A stretch of 59,201 nucleotides of DNA, the filler included, from Porpidia crustulata (Eukaryota): assembly GCA_964255105.1 (NCBI GenBank). It is 5 parts of 5 records of this genome, joined end to end, with 100 filler letters (N's around TTAATTAATTAA, not from the genome) between each part and the next. Parts side by side here need not be neighbours in the genome. Positions count along the whole stretch, not along the records: positions 35,612 to 47,364 come from CAXUWE010000606.1; 4 more parts are not named here. One strand, written 5' to 3'. The number at the start of each line of letters is the position of its first letter. Positions within the stretch are counted from its first letter, which is position 1. The notes beneath the pieces were generated by a model. The model was not told the origin of the DNA, ran no database searches, and saw only the letters and a program-made list of their open reading frames with translations. Below are positions 1 through 59,201 of the stretch, piece after piece. The position numbers and the translations under genes are program-made.

Positions 1-640
1 TCATCCACCTCATCCACAACTCCACCCAATGAATTAATCGATTTTTATTTGCTTGAGCGCAGATGTGGGCGTTCTTGATCGGTGGTTGGGGGAAGGGGTT
101 GAGATGGGATGAGGGCTTTGAATGAAGCGGGGTGAATGGAGATCTAGCGCTTTGCATTGTAGGATATGATCTGGGGATATGGACTCAAAAACATTGACGG
201 ATTTCATTTCGCCACCGGAGAAAGCCCAAGCAGAGATAAAAACAGGGCGAGTCTAATAGTACGCGCTCAATTGCTTGCTTGTCGTGGCTGCCACAATGTA
301 GTCTCATCGGCTTAGGAGGATGAATAATTCGAGAATAGGATTTGGAGCTTCAATCGGTAGTGGAGATGGCAATCCAGTACTACAGGCTTGGGTTGGAAAA
401 TTGACTCATCGAGAATTATTATGGCAGGTACAAAGAAGGTAGATAGAGTCCTGAACCGTGTAGGCTGTGCTGGACGGCCATGAATCATAATGGCAAGGAC
501 GAGCCAAATGGAGCTTCAGCTGGGCGTTGATTACGTTGTAAGATTCAAAGACCGTTTTGATCTTGTCGAATTCCGGTCCTCTTCGGTGCTGCCTTCTTCT
601 CCCCCCAAATTATTTAGCTTTCCTCGGCCACTAAATTCGA

Positions 641-1687
641 TCATCTGAATTCACTGTTTAGATAATCGATAAACGAAGTGCGAATCCTATTTTTGGGTAA
701 ATTGCTTTGACGGTTGACGTTCATAAATTGCCGGCGAATCCGTTGCAGCTGTGGGAGGGATGTCGGGTTGGCTGGAAGCTCAATGGTATTTTCTTCTTTC
801 AATGTTCCACCACCTTCACCAGGGTGATCTCTTTGCCACTCCAAGATTTTATTCACAATCTCTTGGGATGCTTTGTCAAGCTCGTAGAGATAATCTGAGT
901 CTGCCGGCGGTTTCTTCCTTGCGTAGTTAGCTCGGTGGCAATAGATGGCTCGAGGTCAATTCAACGCACTATCATCGTTGCCGTATTGGGTTTCACCGTT
1001 TTCATATTCCCTTCAGATCCGATCAAAGCATCCCAGATAGCCTCAAAAGGCGGGGTCTCATCGTCGTAGGGTACTGTGAAGAGCGGGCTATCCCATCTAG
1101 TCATGCCATTCGGCTCTTCATACCTGTAGACCAAATTCTCGAAAATATCCTTGGCATAGCCTAATGTATTGCCTGAGTCTTCCAAAGCCTTCTCGTTGAC
1201 CTCGCGGCATTTATCAATCGATGTCCCCACATGGATCTCTTAGATGATAAGCCTAAGATCCTCTCTACGCCTCCGAAGCGTTCTCGAGGTCAAAACGTAC
1301 AACGCAGCTCGGAGTCTGCACAGCTTTGGCCTCGCAGTACAATTGATATCGAAACCCTTTGATGTAGTTCAAGCCATCGGCAATGACAATGGTGTCTCTC
1401 CCCAAGGCCCGCTTGACTGCAGAGTACTCCGCCGCCCGAGCGTCTTTCTCACTCCGCGCTTCGCGATAGACGCTGCGATTGATCCCAAGGCTTTCGTCGT
1501 TGATATGACACACACTGAGTCGGCTGGCGTGCAAGTCTACGGTGGCATCGATTTTTGATTTGAAAAATCGGATTAATTGCTCGGAACGATGGGTCTTGCC
1601 TGCGCAAGGGTAGCCTGAAATTAGGATTAACTTGGCTAGTCAGTAGAGTCTTTAATATGCCTGTACTACCATTTGACTTACTGGCAT
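641..1687 (-). CDS. KTI12: Kti12 / Elongator-associated P-loop protein (4 exons: 1687-1682, 1630-1301, 1236-970, 913-641)
   Basis: Spliced protein starts MP-LILISGYPCAGKT (P-loop). It contains DGLNYIKGFRYQLYCEAKA and RYEEPNGMTRWDSPLF and ends ...SFIDYLNSEFR. Three GT..AG introns restore the frame. Confidence 0.93.
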
Positions 1688-1979
1688 GGTGAAGATGATG
1701 TCAAGCACTACTGTTGTCGAGTTGTGTCGGACATTTTCTCAAGGGTTATAGATTTATCAAAGCGAAAGTCCAGGCATGTCACCCAAGCTTTTACCACCGT
1801 AGACTTTATTGCCACAGCCTTCTGACCATCACTATGACATTAGATGAATGTGATTGTAATATTGGTAATCTTATACTATCTGTGTAGTACATCCTGAGAG
1901 CTATCTACAACTGGCTAAAGCTATGAATTAACAGGAACCCATGTTGTGAGTTCCTGAACGTATGAGATTCCGTTTTGGA

Positions 1980-4050
1980 CTAGATGAATCGGAAGCCTCT
2001 GCCAATATCCAGATACATGGCTGCCTCTTCCTGAAAGGAGACCGGGCGATGATCTGATTTCGCTATTATTTCCGCGCTAGATTCATTCATCAATTTTGTT
2101 GTCAGGTCCTGACCTCTTCTCAAGCCCATCTCCTTGTCGCTGATGTTGACCTTTCTCGTAGATTCATCAGTCACCAAAGGACTGGCGTCTAGCTTCATAT
2201 CCGTCAAGCCTTCAAAACGCATCCATGGATCGAAGTTCACGAGAACAATTGCATTCTCCGGCTCTGAACTCTCTTTAGCTAAGTATATGATTGATCTCTC
2301 ATCTGATACGGCTCGGACTCCACCACCAATCGCCCGTTGACTTTTGAGGCGGATTTCAGGGCCAGGGAGTGGGTTCAACAAGTCTAGCAACTTTTCAGGC
2401 GCGTTCGCCCTGGGCCAAATGTTGATGCCTCTATTCGTGAAGCGATTCTCACTATCTTCGATTGGCACTCCATCAATCTCGTTCAACAAGGGCTGATGAA
2501 GAAGCCCTTCGGTATTGAGAGGCGACGATTGAATTCGAGATCCGACGCGAAGGCGAATCTGCTGTGTCCATTGCCCCCGTGGGTGATCGTCGTCATCAAT
2601 CACTAGATCTAGGAAAGCAGAGCAACTGCTGTTGTAGGCTCGATATTTTGTTTTCGCTAGGATGAAAGATTTGCTTCGAGACATCGCAACGTCGTCGGGA
2701 TATTCACTTTGGCAATTTTGATCTATACGCTGATGCGCCGCTTCGTAAAGGGGCCTACTGTTCTCGTCGAGCAGGCCAATAAGCGGATCCCCAGGTGGAA
2801 ACCTCATTGATGGGACTTCTGGTGGTGCAGATGTTAAGTCGCTAGGCGCGGCTGGGATGAGCATCCGATGATCGGGGACTTGTTCTGGTGTATACGGGTA
2901 TATGAGAGGTTGAAGGTAGTAAGTACGTCTCTGCACACTGCCTCCATCTTTCCATTCCCGTCGACACTCAGTAATAAGCGGATTACCAGTGCACTCATCT
3001 TTCTGCAATGAAAGTTCTGTCCAGGAGTCATGTATTACCCCTTCTCGATGTTGTCTTCGCCACAATTGCTTAGGTTCCAAAGATTGCGGCGATGGATCTT
3101 CAAGTGGGAAGCGATAGCAATGATAGTACGAGGTCCAGTCTATTTCTTCAACTTCCGCCGAAGACTGATTACAGATTGCATAGAAGAAACCATCATAGAT
3201 CTCGAAACTGACAGTCTGGCCGATGTCAATCCCAAACAGGTCTTTCAATTGCACGCATTTGTGCGCATGCTGGCTTGATAGGGATAGGTCCCAGCAAGTC
3301 AATTTCCATTCGTGATACCCATCATCACCCAAGCCATCATGTGAACCCACAAAGAGATACCGAGAGTCATTCCGGACCCAGATTCTAGGTGCCAGACCAT
3401 TGATGACCAGTCTGACTCTTGTAGCATGAGATATGTTGTCCTCGGTGCTGAGTACGACAAGCTGGGGATGGTACCGAGCATTGTAAACAACCTTGAGAGT
3501 AAGCATACGATCCTGATAATGAACGAGCTCAGTGCCAGTGACACGTGCGTCAGAGTTCATAGTCGCTAGGCCCAGCCATTCGAAGCCAAAAACTCTCTCG
3601 GTAGTCCGTACTCCATGGACATCAAGGATGCGGATTGTCTCTTGGTGAAGATAACACAGAATCCCATCTCGATATAAGAAAGAGCTTCCAAAGCCGAGTA
3701 GCAGAGCCGAAGAGGGTCGGGCTAAAGCAAATGCTTCTCTTCTGCAAAACGCTCTGTGTATAGCATTTGTGTACTTGATTTCGCCATCCTCGGCAAGCTG
3801 AGCTTCCTTGGAATAGCGAATAAGTCTCTACACCGCCTGATCAGTAATCGTGATGCTTCCTGACCGCATGTAAATTGCAGCTTGGGAAAGTCCAACGCAC
3901 TCTGACCCCTTTGCGATTGATCCCTTCCCCGTGAAGAGCCTCGAATATTTCCTTTCCTGTCCATTTCAAGTTCACAAAGTCTTCCAAGTTGAGGTAGGAC
4001 ACAATTTGGACCAAGATTTCGAGAGGTAATGCTGTGATGTTACAAATCAT
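1980..4050 (-). CDS. F-box domain protein (exon 1 4050-3901, intron, exon 2 ~3827-1980)
   Basis: N-terminal F-box motif ITALPLEILVQIVSYLNLEDFVNL. A GTGCGT..TAG intron joins it in frame to the 526-aa ORF 1980-3560. Confidence 0.8.
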
Positions 4051-6271
4051 TGCTACGAGTATGCTAGGGAATCCAAAACGTGGAGGACTGATAAGAGAAT
4101 TCTCATTATAAGTACAAGCTTGAGATTGACCACATGCTGGGGAAAGAAAATCAACGTAGATTCGATTTGAAGAACTCGTACCATCAACTGAAAGGCTACC
4201 AGATAGTAGCAGATCATGGTGGAAAACGAAAGGAAGAAGCGCAGTCCAGATGTAACGCAACGCCAGTACTAGAAAGTACGACCAGCATCATGGAAGGAAC
4301 AGAGCTGCAGGTTAGCACGAGGCTGAGGTTCATGATGCGTGACCCGTCCTGCCGAAGTATTTCACTTCCTAATTATCCAACCGTTAAGCAAGAGGTGGTA
4401 AGGGATCTATGAGCAGTCCTTACTCATCAGAGCCTCTGCTCCGTTAACGGCCCTCTACTAAAATTTGGGGACTCCGATCATCCTCGCACTCGTACATAGA
4501 CTAGACATGAAGTCCAAGCAACTGGTCCTTTTATTGAGGCTCTGCTGAAGCAAGGCAACCACGATAGGTCATTAGGCAAACTCCTCCGCTGCTTGAGGCT
4601 CTTAAGCTGACTTTTCATTGGACATCCATCCAGGCTAAAGCTTCCATTCGTGGATAAGCGTGGCGTGGACGAAGCGACCTTTCCTAGGGCAGTGCAGCAA
4701 AATACCCTAATGTGCCTCGGTATGTAAAGGGGGGGTAGGGGCTGGTGCACGGATGGACACATTCTCTTCGTCTGGTTATCGTGTCCATCCAGTAATCGAA
4801 TAATATCCCCACTACTACCCTACAGCCTAGGTTGTCGCATCTTACAGCTATTCTACGCCCCGCATCCTAGGTAAGCAAGTAATTTTCACCGTTAGTCGCC
4901 TAGCCTTGCGCTTCTTCCCATTGAGGCTCTTCGGCTATCCAGTGATCCCTCGAGGATTCTCGACAATGTTCGGACAACGCCCTGTTCAAGTTGATAGTCC
5001 CTCACCATCCGCTAGCTATGCCATCATGCGAACGACGCTTTCATAAGTCCAATTTACTACGCCGACAGTAAAGGCACCCTGCTTGTAGACCTTCGCCAAT
5101 TACGGACTGGGGAATTGTCATTTCAAGGAAACTCCCAAGAGAACGGCGTAAGCTTGCTGCAGATGGCTTGCAGCCAAAGGTTCTTTCACGCTCGAGATCC
5201 TCTGCCAAACCTCTAAGATAAGGATAAAAGCCTCAGTGTCGAAGTCAAAGCATGTTGACCATCCATATCGCAGCTTGGAAGGACTTCCCAGTGGACGCGG
5301 GCCAAGCCGAAAATTGGGAAAAGGCTACCAACAAGATCCGCGAACTGGCCATGACTCGATTCAGGCTTATCAAAGACGTAAGCTGATAGCAATCATTTTT
5401 GCCGTCGCATACCTAGAGCAATAGAAACCGTTCATAAGATATTGAAAGAAACCCTCGATCACACCTGCGGAATGGAAACACTCCGCCTAGCATTTGTAAA
5501 CATATTTTAAAGTTAATCCCGCAGGATAGAGGAGATACGTCCAGCAATTGTATGTGTATGTTGGCAATTCTGCTCGAGGGACTTTCCTTTCGCATACGTC
5601 GCCAATTTTTAGGCGCCACCATCTGTCGCCCTCCATCCAGGATCGATCGTCCGTGCAGGGGATGCCTGCTTTGCTGAATCTCGAGCAATATGTCTATGGA
5701 CTAGCTGCGAGTATTTCTTGTGTGAACCGACTGCTGCTTGATTCCCCCCTTAAAGCAGCATGGTCCTGTATTCTAATTCGTCAATCTAGATCATGGCTCT
5801 AACCTTATCCGTCAGGTAGAGATTGACTCTGGACGTAGGAAAGTCTATGGATGCGTTTAGGAAGAATTTCTCGTTATCTAAGAAGCATCGTTGAAAGGGA
5901 ACCAGTCGCTCAGAAGCAGCTCCTCTGCTGTTTTGGGTTAGGTTCCGTCAGAATTGCTGATTTGTAAGCTTAACTGTATATTACGTGTGAGGTATGTACT
6001 TCCGCGTGGTCCGGAGGTCGAACAGTACCCTCTCGTTTCGGACACCCTCCAATACACCATATGTATAATCCTTCTTCTCCCGGCTCTTGCATCACTTATC
6101 AGTATTTCCCATAATCTGAGAAGGTACAGAATCGAAAACCCCTAGCAGTACTCGGGCTTCTTATTTCATACGTCGAAGCTCGCTAGATTAGAGTTTTTGG
6201 ATTGCATGTTTCAAAGATTACATACTCGGACTCTGTCTTCTAGTCAAGGCCTCAAGGCACAAAGTGGAATA

Positions 6272-7249
6272 ATGGCCATGATGAAAGCAGCAGTGATTCA
6301 TGAAGCGGGCGGGCCGGACGTCCTCAATATTGAACAGAGGCCGATTCCTGAGCCTCAGGATGGACAGGTATTGATCCGAGTCAAGGCTTTCGGCCTCAAT
6401 CGATCGGAGATGTTCACCCGGCAAGGCCATTCGCCCGACGTGAAGTTTCCACGTATTCTTGGTATCGAAGCAGTTGGCATTGTCGAAAAAGCGCCTGGCA
6501 GCAGTTTCAAACAAGGCGACATAGTCGCGACAGCGATGGGTGGTATGGGGCGGACGTTTGACGGTGGCTACGCGGAATACACCCGAATTCCTGCCACACA
6601 AGTTCAACTTATCAAGACGAAGATAGCCTGGGAGACTCTCGGAGCCATCCCTGAGATGTTCGAGACTGCGTGGGGCTCTTTATTCCGGTGCCTTCACTTA
6701 CAGAAGGGTGATCGTCTACTGATTCGTGGGGGTACGACTTCGGTAGGCTTAGCAGCGGCAGCTATCGCTAAAAGTCATGGCGCATTTGTTGCAGCAACAA
6801 GTCGGAGAACTGATCGTGAGGATTTACTACGTGCAAGTGGCGTCGATAAAGTGTGGGTTGACGACGGGACGATTGCCGACCAGATCCGAAACGCATCCAT
6901 GGAAGGCTACGACAAAGTGCTTGAGCTTGTGGGTACGATAACTCTCCACGACTCACTCCGCTGCGCCAAGGAAGGTGGAGTCGTATGCGTGACCGGAATA
7001 GTAGGAGGCAAATGGACGATGGACAATTTGAACCCGATGGAGCTGATCCCTACGTCAGTCAATCTGACCTGCTACTCGGGTGGATCAGACGATTTCATGC
7101 AGACGCCGCTCGAGAAATTGGTCCAGCTGATCGAGAAGGGGGAGCTATATGTTGAGATTGGCAAAGTTTTCAGCCTTGATCAGATTGTGGAGGCGCATCG
7201 ATGCATGGAAGAGAACAAAGCTGGTGGAAAGATTGTGGTTCTGACATAG
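6272..7249 (+). CDS. Medium-chain dehydrogenase/reductase, NADPH:quinone oxidoreductase-like; intronless
   Basis: GroES-like N-terminus MKAAVIHEAGGPDVL..VLIRVKAFGLNRSE..PRILGIEAVG, nucleotide-binding LLIRGGTTSVGLAA, C-terminal EAHRCMEENKAGGKIVV. Start taken at the first ATG (6272); 6278 or 6281 are alternatives. Confidence 0.9.
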   Translation: MAMMKAAVIHEAGGPDVLNIEQRPIPEPQDGQVLIRVKAFGLNRSEMFTRQGHSPDVKFPRILGIEAVGIVEKAPGSSFKQGDIVATAMGGMGRTFDGGYAEYTRIPATQVQLIKTKIAWETLGAIPEMFETAWGSLFRCLHLQKGDRLLIRGGTTSVGLAAAAIAKSHGAFVAATSRRTDREDLLRASGVDKVWVDDGTIADQIRNASMEGYDKVLELVGTITLHDSLRCAKEGGVVCVTGIVGGKWTMDNLNPMELIPTSVNLTCYSGGSDDFMQTPLEKLVQLIEKGELYVEIGKVFSLDQIVEAHRCMEENKAGGKIVVLT

Positions 7250-7664
7250 TCGTACCTAGAGAATCCCGATGGAAATGGCCTTCTAGGCTAAACGATCTGC
7301 CAGATCCATTGCGTGATGTTGGGCGTTTGTTGCAGTGTTGCATACCATGTTCTAAGGAATTTGTAGTCACGGTGATGAATTTATGTTCGTCAAGCATCCC
7401 TCTAATCAAGTACCACCAAAAATTGGAAGGCAGAATTTCTGAGTAGAATGAACGGATTTTAATATCCAAGCAATAAATATATGGCTCGATTGCGAATTCG
7501 CGGCGTTATACACGCGGTCTGAAATTCCTTCTACAAGAGATGGGAGTGGGAGAGCTCTCAGATTGTCAGGTCGTCAGGTCGTAGAGCCTTGATATCGTTG
7601 AGGCTGGTGAGGGATCGAGTTGCTATGCTTCAGGCCGTGAGATCTTCATGTATACGTGAAGCCA

Positions 7665-10600
7665 TCAAGCCTCAAGGCGAGCTTTACACTCTGTTGTCCC
7701 GATCAATTGGTTACGCGCTTCGTCCAATATGACCGATGCTTCGGACTCGACTTGTGTCTCGGGAATAAAGAAATCCCAAAACCCGTGGGGCACGAAACTC
7801 GACCAATGAAGCATAAGCTCTTTCTCCGCAGCTTTCTCTTCCAATGTAGCTAGCTCTTTCACCGCGCTTTGGAATACCAGGGCCAGATTGATGAACCCAC
7901 CATGTCCGCCGTGTAAATCTCGGCGCCGCTCAAAGAAGTCCTTGAAAAAGGCATCTGTAAATCGCGCACCAATTGTATCAGGGATACTCCAAAGCGTTGA
8001 AACAGTCGAACTTGCTCCTGAGTGCAATAAGGCGGGGACAAGACCCATAACTTCGTCTCCGTAGCCGATCCTTGCACGTCCTCCTAAGCAGGCGATAAGG
8101 TTGACGTGAGTGCCTTTGGGGAAAGGAATGGTGAAAATCTCACGTGCTTTTAGTTTGTCGTGATTAAGATCGATGTAGTGGCCGAGTGGATCTGAAGCGT
8201 CCCACCAGACATGACTATGGATGTGTACAAGTCTTGAGGAGGACGCGCATTCTATAAAATGGGGCCGAGTAGCAGATTCGTCGAACGATGCGATGGTATC
8301 AAACCAGTTTGCAACGCGTTTTATAGAGTCACGACCAGCGGTATATTTCGCAAAGTTTGCGTTCTCGGGAATCCCATTCATGACGAGAGGCTGGAAAGAG
8401 TCTTTTGCCTCAAAAGCCAGCTGAGTGTTCCATAAACATACGCGCAGCAACGAATGGCTGTGGCTATAGAAGATTGGGTTTCTGTATATTATCGGTTGCC
8501 AACTCGATGCATCGTTGTTGAGCGTTTCAATCGCGTGAAGTGGAATCCGATGCAATGCTGCCGAAGGGCAAAATACTAGGATATCCCCGGGTTCGCTCAG
8601 GTCAAGCAAAGGTTGTACGAGCGCGTTCAAGTTACCCGTGTCCTTTGACCTTTGTTGAGACATGGAGCTATCAAGGTAGGTGGCGACCCAGTCGATCGGT
8701 TCAATTGTTCTGATATCGAGGGTCGTGACCGTGGGCACACGTCCAGATCTTGCTGTGAGTAGTAGAAGTGTGCCATCGCCGAATAAGTCGGGGACAACAT
8801 ACCAATCGACGAGCACGAGAGGCGTGTGGGCCACTAGAGTAATCCTCTCAACATCAGCCAAGGTCAAAGGCATGCCGTCTTTGAGGTCGCAAACTTCCCT
8901 AAGAAGTTGGTCTCTCTTCATCTCGTCCAGATGTAGGTCTAACTCATGGCGCAGCGCGTATCTTCGATGAGATTCTGCAGAAACGATCTGATTCTGTAGA
9001 GAGACCATCCTTTCGTATATAGGCCGACATTTTTCAGACGCCAGGATGTCTTTTAGAAGGGTTTCTGGGATGACACCTTCTTGCCCCATCGAAGTTGCAA
9101 GGGATCGTGCCTCGGCGCGTTGAACCCATTTCCACATCTCGATCCTTCTAGATTCATTTGGCTTAGAATTACCAGCAGCCAACAGTTGCATGGCGATTAC
9201 GGGGATTTTCCACCCGCCTTCGAGTGAGGTAGCTCGCTCCCTCTGTTCTAAGCCTTCCAGGTTCCGATTCCAGGTTGATTCCTGACGTTTGGAGGCAAAG
9301 AATTCCTCGGCTCGCTCGAGATTCTGCAGGCCAGACTTTCGAATTTGCTCCAACTCAATCTCTTCGAGACCCTCGCCTTTCCGCTGCTTCTGCAACCAGT
9401 AGATCCTTACAACACATAACTCGGCAGCCAATCGCTGCCTCAAATCTGTACAGCCCACCTCACCTTGAGCCTGATACACATCTATCGACTTTTGACATTT
9501 TAGCTGTGCTCTATCTATATAGAGTTTGGTTTCATCAATGTCCAATACATCCTGAGACGAATCAAAGTACAGATATAATTGGTCAGCAATACTTCCGTGC
9601 CACCACGCTGTTCTACGGGCTACAATGTTCTTCACTCGGGGAGGTAGTTCTTCAACCATCGATAGACATCTCTCGAGCTCTGATATTTTAGTGTCGATTG
9701 GCGTATTTAGGTCGCATACAGAATCTTTGCGGATCTCTTCGAGAATAACTCTTAAGTATTGCTGGCCGTTGTTAGCGAACCCAGAATCTCGTGAGAGCCA
9801 TTCACCTAGCGCGTCTGATCGTTCTTGCCAAGAACCTGCGCTTATTGGGACTTCTTCCTTGTCATTGCTTTGGAGATACAAGAAGAAATATGCATCTTCC
9901 GAAGAGATCACTTTGAGCTTCTGGACTAATGAATTGAGATCCGTGTCACAATTCGTAAATCCATGGCCACAAGCCCGTCGTCAAGGTCCATAATCATGTA
10001 ATCGAGCAACTTTTGTAGAGCTCGAAGTCGTGTTTGGCTTTTGTTACCGGCTGCGCCATACCAGTCCATGAAAAAGTTGTCCTCCTCGATATCTAAAGCA
10101 AACCTCAGCTCGGCATCCACATCGCCTCCCAATTTGGCCGGGAGCCCAAGAGAAGGCTTTGATCTTCTAACGCCGACTAAAGCTCCTAGTCGTTCGGGTA
10201 CTACTTTCTCAAGCTTCTCAATCTCGGCTTCTTCCAAAGCCATCCTGTCAGGATCGCCAAGCCGCTGGAAAGCCATCTTGCGTGTCCGGTGGATACCCAT
10301 GAGGCCATTCGGAAGATTGAAGCCTTCGTATCTTAACAAGAAGGCTTCAAGCCACTCTAGTGCTTTTCGAATATCCATGATATTGCTCGTCGCGGGTTGA
10401 AAAAAGTCCTGATGATCGAACAGCAAACTGCGTACATCTTCGTGTACCGTCTCCTGGTACATTTCTTGCTCTTGATGGAGACAGCGAAATTGAGCTTGGT
10501 AAAAACCAGTAGCATCTTTAAGGCTAAGTTCATATGCTGCCTCAGTTGCCTGGTGGTAGCAAGCCACAGTTGATGTATGACAGCAAGACTTCAAGACGTC

Positions 10601-11599
10601 AAGTAGCTGGACGCTCTCTTCAAAGTGTATTTTTGTATCATCATTGCCTCGATACCTCAGTCTGAGAAGCTTTATGTCAAGAAGAGGTGTTAAGGTCTCC
10701 TTTGGCCCGTATCGCGTGAGTTCACACCAAGTGTCGATCAGCTTGATAGCTTTCTGAAATTACATTTCTCCTTTCTCAGCTTCTCGACGTTCATAAAGGC
10801 TTTGTGCGAGGTAGATTTTCAAGTCTATTTCTATCCAAATAGATCGTTCCTTTGATAGAAATATATTTTTCTTAGTATGTTCCAAGAACCACAAAGTTGC
10901 GTCTGCACGCTCCATTGGTGGGAGGCGAGATCTCTCGACTCTAAAGAGAGAGAGAGCTTCGTTGAGCATCCCGCGCTCAAGCAGGGACATTCTCAAGTCT
11001 GTCAAACCTTGCCACGCCAGCAAGTCATGATTCGGCTTAGGAATCATCGCATGATCGTCTCCTACGTAAGTCGACGACAGGGACAGCTGGACGAATAGTA
11101 CAAGGAGAACATATTTCCTGACAAAATTGACCTTTCAGAGATCTTAGTAACGGGTCGACCAAATACATAACAAATCACTTACCTGAATATCTGTGTACTC
11201 CGTCACCGACACATCCCTTAGCCACTCTTTCGCTCTAGAGATTTCTTCTAACGGTGGCTCTTTTATGCCTTTGTGGGAAAGAATTGCAAATCCACGTAGC
11301 AAGTACATCAGTCGAAACTCTGCTTTATCTATGTCGGTATCATCTTTCTCTGTGTCAATCAAGGCTTCATTTAAAATTCTAAAAAGTAAGCCATATTTGA
11401 GTTGTCTTAGGGCGAGCTCGGCCATTCCAAGAACAATTACTGGGACGAGTCTGCATTCGTGTAGTTCTCTGTCAAATATTTGCGAAGCTTCAGCGTATGC
11501 ACCAAGGTTAGTCAGTTGGACAGCGCGCTCCAGATGCTGAATCTAAGTAAAGTCCAAAGAAGAGTATAACGAGCTGTTGATCCCATAGTATTGCGGCAT
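7665..11599 (-). pseudogene. Large helical-N-terminus / C-terminal CHAT (caspase-like) protease gene, disrupted
   Basis: C-terminal ORF has CHAT motifs: LVFCPSAALHRIPLHA, LVHIHSH (His), VNLIACLGG (Cys), GDEVMGLVPALLHSGASSTVSTLW, HWSSFV. Upstream frames run collinear from ATG 11599 with one intron (11182-11132). They carry in-frame TAG (11543-11545) and TAA (10760-10762) and a frame change near 9930-9985. Confidence 0.75.
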
Positions 11600-11790
11600 G
11601 GTCTCTATGACTAAACAAAAATAGACTTGTACACAACTACGATCTGGAGTATCGAAGTTTCATGTTGTAGAAAGATCGTATGCCTTTCTTATTGATCTTC
11701 TTCGAGGGAGGAAGGCGAGGCTGATTCTATATCCATTAGGAGTATTCCCGGGCCCGTGCACGTTCCGGTCCCCTGCACACCCCACTTTAC

Positions 11791-11890
11791 NNNNNNNNNN
11801 NNNNNNNNNNNNNNNNNNNNNNNNNNNNNNNNNNTTAATTAATTAANNNNNNNNNNNNNNNNNNNNNNNNNNNNNNNNNNNNNNNNNNNN
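11791..11890. other. Assembly gap with artificial TTAATTAATTAA spacer
   Basis: N-run flanking a six-frame stop linker, identical at all four gaps. Confidence 0.98.
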
Positions 11891-11892
11891 CC

Positions 11893-12270
11893 CGCAAGTC
11901 CCGCCTCGGCACCCAAACCTCCGCCCGCGCAGTCCGCTACTCCGCCGGCCCCCGCCCCGATCTCTTCCCCGAACCACCCAACGGCATCCTTCGCGTTCAA
12001 TGCACCGATGTTGTCAGCGAACCCGCCGCCAAACCAATACCCGAGGAGCAGCTACGATCAAGCTCGCCGTCTGTGGCCACGGCCGTCGCCTTTGCGGATC
12101 CGGACAAGCTGCCGGGTCTGGCGGGCGGCACCACTACCACGCAAGTGCGCGCGCCCGGCCGTTCTCATGTCCATTCCCGCGCCGATCACCTGGAGAGGAA
12201 ACATAGCCCGAGCGAGAGCGAAATGGGGATTATTCGGCATAGTTCCGATACGGAAAAGGGTCTAAGATGA
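11893..12270 (+). CDS. 3' end of an unidentified gene whose 5' part lies in the gap
   Basis: GC-rich frame open from the gap edge (RKSRLGTQTSARAVRYSAGPRPDLFPEPP...) to TGA at 12268-12270. No recognisable domain. Confidence 0.4.
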   Translation, partial: RKSRLGTQTSARAVRYSAGPRPDLFPEPPNGILRVQCTDVVSEPAAKPIPEEQLRSSSPSVATAVAFADPDKLPGLAGGTTTTQVRAPGRSHVHSRADHLERKHSPSESEMGIIRHSSDTEKGLR

Positions 12271-14014
12271 ATCGACCATTTCGGGGGGGGGGGCGAAAAG
12301 GCGCTAAGGGTGCTTGTGGGGAAGCATGTGTAGGATATTACAAGTAGGATATCAAGTCTTGAGAAATTGCATAGAAAGGGCAATATTGATAACTTTATTC
12401 ATAATCGAAGACGAGCTGGATGGAACTAAGCCTGTTCAGCTTGATGTCATGGACACAAGCTTTTTGGAATACTCAAATTCTCTGCTTCACCATCACCTAC
12501 TTTCTACCATAAAACAGCTCTGTTGCATAAAACCTCGCTCAAGCAACCCAATGCCCACCTTTTCATCAAAGGGTGCGCTAATCTTCATAGTTTGGATTGT
12601 TATTTACCTGTCTGGGTAAAAGATCTTGCAACGTGGGAGTGAAGAGATGATTTTCGTGGCATGTGCTAGCTTGTGGCATACTTTGTTGTTATCGATTTAA
12701 TTCACGGATAGATAGTTCGGTGTTGTTAGTTGCTGTCATTCATCCGTCTTCGTTTTGGGGAATTCTCGAGTTTTCTAGCTCGCTGATCCCTCTCCCTCCG
12801 GATCTATGTATAATATCAATCAGGTGGCTTTCTAAAAGGGCTATCAAGCTCACTAAGCTGAGTTAGTAGCTGACGCTCGTTGATCGTACGAGAACTCGTC
12901 CGGAAAAGAAACTACTGACGAAGGCTGTGGATTTACTGGTACTTTCGTCAGCTCGTTGGAATAACAGTGTTCTATCAAGGCAAATTGGTAAGCTTGCAGC
13001 CGGGCTCGGACATATCATTATCGAAGGACTTGAGAACTTTTTCATTAGAAAGCTGAGACATGAGTAAGACAACATGCAATCAACACTGCTTGACCACCAA
13101 AGTAGACAACGCTTCCTCGTTGCTCACCAAGGGTGGGATATAGCGCTTCCTCCTCAAGCTCAGCTATGACCTTGAAGGGCTCGACAAGTCTGCCACGCTA
13201 TCATCTTCACGCAAGGCTTTGAAAGGCGCATCAAGAGTCGCAAAAAGAAAAATTGAGACGTCACTGAATCGTCAATTGGATAGATGAATGGCATCTGCAT
13301 CGATGATATACTCTGAATGATGATACCCTCGATATTTTCATTCGTCATTACCGTATATTTTGCTGAATGAGTTACACATGAGTCACAGTATTCTAGCTTC
13401 AGGGGGGATGGAAGGAATTTACAACGTCTACCTGAAGGATGATCGACTCTTTAAGACTGACGACGTTTGGATGAACATCTTAATAGCTTTGTTGCTCACT
13501 GTCGAGACGAAAAGAGCTTTTACGAAGCCTGAGAGAATTCGAGCTGAGGAAATGGAATCTGGTCCGTAATCATCCATCATTTCTGGTATAGAAATCCACG
13601 TGAATACTGTCGAACTCGATGCTAACATGAATTGAGATAATTATCTCGCCTGAAATCCAATATGTGAAAAGAACACATAAGATGAAATGGTTAAAGCAGG
13701 AAGAAAAAGCACGAATAAGGATGTGACCACAACTGCATGGCCTCAACAGTACAATGCATCACATGGGTCAGGCGCGGATGGAGCACCGAGGTATCCGTCC
13801 CAATTAATACGATGAGAATCAATCGCAGAGACGCCGCTGCAGCAAGCCACTCGTAAGCTGCAGCAGCCTCTTTCGGGGGCTGGAACACTGCGGCCTCTCG
13901 GGGCTGATAATATTTGCTTATGGATGTCGCTTCTCATTCCTCGAGTTCTCGACTTTTCGTTTGCGATCCCTCGTTTTGACAGGCTCCCTCCATTGGCATC
14001 CACGATTTATCGCC

Positions 14015-17000
14015 ATGCCCTTCAGGAAATTCTTCTCTGGACCCAAGCCCGAAGAACCTCCACCATATGCAGGCTCACTCTATCCTGCTCAGAACCATGG
14101 CGCAACTGCCCCGCTCTCGCCAATGTTCCGCCCTTCATCCTCTTCCCCACCGTTGGGTCCGCCGTGGCAGACTCCTTTGGCGCAAAGGCAAGCATCAAAT
14201 GGTTTCCCTAACCAATCCTACTTCGCACCTCCACCAGGCAACACATGGCAAGCCCCAACGGCACTGGGACAGGATTATAGTCGAGCTCCCAGCAACTCGA
14301 CGATCCCACCCGCGCAACACCAAATGAACATGACCACCTATGCGCCCCAGCCTTCTTTCAACCAAGCTATCACGGATTCAACTACGTGGACTGCAGCCAC
14401 TCAAGCCGAGAACCAAGTAAGAAATTTGCTAGCATTTTCTACATTATGTACTTACAGGACTTTAGGTAGCAACCAGACCGGGAGCGACTATCGCACGTAT
14501 GACGCCTCCACCGCTACCCCCCCGAATGCCATCTTCACCTCGCCCAGAGGTTGCAGCATCTACAATGCTTTCAGTGCATACTCCGTCCCCACAACCTAAT
14601 GCCAATACCTATTCGCCTTTCACAAGAGCCCCTGCGGCGATCGCCGTTCCTCAAAAGCTACCAGGAAGACTGGAACCACCAAAAGTTCGCAAAATCCTGT
14701 CACTGGATGGAGGCGGAGTTCGAGGGCTGTCAATCATCATGATTCTCAAATATCTCATGAAAAATCTTAATCGACAACGAGGAACCATTTTGCAGCCCTG
14801 GCAGGAATTCGACATGATTGGTGGTACAAGTACGGGAGGCATTATCGCCATCATGCTCGGAAGGCTGCGTATGAGTCTTGACGAGTGCGAGGAAGCCTAC
14901 AAGACTCTGTCAAAGAAGGTTTTCTCTGCGACAACTCGCGGTAGTGCCAACCCGAGACGCATTTATGACTTCCTTAAGGCGAATGGGAAGTTTGATGAAA
15001 GACCGTTGGAAGAGTCAATCCGTGACACACTACTGGGGAGGAATTTGGCAGAGAACGAATTACTCCAGGAACGTGGTCCAGATGCGTGCAGGGTGTTTGT
15101 GTGTGCCACTCGGGCCGAGAACAGTGCGCCAGCTGTTCTACGATCTTACGAGTCGAGTAGAAACGACCCTTTCTACGACATCTGTCAAATCTGGGAGGCT
15201 GTACGAGCGACGTCAGCGGCATCAACTTTCTTTGAACCAATACAGATCGGACCTAACGACGAGACCTTTGTGGATGGTAAGCCATTTGTGCCTGCAAATT
15301 GATTCTAATCTTGAGAGCTGGCTTTTGCTTTCGCGGCATGCTGACATGGACGTAGGTGCATTTAGAAGAAACAATCCAATTCGGGTGGCAAGTATGGAAT
15401 CTAGGAGCATATGGCCTCAAGCGGACTTGATGTTTGTTAGTGTTGGCACGGGAAGTGCACCGGGAAAGTCTTTGCTGGGTGATCTCAAGGAGCTTGCGCA
15501 GAGGCTCTCTGAGATTGCTTTGGACACGGAGCAGACGAATCGTGATTTTCGAGCCGAGAATCCCGGACTAGTCCAAAATGGAAGACTGTACCGCTTCAAC
15601 GTCACTGACGGGAGTATGGCCAGCATCGGCATCGAAGAATATCAAGCAGCAGCCAAGATAGCTGCTTTCACGAATTCCCACCTAGACGATCCTGATGTCA
15701 CCGAAAGTGTTGAGAAGTGTGTGCAGAATCTCCGTTCTGGTGGCCAGCGGTTGGGTTATGCGAGCTTAGAAGGTTCTTAGGACCCCCCACCATCATGAAG
15801 ATGCTACTTGCTCATGCTAGACATTTCCAGAGCTTGAGATCATGATGGCAGCCGCTAAGCTTAGGGAAGTCATTGCTGTTCTCTGCTCAAGCTGCTACGG
15901 AAGTAAGACTTCTTTGGAGTTGATAGGAGTTAATATTGCTTACGTTGCTAGATATATCCTATGAGGAAACCTACTACGAATGTCGAATTTGCAACACCAA
16001 TATATGCACCAACTGCCAAGGTTCCCACATGAATGGCCATCTCATACACCTGGTTCGATTTGTAACGATATCCTGGGCGGCCACTAATTCAGTTGAGCCA
16101 GAGAGCAGCTGTCTTATCTGCTCCCGAAAAGTCAAGTGCCGGATCGAGTGTACCGAGTGTCTGACAAGCATCTGTAATACATGCTACTGTGATAATCGGG
16201 AAGCAAGAGAATTATATCATAAAGACCATGGGGCTGAATACCCTCGACATAAATCTTTTCGAGAAATCTCGCCGCCTTTCATGTTCAAAAAGCCATTGCC
16301 GAGGGATAAGTCTTGCCCTTGTTTTAGTACCCACGAGATCGTCGGACATTGTTCGCGATGCTCTAAAGGTATTTGATATACTCCTTTCGCGAAATTGGAA
16401 GCCAATTGCTAATCGTGGCTACTAGCAACCAGAATAGGCGAGACAGCCATCCAGTGTCACACCTGTATCCAAGAATATGGCGCGACTCAGGAAGTATGCT
16501 CGGAATGCTTCGCAAGTGAGCCGCAGGAACACACTTCTGCTCACCAATTCTTCCATATCTCTACCCAAAAAGCGGTAAATTTGCCAGATGACCCTCTCAC
16601 ACAGTTTCAATCGCTCTTCCAATGTAACAGCTGTTCCCTTGTCACAGGACCGGAGATGCCTTACTTCCACGAGCATAAGGATTTGAAGATGTGCATCGGT
16701 GACGCGGCCCTCGACACTATACGTAAAAACATTGTCAAATCTGGATGCATCAAACTGAATGGTGTATTCAGTAAGTTGAAAGATCCCCCAGACCCTACCC
16801 AAGCAGGTTGTACCATCTGCACCAAGAAAGTGGGGTTTGATGTTTGGAATCTCATATGCCTGCAATGTGACGAATTCTTCTGCAAAGCATGTGTTGACGC
16901 CGGTCGCTATGCTCACCGACACGCTGCAAATTGGTGCCGCGTTGTAAAGAAATCAGTATCACAGTTCCTCGTCCGCGGAATGGACATCAATTGCGACCAT

Positions 17001-17165
17001 TGCTCGAAAACCTATTACGCCAATAGCTTCTCCGGTCTTCACTGTGTCAGCTGTAACAATTTCGATTACTGCTATACAGTATGTATTAAGGGTGGTAAAA
17101 TGCCAAAAGAGCATGCTTACTGTGGGGGGGAACTGTCGAGTTGGGAGTTGAGACTTTTCGTATAG
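14015..17165 (+). CDS. Patatin-like phospholipase with Pro/Gln-rich N-terminus and C-terminal tandem ZZ-like Cys/His zinc fingers (exons 14015-14416, 14466-15276, 15356-15772, 15831-15902, 15952-16368, 16426-17165)
   Basis: Oxyanion motif LSLDGGGVRG, catalytic Ser motif GTSTG, and DGA motif split by intron 2. Five GT..AG introns keep one frame. The C-terminal third has repeated CxxC..CxxC..CxxC..H units. Confidence 0.85.
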
Positions 17166-19436
17166 TTTCAACCTGTCGGTGGTGTCCTGCTAAACAGCTT
17201 CCGATGGCCAGGTATCGATTTCTCTATTACCAACTCTACCGGGGCTGGTTTCAGTAGCTTTATTCTACTTTGTCCACTACAAAAGGAGAAACGAAGAAGA
17301 TTGCGACTGCGCTGTGGGTTAGACGAAACATCATTGCAGCCGAATTGATTTCATAAAGCCCTAAGATTTTCGCACAACGTTCCGTGCCTCTCTCTTCCGT
17401 TTACTATGATAATGCTGCTACAACAGTGATCTAGCTAGTCTCCGCGTTGTTGAGGATCTCAGCCAACTGACGATTCTTCATGAGTTAGAAGTCATTAATT
17501 GCGCCCATGAAGTACGTAACAAGAAGGCGCGTAACTTCGGTGTGTGGCCTTTGTGTCCAAGTGGTCGGCTCGTTTGCGCTAGACAAGCCCTGGTCTGGTC
17601 TCTATGGATTCACCCATTCAACAGACCTGATGGACAGGATTCCAGGTTGCATTGGCTCAATAAGAGAATCTATCGATGCGACGGTCGCTTTGAATGAAAC
17701 GTCTCGGTTCTTGTTGTCGGTTGTTCCAGCAAGTATTGACCGTTCTATGGCCTATGACATTGGGTGATCCTCGATACCTTCTTTGTCCTGTATGTACTGC
17801 CGCTGCCATCCTAAAGCTTCTCTTATTCCTTGTCCTTGCGCTTTGACTTATTGGTGTAATCATCACCAGAATGTTATCACCCACCTAACAGGTGAATGTA
17901 TTGATATGAGATACTCTTCATCTCATGAATCGACCGCATTCTTCTTCAAGAAGAATCAAAGTATCCGGAGAAAAGTCGTCTTCAGGTAAAGCGTGGATCC
18001 CCTCCAACAAGAACTAAGCCATCTGCAGAGAAGCTACTTCCAACCACATTGCTGGTTTAGACGAAATAAAATATCTTGAGCATATCGCTGTCTTTAATTG
18101 TGCAGTCATGGCCGAAGGCTAGAAGAGTATCATTAACGACAAATACTCGACTGTCACGATTTCATCCTCGATAACCGGTGAACTGTTTAAGGGTGCTTCT
18201 GATGAACCTGATAGTCATAGCCATTTCCAAGATGTCTATCGAATCGTCCACGGTACGACAAGCGCCAAAAACCAAACCTTACGCTATTCAGTAGGTCATT
18301 AGAAAAAGGTGAGTCGATAGCGACCTCATCCCCGTAAATCTTCGATGCACACGCGGAGAGGTCGGGATGCAATACGTGCTCCTATCTTTAAGGTAATTGG
18401 AAAAAGCATCCAGCGGTCATTCAGAGAAATCGAGGGACTTGGAGGTAACCCTGTCTGGGATATGACAAAATGGTTCAGCAACATTGACCGTACTCCAGTC
18501 CATCATGATATCGCATCATTTACCACTATTTAGTGGGCAGGCGAAGTCCCAAATTTCTGCTCTCAGCCGGTATGGCATGTTCTAAACAAAGGGTCATCTT
18601 TCCTAGACTCAACGGCTTCAGCCTCGAAGCCACAGCCGCCGGGGAAGTAGTCCATCTTGCCGTCCCTTGCTCGGCGTTTCTATTTATTTATGATGGGTGA
18701 ATATTGTGGCGGCAGGCAACTTTCAAAGCCAGATCTGCAAAGCTTGATGTTCTTCAGCGCCAGGGAATCGTGAACTAGCATGTGGTGAAGAATCCGGGAG
18801 ACACGTAATGGCCATGCATCGTTGACAGAGATTGCGCACTCTGCACACAGTGTTTCGTGACAGGAACTTGTACTATCTGTGACTTTCATGCCTCATTGGT
18901 GTGACGGTTTCTGTCACATGGGAGATGGATTGCACTTCAGTGATGGTGAAATATCTCAAGAATCAAGTGTCGCAGAACGGAACGTCCTTGTACTAACCAA
19001 AGAGGTCGATTTCAGTGGTAAGATAAGACGACGGCTGAGGCAAAATTGAAGCTTGTAACGATTACGCGACAAAGACCCAAGAGCTGTTGACCTTAAGAGG
19101 AAGGTGCATTGTACGGCAGCAGCGCATTGTCAAAATATCACTTGTGACACAGGGAGACAGGGAGATGTAAGAGGTGGTATGGATGTTTGGACGGATAAGA
19201 TAACAACAAAAGCATAGGCGATACCATTCGACGTTCAGGCATCTGGTGTGGCAGACTATCGTTTCGAAATCCGCCCAGAATTGCGTCAGAGCGGGATAGA
19301 CCAGAGTAATCCATTTGATAAAAGAAATAGTTTCGTTGAAGCCTATAGGTACGTCCTATCGATCCGATTTGCTCATTCTTACCGGGTAATGACCATACGC
19401 TCTACTTACTGCCTCCAAGTACCGAACCGCGCTGAC

Positions 19437-19457
19437 CACCACCACCACCACCACCAT
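19437..19457 (+). repeat. (CAC)6CAT microsatellite
   Basis: Direct reading. Confidence 0.85.
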
Positions 19458-20661
19458 CAGCATGAGTCCCACGCTTCCTGCTGCGACTACTGTTACCGAG
19501 ATACCATGACTCAGGTACCTCACAGCTACCTTAATCCCACTTCGCTATCCCCTTCGACCCTCGCAATTGCCTGTATTGGCGCTGACACTTTTGGAAGCCT
19601 TCCGATGCCTCTCAATGTTTCGATCGTCACACTCCCAGCCCAAGAGCCAGCAAATGCTCATATCTTTAATCACCCTACTATGCCGCGCTTGATATCCGAT
19701 TGGCGTTTGGACCGAAGTTGGCCGCCAGGAAGGTTTCCGCCACCGTGGACTGGCAACGCCTGGTTTCTATACTTCCATGTTCTGCATCCTGCCGAGGGTG
19801 AAGGTTTGATCGAAGAGGAAAGTTAAGGTTCTTCCCGTAGTAAAGCTTAGCTCAGCATATCGAACAATGCAGGCAAATTACTGAAGTTCTGTGCCACCGT
19901 CGCTGCCGCACCTCCTTGGCATACTGAAACGGTCGTTGTTGCTGCTTGGTGGAGACTGATCTTGTTCGACGCGGAATATCTGTGGGAAGCCCCCACTGCT
20001 CATTGAAGATCATCCAGTCACAGAACTGAATTGGGATCCACAAGTGGATGGGAATTCCACCGCGATGCCATGAAGTGCCGAAAGATCACCCAGAATTGCG
20101 GTGTCTACCCAGGAAAGCGATACCCTGCTATCATTTCCATGCAACCTCCATGCAATGATAACGTCGTACCGAGACAAAGCCCCATGCATATGGGCGTCGG
20201 GCCCTGGGGCTTGATCTTATCAGGCTCGTCAGTGGCTGCGGCAGGTAGAATCTCATGGCATCGCCGCCGGGATGATCGCGCGCGGCCGCTTTCTGCCAAC
20301 CCCAGCACCGGTGTGAGTTACTCGACCGTCCTGAAGGAGGGTCACTGAGAGTCTCTGTGCGGTTGGTAATATCAATCTCCTGAGTGGAGAATATTCCATA
20401 GCCGAGACTACACCACTCTCGGCCAGAGAATCAAACTGGGCTGCTGATTAGAATGTAGGTTGAGTATATAGTAAAGGTGTATCGTGAGAGGAAAAAGTGA
20501 TTTCGTCGGAACAAGGTGTTTTGTGAATTGTTGTTGGCTATTCACTTCACTAGCCAGCTTCATTGAGTAAAAGCACTAGTACCTCATTGCCTCTCATTCT
20601 TGTCGACGAAATTGACAACCTACACCGCTGCTATTTCATCGCCTTTCCTTATTCAGCTGCG

Positions 20662-22651
20662 ATGTCGTTACCAAGCCCAGCAAGCAAAGGCTCTGTCTCT
20701 CCTTCTTCCACGGCCAGCAGTATCCTACCGTTTACTTCCGGACTCACAGGAGTGAATCTAGCCGTCAACGACGATGCCACGTGGGTTCCGCTCATCCTCT
20801 AGTTCTTCCGCCGCTGACAGTCCATCTTATAGCCGAGCATTGTGGTCATCTCTCGGGTTTCTGGCCGCCCTGGTGGTGGCCTTACGACTCGCTCAACTTG
20901 GATATCGACATCTACGCCTCCTGATGACCGTGGACGCGACCGATTCGCAACAGAGGATATGGACACAAGTGGGCTCCGTCTGGCCCTGGATCAAGACCCA
21001 CATGATATACGCGCCCGTGTACAAAGTCCGACACAACAAAGAGATACAGCTCTCAAAAGCCATCAGCGTCGGTACCCTACCGCTTAGGCTTGATATCCTG
21101 ATTCTGATATTCTACCTGCTGAGCAACATTGCTTACACCCTTGTCATTGGCTTTGATGGACGGTCTCAAGCATCTTTAGTTGCCGAGACTCGAGGTCGTA
21201 CTGGTCACTTGGCCGTCATCAACATGATGATATTATTTATCTTCGCCGCAAGAAATAACCCCCTCATTCCAATTCTTGGACTTTCTTTCGATACCTTCAA
21301 TTTGTTTCACCGCTGGATCGGTCGAATCATTATCTTCGAATCTCTTGCCCATGTCAGCTGCTGGTTAATCAATGAAATTGATGCCCGCGGTGTCGAAGGA
21401 ATCAGAGATGGATTCGCCACTGACCCGTTCATACAGGCCGGTCTCTTGGCAATCATCGCGATGATTCTCATATTGATACAAACCCCTTCGCCCATTCGCC
21501 ATGCCTTTTACGAAGTTTTCCTACATCTTCATCAAGCCTTGGCGATTTCCGCACTCATAGGGATATATCGCCACGCCAAAATCCAGTCGCTTCCACAGAA
21601 GCTCATGATGAATGTCATTGTCGCCATCTGGGCCATCGAACGTGGTACACGTTTTCTGCGGCTGCTCTATTACAACATATCTCATCGCGGCATCACCGAA
21701 GCTCACGTTGAAGCGCTTGAAGGTGGTGCTTGCCGTGTGACCTTTTACATCCCCCATTCGTGGAGCAACAAGCCTGCCTGCCACCTCTACGCCTACATAC
21801 CGGCCGTTTCGCTATGGATGTCTCATCCGTTCAGTATTGCTTGGGTGGAGCAAGGTCAACTCCAGCGTAGAGCAAGCACTTTTGTCCCTAGCTCGACGGC
21901 CACAACCGCCATTGGGTCCCCCGAGTCTACACCTCGACCTTCGATTTCAAAGCCGCCTGGCGTTTCCATCGATACCTCCTGCGACACCGAGTTCCACCCC
22001 TTGCCACTCATGAAGAACAAGAAAGCCGCGGCCCTCACCTGCATCATAGCTAGCCGCACTGGCATGACCGGCAAACTCTACCGTCGCGCCCAAAACGCCC
22101 CCAACGGCATCCTGCGCCTCCGCGCCTTCGTCGAAGGTCCCTACGGCGGCCTCGACTCCCTTCGCTCCTACGCCACCGTCCTCCTCTTCGCCGGCGGCAT
22201 CGGCATCACGCACCAGCTCTCGCACATGCGCGACCTCATCTCCGCCGTCGAAGCCGGCACCTGCGCGACCCGGAAACTCACACTCATCTGGTCCGTCCGC
22301 CACCTCGACCAGGTCCTCTGGGCGCACCCGTTCCTCGAGGAGCTGATGGATATGCCTCGCGATGGCATCAAAGTCAAGATCATCGTGTATGTCAGCCAAC
22401 GTGGCCGGAGAGACCCGGAGAGCAGGGAGAGCGAGAAGGAAGTCAAGGTGCAGGATTTGACGGTCGGGAATCTTAGATCCGGTCGGCCAAAAACCAAGGA
22501 TATCGTCGAGAGGGAGTTTGAGGCTAGGATCGGCGCCATGACGGTGGGTGTGTGCGGGCCCGGCGCGTTGGCGGACGATGTCAGGGCTGCGGCTAGGGGC
22601 TGCGTGCAGAGGGGCAAGGTCGATTTCTGGGAGGAGGCGTTCACGTGGTGA
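20662..22651 (+). CDS. Ferric/cupric reductase (FRE family) transmembrane oxidoreductase (exons 20662-20780, 20833-22651)
   Basis: Heme-ligating histidines (FNLFHRWIGR, LAHV, FLHLHQ, YRH), FAD motif HPFS, NADPH motifs EGPYG and AGGIGIT, CGPGAL and terminal EEAFTW. A GTGGGT..CTGAC..TAG intron links the upstream ATG at 20662. Confidence 0.9.
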
Positions 22652-23658
22652 GTGGGGGGGTTGGAGGGAGGAAGCTCTCGAACTCGGGAAGTCCAGAGTA
22701 AGAGGACGAAGGGATTGGGGTTTTTGTGATGATATATATGAGGATGGCGTGGGTTTTAGACCGGGCGTGCGTCGCGTGCGAGACTTGTTGTTGGGATTTG
22801 GGGATTTGGTTGTGATTTGAGTGTTTATATAGATGAGGGTATTTTTTGAGATGTTGATGATGGGGGTCGATGTGGTTTTTGATGCAGTGGTTTGTCTGCC
22901 TGTGTGGGTGGTCTGATCGATTGGGTCTGCTACTCGCCACTTCTTCGCTCATCAAACCCGCATTACCATCGCCAAAGAACCCCCGCTCCCTTCTCCTTAC
23001 CCCCCCTCCTTCTCAACCACTCTCATCAACCCCAACATCCATCCACCACACTCAAACTCACAATGAACTTCATACTCAAACAACATACATCACACCCCTC
23101 GATTAAACCCCCAGTATCTACTCTTCCACAAATCACCCAGTTGATGGAAATGAATTCAATATGTCAGAGAATAGATCGTGGAGGAAGGATTGGGGAGGAA
23201 AGATTATGGAGGAAGAATGATGGAGAAAGAGTGGTGTTGAGTGGTGTATGGATGGGGTGGATGGATTTCGTGATGAGTGGAGGAGGGAGGAAGTATAGGG
23301 GGGTTGTTGAAGATGGTATCAATGATAATACTACAACTAGTGTTATACCCAATTCTATTGAAACAAACTCTTTACAACCCAACCCAAATTCTATCCTCGA
23401 CAACCCGAATCTTCCACCCTACAACATACAACACCACAGCACCTTCCACAAATGCAGAACCCTCTTGAACAAACATCCATCCCGTCATGTTATATAAATA
23501 TCCCCCTCCCCCCAACAGAAACATATATCATCCAAACCTCGGATCCATCATTCGTACACTCACATTCGCAAACTCGTGCTTCGTGAAACTTATTACAGCA
23601 AGAGAAAAACTCACTTTTTTTATTTATCGAGGGTTGATATCGGATCTGGGTTTTGATG

Positions 23659-23758
23659 NNNNNNNNNNNNNNNNNNNNNNNNNNNNNNNNNNNNNNNNNN
23701 NNTTAATTAATTAANNNNNNNNNNNNNNNNNNNNNNNNNNNNNNNNNNNNNNNNNNNN
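23659..23758. other. Assembly gap with artificial spacer
   Basis: N-run plus TTAATTAATTAA. Confidence 0.98.
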
Positions 23759-23791
23759 CATCCCCATCATCCCCATCATCCCCATCATCCC
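23759..23791 (+). repeat. 9-bp tandem repeat (CATCCCCAT) x3.7 at the gap edge
   Basis: Direct reading. Confidence 0.85.
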
Positions 23792-24448
23792 AATCTCGTC
23801 TCCAAAAAAAATCCCCCCGAAAAGCCCAATAACAATGAACTGCTTTCATCGCCACCCACGTTTCGCGCAATACCTCACGAAAGCTGAAGAATGGAAGAAA
23901 AGCACTCTTGTTTGCAAACAGCCGAGAGAGCTGGCTTGGGAGAGAGATGTAAGTAGCGTGGGAAAGTGGTTCGTGTGCTTGGGCTTGGGGCGCTGAAGTT
24001 GGCGAAAACGAAATAAATGTGTTCGGGGAAACTTACCGATACGGTTCAATTTTGTGTTAGTTTTGCGGTGGCGTGTTGTAGACGGCTGTACTGGTGCGTT
24101 GCATGTATTAGGGGTCTGTTCGACATGGTTACGATCGGAAAGATCACGGGTATGCAACAAGGTCCAACTTCGTTTGCACATTTACTCGGTCAAACTTGAG
24201 CGAAAGCAGATCAAATCTAGAAATGGTAATGGATATGAACGAGCGTATTATTGTTAGATGCACATCCAATTGACTATTAGGCTATTACAAAACCGCTTGT
24301 GCTGTCCAAACTTATCTCCTTCATCATCGCTAATAGACAACAGAGTGGTATCGGTAAGAAAAAGATTTCAAAACACCATCGCCATAATCTTGCCATTAAC
24401 ACAGGTAATGTATGATAAAGTTACCTGAATAATGACCAGACCAGACAC

Positions 24449-25525
24449 TTAGACTGTTGAGGTGACACCAGCGCCGTTGTCAACGACCGGGGTAGTGCCA
24501 TTGTGATGCTTCTCACCGTGGTGGGAGGCATGTCCACCACCGATCATAGCTGGGTCGTCATCGTAGTCGCGAATGTGAAGACCAAGGCGAGCAGGGTCGA
24601 TGTTGCGGTGACCCCAGAGAAGGAGGGCACCGAAGACGGGCTTGGCCAGAATGTCGAGGACACCGTAGAACGCAGCCTCTGAATCGGGAGAAATGACGTT
24701 TCCACCCTCTGATAGTCCCCAGGCGATAGGGTAGAGGAACCAGAGGAAGATGGTCCAGACACCGCAAATGAGATAGGTTCTCGAAATGTCGGCTCCCAAC
24801 GCGGCCGCGTGCTTGCGAGCAGTCCAGGTCACAGTCCACGCGACGAAGAAGAACGCAACGCATCCAAAGACGAAGTATCCCCACTTGTACGACGAAGTGA
24901 CCAAGGCACCAACCAACCCAGTGATGATCATGACCTCGTCAATGAGAACGGTGTACAGAATGGTTGGCCACGGGAGGCCAGCGGTCAACAAAAGATCCAT
25001 GAGCAATAACGGAGTAGTGATGACCCTGGCTTGTTAGCGATAATGGGGATATGAAGCTTGATAACGCTTACCAATCAATGTATCTGACATAGAAAATCTC
25101 CCGGAGGCCATTGTGGTTGTCACCGGAGCCGCTGACCTTGGGGTTATTTAGACGAGGGAACTCGACCAGAATTGGAGTGTATCCCAAATCCGACCCCATC
25201 GTAAAGTAGGCGATGGCAGCAACCAATGTAATGGCGGCGGTGATGTAGTGAAAGATGCGATGCGACCGCGGCTTGGTGAAAGACATTCCCATGAACACCA
25301 CCGTTGACACGAACATTATGGCAGTGACGGCCTGGAATGCATTAGATTCATGCCTTTTATTGAGAGTATTAAATCTTACAAAGTACCAGTCGGAGCCATG
25401 GCTGGTGATAGCGATGGATGCGGTAGCTCCATTGACAAAATGATTGCCATTCTCTGTTGATCATGTCAGTAACTTTTATCATACCATATCAAAGGCAACA
25501 TACTTTCAATGGCATTGTTAACCAT
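24449..25525 (-). CDS. carO: CarO-type fungal (type I) rhodopsin (exons 25525-25504, 25453-25380, 25331-25072, 25025-24449)
   Basis: Seven hydrophobic helices. Helix C reads RYIDWVITTPLLLMDL (R82/D85/T89/D96 bacteriorhodopsin equivalents). Also LYPIAW, SEGGN, and the Schiff-base Lys in LDILAKP. Lies next to carB. Confidence 0.93.
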
Positions 25526-27150
25526 CTTGGCGGTGATTAAAACTCAATGAGTTCTTCAACTTTGACGTAGAACGATATCCGAAGAGGTCTGTACACTGTT
25601 CAACGCTTAAGTGAAGGAGGTAAGGCAAGAGAAAGAGGTGGGCAGCGTTTGTATATTGATTGGATAGATGACGCTAGCTGTGAAACGCCGAAATGTGCTG
25701 GCTATCACAATATCCAAATATTATGATTTATGATTTGACCTATGACATGTGACATATTTGTTATTGCATCACTGCGCTTCCGATGAATGAAAATTTATCA
25801 CCGTCCTACCTGATCGGAATTTTCACCCTACCAATGCACAGTTAAAAATCCATTCACTCTTGCCGCTACGTTCCGGGCATCGTGATATTTCCTAGGTTAC
25901 AACTGTGGAGAATGAAGCATTCCAGAATATGACTCCTGGAGTGCTCACTCCGATTTTTCCGGTCTTGTATACAAGCAAAAGTCGAATCCCATTTTCTTGA
26001 TGCATTTCAATTATCCGTAATCAGCCGAGACCAAAGCTCAGTGCTATTTCGTTCTTCTTGCGGTCAGGCCTTGAAGCTCTCAGAGTAGATTAATCATCCC
26101 GTCATTGACAGATGCATGTGGTGAGGTATAGCGTCACTAAGCCTTGCAGCTAAATCCCTGTTTTTGCAGAACCGAAGACGCTAAGGGCTGGTCCTCCCGC
26201 CTAAGGAAGCTTGAGTGGACGTACCTATCCTGGTCGATCAACGCCTAATGTGCAAATAACCGGCTCGCCGCTTTCATATTCGAAGATTGTCAGCGTGATT
26301 CGAGATGAGGCTTGTTCATCAAGACCTGACGAGTGGCTGGAGAGCGAGCGCAAAACCTGTGAACATTTTGCTACTCTGTCAATGGATGAGGTCATGACGA
26401 AGTATCTCGAACGTTCCCCTCATATTCGGAAACGGCACATCGAAGCTCACGAGGTCTCCATGTTGCTTTTTCGAATTACTAAACGCATGTCTTTTCTTCC
26501 ATGTGCTATCCAATCCACCAAGCAACTTGCAGGTGGTGCTTAACTTGCAGATTTTTCCGTCGCAAGGTCATGAGGTCTCTTGCTTCCTCTAATGCCAACC
26601 TAACGAGGTATAGCTCCCCCCCAAATCACTTTAATATCGCAAAACGGCTGCATCCGCAAGCCGAATCAAATCAGATGAAAGGAAAGTGGCGTCGATCCAC
26701 CGTGGTCCGCTTCCAGGTCTTCCTATTGGCCGCCATGCAAAGAGCAAGTTTTGCACGATACTTGGCAGCGAAATGAGCTTGCGCTACATCTGGGGCGTGA
26801 CCTGCTACTAATGAACGTCAGATTTTCAGGACCTTGTTAGATGCGCTCGATCCGGAATGGACATCGACGCTACTGTGGTGCATGTTGAAAAGTGATTGTA
26901 GGGTGGCGAGAGACTTGGAATCGACAATTTGTAAGTCGGGAGAACGTCCTAGTCACCAATGGCATTGATTGTTGAAGCGGCGACGAGCCATTATAGTAGC
27001 CCTAGATGGTCATGTGAAATTTTGATCTATACGAAACGCTATTGACGGAGTGTATTGGTTGAAATACTTTCTTCAATTACCGAAAGGAGATGAAGGAAAA
27101 GCTAAATATATACAAATTATGTCCTGGACAGTACTTTACAGACAATTATA

Positions 27151-28986
27151 TTATCTCCATACGCCTCCGCCTAGCCCTTCGAGCATATTGAATCTGTATG
27201 CAATGCTAATCATCAACAACGCCAACACCAACAATGCAATATGAACATTAGAGAGTAGCGGTAACGTATGTAATCTATCAATCTCTCGTATCTCCTTCTT
27301 GCTCGTGGCGCTACCGGCGACCGTCCATGGGGCTGCCATACTGAAGTCCTGGAGCACTTGCGAACTCGTAATCTTGCTACCCGCAAGAACGATTGGAATA
27401 CCGGTCCCAGGATGCGTTGATGCGCCGACGAAGTGTAATTTGTTAATTGAAGGATGTTTCGTAGACGGTCGGAATGAGAGGACATTGAAGAAGCTGTGAC
27501 TGAGCCCTAGAATGGCGCCCTTGTCCAGGTTGAACACGTCCTTCCAGCTTTGCGGCGTGTTGACGATTTCCTTAACCAGCGCTTGATGTAGTCCCCGAGC
27601 TCCAGTGCGAGCCTCGATAGTCGAGAACACTGTGTTTCGTGCTTTTGTGACCATGGCTTCCCAATCTTGCTTACTCTGCACCTCAACCCCTTTGCCCTCG
27701 TTTTCGTCTAGAAGATGCCCAACAGGGACAAGGACAACGATGGAGTCCTTTCCATCTGGCGAAGCAGTGGGATCAATCCTAGATGGCACGTTGACATAGA
27801 ATGATGGCTGTTGTGGGATCAGCTGCAGCTTGAAGATATCGTCAAAAGATTCGCGGTAGTCGTCGGCAAGGAAAATGTTGTGTGTGGTCAATTCTGGGAT
27901 CTTGCGATCCATAGCCCAGTAGAAAGAGATAGAACTACAGCTTCCCTCTCGCTTGGAAAGAGACTTTGCCTGTGATGAGGGAGGCAGGAGATTGTTGTAG
28001 GCGTAGACTAGATCGGCGTTCATGACCACAACGTCGGCATCCATTGATTCGCCAGTACTCAGGGTTACTCCTGTAGCGCGGCAGCCTTTTGGATCAAGAT
28101 TCACCTTGGCCACTGAAGTTGAGAGGCGGTAAGTGACACCAAAACGTTCTCCGACTTTGACAAGTGCCTCTATGACCCTGTGGAACCCCCCTTTAGGATA
28201 CCATATACCCTCAGCAAGCTCTGTATACTGCAGAAGAGAGTATGTTCCAGGCGCATCGAACGGAGACATCCCCATGTACATGCTGCCAAAAGTAAAGACT
28301 CGGCGGAGACGCTCGGTCCAGAAGTACTTCGACGCTCGAGAGTAGATGCTCTCAAATGGATGGAGGGCGAATAAGTGTCGAAGAAAGCCAGGCCGCGCCA
28401 TGGAGAAGAGAGAAGTGAAATTCTTTCTGAGCACTTGGGTAACACTGATCTCATAATGGCGATGAGCTTCTTGGAGAAATCCCAAATAACGCTCGAAGCC
28501 ATCTTTGCCTTCCCATTTCTCCACTTCAGTCTTCATCCGAGCCACGTCCGTAGAGAGCTCAAACATCTCGCCATCGCTGAACCATAAATTGTAATTGGGT
28601 TCGCATTTCATCAACTCTACTCCTTCCGCTTCTAGAGACGTATCGAGATCATAGAATGCTTCACGGAAGAGATGAGGGAGAAGTAGGAGCGAGGGACCTT
28701 GGTCGAAGCGCTATGGTTATGTCAGTGGGTTGGGAGATCGGCCACCGATATCTTCTTACGTAGCCATCATGGTGTATCAGAGAGCATCTCCCTCCGGTGA
28801 ATCCATTTTTCTCAAAGACTGTGACCTTAAAGCCAGCCTTTGCAAGCCGGGCGGCTGTTGCAACCCCACCGACGCCGGCACCTGTGATGAGGCCATGTCA
28901 GAGAGCTTGGGGATTTGACAGAATCGCGATAACATGGCTAGCATACCGACAACGATGGCAGTCTTTCGAGCTGGTTTCTCACTCAT
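27151..28986 (-). CDS. carB: Phytoene desaturase, CrtI-type (exons 28986-28947, 28881-28760, 28710-27151)
   Basis: FAD motif IVVGAGVGG, GGRCSLIHHDGYRFDQGPSLLL, SPFDAPGTYSLLQYTE, VGASTHPGTGIPIVLAGSK, and a C-terminal TM helix. Confidence 0.95.
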
Positions 28987-29066
28987 GGCATATCTAAAGT
29001 CACAAAGACATTTTTCACATGTTGATATATAATGGGAAGGACTCTTGCACTAGTGAGAGAAGTCCC

Positions 29067-29082
29067 AATGACGTCCGTCATT
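29067..29082. promoter_or_regulatory. Inverted repeat AATGACG-TC-CGTCATT containing CRE/ATF-like half sites, about 80 bp upstream of the carB ATG
   Basis: Perfect 7-bp arms read directly; function is inferred. Confidence 0.4.
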
Positions 29083-29302
29083 CCATTCTAGAATTACAGT
29101 CTATCTCTCTACAATGATCCTCGGATGATAATGATCCATCGGACGTTTTCACGGTTTGAATCATAATATTTAGCAAACATCATACAGCTTCGGCTTTTAC
29201 ACTATGAACAAAGTGGTATCTCAGCTATGTACAGGTTGCGCTTAGCGAAGCATTTTTTCCAACTTTTCTGCTCTTCGAGCAATCATATTTACACATGCTT
29301 AC

Positions 29303-31218
29303 TTATTGGTTAAGAGCTTTCCATGCAACCCTTATTCTCCTCAGCTTAGGAACTGTGGCCCGACCTGCCTTGATTTTATATCCTGGGTTGCGAAGCACTC
29401 TCCCAATCTCTACGTAGCTTTCGACCGCTACTCGCATTGGACCTCGGGCCTCAACAGGTAACTGTTCGATGGCATTTTTTGCACTGGTATAAATATGGAA
29501 TGCGCTGTCAAGAAGGCGTTGCCTTAAATCCTCAGCTCGGTGGCTGACAGGGTCCGCGAGAACATCTTCTGGAACCATATGTACATTTTCAAGCCAGGTT
29601 GTTGGAAGATACACGCGCTTATTTAAAGCATCGACCGCTATGTCTCGTGCAATGTTGACATATTGTAGTGCAATGCCCATTCGAGCACCTGCGTGAACGA
29701 TATGCTGGCGAACGCTTTCGTGAGTAATCATGGTAGTGTGGTAGTATACAAGCTCAATGCATAATTCTGCAACTGTGCCAGCAACTCGGGAGCCATAGAC
29801 CTCTAACGCGGTCTCGTCCTTAATCGGAAACGGGTTGTTGGAGGATGCAAAATGTAGATCTGTCTCAAAGCCCTTCAATAGGTCGTATAGAGGAATAGGG
29901 GAGAGATACGATGTTGGGAGTAGTATGAGAGCAGTGCGGGCATCCCGCGGGAAAGTAGCTGTAATGAATTCTTCCCGTGACGCAAGCTTTTCAGTGGCTT
30001 CTTTGTCATAGGCAATATCCAAGAACTTGGTGAGTTGATGAATCCAGTGGTGTGCTTCCCCCAGGGTGACGGCATTGTCGACGAGATCATCTGCAACGCG
30101 ACAGAAAGAGTATAGCAGGATCATGTCGATTCGCAGGCGTCCCTGGAAAACCCCACTGGCGAGATAGAAACTTCTGCTTTTAGCCCTAAGACATACTAGT
30201 GCCTGCTGGAGACCCTCTATCCGAGTGTCAACGTAGGCGTTGCTAGGGATGAGGAGGGCATGTACAAGGAGTCTTGGCGACGGTAGGCTAGGTACCAGGG
30301 GAAAGAGAGATGGAAAGGCTTGAAGGATGGCCAAGGCGTTATCGAAGGCGATCAAACCAAAGACTATGAGGACGTTCGTGACCAGGAAAAATATAGCTTC
30401 TTCGATTTCTAGTCCATCCCAGACCTGCAGACTGTATTTAGTACCTGACTCAATGACCCAAGTACCGCGCCTTAATGCAAAAGTATCGACCACCCAGAGA
30501 TACACCGTCGGCAATGCGATCGGCAAGAGTGTGTTCGAAAGGGGGAGCTCCAGTATGAGTTGATGTGCCAGAGTCCTAAGGAAAATTAGCAGGGTATTTT
30601 TGCAGGAATGTTGAAACTATACCAGAGCAGTAACACGAACGGCCCAGCCCACACGAGTATTAAACCCATGTAGAGCCCTTCACCATGGTTCCAGACCATA
30701 GAAGTGCCAGATACTATCGCAGCTATGATTGCCAATGTGCCGAGCCATTTCCCCAGTCGCAATCGAAATCCTGAAGAGAGCAACCTCTGCCCTCGGAGGT
30801 AGACAGGATGAAAAGTGGGCTTGCTGATTATTAAGTAAATTAGAGAGGTGTTGTATGTTTGAATGACAAAGAAGAAGATTTCTTCTGCTGGAATTTTGAA
30901 AAGAGTTGGTCCTATTATAACATTGCTTGGATATGTCCAAATTCGGTTGTGTATTAGGTAGGAGTCCCAAGGTATTGTCGAGAAGACCGCAATCTGAAAG
31001 CTGTAAGTAAGTGAACCCCGAGAGCCTGTTGTATCGTGAACTTACGGCTACTAGAAAAAGGATCTTATATGCGTCGATGCTTGTCCATAGTGGATAGAAA
31101 AAGACGGTCAAAGCTATTGCTGGGGGGATCGTGTATTGCAAATGGCTATAAATTTCGTTAGAGCAGGCTTGGAGCAGAGAAGATTTATCCCTTACACCAA
31201 TGCATAATCGTAACCCAT
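29303..31218 (-). CDS. carRA: Bifunctional lycopene cyclase / phytoene synthase (exons 31218-31196, 31145-31046, 30993-30623, 30575-29303)
   Basis: N-terminus MGYDYALVHLQYTIPPA. Cyclase domain motifs TIPWDSYLI and IPAEEIFFFVIQT. Synthase motifs KSRSFYLAS, YSFCRVADDLVD, LQYVNIARDI, GRATVPKLRRI. Confidence 0.95.
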
Positions 31219-31883
31219 CTCTTGAGATCATTGAGGCGAGGAAACTGCTGGATTCCTCCTCTGATATACTTGATGTACTTGGAAAGCGGGGAATGGCCAG
31301 GGGGAGGAAGGCAACAACAGTATCTTGGCCCTTACGGATGTTGAACGGGTTCTGAAAAACCCTCCGACCACAAAAATTTTGACTTCTGTTGATTTTGGCG
31401 ACGGCGACACTCCCGTTGGCGGCGAAAAGAGCGTGGATGTTTGCTTGAAGGCAAGTACTTTGTTCAATCGTGACGTTTGGATTGCTTGTAAAAGCAGCGT
31501 TGGCTCAAGTTGGCGCGCATACAGTTCCCGAGCTTGGGCCGAGAATACATGACATCACTGGGAGTACAAGATCTCGCGAAAGAGCTGTCAAAATTCTCGA
31601 GGCTAAAGGTACATGAGAAACCTTAAAATCATCCAATCGATTTCTAAAGGACTTCCGTTGATGTCCTATCAACCCGTGACTGTCTCTATCTTCACATGCA
31701 ATTCTGCCCGTCACGATTGCCTGTCATGTATCATAGTGTGACATTCACCAATTCCGGGTGTGGAAAGCCTCAACGGGAATTTGGAAATTGACATCGTAGG
31801 GAATCTTGATGGTCCACTATGGTAGTCTCTGAAGCATTTAAATCCTATACTACTTTGACAAATCGTAACCTTATTTCACCATC

Positions 31884-33979
31884 ATGGTAAGAGCCACGAA
31901 GAAGACAAGAGAGCGCCCTCATCCGTAAGATTCTTAGTCGTGTTGATCCCATGCTTGGTACTTAAGATACGTAGATATCTATCAGGCAATTTTGCACCGA
32001 TCCACAGTGTGCAGCCCTTGACGCGCTGCGAATACTCTGGGATTCTTCCAGAGGACCTCGCTGGTGGCGAGTATGTTCGCAATGGGGGAAATCCGGTCAC
32101 AAACGAGGCACTGGGTCGAGACGCCCATTGGTTTGACGGAGATGGCATGCTTAGTGGAGTTGCCTTCCGACGCGACAATGAGAAAGGCACTTTTCAGCCG
32201 GAATTTGTCAATCAATACGTCTTGACAGACGTATACCTATCAACCGTGACTTCTCCAAAGCTCGAAACGCCCATTTTACCAAGTATCACGACTCTGGTCA
32301 ATCCCTTGAGCTCCCTAATAACAATCATTCTTCGTATCTTCCGCACTCTTGCATTGGTCACATTATCGCACCTGCCGGGGTCAAAGCAAGCAATAAAAAA
32401 GATTAGTGTTGCAAATACTTCTATCCTCTATCACGACGGGCGTGCTTTAGCAACATGTGAAAGCGGACCACCAATGCGAGTGATGCTACCTGATCTTCAA
32501 ACAGTTGGATGGTTTAATGGCAGAAAAGTCGAAGGGGAGAGTGATGCCAGCTCTACTGCTTGGGTGGCCGAAGGAGAATGTCTCGATACTGCTCCTGGGT
32601 TTGGAGGAACAGGAATGCTCAGCTTTATGAAGGAATGGACGACCGCACATCCTCGCGTTGATCCTAAAACCTTCGAGCTGCTCCTTTTCCATTCGACATT
32701 TGCGCCGCCATACATACACTATTCCGTCGTTGCTCCAACTAACGTTCGAGATGAGAAAAAGCTGCGCCAAGCACATAGCGCCATATTTAATACTCCAGTC
32801 CCCGGCGTAGAGTCCGCAAAAATGATGCATGACTTCGGAGTTTCCAGTGGCCACACCATCATAATGGATCTCCCCCTTTCTCTTGATCCTTTAAACCTTG
32901 CAAAAGGTAAGCCGGTGGTGGCTTATGATCCGACACAAGACTCACGTTTTGGTGTTTTCCCGCGTTATAAGCCAGAAAAGATCTGTTGGTACGAAACAAA
33001 TGCCTGCTGCATTTTCCACACAGCGAATTCTTGGGACTCCGTTGTCAGCGAGTCAAGACATGGGCAGCAAGATTTGAAAGCTGTAAACATGCTGGCTTGT
33101 CGATTGACGTCTGCTTCCCTCGTATTCAGTGCTGGTGATTTGGCGGCACCGATCCCCACTCATCGCCTGCCAGCTCGGAATCAAGAGGAGGAACAATGTC
33201 GCCTGTACTATTATCAATTCATCATACCGCCAGATCCAACGCGCTTCAGACAGCAACCTATTAGAACCGGCGCTGCCGTTGAACCACCTTACACCGCACC
33301 TCCAATCGAGCATCAATGGGCCCTCGCAGCTATACCTTTCGAATTTCCTTGTCTCCGGGATTCTGCTTCCATGTCCGCTGCAAGATATGTTTATGGCTGC
33401 TCGGTATCTGGTTCCTCGTTTGGAGCTGCACTTGGCCGAGCCACCAAGATCAATTCGCTAGTCAAGATTGATGTAAAGTCGCTGATCGAACAGGGCCGGA
33501 GCAACCCACCGACCCCGATTACTGGATGTGTCGATACACGAAGTATAGCAGAGATCCTAGCGAGTAAGGATCCAATGGATCCTATCAAAGTCTTCATGAT
33601 GCCGCAGGGATTTTATGCACAAGAGCCACGTTTTGTACCTCGAAAAAATGGCGTCGGCGAGGATGATGGATGGCTCCTCAGTTATGTCTTTGATGAGTCT
33701 CAGCTCGGTGAGGACGGTGAATGTCGGCCAGGATCCAAAAGCGAATTATGGGTAATCAACGCAAGAAATATGACCAACATTGTAGCAACTGTCCAACTCC
33801 CGCAGAGAGTACCTTATGGCTTACACGGGACCTGGTTCCCAGAGGAACAGATACTGAGTCAAAGGCCCGTAGATCGGCTGAGGACTATGCCAAACGTAGA
33901 CGAACGTCCAAGTCCCTCGTCCCCACTATGGAAGATGTGGATGAAAGCACGGGAAAGTCTGGATACCTGGCTGGCCTGA
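31884..33979 (+). CDS. carX: Carotenoid cleavage dioxygenase, retinal-forming CarX-like (exons 31884-31924, 31975-33979)
   Basis: HPYLSGNFAP, YVRNGGNP, HWFDGDGM. The four Fe-binding His are in TTAHP, MMHDF, IFHTAN and YGLHG. Also EPRFVPR/EDDGWL. Divergent from carRA. Confidence 0.93.
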
Positions 33980-34913
33980 GTTAAAATTACTCTGAGCTAT
34001 CGTACCTCTTCCGTTCCCGATATCGACAAGTTCAAAAATCTACCGGAACGATTACCTCAGCTTCGAACGAAATACCATCGATAAGCCGTCACGGCATTGT
34101 TGCGTTGCTCTATAGCTATGCGCATGTTAACACCAGGTTCTGGTTCACAGTTTGCACACGCCGGATTAGATGGCTTTCGAAGAGCATAGTAGATGTACAA
34201 CTTGGGCGAAATGTCCTGCCCCTATCCAGGCTTCAATGGGATCCAGTACGTGTTAATGGACGCAAGAAATACCATGAATTGCTAGCTGACAGCAGCCAAC
34301 TACCTTGTCACCAGTATTGTAATTCACCTCCTAACATCTTTCGCTGGATTGACTTTTAGGTCTAGTGAGATGAACTTGTCTCCTACTTTTCGTCGGAAAG
34401 GAATTGGCTAACCTTCGAGCAGCTATTCTATTAGAAGAGTATTGCTCATTCCAATACTACTTGTACCTGATTTAATAGGTAAACCGACGAGCTTTGCTCT
34501 GAGCTCTAGATACGCTTAAACCACCAACATCCACATATAACCATAGACTTTGTTCACTTGGGTCACCTCGTATATTCTGAATGCTTAGCATGACCTACCC
34601 TCAATTCAAAAGATACCTTACCCATAGTTTGCCATTCCTTCCTTGAACAACACCTCTATCATCTGACATTTCCTTATTCTACCACGTGGCCAACTCCCTC
34701 TCTACGAAATTCACAACTGATCATGTTACCGCTCGCCATCACAATGACTTCCCTTACAAGCAGCCTCTTTCAACGTGGTCCATAACCAAATTCCTGCGTA
34801 ATCCTCTCATCCTCTCTTCTTCCAATCCCAATCCCTTTTTTACTGTTGAAACCGTCCAAATCGCCTCGTCCTCCACATTTAGGACTTCCCTAACACGTTC
34901 ATCAAACTCCAAT

Positions 34914-35486
34914 ATGCAGCTCCACCATTTGCTTGCACGTGTTCTCGTTCATCTCCTCGCCCTCTGCACCATCACGCACGCCATGCCCGTCCCGGGAACC
35001 ATGCACACCGATTTTAAGCGCGATCTAGGTAATTCCATTGCCTACAATGACAAAGCATGCTCATCAAGCCGAGGAAACTGAAGAAGTTTCCTAGAAACCA
35101 TTGCGTTGGAAACCGAACCTGTTGGAAAAGTCAAAGACGACCTCCATACGCTGCTATCCCACTTCCACCTCCCGGCCGAAGGCCTCGATTACCCCTCCAC
35201 TACTCTATCGCGGCGCTCGGCAGGTTATACGACACTAATCTTTGTTACTCAACTCAAGTGCAGAGTTACTAACCCATCTCTAGAGCTTTTCGATCTCCCG
35301 TCCTTCAACGACTTTCCCCTATCAGCCCGTGAAGCCCCGAGCAACAACCAAAATGACATATCGTTGGAGTCAATGGGCAAGAGAGACATGGATCTGAACA
35401 CCGCGGTTTGGGACGCGATGCCGACGTTGGAGAAGGGAGGGTGGGAGGCTTTTGTGAGAATGTTCAAGGAGGAAATGGGGGAGTGA
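34914..35486 (+). CDS. Small secreted protein (148 aa) with Kex2-type basic sites (exons 34914-35028, 35095-35223, 35284-35486)
   Basis: Signal-peptide-like MQLHHLLARVLVHLLALCTITHA-MP. Two GT..AG introns (the second with a CTAAC branch site) give one frame. Basic sites FKR, SRR, SAR and GKR. Confidence 0.65.
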
Positions 35487-35511
35487 GGTGGATGCGGAAG
35501 TGGTAGGGGAG

Positions 35512-35611
35512 NNNNNNNNNNNNNNNNNNNNNNNNNNNNNNNNNNNNNNNNNNNNTTAATTAATTAANNNNNNNNNNNNNNNNNNNNNNNNNNNNNNNNN
35601 NNNNNNNNNNN
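35512..35611. other. Assembly gap with artificial spacer
   Basis: N-run plus TTAATTAATTAA. Confidence 0.98.
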
Positions 35612-38600
35612 GTGATGCTAGATCTAGGGGGCGTTTGTGGGAAGTGTGGTACCGAAATTGTTGATCGTGGACGGGAGTCTTTTCAAGGCCCATGGTATTT
35701 GAGGGTCCGGATGCTGTGCTGGAGCGTGATATTGTAGTCATTTTCAACTCCTTCAAGCTCCCAGGTCCTCGCGCAGGCATATATCGGGGATTAGATCGGC
35801 CATATATATTTCCCAGAAGGGCGAAGCAGAGCTTCGAGGCGAAATGAAGTTGAGGTAGATGATTGGAAGAACTTCGATAGGCTGAGAAATGGAAATGGTG
35901 GGTAAACCAAGCATCCGTGGAGGCAATTGAGTCTCATAAAGAAGGCACTACAGACACTTGAGTCGTTGCCGAAAACATCTTTGTGTGGTAATATTCCTGC
36001 TTCGACGTCCGCTGCCGACAAAGTCATCCAATCTTGCAGACAGTATCTATCCCGCTCGTAACCTTGCAGATGTCGACTGGTCTAATTTTGGTGAAACCAT
36101 GCTGATATTGACGTCAAGATTCGACTAGCATTGTATCACACCTCCCTCTCAATCCACTAGAAGTATACATACCTTCAAAATCTGACGATTACATCCGGCT
36201 GTTCGAAAACACACAATGCCTAATCAGCATAGATCCGATAGTCTTCCAAGCTTCCACAGCCGTCATAATGGAAAATCCGCCTGGTGATGTGCCCTAGGAG
36301 AGACAACGTACAGTCCCGGCGTTCCGAATCAATACCTATCAGAACACCGACGAGCTCGAGCTACCCAAGCCTCTCAAATGGCTCTGTTTCTTTTGTGCGT
36401 CTATAAAGCGATTGCGAGATTGCGTGATCCCAGGTCGATCATCAGACTCTTATTTCCTCCTATGAGAATCAGCGAGATCAGCAGCAAGTAGGTTTGATAT
36501 TTAGGGAGCGGTGCAGCAGGCTGGAGCAACTCGGTGCGTCTGTCATGCGTTGTCGGAGAATTTGTCAGAGAGGAGGGGGACTGGGAATATGGGGAACGTG
36601 GTTTCGTGGGGTTGAAGGTTGGAGTTCGGGGAGTCTCGGTCGTACAGGCTGCATATGAATGATGAATGCTGCAAAAACAAGCCACTGTCTTAGTTGCCAA
36701 CGTGTTTTTAATGGTTGGCCGTCTTCATTGCCCAAATTTTCGGCAGAGGAGCTGCTTGATTGTCGTAGGAGTGCGTCCTGAGTGTCCAAGGTTGCTGGTG
36801 GCTCAATCGTTACACCTGCAGAATCTAGAAATCGGGAAGAGAAAACCAAGATTGTCTACGAGATGGGTTGGATCTGCTGATGATCAGTGGTCAACGAAAA
36901 GACAATGGCTCTTCTGATGGGTTAGAATTCCCTACGACCATGGCAACTCGGCAAGAGTGGAGGTTTTAATGTCCTGCAAAGTGGTAGCTTTGTAAGATTG
37001 GCATTGACAATCAATGGTGGGAATATCCATCTGCTCATCATGTTGAGGGGGTTCGAGCTCGCAATAGAACAGTCATGACGGCCCTCGAACACCATAGCCG
37101 GTCAATCAATCTTCCATACGGACGGCCATCACAGCTCTTCTCAGGTGAGATCTCAAAGGCCTGCCCACGGAATCCCATAGCCCGCTAAGCTCCTACGTAT
37201 GGACGCAATATTTTCAGGATTCAGGGAGGTACCGTTAGGTACCGTTGGCCGTGGGAGCCAGATGGAGTAGATCTCCTGTCTCTTATCTCTTGCTAAATTC
37301 TGTAACTCATTGCGCTCTAGAAAGCCAATACACTCTTTTGCCTTTGAATACTCGCCTTGTCACCCACTTATCCTACTGCTTTGCCATGTCCAGGCAGCTA
37401 TGTCGTGCATGATGTAATCAAAAAGACGTTGTTGCGGCTCTGCCACACTACAGCGTATGCACTGTCATCTGTACGACATAACGGTACATACATGGTACAG
37501 GCTTCGGAAGTAGAGTTTCATACTTTGCCGGCGACTGCGACTAGCACTCTCAGTATGAGTAGATCAGATTCTTCAAGGCATCATGTAGACTCACTGCTCC
37601 AACTACTGCTGCTCTCATTTACCATACTAACCAATTCAAGATTGATTGGCAGGTACGTACCTCCCTTGATGTTTGTTGACATTTCTCTCATCGATTCTCT
37701 TTGTTGGGGGACGAACAGTGGAAACGGTGGAAACAGTAGCCGAGAAGAGGGGTCGTCAGCACCCACCATCCACCACCCACCATAACTAATAAGTTAACAA
37801 CCATAAGGGCGGCCGATCTCTGCAGCATCACCGTTTTCTGTCCAGCAAATAATGCGATAGAGCCAATCTAGTCTGGGAGCCAATCACCTCACCAATCACC
37901 CATGGGAGACAGGGGAATCACAAATGGTGGTGTGAGCAGCTAGCTTAGTGCAACGATCCCAGTTCATTGCTAACAGATAGAGCTAGTACCGCGCCGTAAA
38001 AGGATTCTTCGTGGGATGTGAGTGGTCAGTGGCTTGCCTTATGAAGCGCTCACGGATTCGAACTGGGGGGAGGAGGGGAGGACTCCGAACGACGTGGTCA
38101 GTGATCATTGGCTGGGAAGGTTAAACCCTGGTATCTTCTTGTGGTCCAGGTTTGCTCATCAAAGTAACACTGGAAAAATCCTCGAGATCGGAGCCCATCG
38201 GAAGGATTCTGACGAGTTGCATGTAACGACAATCGCTAGCTTGAATTTCTCGCGCCTCGATAACGTCAATCACTGACTATGTTCTGATACAAGCGACGGC
38301 CGCATCTGGATTGAATCTTGGATGAAAAAGGAAAAAGGGATTTCAGCGCCGCTCTCTTCGGCAGTAACCTCCCTCGGGGAGCGGGTCACACTTGCATATG
38401 CAACAGCGGCTTGGTGCAGGCGAAATCTGACCACTCACAGCGCAGATGCCGTTGAGGAAGAAAAGAGGCTAGAGGTGTATCTGGCGTAGGGATGGGCTAC
38501 GACACCTTCCATTGGGGAGGGATAGGTGGGTCGCTGGCCGTGGCTTATTCTGTTATCAGGATAAAGAGGTCCACTGACAATAGAAAAGGAAGAGAGCGAT

Positions 38601-41332
38601 CGGCGAGGAACCTGTGGAGTCGCTTATTATGATTTACACTTTCTCAACTTACCCTTTGCGGACTTAATCGATATTGGAAGATTCGGAGGCCGAGCAGAAC
38701 TATGCTCCACAGTCCACATCGCCAGTACCCCAACTTTTCGTTTAGCCGTGCCTGGTCCATCCCGATAAACGGTTGTACGACATACCTGCCATGCTTGAGA
38801 TAACATGAAACAAGCTGTGCCTTGCTGTGGCACATGAAACGAATTCGTGGTGGAGGGTGCCTTCCTTTCCTGGCGTTCAGATGCCGAATGGTAGGGGCGG
38901 TTGCACAATTCCAAATCTGCGCACTGTAGTGATATCGATTGAAGGACCAGACTGTGGTCATACCCATGAGCAAAAAAGTAAATTCGTTTCACTATCTACC
39001 ATGTATGCCTGATGTAAACATCGAAGACAGTGCCTGAGGGTTGAGACATTGGACAGCTGGATAGCTCTAGCGAAGCGGATGCAGTGCAAGCTTAATCTTG
39101 CAGTGACACGATGGAGCCTTGCTTGCTGCAACAGTCTAGAGATCCATATGCGGTTTCTCATCAAGGTACGGAGGCAAATCGGATGCCAATCATCTCCTCA
39201 ACGGATCGTGAAGACTTTGCAATTTGCAAGACTTCTGTCGAATTACTTAGAGGATGTCAATAGAGACTGCGCTGATTCGCCAGCGTCTGCTTCATGCTCG
39301 GGGGGTGACGAAGATTCGGTATGTGATGCGATGACCTCTAGCCAATGCTCACCAAGGAATACGAGAGCTTGATCATGGCATCGGCTCATCTTGTGTTGTG
39401 CCACGTTGATGACTCTCATGCTCACTGCCCCTACTACGGTACTCACGAGTCGCAAATACATGAGCTCTCATATCATCCATCATCTATCTTCATCAAACAT
39501 TCCACGGATGCGGCGCTTCTACCTCTCGGTCTCGTTTTCGTCGTTCCCGGATTTCGGTTGTGGAAAAGCCAGCGCATCCCTCCACACCGCCCACACTCTC
39601 TCCTATCAAATTCTTTGGCTGCCCACCACGCGCGGGTAGACGTTCTAGAGCTAAGTCCCGTTTGGGGTCTAACTCACGCAGCCTTCCTTGATCGGTTGCT
39701 CATTCCATCACAAGTGTCCCATGGTTCAACTTTAGTCATCACCATCCGAATGTTGTGGTTCTATGGTTCTGTGGTCCTGTGATCCTGTGGTCCTGTCAGT
39801 TTGTCCGTCTGTCACTGTCAGTGGGAATTGGGAGTTGGGTGCCTCACCTGTCGTTGGCAGTAATACCTTTGTAGTTAGTGAAGAGTAAGAATGCCAAGCG
39901 CTGTATCCCATCGTCCATCTTTACTTCCCCCCACCACCATTATTAGTAATTATATTCAATGCCGTTCATTCGTGGCAGAAAACTCCACTTCTATTGATTC
40001 CGCTCGATCTGACCAATGAGAGAAAAGACCCTTGCAACTCCACCGTTGATGTGTCTCGGCTCAAACCTCCCAGTCCCACCAGCTATTCCGATATCGTACG
40101 ACAACAGCAAGAAAGGCCTTCCTGGTCAATATTCGTCCAGATGACCCTTCAGGGAATCATCAATCGTGATCGACTCGGGGCGATTACAGAGCGTGCTTGT
40201 TCCCCAACCTTCCCGCCCCACCAGACAGGCATCCATTCGGTTGATCTCCCTCCCTAACTAGGTCAATCCAACTAAATCGCAGTAGTCTTCCCGAACTTCG
40301 CCTCCTGCGCTTCCACGGCGAACCTTTTCTAGAATGGGGGAGGGAAAGAGAGATAGTGAGAGACAGGGACAGGGAAAGCGCAAGAGAAAGCACCGTATTC
40401 TGGCGATGTTCGTTCTCCGTTGCTGATCTCATGATGCTGCAACGGCCATTGCCAATTTCCAATTTCTCAGATTGCCATGCCATGCCACCCCAGCTATCTC
40501 ATTCTCTGCCGCCCCGTCATGTGCAATCCAATTGCCAGCAGCTCAACCGATATCGAAGCCCAAGTCTCAACTCTCGACCAGGCTGACGGGGCGCGCCGCT
40601 CTGATTGGCCCTCTTCCGTTGGTCAGGGCTCTTAGTCGATCTAAATTGCTGCCAGGGTTGAGGGCCACTTAAATCGACGGCAGTGGGTCGTCTCTTCGCT
40701 TGCCTGCATCGTGCAGTCGACTAGAGCTAGGGTGCAATTCCGCTGCAGCCCAGACGCAAGCCGACGCTTGTAAGACAGATGAGCTTGGCTACTCTTGCTG
40801 AAAGTCAACACCACGCAGTCTTTTCTGCTCTTTTCTCCAGCGAAGCTTTCACATGACACAGACCACTTTGGGATAATCGTCTTTCTTTTTTTGCTGCTTC
40901 TTGCGCCGTCTAATCTCTGGACCGTGGTACATTGGGCCCTTCCCAATCATACCAAGATACCAAAACATCATTGCGGCGTCTACTGCAACCTAAAGGAACG
41001 TCTGGGGTCTCTGTCAGATTATTATTATCCATCATTTATTGCCCCACCTTCTCGCTCAAGCCGATCAGAAGTGGCATCGGGCTGCGCACCACTGCTACTG
41101 CTGCTGCTACTGACTATTACTATCACCTCTGTTGCTGCTACCTCTATCAGCTTGACATCCATCCTCCCATAAACTCCCTGCGTAGCTGGCGCGCCGTCCC
41201 GCAATCTGCGTCTGCTGTAAAAGGGCCCGTTCTCCCGCAGCGCATCGCATTGCAGCTCTCCCAGTCTCCACCAAATTGGCACTCAGTCCAATTCAATCCT
41301 TTCAATTTGCACCACAGCCTGAATCGTGTAAC

Positions 41333-41374
41333 TTGTTGTTGTTGTTGTTGTTATTATTATTATTACTACTATTA
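41333..41374 (+). repeat. Compound microsatellite (TTG)n(TTA)n(CTA)n upstream of stuA
   Basis: Direct reading. Confidence 0.9.
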
Positions 41375-41855
41375 GGTTGTTGTGACTATTGCCCGACCAA
41401 GCCAAAGGCAAAAGACTGCTGTAGCCACAATCCCTGCCGTGTAGGCCAATTGGAGCCCACAATCTTCGTCACGCATACTGGGACGATATCTTCTCCAACC
41501 CTCAAATCTCCAGATCGAAATTCCACTATCGGCGACAAAAGGACCATCAACATTGGGGGAACAATCTTCCGTCTTCCATCACCACCACCGCTGTTCCCAA
41601 CTCTTCTCGCGGTGCGATATACCATTTAACCTTTCACACTGGGAAAGTGATCCTTCACCTTCGGCCTTCTGTGTCCTATCACAGCGACAATCTAAAAGGC
41701 CGGTATTTTCGCGCCAGTCCTCGCGCTAAAATCCACTCCCTCCACCACCAACAACACACCCCAACCTCCCCTTCTCTTCGTCCATTTCTTCCTTTTACCT
41801 ACCTACCCTCCATCCCTGGTGCGTTCCGACGCGGTCGAGCGCTTTGCGATTTTGC

Positions 41856-43147
41856 ATGATCACTCCAAGGCGCTGGCAGGTACGTACAGGTGCAGCCCGC
41901 TGACGGTGTTGCCTACCTTATCGCTAGTCTGCATTCCGTCTGCGCCTAACTAACGGCTGTGCTGCAGAATTGATTAACGACCAAGGTTTTGTCCAGCCCA
42001 CCAGCAACGATAGTAACGGCCATCCACGATCTTTCTTTACGCAGACACGCCAGTACCCGGTAAACGCGTTCCTGGAGCAATTGTTGTCTTTGAGCTTCGC
42101 AACTCCGCCTGTCCCAATAGAGCACCCTGAAAAACATACAGCCCGCTACGATTCGCCTCCGTCAAACCAGCAAACCTTCATCTGGGCTTTTCTCTTTAAT
42201 GACCTGAAACGAGCCTCACGTCAACATTGCAGTTTATTCGCCTTATTTACTTCCCAGCCCAAACGTCGGGTTGTCTGTTCCAATCCAGTGTACATCAGCA
42301 CCTGTCAGATCCGCATCACCAATCCAGCTCGAAAGGGCAACCACCAACCCCGTGCATCAGCTGCAAGTCGCGAAACCTGCGAAGCTTCCCCTTGGACAAT
42401 CTTATCGATAGGTGCAAGTGCTCTTCGCTCGAACTGCGCAGTTCGACGCCCCGCCATTCAGAGGCCAGACAAGTAGCGGCTGGACGCTCGTACTGTACGT
42501 TTGGAGAGGGAAAATAGAGCAGATTATACTCGGATCTCTTCAAGAGAAAATAGGCCACGATAAATCGTACTGGATATTCTGATCTCGGAGAGCCTGCGCA
42601 GCCTCGATTCAGCACACCTAAGCCCAGATCCTGATTGAATAGAGGTTGACGTGTTTCGTTAGTCTGTGATCGATTGCAACAAATCGTAAGCCCAGGTCAC
42701 TCAAGGCCCTTCCCTTACAATACCGAAAAACTGGAGCTCCCTTCAATCTCCCAGGTCCACACGCGAGGTCCCGCCGATATTCCGTGGTACAACTCCCACT
42801 ATTCACAGCGTTCATTACTGTCAGGCGACCGTTTACCAAACCTGCATCTACCCCAATCGTACACTTCAAGCGCCGCTTGCGGCCCAACTTCATCTCGATC
42901 TGGTCTTTCGGAATCATCCTCGAGCGGCAACGGCAGCCACTATCCGTCTTCTCAGACGAGTACGTCGTCATATCCTGGTGCCAACTCCGGGATTGGCCTC
43001 AAAACACCTTCGCCTTCTCCAACTGCCCAGAACATCGTGCCGCACCCGCACGGTTTATCCGACGAGTCTGCGGAACATTCGGAGTACACAAGCCAGCCCC
43101 AGGGTATTCAACCTTACACTCAAATTGCTGAACCTTACAGCGTCACC
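41856..43147 (+). other. Putative stuA leader exons (41856-41879, 42233-42494, 42663-): in-frame N-terminal extension or spliced uORF
   Basis: GTACGT donors at 41880 and 42495, YAG acceptors at 42232 and 42662. There are 161 stop-free, ATG-free codons in frame upstream of ATG 43148. Confidence 0.5.
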
Positions 43148-45299
43148 ATGAACCAACCGCAACAGTACATGGATTCACATACTCCACATATGTCGGCCGG
43201 ACAGTCGTATGCACCTCAGCCGACTACCGCAGGTGGGATGTCACATTACCCACAGTATCCTCAGCAATCATCGGTCCTCCAGAATGGATCCAGTGGCTAT
43301 GCTCCGCCACCCAGCTCGTATGGTTATGCTTACCCGAATGTCACATCCCCACAAGGTGGCAGTCATCCCATATCCTCTTCTATAGGCAACCAGATGGGCC
43401 AAATGCTACCATTGCCAGGTATTTTCTAGGATTTGGAGGATGATCATGTACGCAAGCTAATGTCCGCAGCAATGCCTGGAGGCGGGCCGCAAAACGGTTA
43501 CGGTGGTGTCCCTGGGGGTACTCCGGGATATTCATCTCAAAGCTACGATACAACTGGCCAGGTTGCACCTCCTGGAATGAAGCCTCGGGTAACGGCAACT
43601 CTGTGGGAAGACGAGGGTAGCATGTGTTTTCAGGTTGAAGCTAGGGGTGTATGCGTTGCAAGACGAGACGGTACGGTCCACTACATGCCGCCAAATTGGC
43701 GAGATGTCTCGCCTCATGGTTCAATTCCTTCCAACCAACAACTAACGATCTTTTGCAGATAATCACATGATTAATGGCACGAAACTCCTCAATGTTGCGG
43801 GTATGACTCGAGGCCGTCGGGATGGTATACTCAAAAGTGAAAAGCTGCGCCATGTGGTCAAGATTGGCCCGATGCACCTGAAGGGAGTTTGGTGCGATTG
43901 CTGTAGTCTCCGTTTATTGGACATATGGCTAATCGTCCGCAGGATTCCCTTTGAGCGCGCTCTAGATTTCGCGAACAAGGAAAAGATAACCGAACTTCTA
44001 TATCCTCTGTTCGTGCACAACATAGGCGCTCTACTCTATCACCCAACGAATTCGAACAGGACAAACGCTGTGATGGCTGCCGCAGAACGCCGCAAGCTTG
44101 ACAACAGTAAACAGCAACAAGGCCTCCTCGGTCCTCCTAATTCGCAACCGCCAAATCTCGTCCATCATCACTCGATGAACAACGCTGTCGGTTCACACGT
44201 GTCTTCAGCGCCGCACTCCATTGCGCCGCATCCTTCGGCTGGGAGACCCGATCTTAATCGAGCGCACACTTTCCCCACCCCTCCGACAAGTGCATCAAGC
44301 ACCCACATGAGTATGGGAAACCAAGGAAATTCTTATGATTGGCCAGGTGCTCAAAGTGCGCAGTCTGTTCCGATTGATAACCATGTACATTCGACACCCA
44401 ATACACCAGCAACCACTCCTCCGGGAGCGTCAATGCAGACCTACCCAAACCAGCCCTACGACAGCTCTCGGCCGATGTACTCGACAGCGACATCGCAGCA
44501 AGGCCAGTACGCTCCTCAGCAAAATGTGCAGCAGCATGGCCTGCCGCGTGCTCCCATGCAAACCAATCCGTATTTGAAGCACGAAATGGGCCCTCCTACG
44601 TCGCGTGCGCCTGGATTAGGCTCAGAGCTGGAACACTCTGATCACAAGAGTGAGTCCTATCCTCACAGCCAGGGAAATGAGCAATTGGGCCATGGAGCTG
44701 GTGAAGAAGAAGCAGATCATGAGCATGACGCAGACTACGCGCATGAAAATCATACTGCATACAACGGGAACCGTGGCCCCACTTATACGTACAATTCGGT
44801 TGCGAATCTTGGTTCAATACATGGAGAACCTTCTCATCTCTCACCCGAAATGAATGGCTCTCCCTCTCATCAGAATGGAACTGGACGAGGAACGCCTCGC
44901 AACTCCACGGGAAGTCAGAGTCAATGGGCGGCGGGATATCATAGCCCGCCACGCGCTGCACCATCCAGCAATTTGTATAATATAATGAGCGACGCTCGGG
45001 GAAGTGCGTCAAACGGAAATTCGACGACGGAGAATTATGCCTCGGCCCCATTACAATCTACTTATGCACCCTCACACATCAATGGCGCGACTCCCTCGAA
45101 CAAACGCATCCGTGAAGACGACGACCAAGACCATCAATCTCGCCCTGCCAGTCGCGGCGATGATATTGACGCAATGAAACGCCGCAAACTCAAAAGAGAA
45201 GGCAGCGTGGGCGGACCCATAGGCACAGGTTCCTTTGAACGAAACGCACGGCCGATCAATCAACCTCGGACTACCGCTGTCCCGCGAGGCCGTCGGTAA
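43148..45299 (+). CDS. stuA: APSES transcription factor StuA (exons 43148-43418, 43470-43670, 43759-43891, 43943-45299)
   Basis: N-terminus [14 protein letters not shown] domain [99 protein letters not shown]. Also [14 protein letters not shown]. Confidence 0.96.
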
Positions 45300-46730
45300 C
45301 CCTCAGCTTTTGATATTTGGATGATTTTCTGTTTTACACGGCGGAGCGTTAGAAGAGCATCTGGCGAAACTACGAATACGGTTCATGATGTTCGGTGATG
45401 AATCTAACGACGGGAATTTGGGTACCCAGCAATATACATCTACTTTGCTCGACACATTTTCTTTAATTGGTTTCTAGTTGGATCTACCTAGAAGATCTTC
45501 CGATCCATGGACACACCTTCCGACACATTTCTTTAGCTGTCAATTCGAAGAACCTCAAGGTTCATATTGACGACCTTGTCTCTATCATACATTTACTTGC
45601 ATTTTTATGACCTCACGACATGACCTTCGATTCTTCCACCACTCCGCCTACCCTCGCCGGGAGGCGTGACGATTACGAATTCCGTTACCGTAGGATATTT
45701 GGAGCAGGAGGTATGGGCGACGAAGATACACTGTTTAATCGACCAAAAAAGCCTTTTAACGATCCAAGGCCGGGGAATGTGGAAAGCGCTGCAAGCGAGG
45801 GGAAGGGGTCTACTGTTTGGCTTTGGGCAATGTGCTTTAGACATCTATAGCTATGCGCGAATGACAAAAGTGGGATTTTTTCGAGAGCTCGAGTACAACG
45901 ACCTTGCGAGATAGAGGCGATGTTGTGACGGATCGTGGTCGATCAACGCGTGCGTAATCTGCTGAACATGCTTTGAGCCCAACGACCATGTCTACCGCAC
46001 ATGCTGTTGCAGCCGGCCCTGTAATTCTTCAGATCTGCCGGATCTGCTGAACATTAGCATTTGAAGCGAACGCGAAAGGGTGCGTGCTTCAGATCCCGAT
46101 TTGAGTAGAAGGAAAACGAGAGGCGCCTGTTGTACGAGTACCGACATGCAACTAGATATTGATGCACCATCTCCCAAAACCAATGCAGCTGTACATCTGC
46201 ACGACTTACGTGCGTGAGAGTCTGTGCTCTCTGGGGTCGACTTGGTCGTATGAATTTATCCGCAAAGGTTGCACCACTGACAGTCCAGATTGGGAGACGT
46301 CCTTTTGGCGCGCCAATGTTCTCGCCCCGACATCATTTATTCCAAATCCACCATTTCAACCATTTACACAACATTCAAGCCTTGTTGCCAGGATCGTCCA
46401 ACATCCACGGTAGCGATCGTCCCGATTCCAACATTGCTGCTTCGCGCATGTCCCTGGCCACAAGTGGCAGCATTCTGACTTTCTCATACCCGACTAGCAA
46501 AAGATTGCGACATCCGGAAAGCCCACGATAATAAACCTTGTTGTCACACCAACGCCAACAACCCACCTGCACGCCCGAACCAGGCTTCAAATTCAATTCG
46601 GGGAGATAGCATCGACACCAATCGCTCCCCTGTTCCCTCAAAAACATCGCCGCGACAGCTCCAACTCTCCAGCCCCGCATATGCTGTCTTCGTAGATCCG
46701 GTGGTTCTCCAGCCTAGACTAGCTTACACG

Positions 46731-47364
46731 ATGCCACCTCAACGCACGCCACACCCCCCCGCCGCGGAACCCTCGCGCAAGATCTTTGATCCCTGGAACT
46801 CCTCCGCGACAGGCCACCAGCGGGCTGACAATCGCCTCGCGGGCAGTACATCATGGCGCGCCTCACGCACCATGAAGCTAGCGCATCAGTACAAAGCCGG
46901 GGCCGGGGGTGGGAAAAGAATGTACGACAGCGTTGGCGCCGGGAGCAAAAACTTCGGCACCGACGGCCGTAAAGAAAATGGCAGCTGGGAAGTAGACGCG
47001 CCTGGTCTGCGAGAGAAAGGATGGCAGGACGTGCGGGGCCTGCTGCTGGCGGGCAACGAAGGCACACACAAGCAGCGCGGGGCGGACTCGCTTAGATCAC
47101 GAATCACCCTCGGGGCAGCGCAACCCGCAGGACCCGAAGCCGATCTTCCGCAATCTATGCATCTACATCAACGGCTCCACCGCCCCGATGATCGGCGACT
47201 TCAAACTCAAGCACCTGCTGGCGGAGCACGGCGCCAGCCTTAGCATCGCGCTTGGCAGAAGAACCGTCACACACGTCATCCTCGGGACGCCGAACGGGAG
47301 CGTTGCTGGCCCCGGTGCCGGGGGCGGGCTGGCGGCGGGGAAGCTCCAGAGGGAGATTCGGCGC
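46731..47364 (+). CDS. Fungal BRCT-domain protein, partial (3' end in gap), with an apparent frameshift near 47045-47130
   Basis: N-terminal FDPWNSSATGHQRADNRL..SWRASR is in one frame. BRCT-like IFRNLCIYINGSTAPMIGDFKLKHLLAEHGA..GRRTVTHVILG is in the +1 frame. Confidence 0.7.
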
Positions 47365-47464
47365 NNNNNNNNNNNNNNNNNNNNNNNNNNNNNNNNNNNN
47401 NNNNNNNNTTAATTAATTAANNNNNNNNNNNNNNNNNNNNNNNNNNNNNNNNNNNNNNNNNNNN
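47365..47464. other. Assembly gap with artificial spacer
   Basis: N-run plus TTAATTAATTAA. Confidence 0.98.
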
Positions 47465-48450
47465 TTTGGGTCAACGACAATAAGTGGAGGGTCGCTGTTC
47501 CAGGGAAATTATGTTGATCGAGATGATGGCATCTAATTAATAGGAACGTTGTATCGAGGGATGGAATTGCACTTCATTCCTCCGACGACATAATTGTTTA
47601 ATATGAACTTTGACCGTGGTACTAGAAATATGCCATCAATCTAAAATTAGGTGGGAGTAGTCAAGCGCTCTAGGCGGTACAGATACACGACACGGCACCA
47701 ACCAATCAACACTCTCATCTTACATCCTGCCTGGCGCCTGCAATCAAAGCCTCAAGGCACTGCAACAGAATCGTCGCATCCTGCTGGCAAAATCGAGGAT
47801 GGTTCCTTCCACGATCTCAGCGATGAGCAACCTCGCGTCCACGTATCATTCATCCTCCCAGGGAGGAGGATGAATGATGAATCCTGGCTTGCTTGAAAAT
47901 CGCATTACTGCCGGGATAATCGAGCTCTAGGAGGTTCTGCCCAGGATAGCGTAGGTCCAGGGGTCCTACCCATAAAAGAGACTAGCGTGGATGTCGCTCC
48001 CGGGAGAACGCACCTAGGGGTGGCAACTTGACCAAGCACAGAGAAAGATGAAGAGGACTGGAAGTGTGCCCTGGGGAGACCAGAATGAGAGCAGATCGGG
48101 GAACTCGAATGATGGTCTGGGGGATCAGAATTGGAATAGATGTGGGGGATCCAGAATTGGAGCCTGCTTGGGACCTGATATGTACCCCGGGGGATCAGAA
48201 ATGGAGCGGAGGGAAGGAAGGGGAGCTAAAATTGAAGCCCAGCAAAATCGAGTTGATGGACATCCCGAAGAGGAGCAGGATGCCAGGTTAGAGTTCTCTC
48301 AATTTGCCTGCCTCAACTACGACTCAAGACCCGCATAATTCTTCTGCATATGTAACGCGTCGGCCAAATGACCACACTTCGATCAAGTAACTTGAACCGT
48401 GCGGCTTGTAGGGCAAAGTGCCGAAAGAAATTATCCGAGCATATTCGTAA

Positions 48451-48845
48451 GATCGAGCTACCTCAGGTGCTTACACATCAGGCCCTGACAACAGCAGAGA
48501 AACGCGAGAATACCAAGATCCCTATTACCGAGAGCGCCGAGAGGGTTTCATGTCTTTCAAGAGAGAATTCGACTACTACTCCTTGGGGTTGATGCTGCTT
48601 GAGATCGGCGTGTGGGAATCTTTGAGTAGTGTCTACAAGAGGCAGCTTACGTCTTCTCCCTCGCAACTCCGAAAAGAATATATCAGACATTGTGAAAAAC
48701 AGCTCCTGGAACGAATGGGTCCGATCTACTCCAAGGTTACAATGAAGTGTCTTGAGTCAGAGTCTCACTTCAGTGGTAAGGAAGCAGATGTTGCTGTAGC
48801 TTTTCAAAATCTTGTAATTGACGAGCTGAAGAGCTGCAAAGTTAG
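48451..48845 (+). pseudogene. 5'-truncated C-lobe of a fungal kinase-like domain (type often fused to HeLo domains)
   Basis: AYTSGPD..EYQDPYY..FKREFDYYSLGLMLLEIGVW..LERMGPIYSKVTMKCL..FQNLVIDELKSC. An in-frame TAA lies at 48448-48450 and no N-lobe is visible upstream. Confidence 0.6.
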
Positions 48846-49744
48846 AGCCAGTCACAAGAATTCGAAACTGAAACAATGGTTGGGCAACTACTATTTGTTT
48901 GAGATTCAAGTGCGTCTATACCGATCCCAAATTGATCTCCCACCTTTGTGATTATTACCATGATGTCGTTGTAAGAATTGCTTGAATAACAGCTGTAGAG
49001 CTTGAGCCTAGCCTCCGGCGTTTGCGAGGTTGCGAGAGCCATTCACGACGGACTTTGCAGAAATCTCGAGCAGAATTACTTTTGCGGTGGCGACAAGAAA
49101 GGTCAGTGAAATGACAAAGACGCAAACATATACGTGAACGACGAAGAAGAGGTTGAAGATGCGATGCCTGCGGTCAAGCGTTGGTTTCACGGTCATGAGG
49201 GGCGATGACTGATGATTCTAGACAGAGCAGACATCATCGACAACGATCAAAACATACTCTATATCGATCAGGATTATCTCATGCCCGACGCTCGGACTGC
49301 GCACTGCCGTTACGTCACGGAGCTCGACGGTCAAGGGAATGACGACTTCGAACGCGGTTGACGTGCAGGGTGAATACAACATGATGTCTCGGAGAAGATA
49401 CGTAGCGACGAAATTGCAGCGGCAAGAAGCCGATGGAAGATTCAGAAGTCGATGCTGACAGCGAAGTTGAATGCTCTGCAGAAGGATCGAGGCGCAGTGA
49501 AAAAGTCTGAGTGACTACGAGTTCTCACTTGACCCGAACGCGAGGCTCGTTTATTATAGATCTTTCAGAATTGACATGAGCACTGGCTACAGTTCTACAC
49601 AGGGGTGTTCACAAATAATTGATTTATATGATCAAGGTACTGGCTGGTTTTCACACTGTAGATAATATTTACTCTGATTCGCAGAATTCCAAGAAACGGG
49701 AAGAATCGAGAGGCTATTGCTTCAGTGATGTCCCATCCACACTC

Positions 49745-50402
49745 TCAAAGACGTATCTCCGGTTCAAGTCGCTGCCACGTAGAATTCCCTCTATGTATCT
49801 TGCAATTTTTTCGCTGAAGCTTCGCAGGAAATCTCCTCTCGACGTCTAAGAAGGCAGAAAACAATGGAACAGATAGTCTTTCGACCTTGGTCAAATCAGT
49901 GGTTGATGCGGGAGGTTCACAGGGAAGCTCAATCATAGTTTTGAACTTCATACTCCCCTTTCATAGGCACCAAAGCAAGAATACCGGTGCCCAGCCTCTC
50001 CTCAAGCACGCGCCAGTTACGTTCAGCGCGAAGTCTGTCTTTCAGGTACTGCAAGTTTTTCTGGTATTCGTCATTTGCCGCAGCCCGACGTTTTCGAGAT
50101 GGCATCAGATCGGGATAAGCTTGAGCTATCAAATCTGTCAGTGCCTGCGAAGCCGGACGATTGAAAGTGAGATCACTTTGTGCGTCTGCGATCCGTTCCT
50201 GATTCATGTTGTTGTGTTTCAAACTTCTTCGGGCGCGTTCAGGCCTGTGGGTTTTGTGATAATCCTCCTGCCGCTGGCGGTGGGTCATTAAGGACGCTAA
50301 ATAGTATCTTCTTAATATAGGAGTCTTTGTGTCAGCAAGGTTCAACTTGTACCGTCTGGTCTGAGCAAGCAGATATTGGCTTTTCCGGGACTGGGTGGGC
50401 AC
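49745..50402 (-). pseudogene. Fragmented hypothetical gene of accessory-region type
   Basis: Protein-like 157-aa frame (..LKDRLRAERNWRVLEERLGTGILALVP..) continues in a second frame (VERLSVPLFSAFLD). No clean start; the flanks contain stops. Confidence 0.4.
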
Positions 50403-50758
50403 AACTTCAAGCGTGAGGCGCAGTATGAGCGTTCAGGTCAGTGCACATGTCTCGATTGTTATGAGCACGTCTGATAATTCTAGCAGACTCGATCGATATC
50501 GACGAGAACAGAACTGATATCAATGACCATGATCTCCCTGCATTGAAGAAGCATAGAGACTGAAGAAAGCGACTTTACAACCTGTATTCAAAGTTCCTCC
50601 CGGACTCGGATTTCTCTACAACCGAGCGCTGCAGCATCACAAGAATACTGCAAGCTCAAATCAAGCAAGTGACGTTGATGACAGTCAAGATGGATACAGA
50701 ACGTGGACCTCTGATCCAAAAGTGAAACGGTGTTTAACATTTCACAGACATTCCGTTT

Positions 50759-51283
50759 GTGATGCAGAACGAGGACATCAAGACTGGCGAGGAGAGCATT
50801 TCTGCTGAGATAAAAAGTATCATGTCTGAGATTGATACTGCAGACACTCAGCTCAAAACACCTTGTTTAACAAAAGAGCCAAAGACACATCATTGCTCGG
50901 ATCCTAATATAATCGTCAAGTCTAACATCACTTCATTTGAGGACTGTGAAAGGCGGTCTGTCCACGCGAATGTTCATAATGGGAGAACATCAGCCACGAA
51001 CGGTTCCGTCAGCATTACCGCCATCAGATCACTTGGCACCGAGCAACATCAGGGTCCTGATGGTCCAGCAGAGGTAAAAGAGCAGGAGTGGAAAACTACA
51101 GAGATTCTCGAGAAGAGAGCGGCCGGGCCAGAAACGGAATACATGATACGCTGAAAAGATACATGATTGCCCAGAAGTGAATTAGAAAACGCACAGGGGT
51201 TGTTAGAGAAGTTTGAGGCAAAAGGCCGAGCACAGCATGAACATAAACGGGGTAGACCGGCTCGGACGGACAAAGGCTGGTGA
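50759..51283 (+). pseudogene. Chromodomain gene relic with a C-terminal KRGRP (AT-hook-like) motif
   Basis: EWKTTEILEKRAAGPETEYMIR*KDT*LPRSELENAQGLLEKFEAK..HKRGRP. Both TGA stops (51152, 51164) fall where chromodomain Trp residues are expected. Confidence 0.65.
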
Positions 51284-51882
51284 TCGTGCATTTGTTCATA
51301 ACTACATGATGAATGTGTGTATACCCTTATGTCCCTGCGTCAAGCAAGCACGCAGCCTATTCCTTAGGCTCAGCTGCAGCGCCAAAGGAGGTGAAGGGAT
51401 TGATTTGCAAACACGGTTGATAGTCAATGGAGAACAGGAGAGCAAGCGAGGGCGTATGCAACTGGTGCACAGTAGAAGTAGTTGCTCAGAGAGCACGGAA
51501 CTGAAGAATAACCGGCGAGGCGATAGGGCAAGAGTCTCGTGCAGATCTTCACATACAGTCTATCGGAAGCCCTTTCCCACTAGCACTCTTTGAGATCGGC
51601 GCACGTGGCTTCATCTCTTTCATGAACATGATGGCGACCGGCAAGAAAGTGGAAAGAAGAGGTTATAAGGAGGCATTTCGCGATTTGTTGACTCTTCTAG
51701 AAAGTGTATGACAGACTCTCTTCTTTGAGTCTGGGAAGTTATTGATCTTCCTCGGTAAACTCAAATTGGTTAGCTTGCGGCTGTCCGTTCGGTTTTCTCT
51801 GGCTGAATTCTTTCTCCACATAACGGGCTTCAAGGCATCCATTTACCGGAGGCCGGCTGGATCCGGAGCGATAGGGACCGGG

Positions 51883-52903
51883 TCATGTCGAAACACTAGT
51901 GCTTGATACTGGCCACTCTCCGCTATAGTAGGGGCGCAGCGTCTCGGCCAGTGAAACTGGTTGCGGTGATACTGAAAATATTGGCGGTGCATAGTCCTCA
52001 TGCATGAGCAGCAGATCCTCATCATTTAGTCCGAGAGTGCTTGGATCGGCCAAGCCTTCAGCGGTCTCCAGAAACATGGCAGAAGGATCAGCATCGTTCT
52101 TGAACCAGAACCTTTCGTTCCTATTTTCAAAATTAATAGGAATTGAGTGTTGTGTAAAGTCCCGGACGTTCACGGCTGCCGTAGGCGGCAAATATGGATA
52201 CTGGCCCTGGGAAACTTCAGGGATGCTAATTCCCCAATCATTGTCGACGCCAAGTTTCTTAGGAAAGCTGGCAAGCAGCTCGGCGTGACATTCGATTGTT
52301 TCTTTTTGACGTTGCTTAACTGATTGCTTGAAACGCAAGAAAATGCCCTGAGTAACATCAAACTCCTCTAGAGGGGCTCTAGATCTCATTACACATTCCC
52401 GGTCCTCTATCGTCAATCTTTTCAGTTTGGCCCGTCTGCGGACACTCATCAGTATTGGCGCACATTATAAAGAGCTATTATATCATAGCATACCTATTTT
52501 GAAACCAGACCTGTATCTGTCGAGGATTCAAGCCAGGAATCTCCCGTGACAATATCTCTCGCCGAGCTTTGCTGAGCAGGTCTTGACAAGCAAATTCGCT
52601 CTCAAGGTATCGAGTCTGATCGCGTGTCAACCTATAAATCATATATCAGCGCGGCGTTCGCAGAAAACGAAGTAGGTCTGCGGACCTGATAAGTTTCTTA
52701 TGGCGCTGTGTGGCTGGCGCATCATTCTTAGTGGATTCAGAAATGTCGTTGAATCCGTAAGAATAATCGGCAGTGACCTGTTCCTTCTGATCCTGCTGTT
52801 GCTCAAAAGTTTCATCTATCAAGTCGCTACTCTCAAGCTCCACAAAGGCTGTTTCACCGCTGCAGTTGAATTCGCGGACGATCGTGGGTGATTGTCTTGC
52901 CAT
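51883..52903 (-). CDS. Homeobox transcription factor resembling the fungal Pah1 type (exons 52903-52686, 52631-52494, 52435-51883)
   Basis: Spliced homeodomain R-LTRDQTRYLESEFACQDLLSKARREILSREIPGLNPRQIQVWFQNR-RAKLKRL across two GT..AG introns. The ORF track misses it. Confidence 0.85.
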
Positions 52904-54162
52904 AATGTCAAAGGTTTGTTATCTTACCACTTCTGCGCCCTCTGGTGTCTGATACGAAGTGACAAGAGGACTCGACACTAGATCTACGCTTTCGAAAGCG
53001 AGACGATATAGATGGCATTTGTCAAAGACGAATGAATGAAGTTAAAAGATACGAGGATTGCTGTTGAGGATTCGGGAGCTATGTTGACGTTATCTCGACT
53101 TCGTTCCGAGGATGTATTTCACTCTGTGAAATGAGCAAGGTATATACGGCACGTCTTGGTAGGGGCCAAAAAGACTATGAGAAGCATGCGATTGGACGCT
53201 GCCATCGTTTTACGAAAGGGCTCCTGGCATTTGTTATTGAGAAGGCAGTGCAAGTACTTTGATGTTCACACATTCAATATGGATGCCAGAGCGTTGACAC
53301 TAGTGCAGTTGCCTTGATCGTTCTCCCTAGCTGCCATCGGATGAGTCTGTACATAGCAGGGGCCCCGAGCGGATCGGCGAAAGCGCTGCATGCCTGCTTT
53401 CCACCTAGTATCAGAAAGTTTGGGTTATCCTAACGCACATTTCCGAGGCTATACAGTGGCAGAAGGAGGTCGCGATGCAGCTGAAAGGGCTTACGAAGCA
53501 CATGTTGGGAGCAAGCAATCGGAAAGCGCGGATCCTAGTAGTCAGGGAGATGCGAACAAGAAGTAAGAGGAATGATTACTCATGGAGAAGAGTTAGAAGA
53601 GTAGTAATGATAGCCTTTGAAAAACATTCCAAATGTAGTTGAGTCGACGTACAATGTCTAATTAATCAAGTATGGAATGGTGCTCTAAACCGCAGCATGT
53701 CATGTCAACCTGTGATCAGTCTCAAGGTAGTCCACGTTTGGAGGTGAGATCAGGTAAGGAGGATTGTGTTACGATGACAAGGAGCATCTGGAACGATGGC
53801 TCTGATCGGGAGCGGCAAAAACGATAACGAGGGTGAGACGAAACGGGTGCCCGATTTTAGGTCCTTCTTAACGCTTATATGACAGCGTTGAGTGGTCTAA
53901 TATATTTAGTATCCAGCCTCTGTACCTCTCAGCGCTTACATCTTATATATATACATAATGAAGTCCAGAACTGTTTATCGATTAATGTGAACGCTTGACA
54001 TCAAGGCAAAATTTCAATATGAAATTTATTGATCGCTATGATGAAGAACAATTTGAGCGTTTCACAAGCCAAATTTTGAAGATGTTTGTCGCAGCAAAAA
54101 GGCGAAGTTCTTCCCTTGACCGTGTAAAACCTCAACATACAATGCTTAATTCTGTGATTGTT

Positions 54163-54295
54163 GAATCCCTCAATTCGAATCCCTTCGCCCAAATCCCGTG
54201 TTCGTAAAAAAACCCCTTGTTCGCAGAATCCCGTGTTCCTAGAAATCCCTTGTTCCCCAAAAATCCCTTGTTCGCCGAGAATCCCGCGTATGGCC
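54163..54295 (+). repeat. Tandem array of a 17-18 bp unit, consensus ~AAATCCC(T/G)TGTTCGC (5 strong and 3 degenerate copies)
   Basis: Strong copies at about 54191, 54209, 54226, 54243 and 54261; degenerate copies at 54163, 54177 and 54279. Confidence 0.85.
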
Positions 54296-54382
54296 AACTT
54301 GGCGTTTACTTGTTACGCCTTAGGTGACAACAAACATATAGCGACTCACAGGCTGGCTTATTAAAGCAAAAGACATCTGAAT

Positions 54383-54964
54383 TCAGATATTGAGTGCGTC
54401 GGAATGAGGAGGCAGAGGGTTTTGGTCACGACGCTCTGCAAAGCTGTCAGATATTCGTACTTCCTTAAGAAGAATTCACCTACCTCGTTTGATATCCTCC
54501 ATATTTCGACATCCCGCTATCGCTCGTAGAGGAATTCTATGGGCGACAAGATACTCGTTTCGGATGCTCGCTTCTGCCCCCAAAGGCACCTTCAAGCTTA
54601 GACATTTCTAGAGCTGATCTGCGTAAAAAATAAACGATCCCACGAGCTCGGATGCGTTGATCTCAAAGACTTTACATGACCTGCCGTCATGATGTGCACT
54701 CCAGTCCAAAGTCCAATTTTCTGCATGTCGCTTATTTGCAAAGAGGGAGATGAAAATGCTTCGGCGATCCGTTCTCCAACAGAGATGATCTTCCACCGCA
54801 CTACCAAAATCAGCAAATACATCGTCCCCCTCAGTGTAAAATGTTTCAATGTCCCTTGCAGTGAGGCCGGAAAGGGGGTGGTAGATTGTCATGCAGCCGT
54901 CATATTGGACACGATAGAGCGTGGTTGTTGGTATTTCTTCAGGGTCAAGATCGAAGAAATTCAT
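54383..54964 (-). pseudogene. ADP-ribosyltransferase (R-S-E type)-like small protein with one in-frame TAG
   Basis: TLYRVQ...HLCWRTDRRSIFISLF..HAENW..VFEIN..QL*KCLSLK..IRNEYLVAHRIPLRAI. The frame continues past the TAG at 54608-54610. A putative short terminal intron leads to TGA at 54383-54385. Confidence 0.55.
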
Positions 54965-55428
54965 TATTTCTCCTTGCCTGGTGCTGCCATTGGTCCTTGG
55001 TTCCCCTAAAGTCTTGGTTCAGTCAAGGTAAAGATATATCAGTAACTTAGCTACATACTGGGTGCTCAAGCAAATGATAGTTACAAAGTCGAAGTTTAAG
55101 CTATTGCCGGATTAACATTCTTCCACTGCATTGACGATGACATGCGCTTGCTGACAATCTCCCAGCTCCATGGAAGGTGGTTGAAGATACGTAACATGAA
55201 ATTTGAAACTCACAAAACCCTGCAAATCTTCTCTTGCAGGTTGTGATTTGAATCAGAGTTGGCTACAGCTTAGTGTTGAGATCATTAAAAAGTGGTGGGC
55301 AAAGAGCGGGAGACTCTGCCGGGAAGAAGAGGTGGAAGCCCATTGTCAGCACCCGAAAATCAGCTGCCGAGCAGTTTTCTACAGGAAGGGTTACGCTAAA
55401 TATGTCATTCCATCGTAAATATCGCATC

Positions 55429-56399
55429 CTATGCTGTTAATGTGGTTGTCTCAAGTACCTTAAGCCTCCTGCGAAGTTCTGAAATTGTCTCCTCATATCT
55501 CCGCAACTTGGTCTCACCTACATCTAATGCCAGACCAATCTTATGACGTACTTGCACTTCAGTGGAAGCCTTGAGCTTAAGGTTATCAGAACGAATCAGT
55601 TCCAGGATAGCTGTAGCAAGATCTGACTCTCCGTTGCCGTAAAGACTACTTCTATCATAGAACCTGCCTGGCGTGGGCGAAGTGTCAGCTGATTGGAGTG
55701 GTTGCAGTTGAGAAGTCGTGCGGTTAGTCGGAGCCATGCGATCTCGTGAGTTGGGGGTCGGTAATGACGTTGTACGGTTCTCCTGCCTCTCTGTAAAGGA
55801 CCGACCTGGAGTAGCAAATAACGACGTTCTTGCAGCCTTTCTCGCGTATTCTGGAAATTGGCTTGAATGTGTGAACAGATCGTCCGTTGCGAATGTGGAC
55901 CCAAGAGAGTTTTTGTTACCATTGAGGTTATGATTCGAGTAGTCCTCACTGTCATCGTCATCCGGGATACCTCTCAACATCCCTTTCCCCTTCGCTTTTG
56001 TAAACGGAGTCTCCAATATTTGCGTTGGAGAATATTGGTCTTCCCCGGCCGAGACGGCAGGCTGATCTGGCTTGTTGGAGCTGGCACCTCTCTATATTGG
56101 AGTTTGCGGAAATGGCGGAGGCTGAGCAAATTTCAACTTCTCTCGCTCTCCAGCTTCGTGTTCCATCCAGAGAATAAATGCACTGCTCGTGGCTGAATCT
56201 TGGACACCTCCAGACTGTAAGTAACATGTCAGCTATTTACTGAGAGAAGATAGAAGGACAGCTTACACTTCATTCCGTTGTTGGGACCCCTTTTCTTTGT
56301 TGTACGACACACCGCTGCCATCTGACACTCGCAGTGCCATCTTCCTTTAACCAAACCCCCCTGGCCAAGTTTCGATTCTTGATAAGTCTCCGAAGACAT
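55429..56399 (-). pseudogene. GRF-type zinc-finger gene, disrupted
   Basis: ATG 56399: ..GRWHCECQMAAVCRTTKKRGPNNGMK-FWRCPRFSHEQC[frameshift]LFLW, with one GTAAG..CTGAC..CAG intron. An in-frame TAG at 56092-56094 precedes the 195-aa ORF, which ends in a coiled-coil-like segment. Confidence 0.7.
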
Positions 56400-56939
56400 A
56401 GTGCGGTAATGATTTTTATCCCTACAACCGAATGTTCGTAACCTTTAGCTAATGATAGGCTGCTGGAAGGAATTTTGCAGATTCTCGAGACAGTGTAAGA
56501 ATACCGTCGTGTCTGCAAAGTGCATCTACATACCAAACGCTGTGGGTGATTTGTAGCCTAGAAGGTGAGCGTGCGCCTCTCATGCGCTGGCCGGCGCAAA
56601 ACATTTCCCGCTTTTTCAATAGACGAGAATGCAGGTGTTGTTTGAGCGAAACCTTAAAAAATCTTGTGCCTTTAAGCAAAAAGTTATACTATTTGGTCCT
56701 GGTATGCCGAGCACTCAACTGGTTCTAGCGTTGAACTGCCCGGATACCTAATCTAAGCCTGACACGTGAAAACCCCTCCTCCCTGCTCAGAACCTGAATC
56801 TTTGTGTCAGCACCGCGCCCAAGTTTCCGCACCATTACCATCAGGCCCAGTACGCGCCCATCACCGCTCCTCCGCAGGTGGACACACTGTAGGAAGTTGC
56901 AGTCGAAGTTGTCTAGGTGGGCTGGGGTTGTAGAGGAAA

Positions 56940-58170
56940 ATGCCAACCTCTGCAGAACTGGCGTCTCGTGATGCTTTGACGGCCGAAACTACGGTAAGGG
57001 AATGCAGCCCGAAAGCGCTCATTAGGAATTACCTCCTCGATCACGAGCCTGAGTTTGGCAGGTTGTACAGGCTGCAGCAAGAGGTGCGTAATACAGAATT
57101 TCCCACGCTCAAATGCACGACGATAACCTTTTCTTTCAATCAAGGGATGGAAACGTGAGTCTGGCGACACATTTTTCCAGCGACGCCGCAAAGAAGCAGA
57201 CACGGCCGACACGAAACAACAATGGGGATTCTATAGGCTGATGAAGACAATTGGTGTCGAGTTGAATGACGTTACTGCTGCACTCTCTCTCGGGGGTGAT
57301 AATGATTCTCGCATGCAAGTGCTAGATCTGTGTTTAGCCCCCGGAGGCTACAGTGCCGCGGTCCTTGACCTAAACCCCACAGCAAGCATTGATGCCGTCT
57401 CCCTACCCCACCAGGATGGCGGCCATAGGGTTCTTATCCCTTTCGGACGACGCGACCCTCGTGTACAAATCCTTTTCACGGACATCACGATGTTTGCTAC
57501 TGAATATGGCGTGGATATGGACAACATACCCGCCGAGCACCCTGACGCGGCAAAATTTCAGCCTCTGCGACCCTACGAAGGCAAACAATACGATCTTGTG
57601 CTCTGCGACGGGCAAGTCCTACGTACTCAGAAACGCGAGGGCTATCGCGAGGTGTGCGAGCCGACTCGGCTTACGAACGCACAGCTGATACTAGGCTTAC
57701 AACGGATCAAACCCGGTGGGACCTTGATAATCCTCCTGCACAGGCTTGAGACCTGGCACGTAGTGATGCTGATCAGATCCTTCAGCATGTTCGCGGAGAT
57801 CAAATTCTTCAAACCCGTGAAGGCACATGCGATCAGGTCTTCGTTCTATATGATCGCGAAGAATATTCAGCCGCAGAACATGAACGCAAACCTTGCCTTG
57901 GAGCGGTATAGGAACCTGTGGCACCGGGCGACGTTTGACGGTGATGCGGGACTCGGTGGCGTTGAGATCACAAAGGATATAGCGGCTTTGTTGGAGGAGT
58001 TTGGGCCAAGACTGGTGGAGTTGGGACGAGAGATATGGAGAGTGCAGGCAGATGCATTGGAGAAGGCACCATTCATGCAGAACGGGATGAGTAGAGGAAA
58101 GAGCGATATAGTTGGAGATGCTGGAAGGCAGAATCCTCCTGTTCATGGAGCGTCGAGTTTGCCAATATAA
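56940..58170 (+). CDS. FtsJ/RrmJ-like SAM-dependent methyltransferase domain protein (exons 56940-57083, 57145-58170)
   Basis: SAM motif VLDLCLAPGGYS, YDLVLCDG, IKPGGTLIILL, FKPVKAHAIRSSFYMIA. A GTGCGT..AAG intron joins the two ORFs in frame. Confidence 0.8.
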
Positions 58171-58191
58171 GTACGCTACACTTTTCGGAAA

Positions 58192-58225
58192 AAATCCCAT
58201 GTTCGGCAAAAATCCCTTGGTCGCC
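58192..58225 (+). repeat. Two more copies of the AAATCCC(A/T)TG(T/G)TCG unit seen at 54.2 kb
   Basis: AAATCCCATGTTCGGC (58192-58207) and AAATCCCTTGGTCGCC (58210-58225). Confidence 0.75.
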
Positions 58226-58310
58226 TTCACGGTTCTAGGAGTCGTGTTCAGTACTTAACTATCGCTACCCAGAAAAACAGCAAACGGAATACAAGAAGAT
58301 CAAATCCAGT

Positions 58311-58452
58311 CTACGCACGCAACGATATCTTATGCACCTTCGCAGTATGGTTCTTGAAAGTCATGACACTTGGCAGAACCAGTTTGGCTGCTTTGCATTG
58401 TGGATGCAGACATGGGACCTTAACATCTGGTGCGAAAGTCTTCAAATGCTTT
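58311..58452 (-). pseudogene. Orphan C-terminal C2H2-like finger, resembling the tail of DUF3435 tyrosine-recombinase (Starship captain) proteins
   Basis: KHLKTFAPDVKVPCLHPQCKAAKLVLPSVMTFKNHTAKVHKISLRA*, with a C-x4-C...H-x4-H pattern. Upstream sequence is unrelated and stop-ridden. Family link is from memory only. Confidence 0.4.
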
Positions 58453-59005
58453 CCAGAAAAGATTCTTTCAGCTCCTGTCTTGTCTTCGATTTTCTGCCCT
58501 TCTTGCTCCGTTTGAAGTTTCCCCAACCACGATCAGTTGGTGATTCCGTAGGAGGTACAGGCTCAAAAGTCGACTCCGCCGTGGATGATCTTTAGCAAAC
58601 CTTCCCAATATCACGGGGCATTGAATGCAGATACCTACTCCAGTGAGCAAAAACATGGCCAAGGACTGATACTCGGTTGATACAAAGATCATACGCAAAC
58701 AGGAAACGAGTGAATACCTTGAATCTGCGCTAGGTGAGCGCCACTGACTATTGCAGGTGTACTCTCATTTCGAGGAGCATGGCTAGATGGAACCCCTGCA
58801 TCTGAGTACTGTTTGGCACCAACTATCGACGACCACTCGACTCTATATCACCCAATTGTCTGTTAAGGCAGAAGATCGGCCATTGTCTTATAATTAGTGT
58901 TTGGAAGGAAAGTTGAAGAATACAGAGAAACTACATATTGTCATCTTAGACAGCTCTTCTGAAAACTGAAAGAATTCGTAAGACAATATATAAAGTGATT
59001 AAACA

Positions 59006-59201
59006 TCATGGCAGTGATTGGGATGGTAGGTAGCATTGTTGAAGCCCCGCAGCCGCTTGTAGAACCATCATCACACCCTCATGTCCAGCGGCCGCCTGCA
59101 AAGCCGTCCGACCATAATCACCACCGCCAGCAGCGGCGTTGACATTGGCGTTTGCCGCCAGCAGCCTCTCCACCACCTCAAGGTGCCCTCCTTCAGCGGC
59201 C
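59006..59201 (-). CDS. 3' end of an ankyrin-repeat protein (gene starts beyond the window)
   Basis: AAEGGHLEVVERLLAANANVNAAAGGGDYGRTALQAAAG. Stop TGA at 59006-59008. Confidence 0.8.
   Translation of the reverse strand, partial: AAEGGHLEVVERLLAANANVNAAAGGGDYGRTALQAAAGHEGVMMVLQAAAGLQQCYLPSQSLP

Follow-up and report, generated by a model that had tools for sequence, protein, structure and literature searches.

The stuA Locus and Its Leader

The DNA analysed here (the window) is a 59,201-nt stretch of the Porpidia crustulata genome, and its plus strand carries a gene that homology identifies as stuA, encoding an APSES transcription factor of a filamentous ascomycete. The coding part of the gene was modelled as four joined exons:

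43148..43150, + strand: canonical ATG, start of the proposed short isoform
43148..43418, + strand: coding exon 1, part 3′ of the ATG (joined model)
43470..43670, + strand: coding exon 2, in which the APSES domain begins, after an intron at 43419-43469
43759..43891, + strand: coding exon 3, APSES core, after an intron at 43671-43758
43943..45299, + strand: coding exon 4, ending in TAA 45297-45299, after an intron at 43892-43942

The joined model has no internal stops. Over 801 aligned positions it shares 70.7% identity with the protein P0036, and its identity to P0017, a named Aspergillus StuA, is 49%; the exon 3 junction is present in an RNA contig of a relative. P0036 scores 35.8 bits for KilA-N (cutoff 23.8), whereas the unspliced window frame 43746-45296 reaches 17.9 bits (E 0.0029), under the cutoff because introns split the domain. 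The APSES (KilA-N type) DNA-binding domain was thus recognized through the joined model and its comparison with P0036 and P0017, while named matches and end-to-end alignment establish orthology to the “cell pattern formation-associated protein stuA.”

Upstream of the canonical ATG the StuA frame stays open for 166 codons (42650-43147), with no in-frame ATG, and is closed at its 5′ end by TGA 42647-42649. This long run, which an earlier note on this DNA had given as 161 codons counted from 42665, exceeds chance. It is preceded by a leader with the following features:

41655..41855, + strand: 5′ part of the leader; identity with the related locus L001 starts abruptly at about 41655
41856..41879, + strand: first 8 codons of uORF1 (MITPRRWQ), ending at a conserved AG/GTAYGT donor
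41880..41967, + strand: candidate leader intron of 88 nt, with a GTACGT donor, a CTAACTAAC branch site at 41945-41954 and a CAG acceptor at 41965-41967
41880..41927, + strand: alternative candidate leader intron of 48 nt, with acceptor TAG 41925-41927
42199..42207, + strand: uORF2, ATG ACC TGA, two codons in weak context
42233..42494, + strand: non-coding leader, the “exon B” of the earlier note, conserved to about 42340 and variable beyond

The leader is nearly devoid of ATG. Only two, at 41856 and 42199, occur on the plus strand of 40853-43148 (2295 nt), and the ATG-free gaps that result, 1003 and 949 nt long, exceed all others in the 59-kb window, where ATGs are on average 56 nt apart and the third-largest gap is 357 nt. 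Over 41655-43147, dinucleotide-preserving shuffles contain a mean of 13.7 ATGs against the 2 observed, and 0 of 500 shuffles were as low. Identity to L001 is 84% over 41655-41879, with none 5′ of that, and positions 41968-42232 are 83-86% conserved although non-coding.

In agreement with the earlier note, the gene has a long leader with tiny uORFs; the two ATGs open uORF1 and uORF2. The uORF1 ATG lies in a weak context (T at −3), and ATG and donor are both kept in L001, where the peptide differs. Conserved signals suggest the 88-nt sequence that follows as a candidate leader intron, removal of which would leave uORF1 with 9 codons and a stop at TGA 41971-41973. Identity of the candidate intron to L001 reaches 90%, unusually high for an intron, and the two extra ATGs of L001, one in its GTATGT donor and one 28 nt further on, both fall inside it. 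A pattern search found this layout of uORF1 plus intron only in the window, in L001 and perhaps in L015 and L045, and the competing 48-nt acceptor also showed. uORF2 is conserved as ATG AYC TGA in L001 and in a second related locus, L009; several other lineages have uORFs of 1-5 codons at a similar distance, with differing peptides.

The Upstream Frame Evolves as Protein

Several features lie within the open frame upstream of the canonical ATG:

42694..42730, + strand: conserved block just 5′ of the CTG, comprising the element GGTCAYTCAAGGCC (“GHSRP” here) and the ACC GAA AAA context
42731..42733, + strand: CTG, proposed non-AUG start of long StuA, with A at −3 and G at +4
42731..43147, + strand: N-terminal extension of 139 codons, ATG-free in every frame and predicted to be disordered
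42731..42853, + strand: most conserved 41 residues of the extension
42995..43021, + strand: second, small conserved patch, GLKTPSPSP

Judged by how they have diverged, the last 139 of the 166 open codons are conserved protein-coding sequence. Homologues of the extension occur in 35 cluster representatives, in 41 StuA models of full length and in 47 loci from metagenomes; a phmmer search with the extension gave 35 matches (20 at E ≤ 1e-10) and a profile search 93. Comparison with L001 gives 13/8/54 differences at codon positions 1, 2 and 3, and comparison with L009 gives 19/8/52; the skew to position 3 recurs in each of the 17 pairs examined, with synonymous changes in excess. Only two public runs contain the stretch, and they comprise neither Ribo-seq nor RNA of this organism. 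One, X2, is identical over the entire stretch, probably represents the window's own DNA source and is therefore not independent. The other, X1, is a soil metatranscriptome holding a relative about 94% identical to the window, with partial coverage, so that uncovered parts are uninformative; over 42731-43147 this relative differs by 2/4/12 at the three codon positions (p = 0.004). From the CTG onward each of the 30 distinct loci extending to the AUG keeps the frame open through many indels, and an amino-acid motif of the extension is common to Eurotiales, Onygenales and lichen fungi. The substitution patterns thus show codon periodicity and point to purifying selection. The earlier note had proposed an N-terminal extension of StuA, and homologues and periodicity confirm that one is genuine and in frame; the AUG-started, 257-aa version reached through exon B is not supported by the comparisons given below.

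Within the 41-residue block, L1, E2, L3, P4, S5, I6, V9, R12, D16, P18, W19, R27, L35 and P36 are invariant. In the GLKTPSPSP patch P93 is invariant and P95 nearly so; the patch resembles a proline-directed phosphorylation site and may serve as one. A Pfam search of the extension assigned no family, and the best protein-atlas match (0.88), to disordered parts of animal transcription factors, was under the useful range. AlphaFold2 modelling with 22 sequences gave a pLDDT of 53 and no secondary structure, and the extension is read as a predicted disordered region with a linear motif.

An Invariant CTG Marks the Edge of Conservation

Conservation begins at CTG 42731, within the context ACC GRA AAR CTG GAG, which the Aspergillus- and Penicillium-like loci share. 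The CTG, the A at −3 and the G at +4 are each present in 33 of 33 distinct loci, which are related sequences from about 15 lineages and hence non-independent samples, and the CTG word is present in 48 of 48, all gathered by a peptide search that demands Leu at this site and would pass over other residues there. The next Leu, by contrast, is encoded by CTC in 18 loci, CTA in 6 and CTG in 9. The Glu after the CTG is always GAG, and position −4 is always A though the codon alternates between Glu and Gly; the synonymous sites −7, −4, +3 and +6 are invariant or nearly so, and third positions are free to vary from +9. A conserved near-cognate codon in good context therefore stands at the 5′ edge of conservation. 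Some protein models (P0072, P0028 and P0040) start with M at or beside it. The earlier note had offered a CTG at 41873 as a possible non-AUG start; the comparative data support such a start but point to 42731, the codon at 41873 being absent in L001.

The block 42694-42730 is 92% identical to both L001 and L009. In two lineages, L025/L027 and L028/L029, the GGTCAYTCAAGGCC element lies in a different frame from the CTG with an in-frame stop between them, and it is therefore constrained as nucleotides. A hairpin 3′ of the CUG that might aid initiation was considered and rejected, the consensus fold of 22 sequences having −2.16 kcal/mol and 0 covarying pairs.

An in-frame ATG before the CTG, within the open stretch, is absent in 32 of the 33 distinct loci. 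The exception, L046, has an ATG-rich leader and is an atypical tandem duplicate. Of the loci, 30 reach an upstream in-frame stop; its distance from the CTG is 6-105 codons, with a median of 22, and amounts to 6 and 9 codons in L025/27 and L028/29.

Spliced mRNA contigs of five relatives (L039, L040, L041, L042 and L043) have the same CTG arrangement. From the CTG the ORF reads through the intron sites. In L039, L040 and L043 it reaches a stop after 770-776 codons; in L041 (337 codons) and L042 (531 codons) it is open as far as the contig extends. Leaders of 832-1322 nt or longer precede the CTG, the L039 contig having only 174 nt, and each uORF terminates at least 49 nt 5′ of the CTG. An in-frame stop lies 17-86 codons before the CTG with no in-frame AUG between; in the L039 contig the frame is open for 58 codons 5′ of the CTG and then runs off the contig. 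Gene callers begin these ORFs with “M”, for which the DNA has TTG or GTG. Across the 33 loci and five mRNA contigs, then, an upstream in-frame AUG is lacking outside L046, the relatives' mature mRNA included.

The interval between the CTG and the canonical ATG avoids ATG in all frames. In 30 loci, with 3883 codons in all, 0 ATGs are in frame and 6 out of frame, where codon-order shuffles predict 63.6; 0 of 1000 shuffles were as low. The 3263 codons 3′ of the AUG, by contrast, contain 118 in-frame and 117 out-of-frame ATGs. At the protein level, Met accounts for 0 of 7068 extension residues in 57 proteins versus 255 of 6717 residues past the AUG. The codon for Pro18, which precedes Trp (TGG), is never CCA, a choice that would create an ATG. 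Avoidance ends at the canonical start, where Met-Asn is invariant (M167 and N168 in 23 of 23 aligned homologues) and position −3 is A in 21, G in 7 and T in 2 of 30 loci.

Proposed Translation of Long and Short StuA

We hypothesize that a single mRNA, whose leader of about 1 kb carries two tiny, weak-context AUG uORFs and is otherwise AUG-free, would give rise to two proteins. Some scanning ribosomes would initiate at CUG 42731, favoured by A at −3 and G at +4, and produce a 792-aa StuA whose first 139 residues would be the disordered extension with its conserved 41-residue motif. Ribosomes that pass the CUG would find the next 417 nt free of AUG, whatever the frame, until they reach AUG 43148, where they would start the 653-aa form usually annotated.

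In the genomes and in the spliced mRNAs of relatives, the extension evolves as protein and has no AUG at which it could start, and its CUG and context are invariant. Because the frame is conserved, coding and most likely begins at an invariant CUG, the gene probably makes both a long and a short protein. We assign a probability of roughly 0.75 to the reading that CUG initiation yields the 792-aa StuA and leaky scanning the 653-aa StuA from one mRNA. That ribosomes actually start at this CUG is inferred from conservation; accumulation of both isoforms, and any role of the extension, are likewise inferences.

Alternative Readings of the 5′ End

Three alternatives concern where and how the extension starts, and a fourth whether it is translated at all. 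First, non-AUG initiation might occur mainly at a near-cognate codon 5′ of 42731, such as TTG 42674 or ATC 42683, adding up to 19 residues. Across the window's clade codon changes in “GHSRP” are mostly at third positions, divergence from the X1 relative falls at about 42663, and 4 of the 5 differences within 42663-42730 are at position 3; given this position-3 bias just 5′ of the CTG, some translation may start slightly upstream. However, TTG 42674 and ATC 42683 are not conserved between lineages and lack the combination of A or G at −3 with G at +4, and in L025/27 and L028/29 the element and the extension are in different frames, which makes a main start there improbable.

Second, and a little less probable again, the extension could start at an upstream AUG reached by some other splice of the leader, possibly a lineage-specific one, an assumption built into many automatic gene models. 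The 41 full-length public models all start the long protein at an ATG, and a phase-compatible YAG/GT occurs at 42694/5 in the window, L001 and L009. Nevertheless, the N-termini of those models all differ 5′ of the conserved block, and the five mRNA contigs from relatives stay colinear with genomic sequence over the 174-1322 nt ahead of the CTG and contain no in-frame AUG. The avoidance of out-of-frame ATGs within the extension would also be unexpected if ribosomes arrived there already translating. A conserved splice acceptor before the “GHSRP” element or the CTG was rejected as a general feature, being present in some lineages only: AG/GT stands ahead of the element in only about 7 of the 12 lineages inspected.

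Third, the earlier note had proposed that splicing of exon A (41856-41879), exon B (42233-42494) and exon C (from 42663) produces an AUG-started 257-aa extension, and that skipping the middle exon leaves a 16-codon uORF. Its arithmetic is correct. Exon A encodes MITPRRWQ and is followed by GTACGT, exon B is preceded by CAG and followed by GTACGT, and TAG precedes 42663; joined as A+B+C, the exons stay open in one frame as far as StuA, and A+C ends at TAA 42687-42689. The joins are thus flanked by GT..AG, and the donor at 41880 and the GTACGT at 42495 are conserved in L001. Comparison nonetheless leaves the model very improbable. Exon B carries indels of 2, 1 and 1 nt against L001 and of 12, 2 and 1 nt against L009, and its substitutions fall 27/38/34 by codon position, so that periodicity is absent; by the earlier note's own criterion, such frameshifts and aperiodicity in orthologous leaders weaken the splice model at exon B. 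None of the homologues has the exon B peptide, and the sequence 5′ of the conserved block differs among them. The 42495 donor is missing in L009, and the donor at 41880 is conserved, yet its best conserved partners (CTAACTAAC and CAG 41965-41967) give an 88-nt rather than a 353-nt intron. In the closest relative, X1, the acceptor AG at 42661-42662 reads GC, the proposed branch region is altered, and the uORF stop TAA 42687-42689 reads TCA. Two X1 contigs, which could be pre-mRNA or DNA, run unspliced through the junctions at 42232/3 and 42662/3, the first of which is spanned by a contig covering 42194-42348. In other lineages in-frame stops lie a few codons 5′ of the CTG, and the relatives' spliced mRNAs lack such an upstream coding exon. 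Splice sites and exon B coding potential both speak against an alternative-splicing switch, the junctions having been judged on the relative's contigs.

Finally, it is just as improbable that the extension is untranslated and conserved as RNA- or DNA-level regulatory leader sequence: the similarly conserved, non-coding 41968-42232 offers a parallel, but the strong position-3 skew and synonymous excess, the frame kept open despite indels in 30 of 30 loci, the motif kept across Eurotiales, Onygenales and lichen fungi, and the failure of the 22-sequence consensus fold to reveal a conserved RNA structure all argue against it.

Relation to Known Systems

The orthologous gene of A. nidulans was reportedly described by Wu and Miller in 1997 as having two promoters, a long spliced leader and mini-ORFs that exert translational control. 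All its transcripts are said to have been treated there as encoding one AUG-started protein, an in-frame CUG extension not being included. The gene described here resembles that orthologue in its leader of about 1 kb, its small uORFs and its probable leader intron.

Mammalian c-Myc and FGF2 are CUG/AUG dual-isoform factors. As in these proteins and in Podospora anserina IDI-4, which has been proposed to start at a CUG (cited in PMC5487733), a good-context CUG 5′ of an in-frame AUG would give a longer isoform of a regulator, with leaky scanning to the AUG. The three proteins are unrelated to StuA and backed by direct protein evidence.

A precedent is Neurospora crassa cpc-1, the CPC1/GCN4 homologue, whose conserved near-cognate starts carry A in position −3 and G in position +4 (Ivanov et al., 2017; PMC5487733). 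According to that report, cpc-1 likewise encodes a fungal transcription factor, has a long uORF-bearing leader and an AUG-less in-frame extension, and shows near-cognate codons conserved across Pezizomycotina and purifying selection on the extension (PMC5487733). Several differences are apparent. CPC1 belongs to the bZIP family and StuA to the APSES family. cpc-1 has several candidate near-cognates, conserved in 73-98 of 100 species, and its extension overlaps uORF2 (PMC5487733), whereas stuA has one CUG, invariant in all loci found, and uORFs that all end before it. [quoted passage not shown] Among the papers listed by our literature search, judged in part by title and abstract, none dealt with a non-AUG or upstream start of stuA or other APSES genes.

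Implications for StuA Function and Annotation

In many moulds, StuA orthologues govern conidiation, sexual development, secondary metabolism and traits related to virulence; they are routinely annotated and manipulated from the AUG. To our knowledge, 30 years of work on StuA have treated it as one protein that starts at the AUG. We tentatively suggest, as a possibility well short of even odds, that in Eurotiomycetes, lichen-forming fungi and their relatives StuA is a protein pair whose ratio is set by start-codon stringency at the invariant CUG, and hence by eIF1/eIF5 levels, stress or developmental state, with the 41-residue motif of the long form acting as a docking motif that confers a distinct activity (e.g., in partners, localisation or stability). 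If the pair reading is true, many constructs made from the AUG for complementation, tagging or overexpression have tested only half of the gene.

A deeply conserved CUG isoform would change the gene model and bring a translational layer to a developmental regulator for which control of translation is already assumed. As a natural case of fungal non-AUG initiation it would be very clean, combining one invariant CUG with a fixed context and an interval free of AUG. In addition, it would explain why automatic 5′ annotations disagree. Public automatic StuA models of 740-850 aa (from Aspergillus, Penicillium, Paracoccidioides and lichen MAGs) already contain the extension, each starting at a different ATG through unsupported upstream sequence. 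Curated-style entries within the same species cluster give the short AUG form; for Elaphomyces granulatus this has 648 aa, compared with transcript ORFs of 825-845 aa.

The stuA Gene and Its Open Upstream Frame

On its + strand, the window carries an APSES gene of four exons, with introns of 51, 88, and 51 nt separating the coding exons. The junction of the 88-nt intron was found in an RNA contig of X1, a soil-metatranscriptome relative about 94% identical to the window.

Coding exons of stuA in the window
43148-43418, + strand, coding exon 1, from the canonical ATG
43470-43670, + strand, coding exon 2
43759-43891, + strand, coding exon 3
43943-45299, + strand, coding exon 4

Joined from a CTG at 42731, the exons encode 792 residues without an internal stop, 653 of these from the ATG. 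The joined model is 70.7% identical across 801 aligned positions to the public model P0036, whose 90% cluster includes a Lobaria immixta protein, and 49% identical to P0017, a named Aspergillus StuA. An earlier note on this DNA had claimed an open frame upstream of the canonical ATG, and such a frame exists: 166 codons (42650-43147) are open with zero in-frame ATGs. The + strand holds just two ATGs across 40853-43148, at 41856 and 42199, and the gaps this leaves, 1003 and 949 nt, exceed all others in the window, where the third largest is 357 nt and the mean spacing 56 nt. Dinucleotide-preserving shuffles of 41655-43147 contained a mean of 13.7 ATGs vs. the 2 observed (0/500 as low). The open upstream frame is more than chance.

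The Extension Evolves as Protein

A phmmer search with a 166-residue query against 1.84 billion representatives returned 35 matches at E ≤ 1e-3, 20 at ≤ 1e-10, and 6 at ≤ 1e-30, most of them unspliced ORF calls that cover the extension, continue through exon 1, and terminate in intron 1. A word-indexed search limited to longer proteins recovered 41 full-length models (546-1216 aa, mostly 680-850) from Aspergillus, Penicillium, and lichen-fungus MAGs, named StuA or "hypothetical" by their sources, and a profile search (93 matches) added Paracoccidioides, Polytolypa, an Onygenales species, and an Elaphomyces cluster. In a 23-sequence alignment, conservation sets in sharply at the start of the extension (the ..PWYN.. 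region), residues upstream differ among sequences, and the canonical Met-Asn is invariant.

Nucleotide-level comparisons used stuA loci from metagenome contigs, collected by the peptide pattern T[EGA]KLELPS[IL] (246 stretches matched, 47 confirmed as loci). Codon-aligned with locus L001, the extension differs at 13, 8, and 54 sites in codon positions 1, 2, and 3 (42 synonymous vs. 20 non-synonymous codons), and with locus L009 at 19, 8, and 52; the skew toward position 3 was seen in 17/17 codon-aligned pairs examined. X1 shows it as well, with 16 of the 23 listed differing sites in 42663-43147 at position 3 (p = 0.0004) and differences of 2, 4, and 12 by codon position from 42731 on (p = 0.004). 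Judged by these substitution patterns, the extension is protein-coding. Because it is predicted to be disordered (pLDDT 53), matched no family in a Pfam search, and contains a 41-residue invariant-rich motif and a GLKTPSPSP patch, we infer that it acts as a regulatory or partner-binding tail.

Two side observations concern this region. P0030, a 405-aa model from a Logan contig of 3560 nt, carries the motif LELPSIS..H.RGPVD.WYN.HYAPRP at residues 179-219 together with a GATA zinc finger at residues 369-397 (Pfam E 3.9e-11), and is either a case of a portable motif module common to another transcription factor or a chimeric model. In X2, a run identical to the window across the stretch, record 6 is a second contig (151 nt, depth 2.9) with 11 differences from the window across 42720-42864, at the extension start, which points to a further strain in that material, or else to a related fungus or a paralog.

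A Conserved CTG as Probable Start Site

The conserved start word is present in 48/48 sequences (the 47 loci and the window), 33 of them distinct although phylogenetically related. The collecting pattern demanded Leu at the start position, and the codon used is CTG in 33/33, followed by Glu as GAG in 33/33. Upstream, -3 is A in 33/33, -4 is A in 33/33 despite its codon switching between Glu (GAA) and Gly (GGA), and -9 to -6 is ACCG with one exception. Third positions vary from +9 on, where the following Leu is CTC in 18, CTA in 6, and CTG in 9. Constraint at the nucleotide level from -9 to +8, with A at -3 and G at +4, is by sequence the pattern expected of a start site. The open stretch before the CTG lacks an in-frame ATG in 32/33 distinct loci; the nearest in-frame stop lies 6-105 codons upstream (median 22, in the 30 loci where it was reached), and only 6 or 9 codons upstream in L025/L027 and L028/L029. 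Between this stop and the CTG, almost no other near-cognate codon has a purine at -3 and G at +4.

In locus L046 (3725-4342), the end of the leader and the beginning of the extension occur twice in tandem, probably a sign of decay or rearrangement. Copy one is preceded by ATG-rich sequence, has an ATG in frame, and reaches a stop after 44 codons; copy two, at the contig end, keeps the CTG and has CCA TGG, creating an out-of-frame ATG. The public models P0072, P0040, and P0028 place a Met at or beside the CUG position (MLELPS.., MDLPSIS..). Should these prove to be genuine ATGs, a weak start may have become a strong one in some species, which would then be natural "long-form only" variants.

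Spliced Transcripts and the Path to the Canonical AUG

Five of the 47 loci (L039, L040, L043, L041, and L042, about three lineages) are spliced transcripts, in which the ORF from the CTG crosses the APSES region without introns. It stops after 770-776 codons in L039, L040, and L043, and is open to the contig end in L041 and L042 (337 and 531 codons). One continuous alignment of P0140, a public protein model, with L040 spans the full 845 residues at 99.8% identity. Leaders before the CTG measure 832-1322 nt (the L039 contig gives 174 nt), and no ORF from an upstream AUG comes closer than 49 nt to the CTG. An in-frame stop precedes the CTG by 17-86 codons with zero in-frame AUGs between; in L039 the frame is open for 58 codons, to the contig edge. 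No AUG in any frame lies between the CTG and the canonical AUG in the five transcripts. Public automatic annotations already carry the extension, with arbitrary and mutually inconsistent ATG starts. The initial "M" that gene callers assigned to ORFs of 825 and 845 aa is GTG and TTG in the DNA, and the NCBI annotation of the matching Elaphomyces granulatus gene is the 648-aa AUG form.

Across 30 distinct loci (L038 and L045, which run off their contigs, and L046, with its stop, were left out), the 3883 codons between CTG and AUG hold 0 in-frame and 6 out-of-frame ATGs; codon-order shuffles predict 63.6 out-of-frame ATGs, and 0/1000 were as low (minimum 42). In the 3263 codons past the AUG, the counts are 118 in frame and 117 out of frame. 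Likewise, among the 57 of 74 proteins with both landmarks (17 dropped), Met occurs 0 times in 7068 extension residues vs. 255 times in 6717 residues past the AUG. An invariant Pro-Trp pair is written CCG, CCT, or CCC (once TCG) before TGG, never CCA, which would make an ATG. A purine (A or G) occupies -3 of the canonical AUG in 28/30 loci. These figures favor continued scanning of ribosomes past the CUG to the AUG.

We propose from these sequence features that one leader yields a CUG-started long StuA and an AUG-started short StuA. Scanning ribosomes would pass along the roughly 1-kb, nearly AUG-free leader to a CUG whose context is strong, where a fraction would initiate, presumably with Met-tRNAi, to make a long isoform beginning Met-Glu-Leu-Pro. 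The remaining ribosomes would scan on through 417 AUG-free nt and produce the short isoform from the invariant AUG, and two weak-context mini-uORFs may tune the flow. The closest described case is Neurospora crassa cpc-1 (PMC5487733), whose conserved N-terminal extension is initiated at near-cognate codons that are themselves conserved and carry A at -3 and G at +4. Among the papers covered by a literature search, none linked StuA or APSES proteins to non-AUG initiation or an N-terminal extension; two classical A. nidulans papers may already have commented on the open frame.

Splicing and Conserved Elements of the Leader

The earlier note was right to expect an in-frame extension and a non-AUG start, but the anatomy it drew does not hold. 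It joined exon A (41856-41879), a Cys-containing exon B (42233-42494), and exon C (from 42663), with skipping of B giving a 16-aa uORF and CTG 41873 as a candidate start. The joins are arithmetically in frame. As coding sequence, exon B fares poorly, with indels of 2, 1, and 1 nt vs. L001 and 12, 2, and 1 nt vs. L009, and substitutions by codon position of 27/38/34 and 24/34/32, respectively. In X1 the acceptor AG at 42661-62 is GC, the uORF stop TAA at 42687-89 is TCA, and the window's in-frame stop TGA at 42647-49 is CGG. X1 contigs cross junctions 42232/3 (39 and 116 nt either side) and 42662/3 (71 and 514 nt) without a gap, possibly as pre-mRNA or contaminating DNA; mature RNA of this relative is present, since the 88-nt coding intron has been spliced out of a third contig from this run. 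CTG 41873 is not kept in L001. The A/B/C splicing is thus not supported.

Conservation of the leader with L001 begins abruptly near 41655. The ATG of uORF1 and an AG/GTAYGT donor at 41880 are both conserved, and a textbook branch and acceptor (CTAACTAAC...CAG, end 41967) define a putative 88-nt leader intron, after whose removal uORF1 has 9 codons in both species. Both extra ATGs of L001 fall within this candidate intron, which is 90% identical, unusually high for an intron; an alternative acceptor gives 48 nt. uORF2 (42199-42207) has two codons, ATG AYC TGA, and is conserved in the window, L001, and L009 within a nearly invariant stretch of about 60 nt. Although non-coding, the leader segment 41968-42232 is 83-86% identical to L001 and L009 (the coding extension is about 82% identical to L001), which suggests an RNA-level function beyond the uORFs.

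AUG-stop-like uORFs can serve as ribosome traps or reinitiation points. In many lineages (the window, L001, L009, L025, L028, L038/41/42, L043, and L045), a minimal uORF (AUG, 0-4 codons, stop) precedes the CUG by about 400-620 nt. A variable stretch from about 42341 to 42693 (about 54% identical) gives way to a conserved block from 42694. There, an element at 42694-42708 (GGTCACTCAAGGCCC), about 36 nt before the CUG, recurs in L001, L009, L014-L028, and L046. It reads "GHSRP" in the window, and its frame relative to the CUG differs among loci, with a one-base shift in L025/L027 and L028/L029; possible roles are binding of a protein or an RNA and the pausing of scanning ribosomes. A (TTG)n(TTA)n trinucleotide microsatellite, passed over as a repeat in read mapping, occupies 41333-41376, about 300 nt before the onset of leader conservation.
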